Positions 1 through 64,000 of a stretch of 64,000 bases of DNA are shown in pieces. The DNA is taken from assembly GCF_009914755.1 (NCBI RefSeq), contig NC_060926.1. The stretch is one strand, 5' to 3'. The first letter of the stretch is position 1. The number at the start of each line of letters is the position of its first letter. The notes beneath the pieces were generated by a model, which had not been told where the DNA came from, ran no database searches, and was given only the letters and a program-made list of their open reading frames with translations. The translations under genes were made by a program, and so were the position numbers. Source of the stretch: the human T2T-CHM13v2.0 reference genome, Homo sapiens.

Positions 1-1391
1 CATCTTTGTACTTATTATCCATAGGATGTTGGATGGGGAATTTCACTCTAGCATTGAGTATGCCTGGTATAGGATAAATTAATCTTTGGCTTGCCTGAGT
101 TGCTAGTCCTTGCTTTTCTTGGTTGAAGTTTCCCAGCATTCAGGGTTAAAATCTATAATACAGCACACCCAATAGCTGTGTCTGCCTCTTTAAGGTTTCA
201 TCTTTCTCTTACCTCGGGAGCTCGGGGGCTTTAGTGTGTTTTCGAAAGTCTTTACTTATTAACAGATGACTTCTATTAATTTGTGGAGAAAATTAGATAT
301 TATGAAAGGTAATGCCCAAACCTTATAAGCTATACCTCCAGAAACCTGATAAAAAATCTCACTTCTTTGCCTGTACTTTCCAATTTTTCATCCTGTAATG
401 CTGTTTCTAGTGTGATATCACAGTCAGTAAATTTTTCACTTCAGGTCGTGGCGAGAAGCCAGGTGGTTTTAAAGTCATTTGCTCAGGCAAAAGAAGAATG
501 GTCCATTTGGAGTTGAAGTATCCTGGAGGGCATTGTTGCAATTAGATAGATGTATGACCATGGGTTTTCATTAGAACACTAGGTATACACTCCATATCAT
601 TATTCTAAGAAACTGCACTCACAGACTGAGGTAGCGTAATACTACTGAGTCAATATCCCACAGATCTGTAAGCACAATTTCTAGGTAGGAGCCATCTTAA
701 TTCTATTTATTTATACCTTTATTATTTTTAATAGACAAAATCACTCTTAATTAACCCTATAGTACAGTTCTATAATCAAATTAATTTAAAGTCAGTCAGA
801 GGAAGGAAAAGAATGAGCTTTATAAGATCAATATTAATGTTTCTTTTTTATGTCCTACACCTAGTAATAATGCTATTACCCTGTTCTTCCTAACATAGAA
901 CCTATGCTCTTACAAAAAAAGGAAACTGTAACACCTTTCTGTAGAGTTCCTTCACATTACATGTTTATAAAGTTGAGACAAATATGTTATTTCTCCTTTT
1001 TATTTAAAGATTTTAAACCAAACCTTGAAGCAATTAAGTTAATAACTATAAAGACTTATGGGTAAAATGTAATTATAACAAATAAACTTAACATAAAATT
1101 TCTCCATAATAAAACAACTCCTATGTCTTCATTCATTCATTCATATCAATTTTTCTTGACAATCAGCAGCTACCTTTATACTGAATGCCTAGATGGCACT
1201 ACAAAAGATTCTAAAAATATAAAGGGATATGTAATATGATCTTTATATTTAATAGGTAACTTTTAGAGAAAGAAAATATGGACATTTAAAGGATTAATAA
1301 CAATACAGTAAAGCAAATTTCATCCATCAAACTGGGCTTCTTGGAGAAGTAATGAAGGAATGTTCCTCATTATGTTCTGTCCCTGTATTTA

Positions 1392-1720
<329 letters not shown>

Positions 1721-2088
1721 GGTTTGCTCAATGCACTGCCACTCTGACTTTCTGAAGAAGAGCTGCAGAGATTCAACATCAGCACATCTGTTGGGCATCT
1801 GAGGCAGAATTTATAGAGATTCTTGTCCTAATTTTAAAAGCCAGGGTCCTTCAAAACCCCACTAGAAAAATCATCTGGGATCTTCTGCCAATTTTGACCC
1901 CAAACAACTTTAAACACCATTCCTCTTCCATAACCTCAACCACTTCCATCTCCTTGCTGTAAGAAATATTCTGAAATTTGGTTAAACCCTGAAAACATTG
2001 CTTTCCTTTGCAACTATTTGGAATGAAAACCACTGCTTATTAATAATAATAGTGGTCATTTATTGAAAACCTTTTTTAAAAGCCTTGC

Positions 2089-3147
2089 TGTCTTAGGCAA
2101 TACAGGCTGCTATAACAAAATACTACACAGGCTTGCTGACTTATAAACAACAGAAATGTGTTTCTCACCATTCTGGAGGCTGGTAAGTCCACGATTAATC
2201 CACCAGCAGATTCAGCATCTGGTAAGAGCCAGCTCCCTCATAGGTAGCTGTCTTCTCACTGTAACCTCGCATGGAAGAAAGGACAATGGGGGGTTTTCTG
2301 AGGGTCTTTTTTATAAGGGCACTATAGGGAAAAGCTAACTGTTTTCTCCTACTGTCAACTCTAGTACTCACACTAAATACACTTCTGATCACAAAAGAAG
2401 AATTTCTCCCCTACTGATCAATTCTCCAGCTGGGCATCCTATAATTCAATTAAATTCTGACACTAACTAGAGTTGGAACAGAACATACAGATTAAGGACT
2501 CAGTTCCACAAGACTGCCTCCAATTTCAGATACTAGGTTACCTGTGCTTCTGACCAAGGGGCTATTTGTTGGAGGTTCCTACAACCTTCTTCTCAGCTTC
2601 AATCATTTGCTAGAGCAGTTTTCACATAACTCAGAAAGGCACTTATCTTACGTTTGCTGGTTTATCATAAAGGATATTACAAAAGACACAAATGAACAGG
2701 TAGATAGAAGACGTGCATAGGGCAAGGTATGTAGGTATTGTGTAAGCAGGATTGATTAAATCATTGGCCATTGATAACCAACTTTACCTTCAGCCACTCC
2801 TCCCCTCTTCAGAGGTCAGGGAGTAGAACTAAAAGTTTCAATCCTCTAATCATATATGTAGTTACTCTAGGGCTAGTTACTCCAGCCTTCTCTGTCATCA
2901 GTAATCTCATTAGCATAAAAAAAGACATTTATCACTTCCAGACTCCAAGGATTTTAGGAATTGTGTGCCAGAAAATAGGGCAGTGATGAAATATATATTT
3001 CTTATTTATGTCACAAGTACTAATGTCATTCATGAGGGCTCTATCTTCATGACAAAAATCCTCCCGAAGGCCCATCCTCCTTTCTGAGCTAAGAGTTACT
3101 ATCACCTTGGGGGTTAGTTTTTAAACATATGAGTTTGAGGGTGATGC
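2089..3147 (-). mobile_element. MLT1A/MST-type MaLR LTR, split by a MER21-like LTR
   Basis: TGTCTTAG...GGCTGCTATAACAAAATAC...TTCTGGAGGCTGG...TATAAGGGCAC. It resumes after 3015 with TAATGTCATTCATGAGGG...ATCACCTTGGGGGTTAG. Confidence 0.8.
2323..3015 (-). mobile_element. MER21-like solo LTR (ERVL class) nested in the MaLR LTR
   Basis: ACACTTCTGA, AATTCAATTAAATTCTGACACTAAC, and terminal ATATATATTTCTTATTTATGTCACA. Degenerate 5-bp TSD GGCAC/AGTAC. Confidence 0.72.
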
Positions 3148-3169
3148 TTGCCAAGCAAGGTAAAATACG

Positions 3170-3325
3170 AATATTATATATTTTTACTTTATTTAATCCT
3201 CACAATAACCTATAAGGTAGACACTATTATTTCAAATCATAGCTAAATGAAAATAAAACAAGAGGTTAAATAGTTTGCATCAAATCATAAAGCTACAAAG
3301 TGGCAGAGCTAGGATTCAGTCAAGA
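3170..3325 (-). mobile_element. MIR fragment
   Basis: ATTTAATCCTCACAATAACCTATAAGGTAG...GAGGTTAAATAG...GTGGCAGAGCTAGGATTC (MIR core). Confidence 0.75.
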
Positions 3326-3344
3326 TTGCCTACAAAACCTTCCT

Positions 3345-4160
3345 CTTTAACTTTTTAAAATAATTTCAGAATTACATAAAAGTTGACAAAATTACATAAT
3401 TAAATTTTAGATACCCTTCACCCAAATTACCCACATGTTAATGTTACTGAAATGCTAGGGGTTCAGTCTAGGTCCTATAGCTCACTGCACAAAAAGCCAA
3501 TCACTGAGACAATGAGTATTGCCAGGGAAGAAGGCATGAATCAGGTGCTGCAGTCGAGGAGAAAGGGAGATCAGTCTCACATCCGTGTCCCTGATTAACT
3601 AAAATTGGAGGATTTATATAGCAGGGAGGAAACATAAAACAGAAGTTAGGGAGGGGTAAAGAAGCAATCATAATGAATGAGGGGTCTCACTGTCTGGATA
3701 CCGTAATCTGTTGAGGTTTAATTCCTTTCCTGAAGGTTAGTTTCCTGAGGAAGGAAACTTAAGCTTCAAGTTTTAAGTCTAGGAAAACTTGTTTATTAAA
3801 AAAAAAAAGAAAACCTATAAACATTATTTCTATAGGATATTTGGGTCATTTTCATTAACATTTTATTACAATTGCTTTATCATTTTTTCTCTCTCCTTCT
3901 CCATCTCCCTCTCTCATTTGAATTATTTGAGAGTAAGTTTCAGGTATGATGGGCTTTTAATCTTACATACATTCTTGTTTATTTCCTTAAAATAAAGACT
4001 ATTCTTTTTCATCCACAATAATATCCTTTATAATAGGAGGAAGGTCAGAATTATGTGTTGCATTCAATGTCTTGTCTGTTTATTTTCCTTAATCTGGAAT
4101 TATTTCTGAGTCTTTTTTTGTATTTCATGATATTAACGTTTTCAATATCATTGAAACATT
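3345..4160 (-). mobile_element. Old L1M (L1MC-like) 3' fragment, split by an LTR
   Basis: AAATAATTTCAGAATTACATAAAAGTTG...ATACCCTTCACCCA...GTTAA. It resumes with TTAACATTTT...TGCTTTATC after 3854. Confidence 0.6.
3442..3854 (-). mobile_element. ERV1 (MER4-group, MER31-like) solo LTR
   Basis: TG...CA termini, internal AAAGCCAATCACTGAGACAATGAGTATTGCCAGGGAAGAAGGC, and a perfect 4-bp TSD TTAA (3438-3441 / 3855-3858). Confidence 0.8.
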
Positions 4161-4166
4161 CCCTGA

Positions 4167-4628
<462 letters not shown>

Positions 4629-5086
4629 TAGTGGAATAAGTATTCACTTTTTGCATTCATTTTTTAAAGAGGGTTCCAGAAGTATATTAGCTGCAGTTTC
4701 CACAAACTTATATCTGTCCCTGCTCCAGATATTTCATGTTCACATGTTCAGTTGGAATATACTAACTTTCCTCAGCACAAAAGATAAGTCAATCTTGCCA
4801 ACATTCACTGCCACCCTAGGTGTCTCTCATATACAGTTGGTAACTAAATCTTATCCATATTACTTATAAGAGTTTCTAGAATGTCTAACTTGCTTTGTCT
4901 CTAATATTGCCGTAGTCTCCCAGTCTCTCATTCCTGACCTTTAGCAAGTCTACCTTGTCTCTCACCTTCCAATTTTGTCACCTCTATCATCCATTTTCCT
5001 TCCTCTCTTCTTTTTCCATTATAGTGACTTGTATTGCATAACTAGATTGCTTAAAATGAGTCAGTTGCCTGAAATATACCCATTAG

Positions 5087-5398
<312 letters not shown>

Positions 5399-6051
5399 AA
5401 GACTACACTTTCCTACACACAAAGCCTCTGTGATCTAGTTTAGTGCCAACCTCTCCATAGTCATTTCCTACTCCTTCAACATTGTTTACCCGATCTAATG
5501 TTCTCTGCCTGTATCTTAGTAATTCAAAACCATCAATATTCCAAATATCCTATCATTCCAAAATACTCATGAAATGTAGCAGGCAATGTTATAACCCTGA
5601 GTCTCTGCATATGCCATTTGTTTTCTTGGGCTAGAAAGCTTTATCCCACTATCTCCATCTGATGAATTTCTATCCATCTTTTGAAAATCTCAGGTTAGCT
5701 CTTTTATGAGGCATTCACCAGAATCTCTTTGTGGAATGGTTAATTCCCAACTTTATTTTTCTACAACTTTATGTATTTCTACCTTGATTTTCAGACACTT
5801 TTATGTTTTTGGAACTTACATATTTACCTTTGTAAATATTACCTCTGTCACCCCCCACTGGAGTGTGAACAATTTGAGAGCACGGACTGTGTCTTAATTA
5901 GTTAATATTACTGTTGGTTGAACAGTAGCATGTAGCAAATGAGTCACAGACTTCTGCTGAATTAATATATTAATAAATCTTTTTCTATGGATCTCAGATC
6001 TTTCCCCATTATAATGGAATCAGCTTTGACTAATAGGAAGGATTTGAAAGA

Positions 6052-6790
6052 TGTGTCAGTCCAGGTCCACAGCAGGAAAAAAAGAAAAATAACCACAATG
6101 GTTTAGGGGAGAGAACTTATCAAAGGAACCACCCACAGAGGTGTGGAGAGGGTTCAGGGGACCAATAAGAGATGTTATATCACTCAGTCTCTAGCAACAA
6201 AAGGAGGAAATAATGTTACGAGAACCCAAAAAGAGCTGGAGGCATAGAGAAGGGACTAGAAGCAAAGCAATAGATAAGAAGAGACCAACCCACTGCCAGA
6301 AGCTCATCAGGAAAGCAGACAGAGCAGGAACCTAATACCCTGCCTTCTTTTCTTTCATGTTCCTATCTCCTGCTGGTATCTTTCAGTGGCTGAACCCACT
6401 GAAAAGCCAGCCGTCAGTGGAGTCTGGATGATACCTTCTCTGGAGTCAGCCTTCTGGGGCAAGGAGCAGGGCATTAGAAAAGCCAAAATGTCAAGCAGGA
6501 TGTGGTTAGAAACTAAGAATAAGAAATAGGCTGGGTGTGCTGACTCAAACCTGTAATCCCAGCACTTTGGAAGTCTAAGGCAGGAAGATCGCTTGAGCCC
6601 AGGAATTTAAGGCTGCAATGAGCCATGATCATGCCACTGCACTTCTGCCTGAGCAACAGACGGAGACCCTATCTCAAATAAATAAAATTAGAAAACTACA
6701 ATATTTTTATAAAAGCCAACAAAAAAATTAAAGAAAAAAATTTTAAGGCTGAAATAGACCTGAGTAGGGTAATAAAGAATAACCCACAGG
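6052..6790 (-). mobile_element. Old MLT1 (MaLR) LTR interrupted by an Alu monomer
   Basis: TGTGTCAGTCCAGGTCC...CAGGAAA start, CCTATCTCCTGCTGG...TGGCTGAACCCA...AAGCCAG motif, and an end at GAATAACCCACA. Confidence 0.55.
6529..6687 (+). mobile_element. FRAM-like Alu monomer
   Basis: Single ~150-bp monomer GGCTGGGTG...GATCGCTTGAGCCCAGG...GAGACCCTATCTC plus an A-rich tail. Confidence 0.85.
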
Positions 6791-9132
6791 ACAGATAAGA
6801 AAAACCCATGCAGAAGCGAGAGTTAATATTTGTTGTGCTCTATATTATCCAGACACCAAACTAAGCACTTTATATCATCCCTTTTAATCCTCCTCACAAT
6901 CCTATATTGTAGGCCTATTATTATTTACCCCTCCCAAAATAAAAAGAAACTTAGAGAAACTAAAATAAGTGATCTCAGATCACGCGCAGCTGATAATGCA
7001 CCTACTAGGCCCACCATTGGCTCCCTGTCAGAATTCAAGTTACATTTTATGCATGGGCTAGATTACTTTCTCCAAAGCCCTCCCTCTGGATACGAATTCT
7101 AAAGTGGGTCTCAAATAGAGAAGGGTAGGTGATGTATAACCACACTGCCTTATGATTTCCTTACAATGAATTTTAGCCTAATTCTTAAGTTCGTTGTAGT
7201 CATTGCCTCGTAAATAGAAAAATGAAGAAGAGTTGGTATAGTTAGGGTTTCCATGGCTCACTATTACCATGGCTGCTTCTCTTTACTTCCAAATCCTCCA
7301 CACCAGAACAAAGCAATCTCCCAATATCTTCTATATTTTGTAAAGAAACGCCCATATTAGATTTTAAGCACTCCTTTTCAATGGCTAATGCTTAATTGTT
7401 TGAGCTGCAAGCCATTCCACCTCAATTTCTGGGGTCTAAAAATATAATTAATAGAATATTCATTTCAGTAAAATCTTTCCCAAAACAATACAAAGACTCA
7501 GAGAGTTTGTTTATAAAGAATTTTACATGTGTGTACCTAAGGCTTTTTACATAATTACTGAAGATTTTTACTTAATAATTTAAAAGAAAGACTACTACAG
7601 TTCAGATAAGAGGCACAAGTACAGCTAAGAGATAGTAAATTAAGACCCAGGGGGAAAGTTTGAAGGAAGTGCCATTATGTAGCCTATAAAAGAAAAGTAG
7701 CCAAATAAAGTTGAAATAAAGGTTTCTAAGAATGTGAAATACAGCTAAAGATAGGTGATAAATTCAGCTTAGCCCATCCACCTGTGTGTACAACCCAGTT
7801 CTGGGCACTCTGGAAGATACAAAAGTGGACCAGCTATCACCCCTGCTTAATTAAGATTGGGTGATATCTTCATAGACAAATACCCAAAAATACAAGGTTT
7901 AATAGATGCTTTGTGTGAAGGACATTGATTCCACCATGGAGTTAGTTCATCACTATCTCTTTCCTAGATAACTGTGATAACCTTCCACTCTTGGCCCCTC
8001 ACTAGATAGTATACACAGCAGCTAGAATGATCCTTTAGGACCTAAGTCAGCTCATGTCACTCCTCTGCTCAAAATTCTCCAGTGGGCCCCAGCACAACTT
8101 CTTACCATAGTTTACAAGGCCCTCAGTGATTTGGTCCTTCATTACTTTTCCTGCACTACCTCCTTCATTCTCTTCCTCACTTGCTGCATTCCAGCCTCCC
8201 TTGTCTTCATGCATTTCCTCCTGTTCACCATGTACACTTGGCCTCATGGCATCTGTAGTCGCTATGTTTATTCACTAAATGAATTCTTGGTTTTCATTGT
8301 AAGGGAATGGGCATTATTTGTTGTTTAAACTATTTTTCAAAGGCAGAACTGTTTAAAACATGCCTTAGAAAATCAGTAAGATTTTTGATAGAAAGAAATG
8401 AGAGGAAAATGAGAAAAAGTATCTCAGTATTAAATAGTATTGGTTGAAGGAAAGTATGACTTTAAGAATAATGAAAAATTGAGATTGAAAGGAGCACAGG
8501 ATGTCTAAAGAACAGCAGTGGAGATAAAATTAGGACAGCAAGGTGTAATGGGATTATGGATGACTTTAAATGTCACATTGGGACACTATTTATCAGTAAA
8601 AACTGACTGAATAGTAGCTATTTTTAGAAAATTTAATTTTTCCAACAGCATGCAGAAAAATGTTGGAGGAAAGGGAGATGAAATAGAGAGCCATGGCAGT
8701 AGTTTAGACAAAAGAAAGTAAAGTTCCAAAAAAGGGAGTTGTAGTAAGAACAAAATGAGATTAGGGATTAAAGGAGGATTACAAGGCAAGGGGTAAGAAA
8801 GATAATGCTTTACCCAAAGGATTTGAATGAAAGATCTGATGGGATAATCCAACAAAAATAAACAGCAAATCCTTTTCTGAAGTGGTAGCTCAAGTCTATA
8901 GATTGAACTGAAATTTTTCAAGAAAAAATCTAGACAATCTAGAGTGTTCAAGAACAATCTAGACACAGACCAATAACTGAAAATTCAGAAAAGCCCATAT
9001 TGCTGGAACATATTGGAGAAAATAGGGCAGAGCATGAGATTGGTAACATACAGTCAGAGGGGAAGCAAATGGAGAGTATCCATGGCTGTAGAACCTAAGA
9101 GAGGAGGCTTTCAGCATAAAACAATCAATAGA

Positions 9133-9437
9133 GGTCAGGCGCGGTGGCTGACGCCTGTAATCCCAGCACTTTGGGAGACCGAGGTGGGTGGATCACCTGG
9201 GGTCAGGAGTTCGAGACCAGCCTGGCCAATGTGGTGAAACCCTGTCTCTACTAAAAATACAAAAATCAGCCAGGTGTGGTGGCAGATGCCTGTAGTCCGA
9301 GCTACTAGGAAGAGTGAGGCAGGAGAATCACTTGAACCCAGAGAGGGTGGAGGTTGCAGTGAGCTGAGATCGTGCCATTGCACTCCAGCCTGGGCAATAA
9401 GAGTGAAACTTTGTCTCAAAAAAATAAAAATAAAAAT
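9133..9437 (+). mobile_element. AluSq-type SINE
   Basis: Full Alu. TSD AATCAATAGA at 9123-9132 and 9438-9447. Confidence 0.97.
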
Positions 9438-9784
9438 AATCAATAGAGTCAAATGATATAGAAGAGTCATTGGAATGATACTGGGAAGTCCCAGGATTTG
9501 GCAAGTAAGTTTTCACTGATAAACATTCATGGAGTAGTTTATGTAAAGCGGTGAGGTAATGGTAAAAAGAGCCAGCATTGGAGAAGGTATGAGATGGAAG
9601 TTCACATCAAAGGAATTGCAAAATAAGAGGCAAGAACGTTTTAAATAATAGAACACAGTATCTGACACATAATAAGTAGATGTTCAATAAATACTCGTTG
9701 AATAAATAACTACTTATTTAATAGGGAGACACTGAAGGTAAAATAGAATCATTTCTAAAATTTAGTAGGATGAAAATACAGCAA

Positions 9785-10630
<846 letters not shown>

Positions 10631-11120
10631 CTTGATGTAGAAAGGATAAAATGCAGGAGAGTGCACATGGATAACTTTAGGCATTACTGTACATTAAGTT
10701 ATGAATGAGTTAATTTCATTGATTGCACCCTTGCTTCCACCTTGCTCAGGCCCCCGGCAATTCTGACTCAACCCACTGCAATGACCCTGCCCTGGATCTT
10801 GTCCCACTCCAATGTATTTTTCCTACTGAAGCCAAAGTGACCTTCCTAAAGGACGTATTCAATTATTTCACTATCCCACCTAAAATGCAGATAAACACAT
10901 AAGATAGTTTAAGCAGAAATAACTTTATTAAAAATAATTAAACAACAACAGACAATATATTAGGACAGAAGGCTAGAGAATCAGGCTTAGAGACTATATC
11001 AACAGGAGGAAAATAAATTTCTGAATTTACCACCCAACTGCTCTTGCAGAGACTCTGTCTCTGCTATTGCTAGTCACAGCAAAGATCACCAGCCCTGGAC
11101 ACTACAAGCTGCCATGCTAG

Positions 11121-11634
<514 letters not shown>

Positions 11635-11789
11635 TCAAACTAGTCTCTTCTGAATTGATATGTTGGTAGATCTGCCTGGTGAACCTTGCACAGGCATAAA
11701 CTCTGGACTGCTGGGAGGCAAGGAAAGCACTTTTCTAGCTTAACTTGAAAAATCAATGCTTGAGATGAGATGAAATGTAATGAAGGTCT

Positions 11790-11982
11790 ACCACATACTT
11801 GTATGCTATTACTGCCATAATCACAATGTATCTTAGTTGCTTGATTTTTGGTCTGTCCTATTCATTAACTCCATGAAGTCAGGGTCCATGTCTGTGTCAT
11901 TCACTATTTATTTCCTAACAGCTAGCAGAGCACCTGGTGTATAGTAAATGCTAAAAATATTATTTATTGAATGAATGAATGG
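11790..11982 (+). mobile_element. L2 3' end
   Basis: CTCCATGAAGTCAGGG...AGCACCTGGTGTATAGTAAATGCT...TTGAATGAATGAATG terminus. Confidence 0.75.
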
Positions 11983-12717
11983 CTTGTAATTGGGGCTTGA
12001 AGATAGTTTCAAACAGCTGTTACAATTATAATGTGGGAATTATAATTGGGAGTCAATTAGAGAAGACTAAAAGAATTGCTGAGTTGCATTTTATATCCTG
12101 CCAAGTTAGGGAGAATGCTTTTGTGCTGGAACTAATCACCACTGTTTAGTGAGTTTCTCAAGCAAGGCTAAAAAGCCTGGAAGGAAAAACTTAGGAATCT
12201 AAGCCAGTTTGTGGTTAGAAAAGGATTTGTGAGTAGAAGGCTAAAGACAGTCTGAGCTCACACCAAATGAAATATGCATACATAAAATGACTGACCGTAG
12301 AATTTAAGTTGTTTAAGAAATAAACCAGAAAAGGGATGGACAGTCAGTGAAAATGTGGAAAGATGAAATGAGTGAAGATGATAATAAAGGCAAAGATACA
12401 GTTTAGCATAACAGACTGGGAAGATATTTTACTCCACCTACCACCAAATTGTTACAGCGTAGTCTGTTGTACCTCCCATTCTCAATCCTACTCACTTTTA
12501 TGCACCAACCTTGGCTAAAGTATTCATGGGCCAAAAGCCCCAAAGTACCTTCTCCCCGATCCAGAGTTGCTGAGAATTAAATTGTCCATTCTGAGCCACT
12601 AGACACAATCTGGCCCTGGCCCCCTTGTGTTTTTTTCTCTTTGCCAATCAGAAGCCAATGTTGACAGAATTAGTTATAGTTACCTGTTTGCTTTCCAGTT
12701 TTTTCCTTATCTTTCTC

Positions 12718-13227
12718 TGCCAAGACCAGCTGGGTTGCGGAGACCCTAACCCAGCAGCGCTAGAGGAATTAAAGACACACACACAGAAATATAGACGTGT
12801 AAAGTGGGAAATCAGGGGTCTCACAGCCTTCAGAGCTGAGAGCCCCGAACAGAGATTTACCCACATATTTATTAACAGCAAACCAGTCATTAGCATTGTT
12901 TCTATAGCTATTAAATTCACTGAAAGTATCCCTTATGGGAAACGAAGGGATGAGCCGAATTAAAGGAATAGGTTGGGCTAGTTAACTGCAGCAGGAACAT
13001 GCTCTTAAGGCATAAATTGCTCATGCTTTTGTTTGTGGCTTAAGAATGCCTTTAAGCGGTTTTCCGCCCTGGGTGGGCCAGGTGTTCCTTGCCCTCATTG
13101 CAGTAAACCCACAACTTTTCAGCTTGGGCATTAGGGCCATTATGGACATGTTACAGTGCTGCAGAGATTTTATTTATGGCCAGTTTTGGGGCCAGTTTAT
13201 GGCCAGATTTTGGGGGGCTTGCTCCCA
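12718..13227 (-). mobile_element. MER9 solo LTR (HERV-K HML-3)
   Basis: Close match to the MER9 consensus throughout (GGAGACCCTAACCCAG, GGCCAGTTTTGGGGCCAGTTTATGGCCAGATTTTGGGGGGCTTGCTCCCA). Candidate 6-bp TSD TTTCTC/TTACTC. Confidence 0.93.
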
Positions 13228-13759
13228 TTACTCCACGTTTGTTTGCAAATGCTTGTCTCCCACTGCCACACCTCATGGGTTCAATCTTTAGAACTGGTTG
13301 TCTGTTTTATGCCCTGTCTCTTATTTCTAAACAGATAGTCCCTGAAGTGCTGGAATGTGCTCAGAATGCTGCCACATATTGCAAGATCCGCTATCTTGCT
13401 CTGGATATGCCTCTCTTCAGACCAGAACCTTGTCCCAGTTATTAGACTGGCAGTGGAATCCTGTACTGATCCCATACATGACAAGTGCCCATCCTCCTGT
13501 CTCTTTAATCTTGGCCACCCTCTGGATGGCCTCACATTGGGATATCACCAGAACTCATGTTGATTGTGCCTGAGTTGAGACTGAGCTGCATTTGCCTCTT
13601 GGACTCTGCAGCTTGCTCACTTGTTTGCTCCTTTAGCAGGAAGTCAGTCTCCACTGCAAGGTCATCTACAACATATAATCCTGAAAAAGTATTAATATTG
13701 AGATTTATGCCCATTACTTAGACTATGACTAAATACAAAGTTAAGAGTGTACTAAATGA

Positions 13760-14329
13760 AAGGATGGTCTAGGTTAAGCTGTAGTAGCAAATGTCTCTGA
13801 AATCTCAGTGACTTACAGCAGAGTCAGAAACTTCTTCTGCAAAAGGCTAGTAGGTAAATATTTTAAGCTTTGTGAGTCACTTGACGTCTGTTGCAACTAC
13901 TCATCACAGTGTGAATGCAGCCAGCAAGTGAATACATAAGCAAAGGAGCGTGGCTGTGTTTCAATAAAACTTTACTTACAAAAACAAATAGGGTTTTAGT
14001 TTACTGTCCACTGATTTATTTCATGCTCACAGCTTATTACAGGTTAGGTGCATGATACGTTCCACATTGTCACGACTGGCACTCTGGAACCCAAGCTAAT
14101 GAAAGAGCCACAATTTGGAACATTACTTTTAATTGTAGCAAAAGAAAAGTTGCAAGATACTCACTAGTTCTTAAAGCTTTTGTCCAGAAGTGGCATATGT
14201 CATTTTAACTCATATTTCATCAACCAGTGCATATCGTGTGTTCTTGCTGAGTTTAACAGAGCAAAGAAGCATTAATCTCCTACAGATGAAGGGAACTAAG
14301 AAATGGTAAGCAGTAATATAGTGTACAAC
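13760..14329 (-). mobile_element. Old MLT1 (MaLR) LTR containing a MER58
   Basis: AGGTTAAGCTGTAGTAGCAAA...AATCTCAGTGACTTA start and AGTAATATAGTGTACAACA end. Confidence 0.6.
13819..14013. mobile_element. MER58A-like hAT-Charlie MITE
   Basis: CAGAGTCAGAAACT...GTAAATATTTTAAGCTTTG...GCGTGGCTGTGTTTCAATAAAACTTTA...CACTG. Confidence 0.8.
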
Positions 14330-15519
14330 AAGGATTTGTGGTAAGAAAAGGAATTCCAAGCTTAAAAGCCTTCATGATGCAGCTTTAGATAATAAAGAAG
14401 TTCAAAGTAGTGTGCTTTAAGATAGCTGAAGAAAAATGGCATGGAATATGATTGGAGTTGAGAGAGTTGAGTAACTATGAACCCTGCATATGTCAAAGTT
14501 CATTAGTATTCACATGGAAGTGAACACTAGCTGTCCTTTATATCTGTCAAAAAAAAAAAGAACAAGAAAAATAACAACATAATATCTTAGATAATGTGCC
14601 AGATCTGTGTAGCTCTGAAATTCCCTGAATATTCTAGCCCAGTAAGAGACAGGCAAAAGATCATGTAAAAAAAATAATGTAAACGCCATGATTTATTCCT
14701 AGTGCACACCAAAATACATTAGAAGTCTCAACTGTTGAACCTAATTATTTATTTTATAATTCCCTCTCTCTCCATACATATATATCCTAAATATAAAATT
14801 TATATTCAAAATTTGAAAATATCTTGAAATAACCACCTATGCAGTAAATCAATTAAATATTGTCATATATATTTGAAAAAATGAGAAACCAGTGGTGTAC
14901 ATTTGATGGCTGTTTTAGCATTTTATTGTTGCATTGGAAAAGAGGATTAGCTACTTTTTTCGGCATGGTGGAGCAAGATAGAAAAGATGAAGAAAGGGAA
15001 GGGGTAAGCATACATTATCACAGTTGCTTTCACCATTTCTTCTCCATAATGCGCAGGAGAAATAAAATTCTAATAATCAAAATTCCTGAACCAGTAGCTG
15101 TTATTTCACTCCTCTGCATGCATAAAATCACAAAGAAATATAAGAGGTGGATAGAAAAAGTATTTAGTGATAACTCTGAACCCACTCTACTCTTAAGCGT
15201 TTTAAACAAAACATAGACAGTGTTTGGTTTTGTTTGCTTTGTTAACTGGTATTGGTAATAAGCTACGTGCAACAATTCTGAGAAGTGACGGGGGCATGGC
15301 AATGTCATTAGACCCAGACACAGAACAGCTGAATTAGAATATGTTACCGGAGCACTCAAACTAGAACAGTCATGATCCTGTTAATTATTGTACTTATCAT
15401 TTGATCTGCAGTCTAACTAGTAGATCGAATGCTGAGTGTAATAGTTTATTGGTTTAATCAGTTAAGGGCAACTCTCAGGAGAGGTTTGCCTTGGCCTCTG
15501 TTTCAAATGTGTAACTTTG

Positions 15520-16529
15520 CATGTGTTTTTGCCGCCTGTATTTCTTTTGAGAGAAAGGAAATTTCTGTTCACGCCCTTTGTCAGTTTTTAATGGGGTTGT
15601 TTGGTTTTTGCTGTTGTTGTTGTTGAGTTGATTGAGTCCCTTGTAGATTCTAGTTATTAGTCCTTTGTTAGAGGCATAACTTGCAAATATTTTCTCCCAT
15701 TCAGTAGGTTGTCTCTTGATTATTTATTTTTCTTTGCAGAAGCTTTTTAGTTTAAGTTTTTTTTTTTTTTTTTTTTTTTGCTTTTGTTGTATTTACTTTT
15801 GGGATATTTATCATAAACTCTTCGCTTAATCCTATGTCCAGAAAAGTTTTTCCTAGGTTTTCTTCTTGGATTTCTATAGTTTGAGATTTCACATTTAAGT
15901 CTTTAATTAACTTTGAGTTCATTTCTGTACATGGTGAGAGATAGGAATACAGTTTCATTTTTCTTCATATGGGTAGTCAATTTTCCCAGAACCCTTTATT
16001 GAAGAGGGTGTCCTTTCCTCATTCCTTATTTTTGTCGACTTTGCAAAGATCAGTTGGTTCTAAGTATGTAGCTTTATTTCTGGGCTCTTTATTCTACTCT
16101 TTTGATCTTGAAAAATGCTCAACATCAGTAATCATCAGGGAAATGCAAATTAAAACCACATTGAGATATTGTCTTACATCAGTCAGAATGGCTAACATTA
16201 AAAAGCCAAAAACCAACAGATGTTGGTGTGGATTGTAGAAAAGGAAATCATATACACTGCTGGTGAGAATGTAAATTAGTTCAACCTGTATGGAAATCAG
16301 TATGGAGATATCTCAAGGAACTAAAAATAGAACTCCCATTCGACCTCACAATCTCACTTCTAGAAATCTACCCAAAGGAAAAAAAAATCTTTTTATAAAA
16401 AAGACACCTGCATGCTATGTTTATTGCAGCACTATTCACAATAGCAAAGTCAGGAAACCAACCTGTGTCCATCAATGATTGATTGAATAAAGAAAAGGTG
16501 AAATGTATCTATATATCTATATACACCAT

Positions 16530-16562
<33 letters not shown>

Positions 16563-16926
16563 ATGGAATCCTATGCTACCATAAAAAAGAATGAAATCAG
16601 CCTCTTTGCAGCAACATGGATACAGTTGGAGGCCATTATCCTAAGTGAACTAATGCAGAAACAGAAAATCAAGTACTACGTGTTTTCACTTATACGCGGG
16701 AATGAAACATTGGGTACGTATGGACATAAAGATAGAAATAATAGACACTGGGGACTCCAAAAGCAGGGAGAGGTGGAGAGGGGTGAGAGTTGAAAAATTA
16801 CCTATTGGGCACAATGCTTACTATTTGGGTGATGGGTACACTAGAAGTTCAGTCCTCACCATTACACAATATACCCATGTAACAAACAAGTGCATGTAGC
16901 CTCTGAATCTAAAATAAAATTTTTAA
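15520..16926 (+). mobile_element. L1PB-type insertion with a 5' inversion (15520-~16109 minus, ~16110-16926 plus)
   Basis: Perfect 15-bp TSD AAATGTGTAACTTTG (15505-15519, 16927-16941) brackets both segments. The L1PB-type 3'UTR ends CTGAATCTAAAATAAA. Confidence 0.92.
16532..16561. repeat. (CA)n microsatellite in the L1 3'UTR
   Basis: Direct reading of ACACAC... tract. Confidence 0.95.
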
Positions 16927-18837
16927 AAATGTGTAACTTTGTGTGTAGACATCAGCTTGTGGATCTGGAGTAAAAAAAAAAACATAGTGTCAGTCCTTCA
17001 TTCAAAGGAGCTTTTATGTTGTACATTTTTATATGTTTTGTTGACTTATTTTTCTTTTTATTTATTTGTGAGAAAATACATACAGGATGAGGGATTAGGT
17101 ATTATGTTTTATTATATCATGATACAATAAAAAATTTTGAGAAACAAAAATAATCCCCAGAGAAAAATATAATCTTCAGTTTTCTGGCATTATACTTATC
17201 TTGCATTGGAAAAAAGACAATAGAGGAGATGATGGAAAGTTTATCATCTCTGTTTACCATTTGACTGCATTTCCATTTCGAATTTTGAGGTATATTACCT
17301 CTAACCTAATTGCAAATACTAATTTGTTCCATGATTTAAAATAAATATTGTTACCGTACTTGTAGAATGCTTCTGCATGTTCCTTACGACCTTTGCATCT
17401 TATTGATTGCATTGCTGGTTTCTATGGGAACAGAGTGGAGAAGTTAATTAAGATCAGGAGGTTCAAACTGAAGAAGAATAGAATTTTCAACACAGTTCAT
17501 TTATCATGTACATTTAAATTAGTTACTTTAATAAAATATCTATTGGAGTAGAATTGTGATGGCTGAATCGCCTTAATAAAAACAAATGATACATGTTAAA
17601 AGTTTAACTTCACTTATTTGTACTCAATTCATCCCATTAAGAAGCATTTTGGCTTTGGTAATCAAATTAACAGAAGTCATTAATAAAGGTTTCTGCATCT
17701 CAATACTGTTATTCTGAGACTTTTAGTATTGATTAGTATGTATTATGCATTATTCTTATTATTTATTAAGAATAAGCCTGAGGTTTCTATTAAGTTATTA
17801 TCTTCTATTTTCAAATGTACCCTTTCATTTCTGGCTTCATGATCCTCTGGCTGTGACTATGTAAACTATTTCTCATTTTCCAGTTGCTTTCTAGATTCTA
17901 TCTGCAGGGGGCAACAGGGAAAGTTTAGGAGGCAGGAGGGTGGAAGAAAAGACTTCTTTTCTGTTGACTTACTGTTTCTATCAGGATCTATTCAACAATG
18001 ACCATTCACCCAGAAGAACTAATGGGTTCCAGCCTCTGACACTCAAACTGTGACTAATTTGTTATATAATTTTCCATCTTTACATTACATTTTACATTAG
18101 AAATACCTAATGTATTTCTGCTTTTCGAGCTGATACAAGGCCACGATTGGTTTCACACGTAAAAGGTAGAGTGTTAGGTACCTTAAAAGAGAAGAAGGCC
18201 TATTTTTCCATTATAAAAAGATCAGGATATAAAGAAATGTAGGAAAAAAGATTATTCCTCAGACCCAGCATCCACATACTGCTTATGCTAACACTTTGCT
18301 TCTTTTCTTTACAGTATTTTTTGTACATAGGTACACACTTTTTTTTCAGAAACATGCACTATCATATTCTGCATCCGCTTTTATCTCCTTTACTTTTTTT
18401 TTGCCTTATATCAGTACGATGTTTTGTGTTTACATACTCCTCATAAACATCATTTGCATAGCTATGTAACATTCTGTAGGCTATTTTACTACTACTCGAT
18501 ATTTAGATATTTGGGTTGCTTTCAAATGGTTTGTAATTGTAAATGCTGTCATAAACACCTTTGCACACCAAGGTATTTTTTAAATATATTCAGACTTTTT
18601 TTTTCCCTTAGGATTTAAACCTTTGTTTTTATATTGTGCCAGTCTCTTAATGCAAAACCACAGCCCTCTTCAAAGTCTGCACACCCACAGATCTTTCTGG
18701 AATTTCTCAGAGGTTGTCTTTCACAGAACTCACAAAGCATTCTTCCACTTTCCTGTGCTTCTTTGTGTGTGTCTGTGTGTCTCCATATGTGTATTTTTCC
18801 TTATTCATTGTCCCTATATTAATATTATAGATAGTTG

Positions 18838-18843
<6 letters not shown>

Positions 18844-18876
<33 letters not shown>
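18844..18876. repeat. (AT)n microsatellite
   Basis: About 16 perfect AT units. Confidence 0.97.
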
Positions 18877-18880
<4 letters not shown>

Positions 18881-19811
18881 TTAGACTGCGTTAGGAGAGT
18901 TATCACACCACTCCTGCTCTGCTAAAATAAAATTCATATTTAATATATACTTAGCATTTAATTACACATATTAGTATATATATTAATACTGCTATGATAC
19001 AAAGTATTACTCTGCTGTGCAGTAGGAGAAATAAAAAGCAATCATAATGTTATATTTTTAATTATAAGACTATTTGGGTTATAAACTGAATAGTGATATT
19101 GAAATGGTCAATATGAACCAATCAGATGTTCAATATAAACCAGAATAAATCAATTAATGTCTTAGTTTTCATTTTTTTCACATGTATAATGGTATTATAC
19201 TTGTAACCACACTTACTTCAAAAGATATTACAAAAGTCAAATTGTATCTCTATGTCACTGTCCGTCTATGTCCATATTTATGTCTATACGTAAGTACACT
19301 GTATACCATGAAGCAAATGAAAATATAAAGCAGTCATTGCTATTTTTCTAAGCAATATAAAAGTTAAAACCCATAACCTTGTGTTTAAGAGAAACAGAAA
19401 CTTAATCCAATATGCTCAAAGAAGGTCTGGAGCAATCAGTTTTGGATTTCTATAAACATCTCATGTGCTGCATTTGTCTCAACTTAAGAGCCAAAGTTGT
19501 CTTCTGTTCCCATTTTCCCATTCTTCTTCTCTCAATTTCTTGGCACTTCAAATGGACTCTTTTACCTTTAAACAAATTCTAGCTAGTTTATAACGTGATG
19601 TATTAACCTCCAGTCGAAAGAGCTGCTCTTGGTTACATTTATGGTTTTCCAAAGGCCACAATATATTTGTTCAACTAGAATAATAGAACTAGCAGGAGGG
19701 AAGAACTTATTATTTGAAACAAGAACATTTTATTTTTGAAAGACAACTTCTAAAGTCATATGAGTAGCCTAATGCCCTTTGTAATTCAATTTCCTTCCAA
19801 TAAAAACATAA

Positions 19812-20020
19812 TAATTCAGCACTTGCAATATGCTCGGCACTGTGTTTTGAGCTAAGTGTGATCTCATTTGCACCACACAACAACAATGTAAGGTATTTAT
19901 TAATCTTGTTTTACAAAAGAGGAAACTGGGGATCAGAAAAGTTACAGAGCATTTCCAAGTTCATGCAAGGTGACAGAATCTGGATTTAAATGTCAGTTAG
20001 CCTGACCCAATAACCCATTT
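19812..20020 (-). mobile_element. MIR fragment
   Basis: ATCTCATTTGCACCACAC...TTTTACAAAAGAGGAAACTGGGGATCAGAAAAGTTA. Confidence 0.75.
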
Positions 20021-20477
20021 TCTTTCATGGGGATAATTATTATATTTTAAATAGCAGTAAGTAAGGATAAAGGCTCTTTTATGTGCCTGTCACTGCCGAG
20101 GCACTGAGTTTCAATGCAATAATTCTTGTAGAGCATATTTTAGAAATTTGCTCAAAATATAATTATAATTAAGTTGGACAATTTGATTACAAGCATGCAC
20201 TTGCCATAACTATGATATTTTTTATGGTTAAGAATTTCTTGGTACTTAATACTCTAAAGAAAAAATAACCTAGCTCCCAGCCTCCTAAAACCAGAATTCC
20301 TCAATTCTTACATTCTTGTCCTTTATCATCTTTATCAGGCCAATCAATATTGAAGGGTTATACCTTGAAAAAAGCTTCTGATACATTGTAGAGGAAACTT
20401 CATGTGTTGGAAATATATGAAAATATATTAAATTTATATATACTATATCCCTATGTTTATGCAGATTATTTGTCTAA

Positions 20478-20571
20478 ATATATATACACACACACACTAT
20501 ATATATATAATATATAAAAACTATATATATAAAATATATAAAAACTTTATATATATATATACATATATATA
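20478..20571. repeat. TA-rich compound microsatellite
   Basis: (TA)n, (CA)n and TATATAAAAAC units. Confidence 0.9.
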
Positions 20572-20671
20572 CCATTTTTCATTAAACACAGTGGCCAAAT
20601 ATTTTGGGTTCAGTTGTTTCCAGTGATACTTCAAATCTTCAAATGTTGGTCAGTGTTCCTCAGCTCCTCTA

Positions 20672-20984
<313 letters not shown>

Positions 20985-21235
20985 GCTCCTCTACTATTAA
21001 ATACATCTGCCCTTTCATCATGAAAGTACCTTAAATATTTAAATAATAGCGAACATAGAAGTTGACAAGAATCTATAAATTAAGAAAAGCTAAAGTGTAA
21101 ATACATGTGATACAATTTAACTATTGGGGTGCATCTTCTTATTCATTTACACTGACTTAGTAATACATGTTCCATCAAGAGTTTTGGAAGAACCTTTAGG
21201 AAACTTAGGCTGTTAAGTATCCCTCCATATTCATC

Positions 21236-21532
21236 TTTTTTTTTCTTTTGAGACGTAGTTTCACTCTTTGGCCCAGGCTGGAGTGGACTAGCGCAATCTC
21301 GGCTCACTGAAACCTCTGCCTCACCGGGTTCAAGCGATTCTCCTGCCTCAGCCTCCCAAGTAGCTGGGATTAGAGGCATGAACCACCGTGCCCGGCTAAT
21401 TTTTGTACTTTTAGTAGAGATGGGGTTTCACCATGTTGGCCAGGCTGGTCTCAAACTCCTGACCTCAGGTGCTTCACCCACCTCGGCCTCCCAAAGTGCT
21501 GGGATTACAGGCATGAGCCACCGCGCCCAGCC
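21236..21532 (-). mobile_element. AluSq/Sp-type SINE
   Basis: Full reverse-complement Alu. TSD CATATTCATCTTTTT / CATACTCATCTTTTT. Confidence 0.96.
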
Positions 21533-24303
21533 CATACTCATCTTTTTAGAAAAGTCGGAATTGGATTGGATTTGATATCTTTTCTAAATAATAAATTTTG
21601 TGCATCCAATTTTGGGCTCAATTTAGCCAATCATGCAGCTGATAATTGTCTACAAATAACATGACTATATTTGTCACTGAGCTGACCAAGTATTATGAAC
21701 ATAATGCTGACAGGTCTGAAAATGTTTCACTTGACTAATGTGGAAATAGGGTGAATTATTAAAAATATTCTCACTTAGAATTGACAGTGTATAACCACCT
21801 ATTAAATCTGAATATGTAGCACGTTTGTATATGAAACACTCAGATTTAATTAAATGGTTACATATCTTGAAACAATAGCCTGCCAACCAGGATTAAAGCT
21901 ATAAACTACCTGGAAAATGAAAAGCACAGTTTATCCCACCAATTCCAGAGTGGAAATCAGAAAACATAAAATATCAGGAGAAAGCTTGTAAATTTCTTAT
22001 ATTCTGTTGCTTTATAACTACAAGAAAATCTGGACTGTTCACTCGCTAAAAGTGAATTATGTATTGGGTCACATTCTGGGGTCATTAGAATTATACAAGT
22101 TAGAATTAAGGTCTCATGTGATACTGAATGTTCATGCTTTTAACCTGAGAGTGACATGTTCTAAGGTTTATTTGGTGATATTAGGGGCACATGTATGTTT
22201 ACCAAACTTGATTCTAGTACCTTTCAAAAGAATTCCCTTGAAAATAACTTGCTAGGAGCCTATGTTAGCTTTCAATTTTTGTGGATCTTAAGATATATGC
22301 CACCTAATACAAAAGTTACTATAAAACTCACAGTCTCCCTAAAACTTTTATTCTACTTCTTTCTTCTATTAAGAGCAAGGGATTATAGCAGGTATGTAAA
22401 AAAAAACTTGGAGTGAGTAGGCTTGAGAGACAAATAATGGTAATTGTGTGTAAATGGTAGAGGAGGGTAGGAAATGTAGAAAAACTAGCACTTTCTTTAG
22501 CTGGCTTCCTCTTTAAATATTGCTGCATATATGTGCATTTCAGGAGCATGCATTGAGAAAGCACACTAAAGTTTTGATCATTCTTGCAGTGAAAGCCTTT
22601 ACCTTGGCTAATTTTATGTTAACATTTTTATTAGAGAATTTTGCACCTTCAATTAATCGGTGGTTTTTTGTTTTGCCTGTATTTTTTTTCTTTTCCTGCA
22701 GTTCCTTTCAAAACCAAAGAGCAAGGATTCTCCCAGATGTACCCCCAGTCTTGACCTTCTTATGTGCTATAGGAATTTCCTTTTTGAGTGACTGAGGCTT
22801 GGCAGTAATATAACAATGGCTCTGCTGGCCCTGTCAGACCTCTGCAAGGATATCAGCCTTTTATATTTATTCTAGTCTGGGAGATGATTTCCTGTATTGG
22901 GTAGAGGGCACTGGTATTACTTTAAATAGAATTTCCTATCTGCTTTTTCTCCCCACCACCTCATCACTCTTAAAATGACTGCCAAAATTGTTCCTGCTCT
23001 ATTTTAAGTCAACACCATTTGACCCTTTGCTTTACTGGAAGTGCTTTCTAACTCCTAAGCTGTAAGGATTGTACTGTTTGCTGTTTGCCTATTTTAAACT
23101 TTCTGGTAGTGTAGTCTGTTTGGGTAAACTCTGAAATCCTGGTCATTTTCCTGACAACGTTTTAACTGCCTCAGTGCATTCTCATCCCAAATATTGTATC
23201 AAGCACTAAAATATTATTTATCAATAATTGAATGGAATTGCAGTTTGAATTCCTTAGAAACTCTGAACAGAGTAAATCTTAACCTGTTTGAGGGGATGGA
23301 GACAGTTTTCATACAAACTTTTTTGGATAACATTTCTTAATTAACTCATTTCTGCTCAACTCTTCTCCCTTGGGGAAAATGTGTTTTTACGTAGAGGAGG
23401 CAAGTTGTGTCAAGCACATCAGTGGCTGCTACAGTGCTTGATTTCTCCCCACAACTAGGAATCACTAGAAGCTTTCTATGTTTGCACCTCCAGACCCAAA
23501 CTTTTTGTCCCCAGAAACCATTAGATCCAAGGGTAGACCCAAGACTATCTCCCACAAATTCCACAGGTGGCATGGAAAATTTTAAAAAGTGTGGGTTTGA
23601 GTTATGCTATGAGCAAGTTTCACAAACTCTACTGCTGGGGCTCTTAAGCTTCCCTGATTTCTGCCCTGCCCAATCAAATTTTACTTTGATTTTCTTATGT
23701 ACCCTGGAATCTTCCCACTGCATTCCTCTTTTCATTTATTTGTTTAAGTGTTCAAACCAGCCAGAGTCAGTTTCTTTTGCTTGAAACTAAATGAACTAAC
23801 ACAGAAGGATTGAGAGAGAAAAAATATTGAATCAAAAGATAAGGAGGACAAAGAAAATTAGAAAATTTTGGCACTTTTGTTGGAGATGATAATGGGAGTA
23901 GGGTAGAAATAATTATAGTCCTCTATAAAGGAATCTGAGATGCTGAAGGAACTCCTCAAGGTAGGTGAAAAGAGATAGAAGGATGGTCCTCAGAAAGCAT
24001 GCTTATTATAAATAAATGGTAAATGGAAGATTTTGGACAAGAAGTTGGGATAGGTGGACTCTGGCCATGAGCTAAAATGAATTTTGAACTGTCCTCTGAA
24101 ATATCTACTTGTCTTTCCCACACCTACCTAAAGGGCCTAGCTAAATAGAAAAAAAAAAGTCTGAAAATGAAGGAAATTGAATTTGCCCCTAAAGATGTCT
24201 CTGAAAATGTTTATCTCTTGGTCTGGGTGGTAATTTATCAAGTTACATAAGTGTATAAAAATTGAATGAGCTATAATATAAGATTTAGGCTCTTTACCTA
24301 TAT

Positions 24304-24372
24304 TAAAGAAGGAGGAGGATAAAGAGGGGGAGAAGAAGGAGGAGAAGAAAGAAAAGCAGAAGAGAGGGAGGG
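24304..24372. repeat. GA-rich low-complexity tract
   Basis: Purine run AAGGAGGAGG...AGAGAGGGAGGG. Confidence 0.85.
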
Positions 24373-24964
24373 TCTTATTTGCTCCTAACCTGGCCTGCTC
24401 TGAACTTTCCAGAAGTACAGAGGATAACTAGAATGCCCCCCACCTCCACCCCACCTATTTAGTAACCTAAATAATAGTACAAGGGAAAGTAGACATCAAC
24501 ACAACACAGATGTCATGTAGGTAAGGATGGTTTAGGGCAGCTAAAACCATGCTGAAAGCTGCCCAGCATCATTCAACAAAGATCACATTTGATGTGCTCA
24601 GTTTCTATCTTCTTTGTAGAATTATGCTTCCTATTTTATATATGGAAAATGCATTGATTTTTAAGACACATAATTATTTTATATACCACTTAGAAAAACA
24701 ACACTGTCAATTATCAATTTACCACAGATTTTTAAAATAATTACTTGAGAGTCTTTTAGATTTATTCTGAAATCTTTTCCAATGCATCACTCACTTTTAT
24801 GCATATCTAGAAAAGAAAAAAATGTTATACTTATTATAATTTATCATGAATATATAATAAATGGTTACGGTGTTATAAAAATGTGGAATAAGATGTGACA
24901 GGTAATCCTTCTACATATACAAAATGTAACATAACTTCTTGTACTTATATAAGTCTTCTTTGAG

Positions 24965-25133
24965 TAGTCTTAGCACTTACATTGTGTTCCATGGGCTGAC
25001 AGCATGGACAACATTTGGAAGCTTGTGAGAAATTTATAATCTCAGGACCCAATCCAGACTTAGTGAATCAGAGTCTGCATTTTAAGGAAGTTCCCAGGTG
25101 ATGCTTAAGTGAGCTAAATTTGGAAAAACATTG
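24965..25133. mobile_element. MER5-type hAT-Charlie MITE
   Basis: AATCTCAGGACCCAATCCAGACTTAGTGAATCAGAGTCTGCATTTTAA...CCCAGGTGAT. Confidence 0.8.
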
Positions 25134-25779
25134 TTGCAAAGCATTTGATTGTTGCTTTGCAAAAAAAAAAATATATATAGAATAACGGTCATTCCTCTAA
25201 TAAAAAGGAATTTGTTTGCTTAGTATAAAATTTACAAAACATCATTTTCTTTAAGTGTATTCCTGTGAACATAGTAAGTTTTTTTTAATGCCAACTCACA
25301 GAACAAGAATTTTGGAAGATATTTTAAAGAACGACTAAACTAAATATATACAGTAGAAACAATGAAGCAAATTCCATTGTAATAATGACAACCTGAAGAA
25401 AATGTCCAAATTTACAAATGCATAGACCATGGCAGTTAATGTCATTTGCCCACAGTAATTGTAATGTACTATCTATTGCATAATGCACACTAATGTTAGG
25501 AATGCCCAGATTTTTTTTAATTCATGCCTTAGAATGAAATTTAGATATTTTTAACAATCCCAAGTGTGAAAAAGCATCCTGTTAGCAAGAAGAATCTGTT
25601 GACCTTGGCTTCAGTCCTGTGAGATTTTCCTTTGTTAGAAAGTGGTGATAAAGTTGCAGTTCCTTCGTTCAAATTACATCAGTTTTTTCTGGGAAAACTA
25701 GAAGAAACAGTGAGGAAGAGATATTTTTAAAAAATATTAGAATAGAGATTGAAACAAATGGAGCATCATCTACATTTAA

Positions 25780-26090
<311 letters not shown>

Positions 26091-26519
26091 TGAGATCATA
26101 TTTAAAGAACTGTGATTGGAGGATATACCCACTAGGCACTGAGTACAGATAGGACTGAAAAGCTTCTGGGAATATTTAGTATTCTGGAAAATGAGGAGAA
26201 ACCAGCAAAGTAGACCAAGAGGGAGAGTGCTACGAAGTAGGGGAGAACAAAGCAACAGTGGGTTTCTGAATTTCAAAGGGAAAAAAGCAGGCTTCAGAAA
26301 TAACACAAGGCATTGTCTACTGATACCCAACACCATCCCATCCCCCTAATCTTTTCCCTATAATAAAACTGAAAACCTGGAAGGAGCATTTTGCAGAATC
26401 CTTTACCAGCAGAGATCTATTTTACTTTACATCTCTGAAAAACATTCACTCATTCATCAAAGATGAAATAGAAAGAATAGCTATTAGATTCCAAGAGCAG
26501 TGGCCACTTGGATGTACAA

Positions 26520-26836
26520 AAGTGGTCCCCAACCTTTTTGGCCCCAGGGACCAGTTTAGTGGAAGACAATTTTTCCATGGATGAAGGTGGTGGGGGAATG
26601 GATTAGATTCTCATAAGGAGCGTCCAACCTGGATCCCTTGCAGGTTCAGTTCACACTAGGGTTCATGCTCCTATGAGAATCTAATGCCACTGCTGATCTG
26701 ACAGGAGGTGGAGCTCAGGCGGTAATACTCACTGGCCAGCCGCTCACCTCCTGCTGTGTGGTTCGGTTCCTAAGAGCCCACAGATCAGTATGTGTGTGTA
26801 GGGGGGCGGGACGGGGGTCACAGTTGGGGAAACCTG
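26520..26836 (-). mobile_element. MER1B hAT-Charlie MITE
   Basis: GGTCCCCAACCTTTTTGG...GCTCCTATGAGAATCTAATGCC. 8-bp TSD ATGTACAA/GTGTACAA. Confidence 0.9.
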
Positions 26837-27129
26837 GTGTACAAGAATGAGCTTTGCAGTGATTTCAATGTGAAGTCCTATTAATTATTTTTATTGTTTC
26901 TAAAATTATTACAAAGCTGAGAGGAAGCTGAGTTAATTGTTTGAGGTTTCAGGCAATTCTGGACTTTTCTGATTTCTTTGAGGCCAACTGTAGTTCCCTC
27001 AACCCTACCAATGGTTTCGTAGACATAAATTTAATTCTGTAAAATCTCTTCCTGCTGAAAAACTGACAATAGTTTCTGTTTTCCTGCTTAAACCCGAAAT
27101 GATATAAAGGCAGAATAATCAACTCTTGT

Positions 27130-29250
27130 CAATTGCCGCTACTAAATCGGTAAGATAAAGACTGAGTATACACCATCAAATTTACAATGTTGATGCCATT
27201 GATGATCTCGTTGTGACCATTTTCATTGGAATACTATGGAGAAAACATTCTTTGCATGACTTCTATGGAAATGGGAGGATAAAAACCAATTTTGATGAGT
27301 TTTTTATAAAGCAGGGGTCTCCAAGCTGGGGGCAATGAACTGGTACTGGTCTGTGGCTTGTTAGGAACCGGGCTGCACAGCAGGAGATGAGTGGCTGGTG
27401 AGTGAGCATTACCACCTGAACTCTGCCTCCTGTCAGATCAGCAGTGGCATTAGATTCTCATAGAAGCTCAAACCCTATTGTGAACTGTGCATGCAAGGGA
27501 CCTAGGTTACACGCTTCTTATGAGACTCTGACTAATGTCTGATGATCTAAGGTGGAACAGTTTCCTCTCAAAACCATCCCCCCAACCACCCTCCCCCTTG
27601 TCCATGGAAAAATTGTCGTCCACGAAACAGTCCCTGGTGCCAAAAACACTGGGGACTGCTGCTGTACCGGGAAGAATATAATTGCTAATTGGAAGATAAT
27701 GTGGAGTTAGAGGAACATTTTTTGTAGCGGTTATTGTTATTTAAAAGAAACATTAGAACATGTAGGTAATAAGCCAATGTATATAATCCAATAGAGAGGA
27801 GAAACGTACTGATGTCAGAAGGAGAGGGACAGTTGTAAGAAAATACTTTAACAGGAGGGAGATGAGATTGTATGAACAAATGAAGAAGACAGTTCATGGA
27901 CAAATGAAGACTGAAGTCCAAGAACAGTGCATTCAACTTACAGGAGGACAGGTATAGTACATGAGCACCAACACAGCGGGTTTGGTAGATTTGGTAGTGG
28001 GGGCATGTTGAAACTCTTCTGATTGTTTCTGTTGTGTTAATGAAATGAGATGTAACTTCATCAGCTGAAGATGAGGAGAAAAAAAGGTGTTTAAGGCTTG
28101 AGAAAGAAGGAGGACGTGTAAAATAGTCATCTTGGGGAATGGTAGAGTGAATGGACATAAGAAATGTATCTGGATTGAAGAGTGATACTAAGGCTCTGTT
28201 CAGGATAGGAGTCATGAATTAAAGAGAAACATGTTGACGTGTTTGTGTGTTTTTCTCCCAAAATTTCAGCTGCTCTGATATAGAGTTAAAATAGACAGAT
28301 AAATGAACTTAACTGGGGATACCTTTAGCAGCTGAGTTTAAGAAAGGAAAAAAAGGGGCAAGGGATCAATGTGTTGGAAAACAAGTGGTGATAGTAATGG
28401 TTTATGGAACATAAGCTACATAACAAAGGGATTGAGGATATCAGGGGAGGAAGGGTCTAGTGAAAGAAGGCAAGGTCAACTCACAGAAACTCGTGATATG
28501 GCAAAAGAATTACTGGAGTTGGGATAATGGCAGAAAACACAGGGACTGTTGACTAGAGATGTACTGCTATATACGGAGGCTGTGAAAAAGTGACAGTTAT
28601 TGGAAATAGCAAGAGCATTGTTACGGTAGTGGGTATCTACGGTGATGAGTACTACACAGTTATTGAAGACATGTATGTTATGAGTTGATAAGCCAGAATA
28701 TTGGGTAGATCACTTTTGTGAATGTAGAAATCACTAAGGATCAGTAGTGATGTTACTAGTATGAAGTGCAAGAGAATGATCTGGCACTGAAATGTTCAAT
28801 AAATCAGATAACGATTATGAGGAAAGCAGATGATTGCCATTTGGAAATATAGTGTGACATTAGTGTGATAATTGTGTTTCAACATAATTGGAATTTCAGG
28901 GAGGCTAAAGGAGATAGCGCTTGGAAAAAACTATGAGGATCAAAAAGGAGATCAACCCTACCTCTAGGACTAGTTGTACCTGGAATGGTAAGAGAGAGAA
29001 AAAAAAATCATCCATTTGAGAGGGTTACAGAAGTATCAGGGTTCTCAGGAGAGAGCCTAGTTCAGAAGCACAGTTGAGGCTAGTGTGGGATTATAATGGA
29101 TGGGAGATTGAAACAGAACAGGACATATACAAAAGAGCTCAGATAATGAGAGATAATATGAGAATATTGGGTGTGATAAACAGTAACAGAAGATACACAC
29201 CTCACATAACAGCTGATGGTCCCAAGACAGATGATAATCATGGGGAGGCC
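27130..29250 (-). mobile_element. Degenerate L2 ORF2 remnant (boundaries approximate)
   Basis: ORF 27685-28215(-) contains SADEVTSHFINTTETIRR, which resembles the L2 ORF2 motif SADDxASYFxEKIEAIRRE. The plus strand is purine-rich, as expected of antisense L2. Confidence 0.6.
27312..27661 (+). mobile_element. MER1B hAT-Charlie MITE
   Basis: CAGGGGTCTCCAA...CTCCTGTCAGATCAGCAGTGGCATTAGATTCTCATA...GGGGACTGCTG. Confidence 0.9.
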
Positions 29251-30433
29251 AAGGGGTTGTGAATGTTGGGGGAAGAAAATGGGGATGGTGGTGGACTCTT
29301 GATATAAGACCTGAAACCCTGTGAGTTCCTTCTTAAATCACAGTAATGGGGTTGTAAGTCCTGGCAGAGAAGAGGTGTCACCAAGAAACTTAGGAAGGTC
29401 TTTGGCTGTTCTGCTAGTAGAGATATTTAGGCCAGAGAACTGGTGTTTCTTGGCTGCCTTAAAAGTTGTATTATTTTTTCTCATCTTCAAGGTATTAATA
29501 GTATTTCTATCTATTCCATTGGCTAGAATCATGCAATGCAAGGGGTAATCATTGAGTTAATACCTAATTGTTGGAAATCTCTGTCAGTTTAATTTTGGCA
29601 AAACTCACAGAATGGTAGCAAATTACAGTAAAAGAAATGTTATAATTGCTAAAATGAAAAATAGAAATATCCATTGTTTTTGGAGTTCAATATTTCATAA
29701 TGTTTATATGACATGATTTTTTAAATCAAAAGAAAACAATAAGTTCAATCGTTTGAGTTAAAGTGCTACATAAACTTTGTATATGTCCATCTCAGCTACA
29801 GATAACTATATTCTAGTTCCAGAAAAATATACAAATTTGTTTACTTGTTGCAAATCATTAAATGTTTGTTATGCCAGGAACTGTGCTAAATTTTACAGAC
29901 AAAATGATAAAAATATAGAGCCTCTGACTTCAATAAGTTTATAATTTAGCAGAGTCATATAGGCAAATGCTAAATTACAATTCAATATGACACTTATTAT
30001 GATAGAGTTATAACAGCAGAAGAGATAAAGAAGCCTTTTATTTGGGGGGAAGTCTTGAGAAATTAACAAAGATTTTTGCCTGAATATTTGTTCAAATTTT
30101 TATAGTATAGACTGGAAAGCATAGAACCTCAAGTTTCCCTTTACATTTCCTTTTTAAAGATGGGATATTTTGCAAGTCTCTACTTCCTATTCCCTCCACT
30201 TTCTTAGCTCTTCAGTCAATAGTTGAGCAAGTATTTTTAGCCGCAAAATGCAACTTTCCAAGCCTCACCACCATATCATCTCTCACAGAAGGAAAGAAGA
30301 AAAAATGATTCTTTACCTTTTTCTTTTCCATCTTCCAAAATACTACCCGACCTCCGCTCCATTTGGGTTGGAAGAGGTGTTTGTTTGTTTGTTTTTTTGT
30401 TTGTTTGTTTTCAGATATTTGCATTGTGCTGAC

Positions 30434-30797
30434 TATATTAGTCCATCTTCACACTGCTGATAAAGACACACACAAGACTGGGTAATTTTTAAAGAAAAAG
30501 AGGTTTAATGGACTCACTTCCACATGGCTGGGGAGGCCTCACAATCATGGTGGAAGGAGAAAGGCACATCTTACATCTTACATGGCAGCAGACAAGAAAG
30601 AATGAGAGCCAAGAGAAAGGGGAAACCCCTTATAAAACCATCAGATCTTGTGAGACTTATTCACTACCATGAGAACAGTATGAGGGAAACCGCCCCCATC
30701 ATTCAATTATTTCCCACTGGGTCCCTCCCACAATATGTGGGAATTATTGGAGCTACAATTCAAGATGTATGGGTGGGGACACAGCCAAATCAGATCA
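30434..30797 (-). mobile_element. THE1C-like solo LTR (MaLR)
   Basis: GCTGATAAAGAC...GAGGCCTCACAATCATGG...GGGTGGGGACACAGCCAAA. 5-bp TSD CTGAC/GTGAC. Confidence 0.92.
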
Positions 30798-30828
30798 GTG
30801 ACCTTGATGTGTTCCCTGTGTAAGAAGT

Positions 30829-31446
30829 TGCCTTAGCCATAATTTTCTAAAAACTAGCACTCAGAGCAAAGCCCATACACTAATGCTTTTTTGGGAAAAG
30901 AAATACCAAGACAAGAGTGAAGTAAAGGGGACATGACACAAGAAAGGAGCACAAGCAACACTACATGTTGCATTAATGAGCTGCTACAATTTATAAGGAA
31001 ACCCGCATTATTACTCATGTTAGAGGCCATATAATGCCACTGCTTCTTGGTAGCATCTATCCAAGGAGAGAAAGAGAAAACATTTTCAATTGATAGCTTC
31101 TTGCCGTATTCTGTTTTTCATTGGTCAAGGGTCAGCCTATAAGCCCTTAATTTTTCTGTACTTCTGGGAATTCTATGTGGCCCCTCTGGGTAACTGCTGG
31201 GAAAGGATCATCAGTAGATCCAGTCAGGCTGAAATTGGGCACTTGAGATGCTAAATGCTATATGGCTCCAATCAAAGCTAACTCATGAAGCCATATCCAG
31301 GCTCAGCTCCTGCCTCAGGGACAAACTGAATCAACCGGTAGTATTTCAAGATGAGGCAACAACAGTAAAGGCCAGGGTATTAAGACTATAAGAGCATGTT
31401 GAGCACGCTCCATCTGAGAAACATGACAAATGTCTAAGGGTTACAG
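30829..31446 (-). mobile_element. LTR16-like ERVL LTR (putative 3' LTR of a provirus)
   Basis: TGCCTTAGCC start and CATTGGTCAAGGG...TTAA...ACTTCTGGG motif. Patchy similarity to 41607-42892. Confidence 0.55.
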
Positions 31447-41606
<10,160 letters not shown>

Positions 41607-41973
41607 TGCATTAGCCCAGGTTTCCTAGAAAATAGACTCTGAAATAAAGTTTGGATGTGAATACTTTCTTGGAGGATCATAATCCCAGGAGAATGAGAAT
41701 ATCACAGAAGAAAGGAAAGCAAACACAAGGGAATGTGTTACCATACCAATTTGGCCACAGCTTTAACTGTAAACAAATGTGGTTACTCAGACCTTAATTT
41801 ATCTGCCAGCTGCCCCTGAAATCCTCTCTCTCTTTGGTCAAATTTTACCCACAGGAAATTACCTCTCCTAAAGTTTTAGGTTGTTTTACCCATAATCTCC
41901 AGACAGCTGCTGAGACACCCACGGCATCTGTAGGCACTGCCTGGACTCCTTCTGCAGAGGGTGTTTTGGAGGC

Positions 41974-42655
<682 letters not shown>

Positions 42656-45310
42656 AAGGCTTTGTTAAAGTCTGGACTTTGTCAGTAGAAGACAACCAGA
42701 GGTGTCAGAATCTATGATAAGTTAAAAGGTGATGACCAGGCTTTGTGAACAAGGAAATGGCTTTGCTCACATTGACACTCACATTGCAGTCACTGGAGAC
42801 ACTCAGTTTGGAATGCAGGAGACATGGCCAAGGCCAGAGAGGTTGATGGGGCCATATGAATCTGGGCAAGGACATAAACTAAGTTGCGTCAAAGAGCCAT
42901 CATTTGGTAAATCTCTCTAAGGCAGCATCTTAGTGACTTGAAAACTGGGCTCTTCACAGAGGCATGATGACTTGAAAACGCTAGAGAAGAACTAGAAGTT
43001 CCAGGACCTAATATATAATAAAGAAAGTAATTCACCAAAGACCTGAAGTAGCAACATAACAGGGAACAATATTCAATAAATGGAAAAGTTACAGAAATCT
43101 GCCCAAATTGAAAGTTAGGCCATTATTAAAAAGTCTTTGACACATCTACTTCATATGAAGAAAGCAAAAGGCACAAGTAGGATGAAATGATAGTTTTCTA
43201 GAGGCAAACTGGAAACATGAGAAGTTTATTGACAAATTACAAGGTTATTTTTTATTTTTTGAAAATAGTCTCTTTTTTGTCTTTTGAGGTTCTGGGTCTT
43301 TACAAGAAAGTAATTTCTTTTGTTGAATTGCCCTTTCCTAGGGACTAATATACATCTTATCCCTCAAAAAATATTTTCTTTTACTATGATCTTATTCCTG
43401 ATAGCAATAACTTACTGTTCAGACTCTCTCCTGAAATACATTTGGCAAGAAAGAAACATCAGTTTCCTTAGCCAAAAAGAAAAAAAGTAACAACATATCT
43501 AGTCTGTCAATCACCTTGTATAGTATGGCGTACACAGAAATATTATATTACATATAAGATTGCTTTGATAGACATTTCAGCACTTATTACATGTTTAGTG
43601 AAGTAGGTTGTAAAATTCTTGGGTATATTGTGAGCAGAGCAAGGGGGGTAAACAGGAGTAGACTTGGGTATAAAATAAAAGAAGAAAATGAAGCAGATTG
43701 TCAGCTTTAGGAAATAAATGGTGAACATACTGTTGTTTTAGACGTTTTAGTCAAACGACTAGTCCAATTAGTTTTTTTCTCTACTCTTTTTCTTTCCTGA
43801 ATATATGCCTACTTTTTATTAAAGTAATGCATTCTCATGATTTATACTAAAATAGCACCAATGAGCTTAAAATAAAAAGCAGAAAGCCCCTGTCTCCCAC
43901 TCCCATCTGCAAACCTACTTGTAAAAACAACTACTTTTATGTCTTCTGGTGAATGTCTTCTTGTGTCTAACTAGTATGCCTCTAAGACATTTATGCAAGT
44001 TCATTAATTTTGACAGTATCTACTGCTGCTATGATAGATGTTATAGTGCATGTGCACTAAAACCACCTCCATCTACATACCCAATTCCTAAGTTTCATAG
44101 TTATTTTAGTATTTTTAGTTTGTCTGTTTATTTATGTAACTTAAAATAATATACCCAATGTTTCTTGTTCCATTGATATTTGATCGTTTCTCTCAACTGC
44201 CATTTTCTGATTGCTACCGTCCCTCTACCCCAACTCTCTGCCTCACCTACACATCCTAACTTCTCTCTTCTATACCTTTATGTTTACATTGTCAAGACAT
44301 CTTGGTAGTGTTCCTCCAGATAATCCTCACTTACAGAATTTAGGGCCCTACAAAAAAAAATAAGCAACTTTACTAGAACTCTTTTTCTTTTTTTGTTCCC
44401 CAAGGTTCAGAAGCTTTAAAGTAGATTTTGTTACTTAACATAGCATAGTCTTAATACAGATGCCATTGTGTGAAATGTAAGCACAGGAATGGCTTTTGGC
44501 TACACGCTTTAGAAATGCCAATCAGTTTTTGGCTGTAGGAGAACCAGTTGTAAGCCTAATGCCTCTTTGACTACTGGTGGCTGGTTAGCATATAAGCACA
44601 TGGCTGTCTTCAATTATTTTAGGCTGCTTACACCAACCAATTAAGAAGAGCCCTCTCTTCAGGACAGCTTGATGTAACAAGACAAGTATTTGGTCTATTC
44701 TGCAGTGATTGGCACCTCTGATGGAATTCCTTCAAAGCTGTGAAATGGAACTCAGCTATTTGATAACTTATGGGTCTCTGGAAAAAACTCATTTCCTCTC
44801 TGCCATCAGTTTAAGTATTACTCTACCAGGAATAGTAAGAAACAACAAAGCTTAATGCCCCTCTTTGTTTGGGGATCCTCATTTTCTCTTCTCCGTTATG
44901 GCTTGCAAGTTAAGAGAGATAAAATTAAAGCTTGTTTTAGTTCTTATCCTACTCAGCGGGTCTGAGTCTCTGTAAAAGTTACATTCCAAGTTCCACCTTT
45001 GGTACTAGTAAATTAATCTGTATTTAGACTAAGATAGTAATATTTACATTCTGTCCTATAATATCGGTGAAATCATCTGAGGGTTACCTAAATGTTGATT
45101 ATAAAAGTTGAAAGACCAAAGACAGTATTTCTATTAATATGAGTATATAAATATTGTTCATCACAGATCCAACTGGAAGTCTGTGATTTCCACTCCTTCT
45201 CTATGTTCGCAATGTATAAACCCATCACAACTCAAACAAAAGTATTTTTAGCATTGAATTAGATAGAATCTCCTTTACTCCATTTCCTCAATTGCTCAAG
45301 TCATGCCACT

Positions 45311-45671
<361 letters not shown>

Positions 45672-45955
45672 TAAAATATTTCATAGCCTTTTTTGTTTAT
45701 TTGTTATGAAGAAATATAAGCCACTTATACTATACCTATAATATGTTTCAGCTTTGTATTCAGCCTATCTTCTAGTATTCTTTCTGAAGATACTCCTCTT
45801 AGCAACCGCCAATTTCCTTCTCTATGTAGAGTTGGTGTTATTATTGGGATCCTTAGTTATTCTTACCATTTCTTGTATACTCTGTCTTCCTATTTTTTTA
45901 ATCTGCATTTTCTGGAGTTCATGCACAAGAAATAGCTTCAGAAAAAGTTGTTTGT

Positions 45956-46260
45956 GGCCAGGCACCATGGCTCACACCTGTAATCTCTGCACTTTGGGAA
46001 GCCAAGGTGTGCAGATCACTTGAGGCCAGGATTTCTAGACTAGCCTGGACAACATGGTGAGACCCCATCTCTATTAAAAATACAAAGAATTAGCTGGGCA
46101 TAGTGGCACACAGCTATGGTCCTAGGTAATTGGGAGGCTGAGGCGGAAGGATTGCTTGAGCCTCGGGAGCAGAGGTTGCAGTGAGCAGAGATTGCACCAC
46201 TGCACTCTAGCCTGGGTGACAAAGTGAGTGAGACCCTGTCACAAAAAAAGAAAAAAAAAA
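45956..46260 (+). mobile_element. AluJ-type SINE
   Basis: Diverged Alu with GGATTGCTTGAGCC and GTGAGACCCC (J diagnostics). Confidence 0.93.
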
Positions 46261-47904
46261 TGTGTGTAAACAGGAAGGCCGACTGGGAGCTCTGTGTACT
46301 GTGTCAAGAGCACACAGAGCACCAGCCTTTCCCCTACTTCACTCCCAATGTTGAAATGAGAAAGCTTTATTATTGAGCATTGACATCCACCTAGATGGAA
46401 TAGGCATCCCCAGATACTTCCTTTACTTTCTCTAGAGAAGAAGAGTTCATTATTCCCGTGAAAGTAAATGCATTCCTGGCTGCTTCTCTTTTGAAAAGAG
46501 AGACAATTACAAGGTAGTAAATTTGGAAGGAGGGGTGATGTAAATCTTTTTCCTACCAACCTTCAATTGATGCCTCCTTTTTCAATTCCACTTCTTACTC
46601 TGGGTCTCTGTTATATGTGCTATCTCTGAGTTCAGGGCTCTGAGGTCTGGAGCCTGAGGGGAGATCAACTTCTGTAGCTACTCACTCCCTCCATGCATAA
46701 TCTAGGGTATTTATCATACTATTCTGTTTCCTCATTCTATCAATTTTTATTCCACTTACATATTTGAGATATTTGATACAATCTGTCATTACTGATATTT
46801 ATTGTTTTGTTACCATTTTTACTGTTCTCATTGTTTTTGATGATACTTTATTTATGAATTTATTATTACTTTCGTTCTCAAGAGGGAGAAAGGCTGACCA
46901 GTGCTCAGCTGTCTTAAACCTGAATTCCACCTATCCTACTAAAGCAACACAATCAGATTAGTTGTGAATTTTATTAGCTACTAGCTAAATTGATTGGTTA
47001 ATCAGTCAGTAATTGACCCATAAAGAATGAAGAGACAGAAAACAAGTTATTAAAATGAATAGGGAGAAATAAAGAATTTTTTCTAGTTAACAAAATATTT
47101 TTATTAATATCTAGTCAACATAGCCTCTCTGAATTTTCTATATTATTTTATTTAAAAATCTTTTGGGGAGGAATTTCTTCAGGTATATTTGTTCCTACCT
47201 GCTGTGGGCTCAATACCCAGCACTTTCAATCTGATCATAAGTTGTATGAATTTTTTTATACCTATTATAGTTAAGAACTAATTTTATAACTTTGATTCTC
47301 TATTAAAATTCTATGATTTCTCATTAATGTCAAAATATGTCCTTTTACACTTCAGGAAATGTCACTAATTTTAGGGGAAATTGATATGCAGTTACAGGAC
47401 AGTAAAAAGATACGTTATCTTCTGGGTTGGTTTGCATGTACAATTTCAATCACACTGGTTTCTGAGAGGCCAATCATTTGTAATTTAGAAGAGATTGTAG
47501 TGTTGCAGCCTTTTGCAGGCTCCATTTCTCTTACTTTTGAGAGTGCTTATCTACTTGATAAAAAGAATAAGAAGAAAAAGAAAAGAAAAACGTATTTTCT
47601 GTCGTGTTTCTTATATTCAAATGAGCAGATAATGCCGTTTGATTTTTTTTTTTCTTCTTTGGTGATGAAAGTCAGTCAAGGGTCTGGAAAAAGACTGTAT
47701 CTAAGAGAAAGTAGATTTTACTGTTTAAGAGCCCAGGACATAAGCTGTATTTTCCAAGCATCCAGCCAATGCAATCATAAGCAAATCTCCCTGGGGCTGC
47801 CAATTTAGTACTGTCTTATGTCTGGTGGCAATATCGTATGTTCAAAGACAAATGTGTCCCTGAAATTGGTCTGCAGTTTGGTTAGACATAAGGCTGGCAG
47901 ATAA

Positions 47905-48004
47905 CTTTCTATTTCTATTTCTTCTTCCTTTTCTTTCCTTCCTTCCTTTCTTCCTTCCTCCCTTCCTTTCTCTATTCTTCCTTTCTTGTTTCCTTTTTTC
48001 TTTT
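47905..48004. repeat. CT-rich (TTCC-like) low-complexity tract
   Basis: Pyrimidine run TTCTTCCTTTTCTTTCCTTCCTTCC... Confidence 0.85.
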
Positions 48005-49539
48005 ATCGGTGACAGGAAAATCATTTTGGACAAAACCCAGCTGTGGCCTGTATTTGATGTTGTGCTCAAGTTACGGGGGTTTGGTTACAAACTCTTTATC
48101 CCCTTATCATGTTCCCTGACTTATCTACCTCTGCCGTCAGTCCAAGTCATTACTATCTTAATTAATTGGGCTGGAGCTCCCTCCCTGCATCATTCCAGAG
48201 AAGAGAATTCAAGAAAAGAGGAGTAGAAGTAGATAAAATTGGTTACAAGTTCTTAGAGTCCAGTAGAGCTGAGTCTATTATTTGAGGTCCTCAAAAACAA
48301 AACAACAACAATAACAACAGAAAAAAAATACTTAGGAGATTTTAGTTCTTTTTGTTTTTTTCCTCTTCCCATAAAACTAAACCACAGAAGATGATTATAG
48401 TCATCAATAAACAGTTTCCCTCGAAACCTTTTTGAAAAATGAGATTGGGAAAAAAATAGTTTAAAATAGGAGGACAGGGGAAGTTAGGAAAGAAGAAGAT
48501 GTGGAGAATAAGGATTATGGGGATTATCCTGGATTATCTTCACTGCCACTACTTTATCTTTACCATTACCATTTTACCTCCCAGCCAAGATCAGAAGTGC
48601 TACAGAGGTATCTTTATAGATGTAGATTATAAAATTTATATTGTAATATATTATAATTAATCAGTATATGTATAATATATATTATATATATAATGTTTTT
48701 CTCTGTAACTAATAGGGTGGTAGATAAGGTGTTAGTTTAAACTACTAGGCATGTATAAAGACTATGAGAATGCAGAAAATAAAAAAGCTACTATTAATAT
48801 TAAATAAGAACTATATATGAAGACAAGAAACCCAGAAAAGAAAAGATGAGTAAAAAGGAGAAATAGAGAAACGAAACCCTCATAACAGATAAAGAGTTTG
48901 TAAGCTGAGACATGTAGGCTGTTAGGATTATATTTTCATTACAGTTATCTTGAATGGAGCTGTTTTATAGATCATTTTCACCTCCGAATTTTGAGGAGTT
49001 CCCCTACCAACTAATCTACTCAGCTCAGTAAAATTCTTAAGTTAATGGCCATTGATGGGAGTAAGAGGGAGAAAACTCATTTTTCACTCATCATCAGATT
49101 TAAGAAGCCAAATGCCTTCCCCATCGCCTTCTGTTTCTTTTTTTGTTATGTAAAAATCCAGAGAGGTAGAGAAGAAAAAATAAAACTTGTTTCTAAAAGC
49201 CACTGCCCTTCACCTTTCTCCTGAGTTCATCTCTAAATAATCTTGGAAAAAATTCCCAGTTTTCAAAAAATATCTGGGAAACCTTAATTAAGTCTCTAAA
49301 ATTCAAATCCAAAGTGAAGAGCAGCAGTATGCCTGTAAAACATTCAAATAAAGGCCTTAGAAAAAAAAAATCAAAATCTTCTGACACTATACATTTTTCA
49401 CTAAAGGTCTGAAGCAAAGACCAGTACACCTTTCATAGATGCCTAGGATTGCTTGCTGTTTGTTACAAGTAAAGGTAGCACTCACATCCTGATGTCAACT
49501 CAATGAAAGCTAATTTCACAAACCCCTATAGAAATATAA

Positions 49540-49802
<263 letters not shown>

Positions 49803-50193
49803 ACGAGGTCTATTTTTGCATGTATTGATATTCTATGTTTTAATATTTAATGATTTTTCTATTCTTTTTATTATTTCCCCATAGGGCAGACTTCTAGAGA
49901 AAATAACTCTTCTTAAGCATTTCACATTATTTCTACAGCTTTTCTACTCATCACTCTTCGTTAATTTCTGGGTAATCCTTGTCTTTAGATCAGTGACTCA
50001 CACCTCTTGCTTTCGGCTAAAAAGATTAGAGTAGTTCCGTGGTTTTGCTACCTGTGAACTGAATCATATTTTTGTATTTCACCCACGTTTCTGTTTATAT
50101 CTAAGCTCTGTGAAGCCTTATATCTACCGGATAACTACTTCACAAAATCTTTGCCAAAGGTATCTTATTAGAAACATTTAATCTGCCTTTTTT

Positions 50194-50666
50194 TATAGCT
50201 TCCTGTCATAATTTGTATATTTCTTATTATCTTGCAGATTAACACTAAGGTTTCTCTTGTCCCCTTTTTGTTTGGAATCAGACTAATTACCAGTCTCTGA
50301 AAACAAGCAGGAAAAACGGGTAGCATCTCAGCCAAACTGCAACTAAGAAACTGGAATGATACAATTAACGATGAGCTCATTTTTCTGTTTCTGAGCTCAT
50401 TGTTAGGGTTAAGGTAGGTTTAGGGTTAGGGTAAGAAACTGGAATGAAACAATTAACAATGAGTTCATTATTCTGTTTCTGAGCTCATTGTTAATTGTAT
50501 CATTCCAGTTTCTTACTTGGAGTTTGGCTGAGTTGTTAACGCATTTTTCCTGTTTGTCTTCAGAGTTTGGAAATTAGTCTGACTTCAAACAAAAGAGGGA
50601 CAGGAGAAATCTTAGTGTTAATCTGCAAGACAATAAGAAATATACAAATTATGACCAGAAGCTATA
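50194..50666. repeat. Long inverted repeat (arms 50194-50379 and 50480-50666)
   Basis: Hand alignment of the left arm against the reverse complement of the right arm gives 21 mismatches and 1 gap over 187 bp (~88%). It is mirrored in ORFs 50168(-) and 50567(+), which share NK.GT.E.LVLICK.IRNIQIMT.SY. Confidence 0.97.
50403..50431 (+). repeat. Short interstitial telomeric sequence (~5 units)
   Basis: TTAGGG TTAAGG TAGGT TTAGGG TTAGGG, flanked by 62-bp direct repeats (50344-50405 and 50432-50493). Confidence 0.85.
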
Positions 50667-50668
50667 TT

Positions 50669-50703
50669 AAAACAAAACAAAACAAAACAAAACAAAACAA
50701 AAC
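50669..50703. repeat. (AAAAC)7 microsatellite
   Basis: Direct reading. Confidence 0.95.
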
Positions 50704-50707
50704 CTTC

Positions 50708-51075
50708 ACTTTCCTGATCTTTCATGTAGCTACGGATGCCCATGCAACCCAGTTCCGACTAATTAGATGCAAGTAGATGTTCTCTGGATCAAGCATCTAG
50801 CAAAGATTGTCAGACCAGAGAGACTCAACCCTCCCTTTGACTCTTTGCCCTTCTTCTTCCTGCCAAGAGCAAAGATTCAATGCCTAGAGATTCATCAGCC
50901 GTTTTGTGATCAAGAAGATGAAATCCACAAACTAAGGAAGCCAGAACAGGAGCCGCTACACTAGCTCTGGGATTCTTATCTCTGGGATTTGTTACAGGAG
51001 AAAAACTAGAGCCCTTATTTATTTAAGCCATTGAATGTAGAATTTTCTATCACTTACAACACATTTCCTACTGTA
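50708..51075 (+). mobile_element. Old MLT1 (MaLR) LTR fragment
   Basis: GCCCATGCAACCCAGTTC...CAGCCGTTTTGTGATCAAG...TATTTAAGCCATTG...TTTTCTATCACTTACAAC. Confidence 0.6.
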
Positions 51076-53316
51076 GGAAACAAAATAATTATCAGCATTT
51101 CAAATGACATAACAAAAATCCTGCCTGAGTTTGTTTCAATGAGGGAGACATGTAAAAAAATTTTTTTTTTCTGAAGAACTTTAGTAACCAGAAACAAGTC
51201 AGAGTTTGCTGTTGTATAAAGCACCCAGCTTTCTTTGGAACATACAATTCCCTGAGTTGAAGCAACATTTCTGAACCTGTCAAAGCAATCTTTCTTTACC
51301 TTCAAGGCATTCAGTCTACCTAGTGTAGTAGATAATTAAAACACATTTTTATCCAGACTTACAGGGTGGATAAGCTCACCTTTTAGCTTTTTATACCTCT
51401 CTAGAGCCCTCTGATGTGGCAATCATATATCTGAATAGCCTTCTGGATAAGGCAGAGGAGCTCCTGGGAAAATGTCAAACCTTCTCAAAAGACGAATTAT
51501 TTCATTTTTAAGGACAAATAATGGGTGCTTTAAATCTCTGTAATTTCTTATTTCCAATTAATAGCAAATTACAGGGGCCATTTCTCTAAAATCTGACATT
51601 ATTCCTCAGTTTGACAGCTTTCTTCTTCTTAAACAATAATAGCTGTTTACTAATTTTTCTTCACTGGGAGAGAGGTTTTCTCCCACCAATCCCCCTCCAA
51701 CAAAAGAAATTCTAGTTCAGTCACACGTTATCACTGTGAGCACATTACTGTACCAAACATTTCAGACTATCTTTTTGTTATTTGTGTTAACTGACATGAC
51801 ATAACTAAAAACTTCTGTCATCCTGTTGGTACAAAAGTAAAGCTCTTTCAAATTTCTATGAAATTTCAACAATATAACTGTGTTATCTATACTGGTTTTT
51901 ACACTTTTTCTTTTTCCTTTTTTTTTTTTTTTTTGCTAGAAGTTGAACCTCCAAAAGAAATCTTACGTTTTTTAAAAAAATATGGATCCAGCCTCCATCT
52001 CACTAAGAATAACCTGTTTCACTCATATAAAATACAATCTTTAACAGGAAGTATGTCTTCGTGATCTCCTTACCTAGATAAGTCTCTCCAGAGTTTAAAC
52101 CGGGAGCTACTTTGAGAAGCTGACTGAGCTCCTGGATACTCTAAAAACAGTAGTTTTAGCAGACGTTGCACTTGGGGATAATTCAGACCTTGTTTGTGTT
52201 ATACATTTTAAAAGTATAAAGCTTACCAGTAATTGAATGCCATAATAGGACGTGAAGTAGAACTTGACTAAAGTTTACCTTTAATTCATTAGCATTTCTT
52301 TACAGTGAAGGTGAGTTGTTTAAATAAAAGTAAGGGGTTGTATGAAAATAAGATATTTTCAAATACTCTAATGCATTAGAAAGTAGGTATGTGCGATTAA
52401 CATGCTATTTACAAAACATGTCTTATCTAGTCACTAAAACAAGTTCCCTGAGGACCTGGTCAGGAAAGGATTTGTTTCATTCATTCAATCTATATCATTG
52501 AAACTAATGCATGTTATTCTATGTCACTTTTTTATTTCCACTATTTATAAGAGTAACCTCCTACATCTCCTCCACTCTACTTAACTCAGTTAATAGGGTT
52601 TACTAGTTTTACTAAACTGCTTGCAGTTTGGGATCATTAAATGAAACATTAGGTGGAAGCATACATTTATTTATTTACTTTTACCTGATATCTTTGGATG
52701 TGACTATTCATTCTTCCCTTCACTGGATTGTCACATTTGCCCCTGCTATTCCTACTCTTGTCTTGTTCCTCTAGCACCCCATTATAATTCCCTCTGTGCT
52801 CTGTTGCCTTCTTAGAACCATGTTTCTAACATTCCTTAAACCTACTAAAAATACTGCCCATATCTCAGGCTCTATAGAATACATTTCCAACTCCTTCAGT
52901 TAGAAATCTTGACCCTTCCCCATTTGATTCCAACCTACATTTACACTTCTGGTTTTCTGCATGGAACTTTTTTCTTTTTGCATTCTGCTCCAAGTCTTTA
53001 TTCACAATTTTCTCTTTCTTCTCAGCTTTCAAAATCCATGTTTTCTTTTTTAGATAAGAACACTTAGGACATCTTCCAATTAATTGCCCTGTACGTTCCT
53101 CCTCTTTGGAATCTTCTCTGCTCTCTTTGGATCAGAATTACAGCACTCACTTTTGAACTTCTATAACACTCATTGGGAAAAAATTAGTGTTATGAGTAGA
53201 AGTTTTATGATGAGACAGATTCAAGTCCTATCATCATTTAATGTGACCCTGGAAATTTTTTTTCTTCTCTAAAGTGGGAATAATTAAAACAACAACAACA
53301 ATAATACAGCATACAT

Positions 53317-54099
53317 TGAGACAGGAGAATTCCCTTGACCCTTTCATGAGGGAGAACTGGAGTGCACTAGCTCTAAGTCTAGCCAGCCACTTTGGTGCTG
53401 GCAGGGATGAACTTCACTCACTTGAACCCCCTGAGCTCAACCCCTTAAGGAAGGGAGCATGCAGGTGAGTGGGTACTGGGGCCGGGATCAGCACTTTTGG
53501 GCTGTGGCCCCATGGCAGCATCTAGTGGTATGTTAAAGTTAGTGCTCTTTTAGCTCTGCCATCCATGGATGGCTAAGTGTTAATAGGTCAGTGGAGGGTC
53601 AGGGTGACAGCCTTCTGCACCTGCCCCTTTGGCACCTGAGTTCTTATTCGACATCCAGGAAGAATAGGGTCCCATGAACAATTTGAAAGGTGATTAATGT
53701 GGAGGATTTTATTAAGCAGTGGAAGTGGCTGTCAGTGGAAGGGGAGCTGGAAAGGGGATGGTGTGGGAAGATCATCTTTCCCTAAAGCCCAGTCTTCTGT
53801 GGCTGGGCTCCTCTCTGAAATCATGCCAATTAAAGTTACGCCACATCTATCTGTAGTCTCCAACACTCAGTTGCGTCTTCTTCTCTTGATGTTCAGCTGC
53901 TTGTCTATTTGCTAGTTGAGGTCTGGGGTTTATATGGGCACACAATAAGGGGGTAAGGTGGCCAAAAAGGCAACATTTGGGTGGAAAAACAAGGATAACT
54001 GTTCTAATTTAGGGCCATGGTTTCCAGGCTCGAGGGTGGGGCCTTTGTCAGGGAAACTCCCTCTTTTACCCAGTATTTCCCTGCCTCCTGTCCATATCA
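53317..54099 (-). mobile_element. ERV1 solo LTR of the LTR1/LTR27/LTR28/MER52 group
   Basis: Minus-strand start TGATATGGACAGGAGGCAGGGAAATACTGGGTA. TG...CA termini. 4-bp TSD-like ACAT/ACAC. Confidence 0.82.
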
Positions 54100-54142
54100 A
54101 CACAATGTTCTTAGAACAATATGTGACATAAGGTAAACAATA

Positions 54143-54447
<305 letters not shown>

Positions 54448-57400
54448 CATAGATAAAAAATAAATGTTCACTATTATTATTTGCAGTTATTATTTTTACT
54501 TCTCTCTCATGATTAAGGCATATTTATCTGTGGATAGCTCATCTCTCCAACTAGATGTTTCATTAACTGAGGTCAATTCCTTTTTCTTAAAATTTTTTGT
54601 GTCTCCAGTAGCACCTAGGAGGTACTTTGCTTACAGGTGTTCAGTAGGTGTTTGCTGATGGATTGAGATTATATGTATAGTGCCAAGAGTCATCAACGAA
54701 AGGTAGCACATCAGAGCTGGGTAAACAATGTTTTCATAAGTTTCTAATGAAGTGAAATTTTCTGGTTCTCACTACAAAAATCTCTGCAAAATGAAAGGCA
54801 TCCATCCAAGGCAAGAAAATGATTATTTTTCAACCAAATGCTCCAAGCTAAAGTTAAGTAGTTTAAAATAGTCAATGAAATGGGAAAGTATATTTAGAAC
54901 TCATTTTATTTTACTATCTCATCTTGTCTATCAAAAGTATGTTTACCAAAAACTACTTAATATGCAGATCTTATATAATAAGATCCACACCATATTGCTG
55001 GATATATAAAATAGGCAAATAGCAATACTCTAAAATAGGCCATAAAAAAGAATACTAATAAATCAGAGCATTTCAAATTGTAATTTCTTTGTGCATGTAG
55101 TAAGTATCATCTTGGGTCCACAGGTCAGAATAAATAGTAATACTTTATGGTAGATAAATTAGGAAGAAATAAGAAACACTTTGGACAAGAAATGTTGCTA
55201 TGGAAACCTTAGTGTTCACAAGCTGCTTTTGAAGCATCTGCTGCTTTGCCAGACTTTTTGAGTTTAACTTTCTTTCAAGCTTTTTATTTAAGAAAAATAA
55301 AAAAGTCCTTTTACTACTAAGACTTACAATATGACAATGACAATATTCTCTCTATCCCTCTAAGATCCATGTTAATAACTTGTCTTATGAACTACTTCAT
55401 AGCATAAATACAACTTAATTAGGGTTGAAAAGAGGGTGGAGGTAAAGCAGTGCATTCAGGCTTGATTTGAATTTACTTCCACAGTGAGGTTATAGGAGTG
55501 GGGCTGGAGCCGGGACTCACTTTACTGATGCAATTTTAGTGCCAGGTCACAGAGCTGACAAAGATGGTTTTTTTAAACACAAGTTAAAAGCCATTTTAAA
55601 ATGTTTCATTTTTATTGACACAGAGCTGTCTGAAACCCCAAAGTTAGTGTTCCTGGAGACAGAAAAGCGGGTGTGTTTGCTGAATTCACAATAAATCAGA
55701 AGTGTCAGAACTTAGACTAGAAACTTTTGGCTCTGAACTTTGTAAATTTTATTTACTTTATTCCCCAAGCAACTTAAATGTAAAGCAGCCACCTACGTGT
55801 CTGGTAAGCTGAGACTTAATGAGGCTTAATCGACTTCTGTATTGCGAGTCTTATCTGCTTCCTTCAGTTTGTGCCTTTGCTCCTCTCACTCTCTGCCCAC
55901 ACACTCAGTGGCAATTGTCTGTTAGGAATGATTTTTCTGTCACTTGGGTCACCATGGTTGAGCTTCAAGATAGACAACTTGGCCAGATTCAGAGGAAGTA
56001 GTCACTGTTTGAACAGGATTCCTTGATGAACAACCTGCCGGATTGTAGATGAGACCTTTGACTTGTTTGTATCTGGTGCTTGCCATGGTCTCCTAGAATT
56101 ATTGTTTAAGCCACCATGCTCCCTGTTTATCCTTCCCCAGTGGCTGAAAAATAGAACCCTAGTGAATATAAATGGGCAACAACAACTACAGGGACTTTCA
56201 ACGGAAACAATTTTTCTTTAGAATGAATCATTTCCTATTTATAACAATTTGTAAATACAAAGGGCTTTGTATTCATTGAGATGTTGTTATTATCTGTGAG
56301 TATATTACATAAGGGTATAAGGGGCTCCCATGCCATTTTTAGTAATAGATCCCAAATTTGAATGTAACAAAGAGCAATAGCTTGATGCCTCTCTATACTT
56401 ACCAAGAGGAAACAAAATGAAAATGAGAACATAAAAGCCTGCATCTTTTTATTGGATTCTTAGCCATAACTGACTCTAAAGTCTTACTTCAAATCTTCTA
56501 AAACATGCCTCTTAAAAACTCCCCTGAGAAAATGCTCTGACTTTCTTTGCACTAATGAACAGCTCATCTGTTTCTATAAAACAAAATAGGAGTTATCCAA
56601 TAAATTGAATTTAATACATCTGTAGTGATGGATTGCCATATTGCCAAGTTTTATGGATTATCATTCACTTTAAAGAACTGCACTTGAATATTTTGCTGCA
56701 CATATTGGTTCATTTCATCCCTAAGAAGTTTCACATCATTTCTTTGCCTGACAATGATACCTTAGTTGGTATTTCTATTAGAAATTGGATGCATCATTTA
56801 GATCTACAATGCTTTTTCTAAAAATCTAATTGGCTCTAAATGTAAACTCACTTTTATTGTTTAGAATGAAGGGACAGTTCATAATGTTCTAGCAGAACTG
56901 CCTCAAGGAAAGGCTAAGTTTAGAGAATTAGTCATCTGAGGATTTTTTAGTTCCTACTAGTTGATATGCCTTCAAGTTAGTTAGCATCTACCATAGGTAA
57001 AGAATGATGCATACTTTCAGATATAGAATTGCAAGTTGGGGACAAATGATGAAAACCACTTAAATAGATGATACTAGTCCACATTTTTATATTGAACATA
57101 ACAATCAGCCACTGCCTACTTTTTCTTACTAAATGTGTAAAACTAACAGGTTCTATTTGATGGTTTGTCTTGCTTTCCTCTTTCTAGATCACCTCAAGAT
57201 ATGTTCATGGTCTCTGGTTCTGTTTTCTCAGTTTGCATTCAGTTGTTATTTAAATGCTAGGTGTTAACACCTTACAGGATGGTAACACCTTACACTTCTC
57301 TGCCACTTAATTTCAGTGAGAAAGATTTTATCTGGATCTGTTTCTACCATGTGAATTTACCCACTGTCACTCCTAATTCACTTAAGATCATTTAATTGAT

Positions 57401-58260
57401 CATTTCTTAAAGGAGTATTCTTAAACTATAGACAAAATAGGGCAAATCAAAATTTAAACACAAGTTTATGTACTAGCTGAAAGTTGGGATTTATTTTAAA
57501 ATACATAGATGGAAGTGATATTCTTAGGACTTGGGTTTATTTTTGATCCTGAATCAACCCAATCACCTAACTCTCAATCATAAAATAAGTACACTGAATC
57601 AGATCAAATGTAGTGTATACAATGTACCTTCTATTGCAAATGTGCTCAGAATAAAGAAAAAGCGCAGCAATCAATTAACACTGCTATGGACCCTGCATGA
57701 AAATGTAAGGGTATGAAACCCATGTATTTCTCATCTCTGGATTGCACATTCTCTAAAGGCTGCTTCAGCCACATCACTGTAGTTACCAAGTTGTTTAATA
57801 AGAGTATCATGTCTAAATCTTGGTTTTCAAAAGAAAAATTTTGAGTAGTCTATACTGCCTAAAAGATAGGCAGTATGTGTTATAAAGCTTTGCAGCAACC
57901 AATGATGGTAAAAATAAAATTATCTCATCAGCATTCAAATATTAATTTATAATATTTTGGTTTATCAATTCTTTAGAAATATATGAATTACAGACTGATG
58001 GAGTAATTCAGGGACCGACGAATATAAAAAATAAATAATATGCTTTCTTGCCCTTGTTTAAGAGACTCATTACTTGTCATAACAACTTTGTGGACCTTTA
58101 GAAATTATTAATACAATTTTGTAAATAGAGAATCTGAAAATCAAGGGAAGCTTAAGTGAGTGATCTACCCAAGTAGCAGAGTCTAAACTTGATCATGGGT
58201 CGGTCAACTCCAATAAACTGAATAATCAGGGACATAACTTTTCCAAATAACAACCAATAC

Positions 58261-58863
58261 TTTTTCTATTTTATTTTATTTTAAGTTCCAGGATACATGT
58301 GCAGGATGTGCAGGTTTGTTACATAGGTAAACATGTGCCACTGTGGTTTGCTACACCTATGAACCCCTCACCTAGGTATTAAGCCCAGCATGCATTAGCT
58401 ATTTATCCTGATGCTCTCCCTCCCCCTACCCCTCCAACAGGCCCTACTCTGTGTTGTTCCTCTCCCTGTGTTCATATGTTTTCATTGTTTTGCTACCACT
58501 TATAAGTGAGAACATGAGGTATTTGGTTTTCTGTTCCTGCACTAGTTTGCTGAGGATAATGGCTCCCAGCTCCATCCATGTCCCTGAAAAGGACATGATC
58601 TCGTTCCTTTTTATGGCTGCTTAGCATTCCATGTTGTATATGCACCACACTTTCTTAAACCAGTCTATCATTTGTGGGCATTTGGGTTGGTTCCATGTCT
58701 TTGCTATTATAAATAGTGCTGCAGTAAACATATGTGTGCATGTGTCTTTATAGCTGAATGATTTATATTCCTTTGGGTATGTATTCAGTAATGGGATTGC
58801 TGGGTCGAATGGTATTTCTGGTTCTAGGACTTTGAAGAATCACCACACTGTTTTCTATAATGA
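58261..58863 (-). mobile_element. L1PA10-like 3' fragment (5'-truncated)
   Basis: ATACATGTGCAGGATGTGCAGGTTTGTTACATAGG...CACCTAGGTATTAAGCCCAGCATGCATTAGC. Confidence 0.9.
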
Positions 58864-59161
58864 ACAATCCAAATTTTAAAAATCTCACTTTTCTCCTAAT
58901 TATACATATTCCCCTCCTCTAAGAAAAGCCAGTCATATTTATTGCATATACTTAATACAATAAATGTGAGATATTTTAAAATTTGCAATATACTATAAAA
59001 TACAAATTGTTCTAAGACTGCTTCTTAAAATGTGTGACCATCTTTTACATTACTTAGTGTTATTAGTTTTCTGCTAAAACAAAAATAATGATAAGGATTT
59101 AATGTTTCCAAGTATATATTTTCTCTAAAAATGAAAGAAAAGTGATGGAGCTTCTCAAACA

Positions 59162-59510
59162 CAATCATGTATTCACAATTTATATATTTTGCTTAACGAC
59201 AGAGATGGGTTCTGAGGAATGCATCCTTAGGCAATTTTACTGTTGTGCAAACACCATAGAGTGTATTTACATGAACCTAAATGTTATAGCCTACTATACA
59301 CTTAGGCTACACAGTATAGCCTGCTGTTCCTAGGCTACAAACCTGTACAGCATGTTACTTTACTGAATACTACAGGCGATTGTAACACAATTACAAGTAT
59401 TTGTGTATCAAAAGAGAAAAGTTTTGGTATACAGTATTAAAATCTTATGAGACCATTATTATATATGTGGTGTGTCATTGACTAAAACATTTTTAGGTGG
59501 CACATGCATG
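59162..59510 (-). mobile_element. Tigger3a (MER7)-like MITE
   Basis: GCTTAACGAC...TTCTGAG...CCTAGGCTACAAACCTGTACAGCATGTTAC...AATCTTATGAGACCA. Confidence 0.85.
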
Positions 59511-60232
59511 TATATGAATTCTAACAGGGTGACAGTTCAGGAAAATACATTAGCTTGAAGGTAAAACATGTTAGGCCAATATGACAATATTTAACTACAG
59601 TTTGTTTAACCAGAGGTACCTATGTGAATTACATTTCAACCAGAAACTCATATCTTGGAGTATAGCCTCATTAACGCTTCATAAGAGAATTCTTGAAATT
59701 GCACTTGATAAGCAATCTAGGGAGGTCCCATAAGGTAGTAAATTGCTGTAACACTTTACAAATAGGCAAGAGTGGTTTGACCCTGGTGCTATTATATGAC
59801 TATTTTATGTCAACAAACTTGGGAAATAAGAAAAAGGATAGATTTGACACATACTCTCTCCTCTGCATGGTTTCATTCAACCTACATGACATCAACTTCT
59901 ATATCTTCTGGAAAATCCCAGGGATGTACTGAATTTCATAAAAATTAAAGTATAGCATCTAATGAAAGCATTCTTAAAGATACAGCCACATATTAGTCCT
60001 CAAGGAAATAAACAGGGCCAATTAAAAATTACTTTCTTTGCTTTTCAGAAGCTTTTGGTCTGGCTAAAGGGTCTAATTCCTTGCTGCTTTTATGCCATAT
60101 TTGAGTTCATTTGTTTTTTATTTTCCACATTTCCCATGGCCCCAATTGACTTGCCACTATTTAAACTCCCTCTCAATGGGCTATTTAATGTTTTTTGCTG
60201 AATTGGAGCAAATAATATTTTGGTTTCTTTTA

Positions 60233-60577
60233 TTCCAGAGGAAGGCAATTTTGATCCCATAAGCAATTCTCTAAATTTCTTACTTTGGTCTGCGATACTT
60301 TGGTGGTAGTTGTATTATGTGGTCTTTTATTATTATTTGAGACTATAAACATGAGTCTGGGCAACACTCTGTGAGTTACAATCTTATACTGTGTCTCTTC
60401 TTTTTCCAGAGAAAGAAACTTTGATCCCATAAGTAATTCTCTAAATTTCTTACTTTGGTCTGGGAATTGCTACACTTTGGTGGTAGTTGTACTATGAGGT
60501 CTGTGATTATTATTTGAGACTATAAACGTGAGTCTGGGCAACATTCTGTGAATTATAATTTTATTGTGTCTCTTCTT
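60233..60577. repeat. Two-copy tandem duplication, ~170-bp unit
   Basis: Units 60233-60403 and 60404-60577 share TTCCAGAG, TTTGATCCCATAAG.AATTCTCTAAATTTCTTACTTTGGTCTG, ACTTTGGTGGTAGTTGTA, ATTATTATTTGAGACTATAAAC.TGAGTCTGGGCAACA and TGTGTCTCTTCTT. Confidence 0.95.
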
Positions 60578-61344
60578 AAGTTGATGTGCTTAAGCGAGTC
60601 ATTAGGTTTCTATCAATAGCTTTCATTTAGTCACACACATATAAGAAAACTGAAGGAGTGAGCAAAATGATAATAACACTAACGAAGATATGATGACAAT
60701 TTTGAAGAACAGGCAGGGCAATGACTCTTCTACCAAAGGGAAATGGGGGTCTGAAAAGAATCAGGAAGGGAGTAAAGGAGGACAGGTAAGTCCAAGAAGC
60801 AGAAAGTAAGTTTAGGAACATGGTCATATGATGAGCTACTTGAAGCACACTGAGAAAGAAATTCAACCTTATTTTTTTTATTTCTATCACACTTAGATGC
60901 ACATAGTTTAAAATTTAAATGGAATGAATTTGGCTGTTAAGGCAACAAAAGCAATTTTTTTAAAAAACCTCTGCAGTTCTGATTCAACCTTCTAAAATCT
61001 TCGGAGGAAGCCATTTTCAAGTTATGTAGATGACTTTTTTCTAAATGGTATATTTTCCATTCTTATAAACATCAATGCTTTTGGTTTTGTTTCTTCATTT
61101 ATAAATTTTAGATTCTATCTATTGATGTCTTCTGGTAGGAGATGATTTAATTTTCATGAATTACCTTCTCTTTCCCTACTTCATTATACTTAAAGAAATA
61201 ACCTTTGACTGGAGTGATAGAATTTTCGTTATCCAAACTGTATATATACATTGTCACCAACTAATTTATTATGATTATGCTTTTGTGTTTCATACGATTT
61301 TTATTTTGCTTTTTTAAAGTTAATAACATATTATACTTTCTTTA

Positions 61345-61795
61345 TACTCTCAAAAGAATGAGGAAAAATCAAATATCCATCATGTGGTAAATGGATAATC
61401 ATACTGTGATAAATCCATAAATTAGAATATTACTTAGCAATAAAAGGAAACAAAGGGAAAAAATGGAATAAACTACCAATATATGTAACAACATAGATTA
61501 ATCACAAATGCATTAAGCTAAGTAAAAATAGCCAGACCTGAAAAGCTACATACTATATCATTTCATTTATATTACACTAGGGAAAAGGCAAAACTGTGGA
61601 GCCAACACAGATCAGTGGTTGCTAGGGACTGAGAGTGAGAGACGGAGTGGCTATCAGGATAAAGAGAAAATTCAAGATTATAGATCTTGTGATGGTTATA
61701 TGAATGTATGTATTTTCAACACAGGCAGCTCTGAATACTAAAATAATTAAATTCTAATGAACATAAATTATACCTTAATTTAAAATGAAAAAAGC
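61345..61795 (+). mobile_element. Old L1M (L1MB/MC-like) 3' end
   Basis: AAATGGATAA...GAATATTACTTAGCAATAAAAGG...AAAAGGCAAAACTGTGG...AGATCAGTGGTTGCTAGGG. Confidence 0.75.
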
Positions 61796-62912
61796 TTAAA
61801 AATAATATATTCATTTGTTGCATAATTTTCCATGTGCTTAATGTTTTTTCTTAACACCCTGATATATTCGTCAAACAGCAAGCCTGGGCAACATAGCAAG
61901 ACCTCATTTCTTTTCCTCAACATTCAATACATTCGATAATCTATCAATTAGTTTTATTCCTGGAGTTCTCCCTCATCCTGCCCTCAATCTTGCTACTCTT
62001 TTATGGACTGATTGCTCCTCATTCCTGATACTTAATTGTTGTCATGGGAATTCTGTCCATCAGTATCCTGGGGTGGATACCTTATTTTGGGTTCTGCTGC
62101 CTTCCTCTTCAATGCTGACTGCTTCTTTTTACCAAAGCACAGTTACTTACTAAACAAGGATACAGCTCTCATTATCTTTGATATAAAATGTATTTACATT
62201 TACATATACATGTAAAACTCTAAGTTTGGATAAATCAGAAAAATTTGAATAGGAGACCCATAATCTGAGGCCACAAAATAATTGGCCACAGCAGTTGCCC
62301 CAGCGGCTCACAAAGGGTTTTCCGACATGTCTCAGAGAGTATCATATTCATCAAGAGGAATGGAGAGGCAGGCTGGTGAAAGGGGCTTATTCTCATAACC
62401 CACGACTGAATCAAATCATGAAAAATTGTCAAAGATCTATAGGGAAATAAGTCAGATCCTGCAAAATGATTTATGTGTTCCTATGCCTTTGGCCTCTAGT
62501 GGAGAGCCTTGTTCTGCTTTATGAGAACTACACTTAAGTCCCTCAGGCCCTTGCCTTTCTTATTCCTTCCCTCAGCTTACAGTGCCTTGCCCTGTAACAC
62601 TCCCTTCTTCTCTACCTTCTGGAAAGCTTTCTCTTCCTTAAGGCCCCGTTCATTATTTCCTTTCATTATCAGACAAAATTAATTCCTGGTTTCCCTGTCC
62701 TCTCATGCCACCTTCTTAATAACTGTGTACCCAGCATACATTTTAAAACACAATCTAGACGTAGAGACATTTAATTTTCTGTCTCAAATAAAATATTTAA
62801 TTTTCTTTCCCTTTAGTAAGAGGGAAAAGCAAACAAACAAAAACAAAATCAAAACCTTACTCTCACCCTTTCAAGATAACTGAGTCGCTTTCTTTTCAAA
62901 ACTTAATTTCCT

Positions 62913-63201
62913 GGCTAAGTGCAGTGGTTCACACCTGTAATCCAACAATTTGGGAGGCTGAGGCAGGATGATTGCTTGATGCCAGGAGTTTGAAACCAGC
63001 CTGGGAAACATAGCAAGACCCCATTTACAAAAAAATACAAAAACTAGCTAGGTGTGGTGCTGCACACCCGTAGTCCCAGCTACTCTGGTGACTGACCTGG
63101 GAGGATCACTTGAGCCTAGGAGGTCAAGGCTGCAGTGAACTATGATTGTGCCATTATACTCCAGCCTGGGCAACAGAGTGAGACCCTGTCTCAAAGAAAT
63201 G

Positions 63202-63227
<26 letters not shown>
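62913..63227 (+). mobile_element. AluJ-type SINE
   Basis: GGATCACTTGAGCCTAGGAGGTCAAGGCTGCAGTG (J type) and poly(A). Degenerate TSD AAAACTTAATTTCCT / AAAACCTTTAATTTTCT. Confidence 0.95.
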
Positions 63228-63233
<6 letters not shown>

Positions 63234-64000
63234 ATTTTCTGCATTTAACTCACTGTCATTTAGATATGCCGTAAGTATTTCATGGTTTTTTCCTCCTCCC
63301 AACACCCCTCTCCCTGCCACGGTGTGGGAAGCTCAGGTTCTACTCTTTACCATTCTCTGTGTGAAATTCAACTGACTTCTCTACCTCTGTGGGCCTCAAT
63401 ATTGGACTCTATACTATGAGGAAGTTAACTAAAAGATTTTGAAAGCATCTTCATGAATGAAAAATGTAAGCTTCTCAACAAACATATTGACTATAATATT
63501 GACTATACATTGGAGAAATCAACACTTAACTTCCTTAATTATACAGACTAGGACAATTTTAGACAACCCATTAGCCTTCTTAAACTTCCTTTGGCTGATA
63601 TGTATGCAATGGAATTTCCATCCATTTTCAAAGAACTACATATAACTTCTCAAACAGGCTTTCAAATCCACCACTATGTTTCTTTGCCTTCCTCCACTAA
63701 CCTTGGAAGTGACTCCAATCTTCTCTAGGACCTTACAGTAAAATTCCTACCCCTATCTATGGATAAAATGCTCTTATTAATTAGGCCTCTAACTTCATCT
63801 CCAAACTGCCAGATGCTACATACATGTCATCTCCATGCTCCAGTCGCAATTGCCTCTTTCTCACACTTGTACTCACTTCAATGATGTGTCTCACCTGCCT
63901 CTTAACTTCCCTTTTCATTCTCTTCGTCTTAGATTAAAGATGAACTCCTTAGAGACGCCTCCCCTAACCACACTATCTAAAGTATATTATCTGGAGGCAG

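What the first reader, a model, noticed from the sequence alone, without database searches (positions are those of the whole stretch)
50194..50666. ~470-bp palindrome of unrecognised sequence with an originally 12-nt spacer
Seen: arms of 186/187 bp at ~88% identity. Removing the central duplication and the telomeric insert leaves arm-TTATTCTGTTTC-arm, a near-perfect fold-back. The arms match no Alu, L1, LTR or MITE that I recognise. They end in TA on both sides, and the right end abuts (AAAAC)7 and a 5'-truncated MLT1. Established: long, short-spacer palindromes are unstable and rare outside MITEs and amplicons. Inference: this is either a unique fold-back/template-switch inverted duplication or an unannotated palindromic MITE. 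The 100-bp spacer created by the repair event may be what stabilised it.
Basis: partly seen in the sequence, partly recalled or inferred. Interest (0 to 1): 0.7.

Follow-up and report, generated by a model that had tools for sequence, protein, structure and literature searches.

The report
Palindrome patched with telomere repeats
A 470-letter stretch of human chromosome 2 is a mirror-image repeat, found nowhere else by our genome searches, with a short run of telomere-like sequence and a duplicated block at its centre; it likely arose from a copying error tens of millions of years ago and likely broke and was patched twice at its tip, so it is probably a neutral fossil of DNA repair and not a new mobile element.

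Summary
Confirmed: arms 50194-50379 and 50480-50666 match at 165 of 187 columns; a 62-bp direct duplication (58 of 62) flanks a 26-nt degenerate telomeric insert at the centre.

Genome searches found the arms only here, while controls at about 85% identity gave roughly 3,000 candidates. The search is blind to very old families. There is no target-site duplication; the terminal TA is self-complementary and proves nothing. An old LTR is cut off at the right arm's end and its missing part is not on the left, so the right arm is likely the new copy: a local fold-back, not a MITE.

New here: both arm tips are self-complementary, and the centre reads as a 10-nt direct repeat around a 10-nt filler. 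The 12-nt spacer is therefore likely itself a repair scar of a spacer-free palindrome. A second break near the tip was likely healed by telomerase (4 nt in register). Each step is a known process; I did not find the combination in print. No orthologues or repeat library were available. Probably neutral.

The parts
50194..50379 (+). Left arm, 186 nt, 36% GC; likely the original copy. Preceded by a T-tract (50188-50193) that ungapped extension adds to the arm
   Evidence: polarity inferred
50371..50380 (.). Self-complementary 10-mer at the inner tip of the left arm; likely the original centre of symmetry
   Evidence: 115 such 10-mers in 64,000 positions (0.18%)
50380..50391 (+). 12-nt spacer, copy 1; also readable as the last 2 nt of a 10-nt direct repeat (50372-50381 / 50392-50401) plus a 10-nt filler (50382-50391)
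50344..50405 (+). 62-bp duplication, copy 1 (36 nt of left arm, spacer, 14 nt of right arm); its last 4 nt are in register with the telomeric repeat
50406..50431 (+). 26-nt degenerate telomeric insert, G-rich strand on +
   Evidence: 31 of 35 columns match the telomeric hexamer array; the only 46-nt tile in the window reaching 75% of that score
50432..50493 (+). 62-bp duplication, copy 2 (58 of 62 identical to copy 1), holding spacer copy 2 (50468-50479)
50431..50516 (.). Residual short-loop hairpin: 37-nt arms, 95% complementary, 12-nt loop, -33 kcal/mol as DNA
50480..50666 (-). Right arm, 187 nt, inverted copy of the left arm; likely the derived copy
50669..50703 (+). (AAAAC)7 microsatellite at the junction of right arm and LTR remnant; likely grown from an A-tract at the junction
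   Evidence: the five LTR relatives show an A-tract at or near the matching place
50699..51070 (+). Old LTR remnant (MLT1-like by recall) lacking about 100 nt or more of its 5' part; right end approximate

Best explanation
This is a 186-bp inverted duplication found at one locus, likely made when a replication or repair polymerase folded back and copied the left arm in reverse, and likely broken and patched twice at its tip afterwards. Step 1 (inferred): a 3' end folded on a short self-complementary site, copied about 186 nt backwards, and rejoined at an A-tract inside an old LTR, deleting the LTR's 5' part; the product would have had no spacer. Step 2 (inferred): a break at the centre was repaired with an 8-10 nt duplication of the centre and a 10-12 nt filler, giving today's 12-nt spacer. 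Step 3 (structure shown, enzyme inferred): a second break left a 3' end 14 nt into the right arm; about four telomeric repeats were added, likely by telomerase, and the end rejoined 36 nt back in the left arm, duplicating 62 bp. The long arms ended 100 bp apart and have since drifted to 12% divergence. No function is needed. The core claim (local duplication, not a mobile element) is about 0.8; the full three-step order is the confidence given.
For: Single locus: both arms give 1 candidate and 3 matches, all here; left flank plus outer arm the same; a 26-nt motif shared by both arms has 3 matches within 3 mismatches, all here. Controls: 3,073 candidates for a 186-nt repeat at 84-88% and 2,879 at 82-85%. 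Arms that began identical and are now 88% alike imply that same-age sister copies would be about as alike and would be found. No flanking direct repeat over 5 nt. The LTR relatives share about 100 nt further upstream with each other (pooled scores 465-1542), which neither the left flank (-590 to -876; null mean -782, SD 334) nor the right arm matches (same result). The arm tips are self-complementary (0.18% of positions), as any duplication of a perfect palindrome's centre must make them; 37 of the first 40 positions pair outward from that centre. The second duplication spans the centre. Four nucleotides are in register with the insert, against at most 0.39% expected by chance in PMC2246262 Table 4. 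In the inner 36 nt no difference is shared by the two left-derived copies against the right arm, so the inner stem looks perfect when it broke. Substitutions run 2 transitions to 1 transversion, as for neutral drift.
Against: No orthologue was seen, so the pre-duplication state, the polarity and the order of events are inferred from one genome. The DNA search missed all relatives of the old LTR, so an ancient origin of the arm sequence is not excluded. The LTR test rests on 4-5 copies picked by score thresholds I set after seeing the scores; a first scan pointed at 49160-49220, which then ranked 9 of 3,196 tiles and vanished with another matrix. The self-complementary tip was noticed after the fact. 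The filler's likeness to the nearby arm is not significant (143 of 2,535 tiles score as well). The 62-bp duplication is asymmetric (36 versus 14 nt), which a clean cruciform cut does not give without trimming. Arm and duplication divergences (21 of 186, 4 of 62) do not differ significantly (p = 0.34), so steps 1 and 3 cannot be separated in time. Differences cluster in the middle of the arms (18 of 22 in 95 of 187 columns, p = 0.018, window chosen after the fact), which plain drift does not predict.
Confidence: 0.52

Rival explanations
1. Same local fold-back, but the 12-nt loop is original: the 3' end paired across a 12-nt loop, and only one later break, the telomeric one, occurred.
For: Needs one event fewer. 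Yeast fold-backs are primed by 5-9 bp inverted repeats with 3-12 bp spacers (review PMC7999016, passage). The filler's source is not shown.
Against: Leaves the self-complementary tips and the 10-nt direct repeat as a coincidence of about 0.2% per position.
Confidence: 0.2
2. An old or very low-copy palindromic DNA transposon (MITE) inserted into the LTR at a TA, with the LTR's 5' part lost by a later or adjacent deletion; the centre then broke as described.
For: Size and whole-length symmetry are MITE-like. The outer 56 nt are more alike (3 differences) than the middle. The DNA search cannot see very old families. A faint likeness of the left flank to the LTR 5' part can be seen by eye in the alignments.
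Against: No second copy; a family at 15% from the shared motif would match 44% of the time per arm, at 25% 8%. No target-site duplication. The left-flank likeness does not exceed the null (ranks 1,091-2,290 among 3-nt-step tiles of 45000-56000).
Confidence: 0.13
3. One complex repair event made everything: a break, telomerase extension and several template switches produced the arms, the filler and the duplication together.
For: Arm and duplication ages are not distinguishable (p = 0.34); no arm difference predates the duplication in the inner 36 nt; telomere addition follows hairpin-capped breaks in yeast (PMC10164571).
Against: The duplicated block already holds both arm tips and the spacer, so the palindrome had to exist, at least briefly, before it was copied.
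Confidence: 0.1
4. The palindrome is older than it looks and is kept alike by arm-to-arm conversion or by selection on a hairpin RNA or protein-binding role.
For: Uneven divergence along the arms. The inner hairpin (37-bp stem, 12-nt loop) is close to the preferred microRNA precursor shape of a 35-bp stem and a loop of 10 nt or more (PMC10710096).
Against: No gene or functional element is annotated in the window (hub table). All 25 Rfam matches in 49400-51600 are below gathering score. The substitution pattern looks neutral.
Confidence: 0.05

Closest known systems
Template-switch inverted repeats, four-point model (PMC5453318; PMC10710096; passages read)
   Same: A reverse-complement copy of adjacent sequence replaces what was there, creating a new inverted repeat at one locus.
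   Different: Those studies deal with short events shown by comparing species; here the copied piece is 186 nt and no ancestral state was seen.
Centre-break revision of palindromes in mouse (primary papers not held; read through review PMC8701086, section 3)
   Same: A perfect palindrome is rearranged at its centre, and the loss of symmetry stabilises it.
   Different: 93% of 118 rearrangements were deletions and spacer inclusion was uncommon; here both inferred revisions are duplications with inserts, one telomeric, at a natural locus.
Short interstitial telomeric sequences inserted at breaks (PMC2246262; passages, supplement S6 whole, S5 searched)
   Same: A few telomeric units, a duplicated target (4 of 25 primate loci), nucleotides in register.
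   Different: The duplication is 62 bp against 15-43 in S6, and the target is a palindrome tip; 'palindrom' occurs 0 times in that paper's main text. This locus is not among its chromosome 2 rows.
Palindromic AT-rich repeats, PATRR11/17/22 (PMC1851657; passages)
   Same: Similar total size (about 190-600 bp); central asymmetry lowers cruciform extrusion.
   Different: PATRRs are near-perfect and translocation-prone; these arms are 34-36% GC, 12% diverged and 100 bp apart.
Human palindromic MITEs such as Made1 (PMC1784062; search listing only)
   Same: Short element that folds back on itself.
   Different: Dispersed copies and a target-site duplication are missing here.

Membership tests
MITE / non-autonomous DNA transposon | Terminal inverted repeats | tested here: met
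   Whole arms are inverted repeats; not specific to transposons
MITE / non-autonomous DNA transposon | Target-site duplication | tested here: not met
   No direct repeat over 5 nt between 50150-50200 and 50660-50730; a 2-nt TA cannot be told from the palindrome's own symmetry
MITE / non-autonomous DNA transposon | Dispersed copies at about 82% identity or more | tested here: not met
   against controls 17, 49
MITE / non-autonomous DNA transposon | Dispersed copies of a very old family | tested here: inconclusive
   DNA search blind to old repeats; profile search covered 264 kb only; motif search covers the inner arm only
MITE / non-autonomous DNA transposon | Match to a Dfam or Repbase family | not testable with these tools
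   No repeat library held
Template-switch / fold-back inverted duplication | Two adjacent inverted copies at one locus only | tested here: met
Template-switch / fold-back inverted duplication | New copy replaces pre-existing sequence at its outer junction | tested here: met
   LTR remnant begins at the junction and lacks its 5' part; 4-5 relatives
Template-switch / fold-back inverted duplication | Short inverted homology at the switch point | tested here: inconclusive
   Self-complementary 10-mer at the tip, but the ancestral sequence is unknown
Template-switch / fold-back inverted duplication | Outgroup holds one arm only | not testable with these tools
   No related genome held (header)
Short interstitial telomeric sequence | Four or more hexamer units with under one mismatch per unit | tested here: met
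   31 of 35 columns match, 3 mismatches and 1 gap; criterion from PMC2246262
Short interstitial telomeric sequence | Inserted into pre-existing sequence, with break-site modification and bases in register | tested here: met
   62-bp duplication, 4 nt in register
Short interstitial telomeric sequence | Empty site in an outgroup | not testable with these tools
   No related genome held
PATRR | Near-perfect arms with a symmetric centre | tested here: not met
   88% identity, 100-bp centre
microRNA precursor | Stem near 35 bp, loop of 10 nt or more | tested here: met
   50431-50516
microRNA precursor | Known family | tested here: not met
   All Rfam matches below gathering score
microRNA precursor | Transcription and precise small-RNA products | not testable with these tools
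   No expression data

The most novel reading that the evidence does not exclude
The locus is a germline fossil of a newborn perfect palindrome that extruded a cruciform, was cut and patched, was cut again, and was healed by telomerase and rejoined. If short interstitial telomeres with long target duplications prove enriched at palindrome tips across primate genomes, self-inflicted cruciform breaks would be a general source of interstitial telomeres, and telomerase a route by which germline palindromes survive.
Probability: 0.25. Interest if true: 0.6.

Novelty: new variant of a known kind. Interest (0 to 1): 0.33.

Why it matters
Breakage at the centre of palindromes is known from transgenes, yeast and PATRR translocations, and telomeric insertions at breaks are known from primate comparisons, but what caused those breaks is mostly unknown. 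Here a likely cause, the palindrome, sits around the scar, and two nested repairs can be read from one sequence. It gives a natural test case datable by primate orthologues, and a cheap genome-wide question: do short interstitial telomeres sit at hairpin tips more often than chance? It also explains how a 186-bp palindrome could survive. No function or disease link is shown. The site lies about 78 kb from NRXN1 (hub table), a region where inverted self-chains were reported as over-represented near deletion breakpoints (review PMC4330246); whether this one is involved was not tested.

Tried and rejected
1. Palindrome inserted into the LTR (my own idea, from a by-eye likeness of the left flank): the left flank scores at null level against the relatives' shared upstream part. 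A peak at 49160-49220 did not hold window-wide. One search failed because my threshold left one relative.
2. TA as target-site duplication: rejected.
3. Weak arm-like hit at L021:9174-9268 (E = 0.021): 2 of 32 reversed or shuffled arms score as high, and there is no matching palindrome there.
4. Coding origin: longest stop-free stretches in six frames are 20-73 codons; no protein search was run.
5. Known RNA family: none at gathering score.
6. Filler templated from the nearby arm: 5.6% of tiles do as well; left open.
7. Assembly artefact: 12% arm and 6% duplication divergence with a neutral substitution pattern argue against it; no reads were seen.
9. Three primary papers (Akgun 1997, Cunningham 2003, Chen 2013) are not held and are cited through reviews. 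The supplement of PMC5398296, which may list and date this inverted duplicate, could not be read.

Full report
Observation. The arms 50194-50379 and 50480-50666 align at 165 of 187 columns, with 14 transitions, 7 transversions and one gap. The region folds at -162.8 kcal/mol as DNA, z = -26.5, with 0 of 100 shuffles as good. The 100 nt between the arms hold a 62-bp direct duplication (50344-50405 and 50432-50493, 58 of 62 identical) around a 26-nt insert that matches the telomeric hexamer array at 31 of 35 columns and is the only such tile in the window. (AAAAC)7 follows the right arm. In the window plus the next 200 kb, the other inverted pairs within 1.5 kb are Alu pairs, one DNA-transposon pair, LTR copies, AT-rich simple repeats and one unexamined 72% pair 1.4 kb apart; this is the only long, closely spaced one made of single-copy sequence (family names recalled).

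Copy number. Each arm, searched against the whole genome, gave one candidate and three matches, all at this locus; left flank plus outer arm gave two matches, both here. Two controls show that the search sees primate-age families: 3,073 candidates for a 186-nt repeat from this window, the 40 scored at 84-88% apart from itself, and 2,879 for an LTR, at 82-85% over its first 235 nt. A third control shows its limit: the old LTR next to the palindrome found only itself, although relatives exist. A 26-nt motif shared by both arms has 3 matches within 3 mismatches genome-wide, all here, and 0 for the reversed control. A profile of the two arms over 264 kb found one weak outside hit (E = 0.021) that 2 of 32 null queries equal. 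If the arms began identical and drifted to 88%, sister copies of the same age would be about 88% alike and would have been found. A MITE therefore needs either very few copies or great age plus arm-to-arm conversion. There is also no target-site duplication: no direct repeat over 5 nt flanks the element, and the terminal TA is self-complementary.

Which arm is new. A 16-nt motif from the LTR remnant has 72 matches within one mismatch, against 14 for the reversed control. I examined all 71 non-self matches; 5 are relatives by downstream similarity (9 by a looser score, of which 4 share upstream sequence). Thresholds were set after seeing the scores. The window's similarity to them starts at 50698-50699 in four and 50708 in one. 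The relatives share about 100 nt further upstream with each other (pooled 465-1542), but the left flank scores -590 to -876 and the end of the right arm lower still, against a null of -782 +/- 334 (one search agrees: true homologues 1,697-2,351, best tile in the window 1,351, left flank 773-916). So my own idea that the palindrome was inserted into the LTR failed; a first peak at 49160-49220 ranked 9 of 3,196 tiles and disappeared. The LTR is cut where the right arm and microsatellite end. The simplest reading, an inference, is that the right arm is the new copy and replaced the LTR's 5' part, as in the four-point template-switch model (PMC5453318, passages).

The centre. The inner tip of the left arm is a self-complementary 10-mer (50371-50380); 115 of 64,000 positions start one. 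The centre can be read as a 10-nt direct repeat around a 10-nt filler, and without one such 20-nt unit 37 of the first 40 positions pair outward from a spacer-free centre. Duplicating the middle of a perfect palindrome must give self-complementary tips; a fold-back across a 12-nt loop need not. I therefore read the 12-nt spacer as a first repair scar, with the caution that this was noticed after the fact and that the filler's source is not shown (143 of 2,535 tiles match it as well). The second event duplicated 36 nt of left arm, the spacer and 14 nt of right arm. Its 3' end has 4 nt in register with the telomeric insert, the telomerase signature of PMC2246262 (Table 4 expects at most 0.39% by chance; passages). 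Insertions with target duplication were 4 of 25 primate loci there, with duplications of 15-43 nt in supplement S6; this locus is not among its chromosome 2 rows. In the inner 36 nt all differences among the three copies are private, so the stem looks perfect when it broke. The asymmetry (36 against 14) does not fit a clean diagonal cruciform cut without trimming; a stalled fork extended by telomerase and restarted upstream fits equally.

Age and stability. Arm distance is 0.124 (K2P; 95% interval of the raw fraction 7-17%), duplication distance 6.5% (2-16%); they do not differ significantly (p = 0.34). With recalled primate neutral rates this is roughly 30-50 million years, so the structure is predicted in apes and Old World monkeys, perhaps all simians. 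Differences cluster mid-arm (18 of 22 in 95 columns, p = 0.018 with a window chosen afterwards); this is unexplained and could mean patchy conversion. Literature supports stabilisation by spacer and divergence: 12 to 100 bp lowered recombination 300-fold in yeast, and telomere addition follows hairpin-capped breaks (PMC10164571, passages); central asymmetry stabilised a mouse palindrome 25-fold (review PMC8701086, section read); a 9-nt spacer with four mismatches blocked extrusion of a PATRR (PMC1851657, passages). The repair left a 37-bp stem with a 12-nt loop, so protection is partial. That stem has microRNA-precursor proportions (PMC10710096, passages), but no gene is annotated and all 25 Rfam matches are below gathering score.

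Novelty. Inverted duplicates are abundant in the human genome (PMC5398296, first part and passages; supplement unreadable), and each step here is a known process. I did not find a telomeric insertion at a natural palindrome tip in print: searches of an open-access library returned nothing describing one in their listings, and 'palindrom' is absent from the main text of PMC2246262. Most subscription papers are not covered. Other papers seen: PMC3907307 and PMC7999016 (passages), PMC4330246 (passages), PMC1784062 (listing only).

Verdict. A real, single-locus palindrome, most likely a local fold-back with two nested repairs at its tip, the second telomeric. Shown: anatomy, single copy down to about 82% identity, LTR truncation, bases in register. 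Inferred: polarity, spacer-free origin, telomerase, age, order. New variant of a known kind; probably neutral; interest 0.33.

Noticed in passing
L011:5557-6497 (G000:C2:49875557-49876497): Two copies of one LTR family lie tail to tail, 128 nt apart, 314 matches to 48 mismatches (87%). Over the first 235 nt they are more alike (88%) than any other scored copy genome-wide (85% or less; 40 of 2,879 candidates scored), hinting at a second local inverted duplication or conversion 39 kb from the finding. A third related copy lies about 1.1 kb upstream.
   Followed up: partly
window 26514-26790 and 27344-27667: Two inverted copies of a DNA transposon (MER1-like by recall), 83% alike, 554 nt apart; used as a positive control.
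   Followed up: yes
window 49572-49800: Young-looking, 5'-truncated Alu on the minus strand with an apparent target duplication, about 390 nt left of the palindrome (subfamily not determined).
   Followed up: no
window 50403-50411 and 50420-50428: Two perfect 9-nt telomeric half-sites survive in the insert; from recall these are what TRF1/TRF2 dimers bind, so the site might recruit them. Untested.
   Followed up: no
window 50250-50343 against 50516-50610: 18 of the 22 arm differences fall in the middle half of the arms (p = 0.018); unexplained.
   Followed up: partly
window 18843-18876 and 20498-20567: A perfect 34-nt palindrome (not inspected) and an AT-rich self-complementary simple repeat.
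   Followed up: no

What the first reader, a model, noticed from the sequence alone, without database searches (positions are those of the whole stretch)
50344..50493. Telomere repeats inserted at the apex of a palindrome, with a 62-bp target duplication: a fossil of telomere-type break healing
Seen: 62-bp direct repeats (50344-50405 and 50432-50493, 4 mismatches) flank TTAGGG-TTAAGG-TAGGT-TTAGGG-TTAGGG. Each 62-mer equals 36 bp of the left palindrome arm, the 12-nt loop and 14 bp of the right arm, so it is exactly the hairpin tip. The first copy ends ...CATTGTTA and continues GGG, so the break end GTTA is in register with the telomeric repeat. The far junction TTAGGG|TAAG also resembles TTAG. 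Established: short mammalian interstitial telomeric sequences are thought to arise at germline double-strand breaks, often with in-register microhomology and target-site modification including duplication. Hairpin/cruciform tips are cleavage-prone. Inference: a staggered break across an extruded palindrome tip was extended by telomerase (or captured a telomeric fragment) and rejoined, which records cause and repair in 150 bp.
Basis: partly seen in the sequence, partly recalled or inferred. Interest (0 to 1): 0.85.

Follow-up and report, generated by a model that had tools for sequence, protein, structure and literature searches.

The report
Telomere repeats healed a palindrome-tip break
A one-off DNA palindrome on human chromosome 2 carries a short stretch of chromosome-end (telomere) repeats between two copies of its own tip, which looks like the scar of an old break mended the known way, in an unusual place.

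Summary
Two 62-nt direct repeats (50344-50405, 50432-50493; 4 mismatches) flank 26 nt of degenerate TTAGGG repeats. Each 62-mer is 36 nt of left arm, the 12-nt loop and 14 nt of right arm of a palindrome spanning 50188-50672. The first copy ends GTTA, in register with the repeats. The palindrome is single-copy in its own genome, so the transposon or consensus refutation fails. Removing one 88-bp block restores a clean 397-bp palindrome, so a single event into an existing palindrome is the simplest history.

This fits a class already in print: short interstitial telomeric sequences inserted at double-strand breaks, some with target duplication and in-register microhomology. One of 16 other such sites I examined has a 41-bp duplication, so the long duplication is not unique. 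None of the 16 lies in a palindrome. The three papers on these insertions that I searched never mention one.

That hairpin or cruciform processing caused the break is plausible but inferred. Supporting hints are weak, and one chance coincidence genome-wide is not excluded. No primate orthologues could be reached, so order and age of events remain untested.

Verdict: a neat new member of a known kind, of moderate interest.

The parts
50188..50379 (.). Left arm of the palindrome (192 nt, L192..L1).
   Evidence: Inverted pairs I1 and I2; self-alignment; 169 matches, 23 mismatches and 1 gap against the reverse complement of the right arm.
50344..50405 (+). Copy 1 of the 62-nt tip: left-arm positions L36..L1, the 12-nt loop (50380-50391, TTTTTCTGTTTC) and right-arm positions R1..R14 (50392-50405). 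It ends GTTA.
   Evidence: Family D1 and pair I5; folds with a 14-bp stem, -10.5 kcal/mol, z -5.1.
50406..50431 (+). Telomere-like tract GGGTTAAGGTAGGTTTAGGGTTAGGG. The G-rich strand is on +, in register with GTTA at 50402-50405.
   Evidence: No other copy or local template in the window.
50432..50493 (+). Copy 2 of the 62-nt tip: L36..L1 at 50432-50467, loop at 50468-50479 (TTATTCTGTTTC), R1..R14 at 50480-50493.
   Evidence: Family D1 and pair I3; the 86-nt hairpin 50431-50516 folds at -33 kcal/mol, z -15.4.
50480..50672 (.). Right arm of the palindrome (193 nt, R1..R193). R15 onward (50494-) follows copy 2 directly.
   Evidence: the whole 485 nt folds at -162.8 kcal/mol, z -26.9.
50669..50703 (+). 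(AAAAC)7 microsatellite at the outer right border of the palindrome. A T7 run lies at the outer left border (50188-50194). Context only, not part of the event.
   Evidence: period 5, 7 copies, 100% matches.

Best explanation
What it is: a single-copy quasi-palindrome of about 397 bp (arms 192 and 193 nt, 12-nt spacer) in a gene desert. It suffered one repair event that inserted 88 bp: a second copy of its 62-bp tip plus about four telomeric repeats between the two copies. This makes it a short interstitial telomeric sequence of the break-repair type, with a target duplication.

How it most likely arose:
1. The tip region broke so that both ends kept the tip. The + strand of the left end ran to R14 (...CATTGTTA-3'). 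The right end reached back to L36.
2. That is equivalent to 62-nt 3' overhangs. It could also arise from two hairpin-capped ends, made by cutting a cruciform at its base, one of which was trimmed back to R14.
3. Telomerase aligned on GTTA and added GGGTTAGGG... to that 3' end.
4. The single strands were filled in and the ends were rejoined by end joining.
5. Later the two copies gained 4 differences, and the tract gained 2 substitutions and 1 deletion.

Shown: the anatomy, single-copy status, the register and orientation of the tract, and that one 88-bp block accounts for everything.

Inferred: that a break occurred, that telomerase acted rather than fragment capture, the polarity of the ends, and that the hairpin or cruciform caused the break.
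For: 1. Anatomy. The duplication, tract and palindrome are as described.

2. One event. Removing either 88-bp block leaves a 397-bp palindrome with one 12-nt loop.

3. Internal empty-site proxy. The left arm is continuous across L14/L15, and the right arm is continuous across R14|R15 after copy 2 (GTTA|ATTG).

4. Not a repeat family.
- The 485-bp palindrome, its outer left arm and its tip region match only this locus in the 3.1-Gb genome, with 1, 2 and 1 first-look candidates.
- The right flank is unique.
- The same tool found 6857 candidates for an Alu-like stretch in the left flank, with scored matches down to 71% identity.
- Arms 88% alike imply that any family of the same age would be detectable.

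5. Telomeric nature of the tract.
- The only TTAGGGTTAGGG in 64 kb, against 0.005 expected.
- The G-strand continues 5'->3' from a target 3' end.
- There are 4 nt in register. GTTA is present at the end of both copies, so it belonged to the target. Its probability by composition is 0.006.
- Published data: 4 or more in-register nt occur at 15-20% of informative insertion sites against <=0.39% expected. Duplication occurs at 4 of 25 primate, 6 of 130 rodent and 3 of 66 horse loci (PMC2246262 and PMC7215372, passages).

6. A same-genome analogue. The site at C2:181.766 Mb has a 41-bp flanking duplication.

7. Hints that structure mattered.
- The duplicated block contains the loop.
- The tip hairpin is very stable (-33 kcal/mol).
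- The left border of the duplication (50343|50344) abuts the first arm mismatch outside a 36-bp near-perfect inner stem (distances from the loop: 10, then 37, 41...). That is where branch migration of a cruciform would stall.
- In yeast, Alu quasi-palindromes with a 12-bp spacer give hairpin-capped breaks (PMC8053094, passages).
- Human palindromic AT-rich repeats break at their centre by cruciform cleavage plus cleavage of the hairpin tip (PMC4940405, passages).
Against: - No orthologous locus was seen, so neither an empty site nor the order of events is demonstrated.
- The dating is weak. Arms differ at 23 of 192 positions and the copies at 4 of 62. These are not significantly different (Fisher p = 0.34, or 0.16 using the outer arms only).
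- The tract carries 3 changes in about 30 nt. The divergence between copies predicts about 1 (my arithmetic).
- GTTA microhomology fits microhomology-mediated capture of a telomeric fragment as well as it fits telomerase.
- The 3' end GTTA lies inside a 14-bp stem, which is a poor single-stranded primer unless it melts.
- The low mismatch count in the inner 36 nt is only marginal (P = 0.036 hypergeometric; Fisher p = 0.084). Other long perfect runs exist in the arms.
- Look-elsewhere effect. With at most one such palindrome per 64 kb, and 100-250 insertion sites, 0.13-0.33 chance coincidences are expected genome-wide.
- 0 of 16 other sites lies at a palindrome, so there is no sign of a general rule.
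- Cruciform extrusion across a 12-nt spacer is unfavourable (recalled, not tested here).
Confidence: 0.6

Rival explanations
1. Same repair event, but the palindrome is a bystander. An ordinary break with long overhangs happened to fall near the tip, and secondary structure played no part.
For: - Long duplications occur at such sites without any palindrome: 41 bp at C2:181.766 Mb, palindrome score 8.
- Chance expectation is 0.13-0.33 such coincidences genome-wide.
- 0 of 16 other sites lies at a palindrome.
- The duplicated block is off-centre, reaching 42 nt to one side of the symmetry centre and 20 nt to the other.
Against: - The block spans the loop.
- One border abuts the first mismatch outside the 36-bp near-perfect stem.
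- Breakage at palindrome centres and tips is known experimentally.
- This is the only close-spaced palindrome in the 64 kb.
Confidence: 0.22
2. The telomeric tract was not made by telomerase on the spot. A telomeric DNA fragment, or a copy templated in trans, was captured between the two ends using GTTA microhomology (alternative end joining).
For: - A 4-nt microhomology is typical of microhomology-mediated joining.
- The tract is more degenerate than its age predicts: 2 substitutions and 1 deletion. That would fit a variant-rich source.
- The literature keeps capture open as an alternative (PMC2246262, background passage).
Against: - The published excess of in-register nucleotides, and insertions of telomerase-RNA sequence in rodents, point to telomerase for this class.
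- No template for the irregular part exists in the window.
- The sequence here cannot separate the two mechanisms.
Confidence: 0.2
3. A replication or synthesis-dependent error rather than a two-ended break. A nascent strand copied through the loop and 14 nt into the right arm. It then folded back or dissociated, was extended with telomeric repeats, and was joined 62 nt upstream. This is template switching or aborted strand annealing at a hairpin.
For: - The 3' end lies just past the loop, where a nascent hairpin with a 14-bp stem can form.
- Palindromes stall replication forks (PMC8053094, passages).
Against: - There is no microhomology at the second junction to re-prime synthesis. GGG|TAAG has at most 1 nt, and only if L37 was once G.
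- Telomerase still needs a free 3' end.
- The product is the one expected from end joining.
Confidence: 0.1
4. The arrangement belongs to a transposon, a miniature inverted-repeat element or another multi-copy consensus. Alternatively, the G-rich tract grew gradually as a microsatellite.
For: - The outer ends read TA|TAGC...GCTA|TA, so a TA target duplication cannot be excluded.
- Very old families, with pairwise identity below about 70%, would escape the search used.
Against: - Only self-matches in the whole genome, with a working positive control.
- Arms 88% alike imply an age at which sister copies would be found.
- Rfam gives only sub-threshold generic hairpin matches: 14 matches, best 42 bits against a gathering score of 119.
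- A microsatellite origin does not explain the exact 62-nt duplication on both sides.
Confidence: 0.03

Closest known systems
[quoted passage not shown] 2007, PMC2246262; Santagostino et al. 2020, PMC7215372; Nergadze et al. 2004, not held, known only from citation)
   Same: - A few TTAGGG units in one orientation at an internal site.
- An abrupt insertion.
- Target-site duplication, reported for 4 of 25 primate loci.
[quoted passage not shown]
   Different: - It lies at the apex of a long palindrome, and the duplicated target is the hairpin tip.
- The words palindrome, hairpin and cruciform do not occur in the three papers I could search.
- The tract is short and degenerate, with only 2 perfect units.
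The interstitial telomeric sequence at C2:181,765,9xx of the same genome (locus L019)
   Same: It has the layout copy - GGG(TTAGGG)n - copy, with a long 41-bp direct duplication carrying 1 mismatch.
   Different: - No palindrome nearby (score 8).
- No in-register nucleotides at the left junction (...AACCC|GGG).
- A longer and cleaner array of about 11 units.
Palindromic AT-rich repeats (PATRRs) behind recurrent human translocations such as t(11;22) (review PMC4940405)
   Same: - A break within the central part of a palindrome several hundred bp long, followed by end joining.
- The proposed route is cruciform cleavage followed by cleavage of the hairpin tip.
   Different: - PATRR junctions show small deletions at the centre and join two chromosomes. 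Here the tip is duplicated, the same locus is rejoined, and telomeric repeats are added.
- The arms here are 88% alike with a 12-nt spacer, and GC is about 35%, similar to the surroundings. It is not a near-perfect, highly AT-rich palindrome.
Hairpin-capped breaks at Alu quasi-palindromes in yeast (PMC8053094), and de novo telomere addition (chromosome healing)
   Same: - Inverted repeats with a 12-bp spacer give hairpin-capped breaks that must be opened and processed.
- Healing by telomerase is favoured by 1-5 nt of telomere-like sequence at the 3' end (PMC2246262).
   Different: - Those are experimental yeast systems that end in loss of a chromosome arm or in inverted dimers.
- Here only about 4 repeats were added and the two ends were rejoined in a primate germline.
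P-nucleotide addition in V(D)J joining: off-centre opening of a hairpin-capped end (recalled, not looked up)
   Same: Opening a hairpin away from its apex leaves sequence from both strands at one end. This gives palindromic extra bases, which is the logic by which both ends here could carry the tip.
   Different: The scale differs (1-4 nt against 62 nt). There is no RAG-type site here. This is an analogy only.

Membership tests
Short interstitial telomeric sequence of the break-repair type | At least four TTAGGG-like units, fewer than one mismatch per unit, in one orientation, at a non-terminal and non-subtelomeric site (criterion quoted in PMC2246262) | tested here: met
   Counting the target's TTA there are 5 units with 2 substitutions and 1 deletion. 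Tandem Repeats Finder gives 5.3 copies. Position is chr2:49.84 Mb of a 242.7-Mb contig. The case is borderline: only 2 units are perfect.
Short interstitial telomeric sequence of the break-repair type | Abrupt insertion relative to an empty orthologous locus | not testable with these tools
   No primate or other mammalian genome is reachable. As an internal proxy only, the symmetric partner arm and the second copy show that GTTA|ATTG was once contiguous.
Short interstitial telomeric sequence of the break-repair type | Flank modification typical of end joining (none, deletion, addition or duplication) | tested here: met
   A 62-nt direct duplication lies immediately on both sides of the tract.
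Short interstitial telomeric sequence of the break-repair type | [quoted passage not shown] | tested here: met
   GTTA ends both copies and is in phase with the following GGGTTA....
Transposon, miniature inverted-repeat element or other interspersed repeat family | Multiple related copies in the genome | tested here: not met
   Only self-matches. Positive control: 6857 candidates for the neighbouring Alu-like stretch.
Transposon, miniature inverted-repeat element or other interspersed repeat family | Terminal inverted repeats bounded by a target-site duplication | tested here: inconclusive
   The whole element is an inverted repeat. The flanking TA/TA is itself palindromic and so uninformative. 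No 4- or 8-bp duplication is seen at 50178-50187 versus 50673-50682.
PATRR-like fragile palindrome | Near-perfect, spacer-less, strongly AT-rich palindrome of several hundred bp | tested here: not met
   Arms are 88% alike with a 12-nt spacer. GC is 0.32-0.36, close to the surroundings. Only the inner 36 bp is near-perfect.
microRNA or other structured RNA gene | Match to an Rfam family at its gathering score | tested here: not met
   14 matches with E <= 1, all far below gathering: best is 42 bits against 119. These are generic long-hairpin matches.

The most novel reading that the evidence does not exclude
The locus is a natural record of cruciform processing in a primate germline. The cruciform extruded up to the first arm mismatch and was cut at that junction, which is the left border of the duplication. 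One hairpin end was trimmed to ...GTTA-3' and healed by telomerase, and the ends were then recaptured. If so, structure-induced breaks at ordinary, non-PATRR palindromes are one source of interstitial telomeric sequences. Tip duplications would then be their signature, the large-scale counterpart of P-nucleotides.
Probability: 0.2. Interest if true: 0.7.

Novelty: new member of a known kind. Interest (0 to 1): 0.42.

Why it matters
What starts the germline breaks that become interstitial telomeric sequences is not known. Whether hairpins or cruciforms form and are cut in vivo at ordinary mammalian palindromes is still debated (PMC4940405). This locus keeps both a candidate cause (the palindrome tip) and the repair (telomeric repeats plus tip duplication) within 150 bp. 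That gives a concrete, datable case which comparative genomics can settle quickly. It also defines a signature, telomeric repeats between duplicated hairpin tips, that can be searched for genome-wide. On its own it is one locus in a gene desert, with no sign of function.

Tried and rejected
1. Multi-copy repeat or transposon. Whole-genome searches with the palindrome, the outer arm, the tip region and both flanks found only this locus. Rejected.

2. Structured RNA or microRNA. Rfam gave only sub-threshold hairpin matches. Rejected.

3. Local template for the irregular part of the tract. None in the window at <=2 mismatches for the 14-mer or <=6 for the 26-mer.

4. Complete genome-wide list of interstitial telomeric sequences.
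- The plain (TTAGGG)4 pattern gave 15,670 matches, and only the first 100 were listed, all in the chromosome 1 telomere.
- I fell back on five boundary-anchored patterns. They yield a small, non-random sample of 16 interstitial loci.
- That sample would not have caught the window's own degenerate tract.

5. Published catalogues. I cannot say whether this locus is already listed.

6. Earlier findings of this scan were not open.

7. Internal tree of the three inner-arm copies. All differences are private to one copy, so it gives no resolution on which copy is original.

8. G-quadruplex or self-structure of the tract. It does not fold as a simple hairpin (0 kcal/mol), and it has only three GGG runs.

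Full report
**Observation**

- Two 62-nt direct repeats lie at 50344-50405 and 50432-50493. They differ at 4 positions (17, 27, 33 and 39).
- The repeat does not extend further on either side.
- Between the copies lie 26 nt, GGGTTAAGGTAGGTTTAGGGTTAGGG (50406-50431).
- Tandem Repeats Finder reports a period-6 array of 5.3 copies at 50402-50432. That span includes the last four bases (GTTA) of copy 1.
- GTTA plus the tract aligns to a perfect 31-nt telomeric array with 2 substitutions and 1 deletion.

**The palindrome**

The duplication sits inside a long inverted repeat, 50188-50672.
- Taking out one 88-bp block (one 62-mer plus the tract) leaves 397 bp. That is a 192-nt left arm, a 12-nt loop and a 193-nt right arm.
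- The arms show 169 matches, 23 mismatches (14 of them transitions) and 1 gap column. This gives p = 0.12 and a Jukes-Cantor distance of 0.13.
- Each 62-mer is L36..L1, the loop and R1..R14.
- As single-stranded DNA the 62-mer forms a 14-bp stem (-10.5 kcal/mol, z -5.1). The 86-nt tip 50431-50516 forms a 37-bp stem (-33 kcal/mol, z -15.4). The present 485 nt folds at -162.8 kcal/mol (z -26.9).
- GC is 0.32-0.36, like the surroundings.

**Is it a repeat family?**

- Against the window's own 3.1-Gb genome, the whole palindrome found only itself and its own reverse strand, with 1 first-look candidate.
- The outer left arm found itself and the right arm, with 2 candidates.
- The tip region found only this locus, with 1 candidate.
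- The 897-bp right flank is unique.
- The 888-bp left flank holds an Alu-like stretch (window 49572-49802). It drew 6857 candidates, 40 of them scored, with matches down to 71% identity. The tool therefore does see interspersed repeats.
- The arms are 88% alike, so a family of the same age would have copies at least as similar. They would have been found.
- A very old repeat fragment inside each arm cannot be excluded without Dfam. That would not affect the finding.
- Rfam gave 14 matches at E <= 1. All are generic microRNA hairpin families far below gathering score, the best at 42 bits against 119.

**Is the tract telomeric, and is it chance?**

- TTAGGGTTAGGG occurs once in the 64 kb, against 0.005 expected from composition. 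It lies exactly between the two copies.
- No other copy of the 26-mer (<=6 mismatches) or of its irregular 14-nt core (<=2 mismatches) exists in the window. A local template is therefore unlikely.
- The G-rich strand runs 5'->3' onward from the end of copy 1.
- GTTA also ends copy 2. It therefore belonged to the target and not to the insert, and it is in phase with the repeats. Its probability by composition is 0.006.

**One event, and its order**

- A single 88-bp insertion into an existing palindrome explains all features.
- The 62-mer contains parts of both arms and the loop in direct orientation, so the palindrome must have existed when the 62-mer was copied.
- The symmetric partner arm serves as an internal empty site. 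L14/L15 is contiguous in the left arm, and R14|R15 (GTTA|ATTG) is contiguous after copy 2.
- The copies differ at 4 of 62 positions (6.5%, 95% CI 1.8-16%). The arms differ at 23 of 192 (12%, CI 7.7-17%).
- The direction agrees with the palindrome being older, but the difference is not significant (Fisher p = 0.34, or 0.16 for the outer arms).
- Set against recalled primate divergences, the event would fall roughly around the catarrhine ancestor. The uncertainty is wide.
- All differences among the three versions of the inner arm are private to one version. The inner 36 bp was therefore perfect, or nearly so, when it was duplicated.

**Hints that structure mattered**

- Mismatches between the arms lie at distances 10, 37, 41, 54 and onward from the loop.
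- The inner 36 nt, exactly the duplicated part of the left arm, has 1 mismatch. The outer 156 nt has 22 mismatches and a gap.
- This contrast is marginal (hypergeometric P = 0.036; Fisher p = 0.084). Other perfect runs of 20-24 nt occur in the arms.
- The left border of the duplication, 50343|50344, abuts the first outer mismatch (L37). That is where a cruciform would stop extruding and where a junction-cutting nuclease would nick.
- Base 50431 (G), just before copy 2, pairs with R37 (pair I3). The duplication may therefore be 63 nt, with L37 having changed later. This ambiguity cannot be resolved here.

**Mechanism**

The product requires a left end whose + strand reaches R14 (...GTTA-3') and a right end that reaches back to L36. 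Three geometries give this.
- Nicks 62 nt apart that leave 3' overhangs.
- The same nicks leaving 5' overhangs that are then filled in.
- Cutting a cruciform at its base so that each end is capped by one hairpin. The left cap is then trimmed or opened at R14. Only the cut orientation that leaves the + strand hairpin on the left end keeps both loops in the observed direct orientation.

The G-strand then continues in register from GTTA. This is what telomerase does at a 3' end with 1-5 nt of telomere-like sequence (PMC2246262, passages). The second junction (GGG|TAAG) has no useful homology, which points to end joining rather than template switching.

None of these steps can be told apart from the sequence alone. 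Telomerase also cannot be separated from microhomology-mediated capture of a telomeric fragment. The tract carries 3 changes where about 1 is expected from the divergence of the copies (my arithmetic), which leaves room for a variant-rich source.

**Comparison with other sites in the same genome**

- Five boundary-anchored patterns gave 9, 56, 35, 44 and 19 matches. Most lie in telomeres or subtelomeres.
- I kept 16 loci that lie far from chromosome ends: L007, L008, L009, L010, L012, L014, L019, L032, L056, L066, L076, L077, L078, L080, L098 and L099.
- I dropped telomeric and subtelomeric hits, including L011, L013, L015, L023, the chr18p and chr20p hits, and C12:101 kb.
- The scoring was simple: ungapped, +1 per match and -2 per mismatch, 150-nt flanks, loop <=40.
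- 1 of 16 has a long flanking duplication. This is L019 at C2:181.766 Mb, with 41 bp and 1 mismatch around GGG(TTAGGG)10TTAGTG.
- 0 of 16 has a palindrome scoring 10 or more within 150 bp.
- The window locus scores 50 for the duplication and 31 for the palindrome.
- The sample is small and not random. Its patterns need 3-4 perfect units, so they would have missed the window's own tract.

**Literature**

- Insertion of telomeric repeats at break sites is established, with unmodified, deleted, extended or duplicated flanks. Duplication occurred at 4 of 25 primate and 6 of 130 rodent loci (PMC2246262, Table 1) and at 3 of 66 horse loci, attributed there to staggered breaks (PMC7215372).
- Four or more in-register nucleotides were seen at 15-20% of informative loci, against <=0.39% expected.
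- The words palindrome, hairpin and cruciform occur 0 times in PMC2246262, PMC7215372 and PMC8537989.
- Two full-text searches combining interstitial telomeric sequences with palindrome, cruciform, hairpin or inverted-repeat terms listed no paper on the link. I read only the listings and abstract starts.
- I could not see the supplementary catalogues or Nergadze 2004. The locus may already be listed there.
- Palindrome breakage has experimental backing. Human palindromic AT-rich repeats break at their centre by cruciform cleavage plus hairpin-tip cleavage, with Artemis and ligase IV (PMC4940405, passages).
- Yeast Alu quasi-palindromes with a 12-bp spacer give hairpin-capped breaks (PMC8053094, passages).

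**Chance**

The window holds one close-spaced palindrome apart from an (AT)n run. Taking that as an upper bound of one per 64 kb, a random insertion point falls within 42 nt of such a centre with probability 0.0013. With 100-250 insertion sites, that gives 0.13-0.33 expected coincidences genome-wide. One chance case is therefore not excluded.

**Verdict**

- The reading as a break-repair insertion of telomeric repeats with target duplication is well supported by everything that could be tested here. It belongs to a known class.
- What is new is the place, the apex of a single-copy palindrome, and the idea that the tip structure caused the break. That idea is plausible but rests on one locus and marginal statistics.
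- The decisive test, orthologous loci, could not be run with these tools.

Noticed in passing
window 49572-49802: An Alu-like stretch of about 231 nt, about 385 bp upstream of the palindrome. It drew 6857 first-look candidates in the genome, with best matches 95% identical. I used it only as a positive control.
   Followed up: partly
window 50669-50703 and 50188-50194: The outer ends of the palindrome run into A/T-rich simple sequence: a perfect (AAAAC)7 on the right and a T7 run on the left. This may bear on how the inverted duplication itself arose.
   Followed up: no
window 26536-27646; 45367-46191; 9132-10438; 5320-6607: Other inverted repeats with wide spacers of 351-1177 nt and arms 65-186 nt long at 73-94% identity. 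The pair at 9132-10438 looks like two inverted Alu elements (name recalled, not tested).
   Followed up: no
L019 (G000:C2:181765829-181766088): An interstitial telomeric array, GGG(TTAGGG)10TTAGTG, flanked by a 41-bp direct duplication with 1 mismatch. There is no palindrome nearby. It is a clean example of a long target duplication at such a site.
   Followed up: partly
L007 (G000:C1:10983128-10983154): A short C-strand telomeric motif (AACCCTAAAC) abuts a TTAGGG array head to head. More degenerate TTGGGG/TTAGGG units follow.
   Followed up: no
G000:C18:56071, 110069, 164108: Three identical telomere-repeat boundary matches spaced about 54 kb apart near the chromosome 18 short-arm end. This suggests a tandemly duplicated subtelomeric block.
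   Followed up: no
window 50343 and 50431: The base before copy 1 is C, a mismatch with the right arm. The base before copy 2 is G, which pairs with the right arm (pair I3). The duplication may therefore have been 63 nt, with the last G of the tract belonging to the target.
   Followed up: partly
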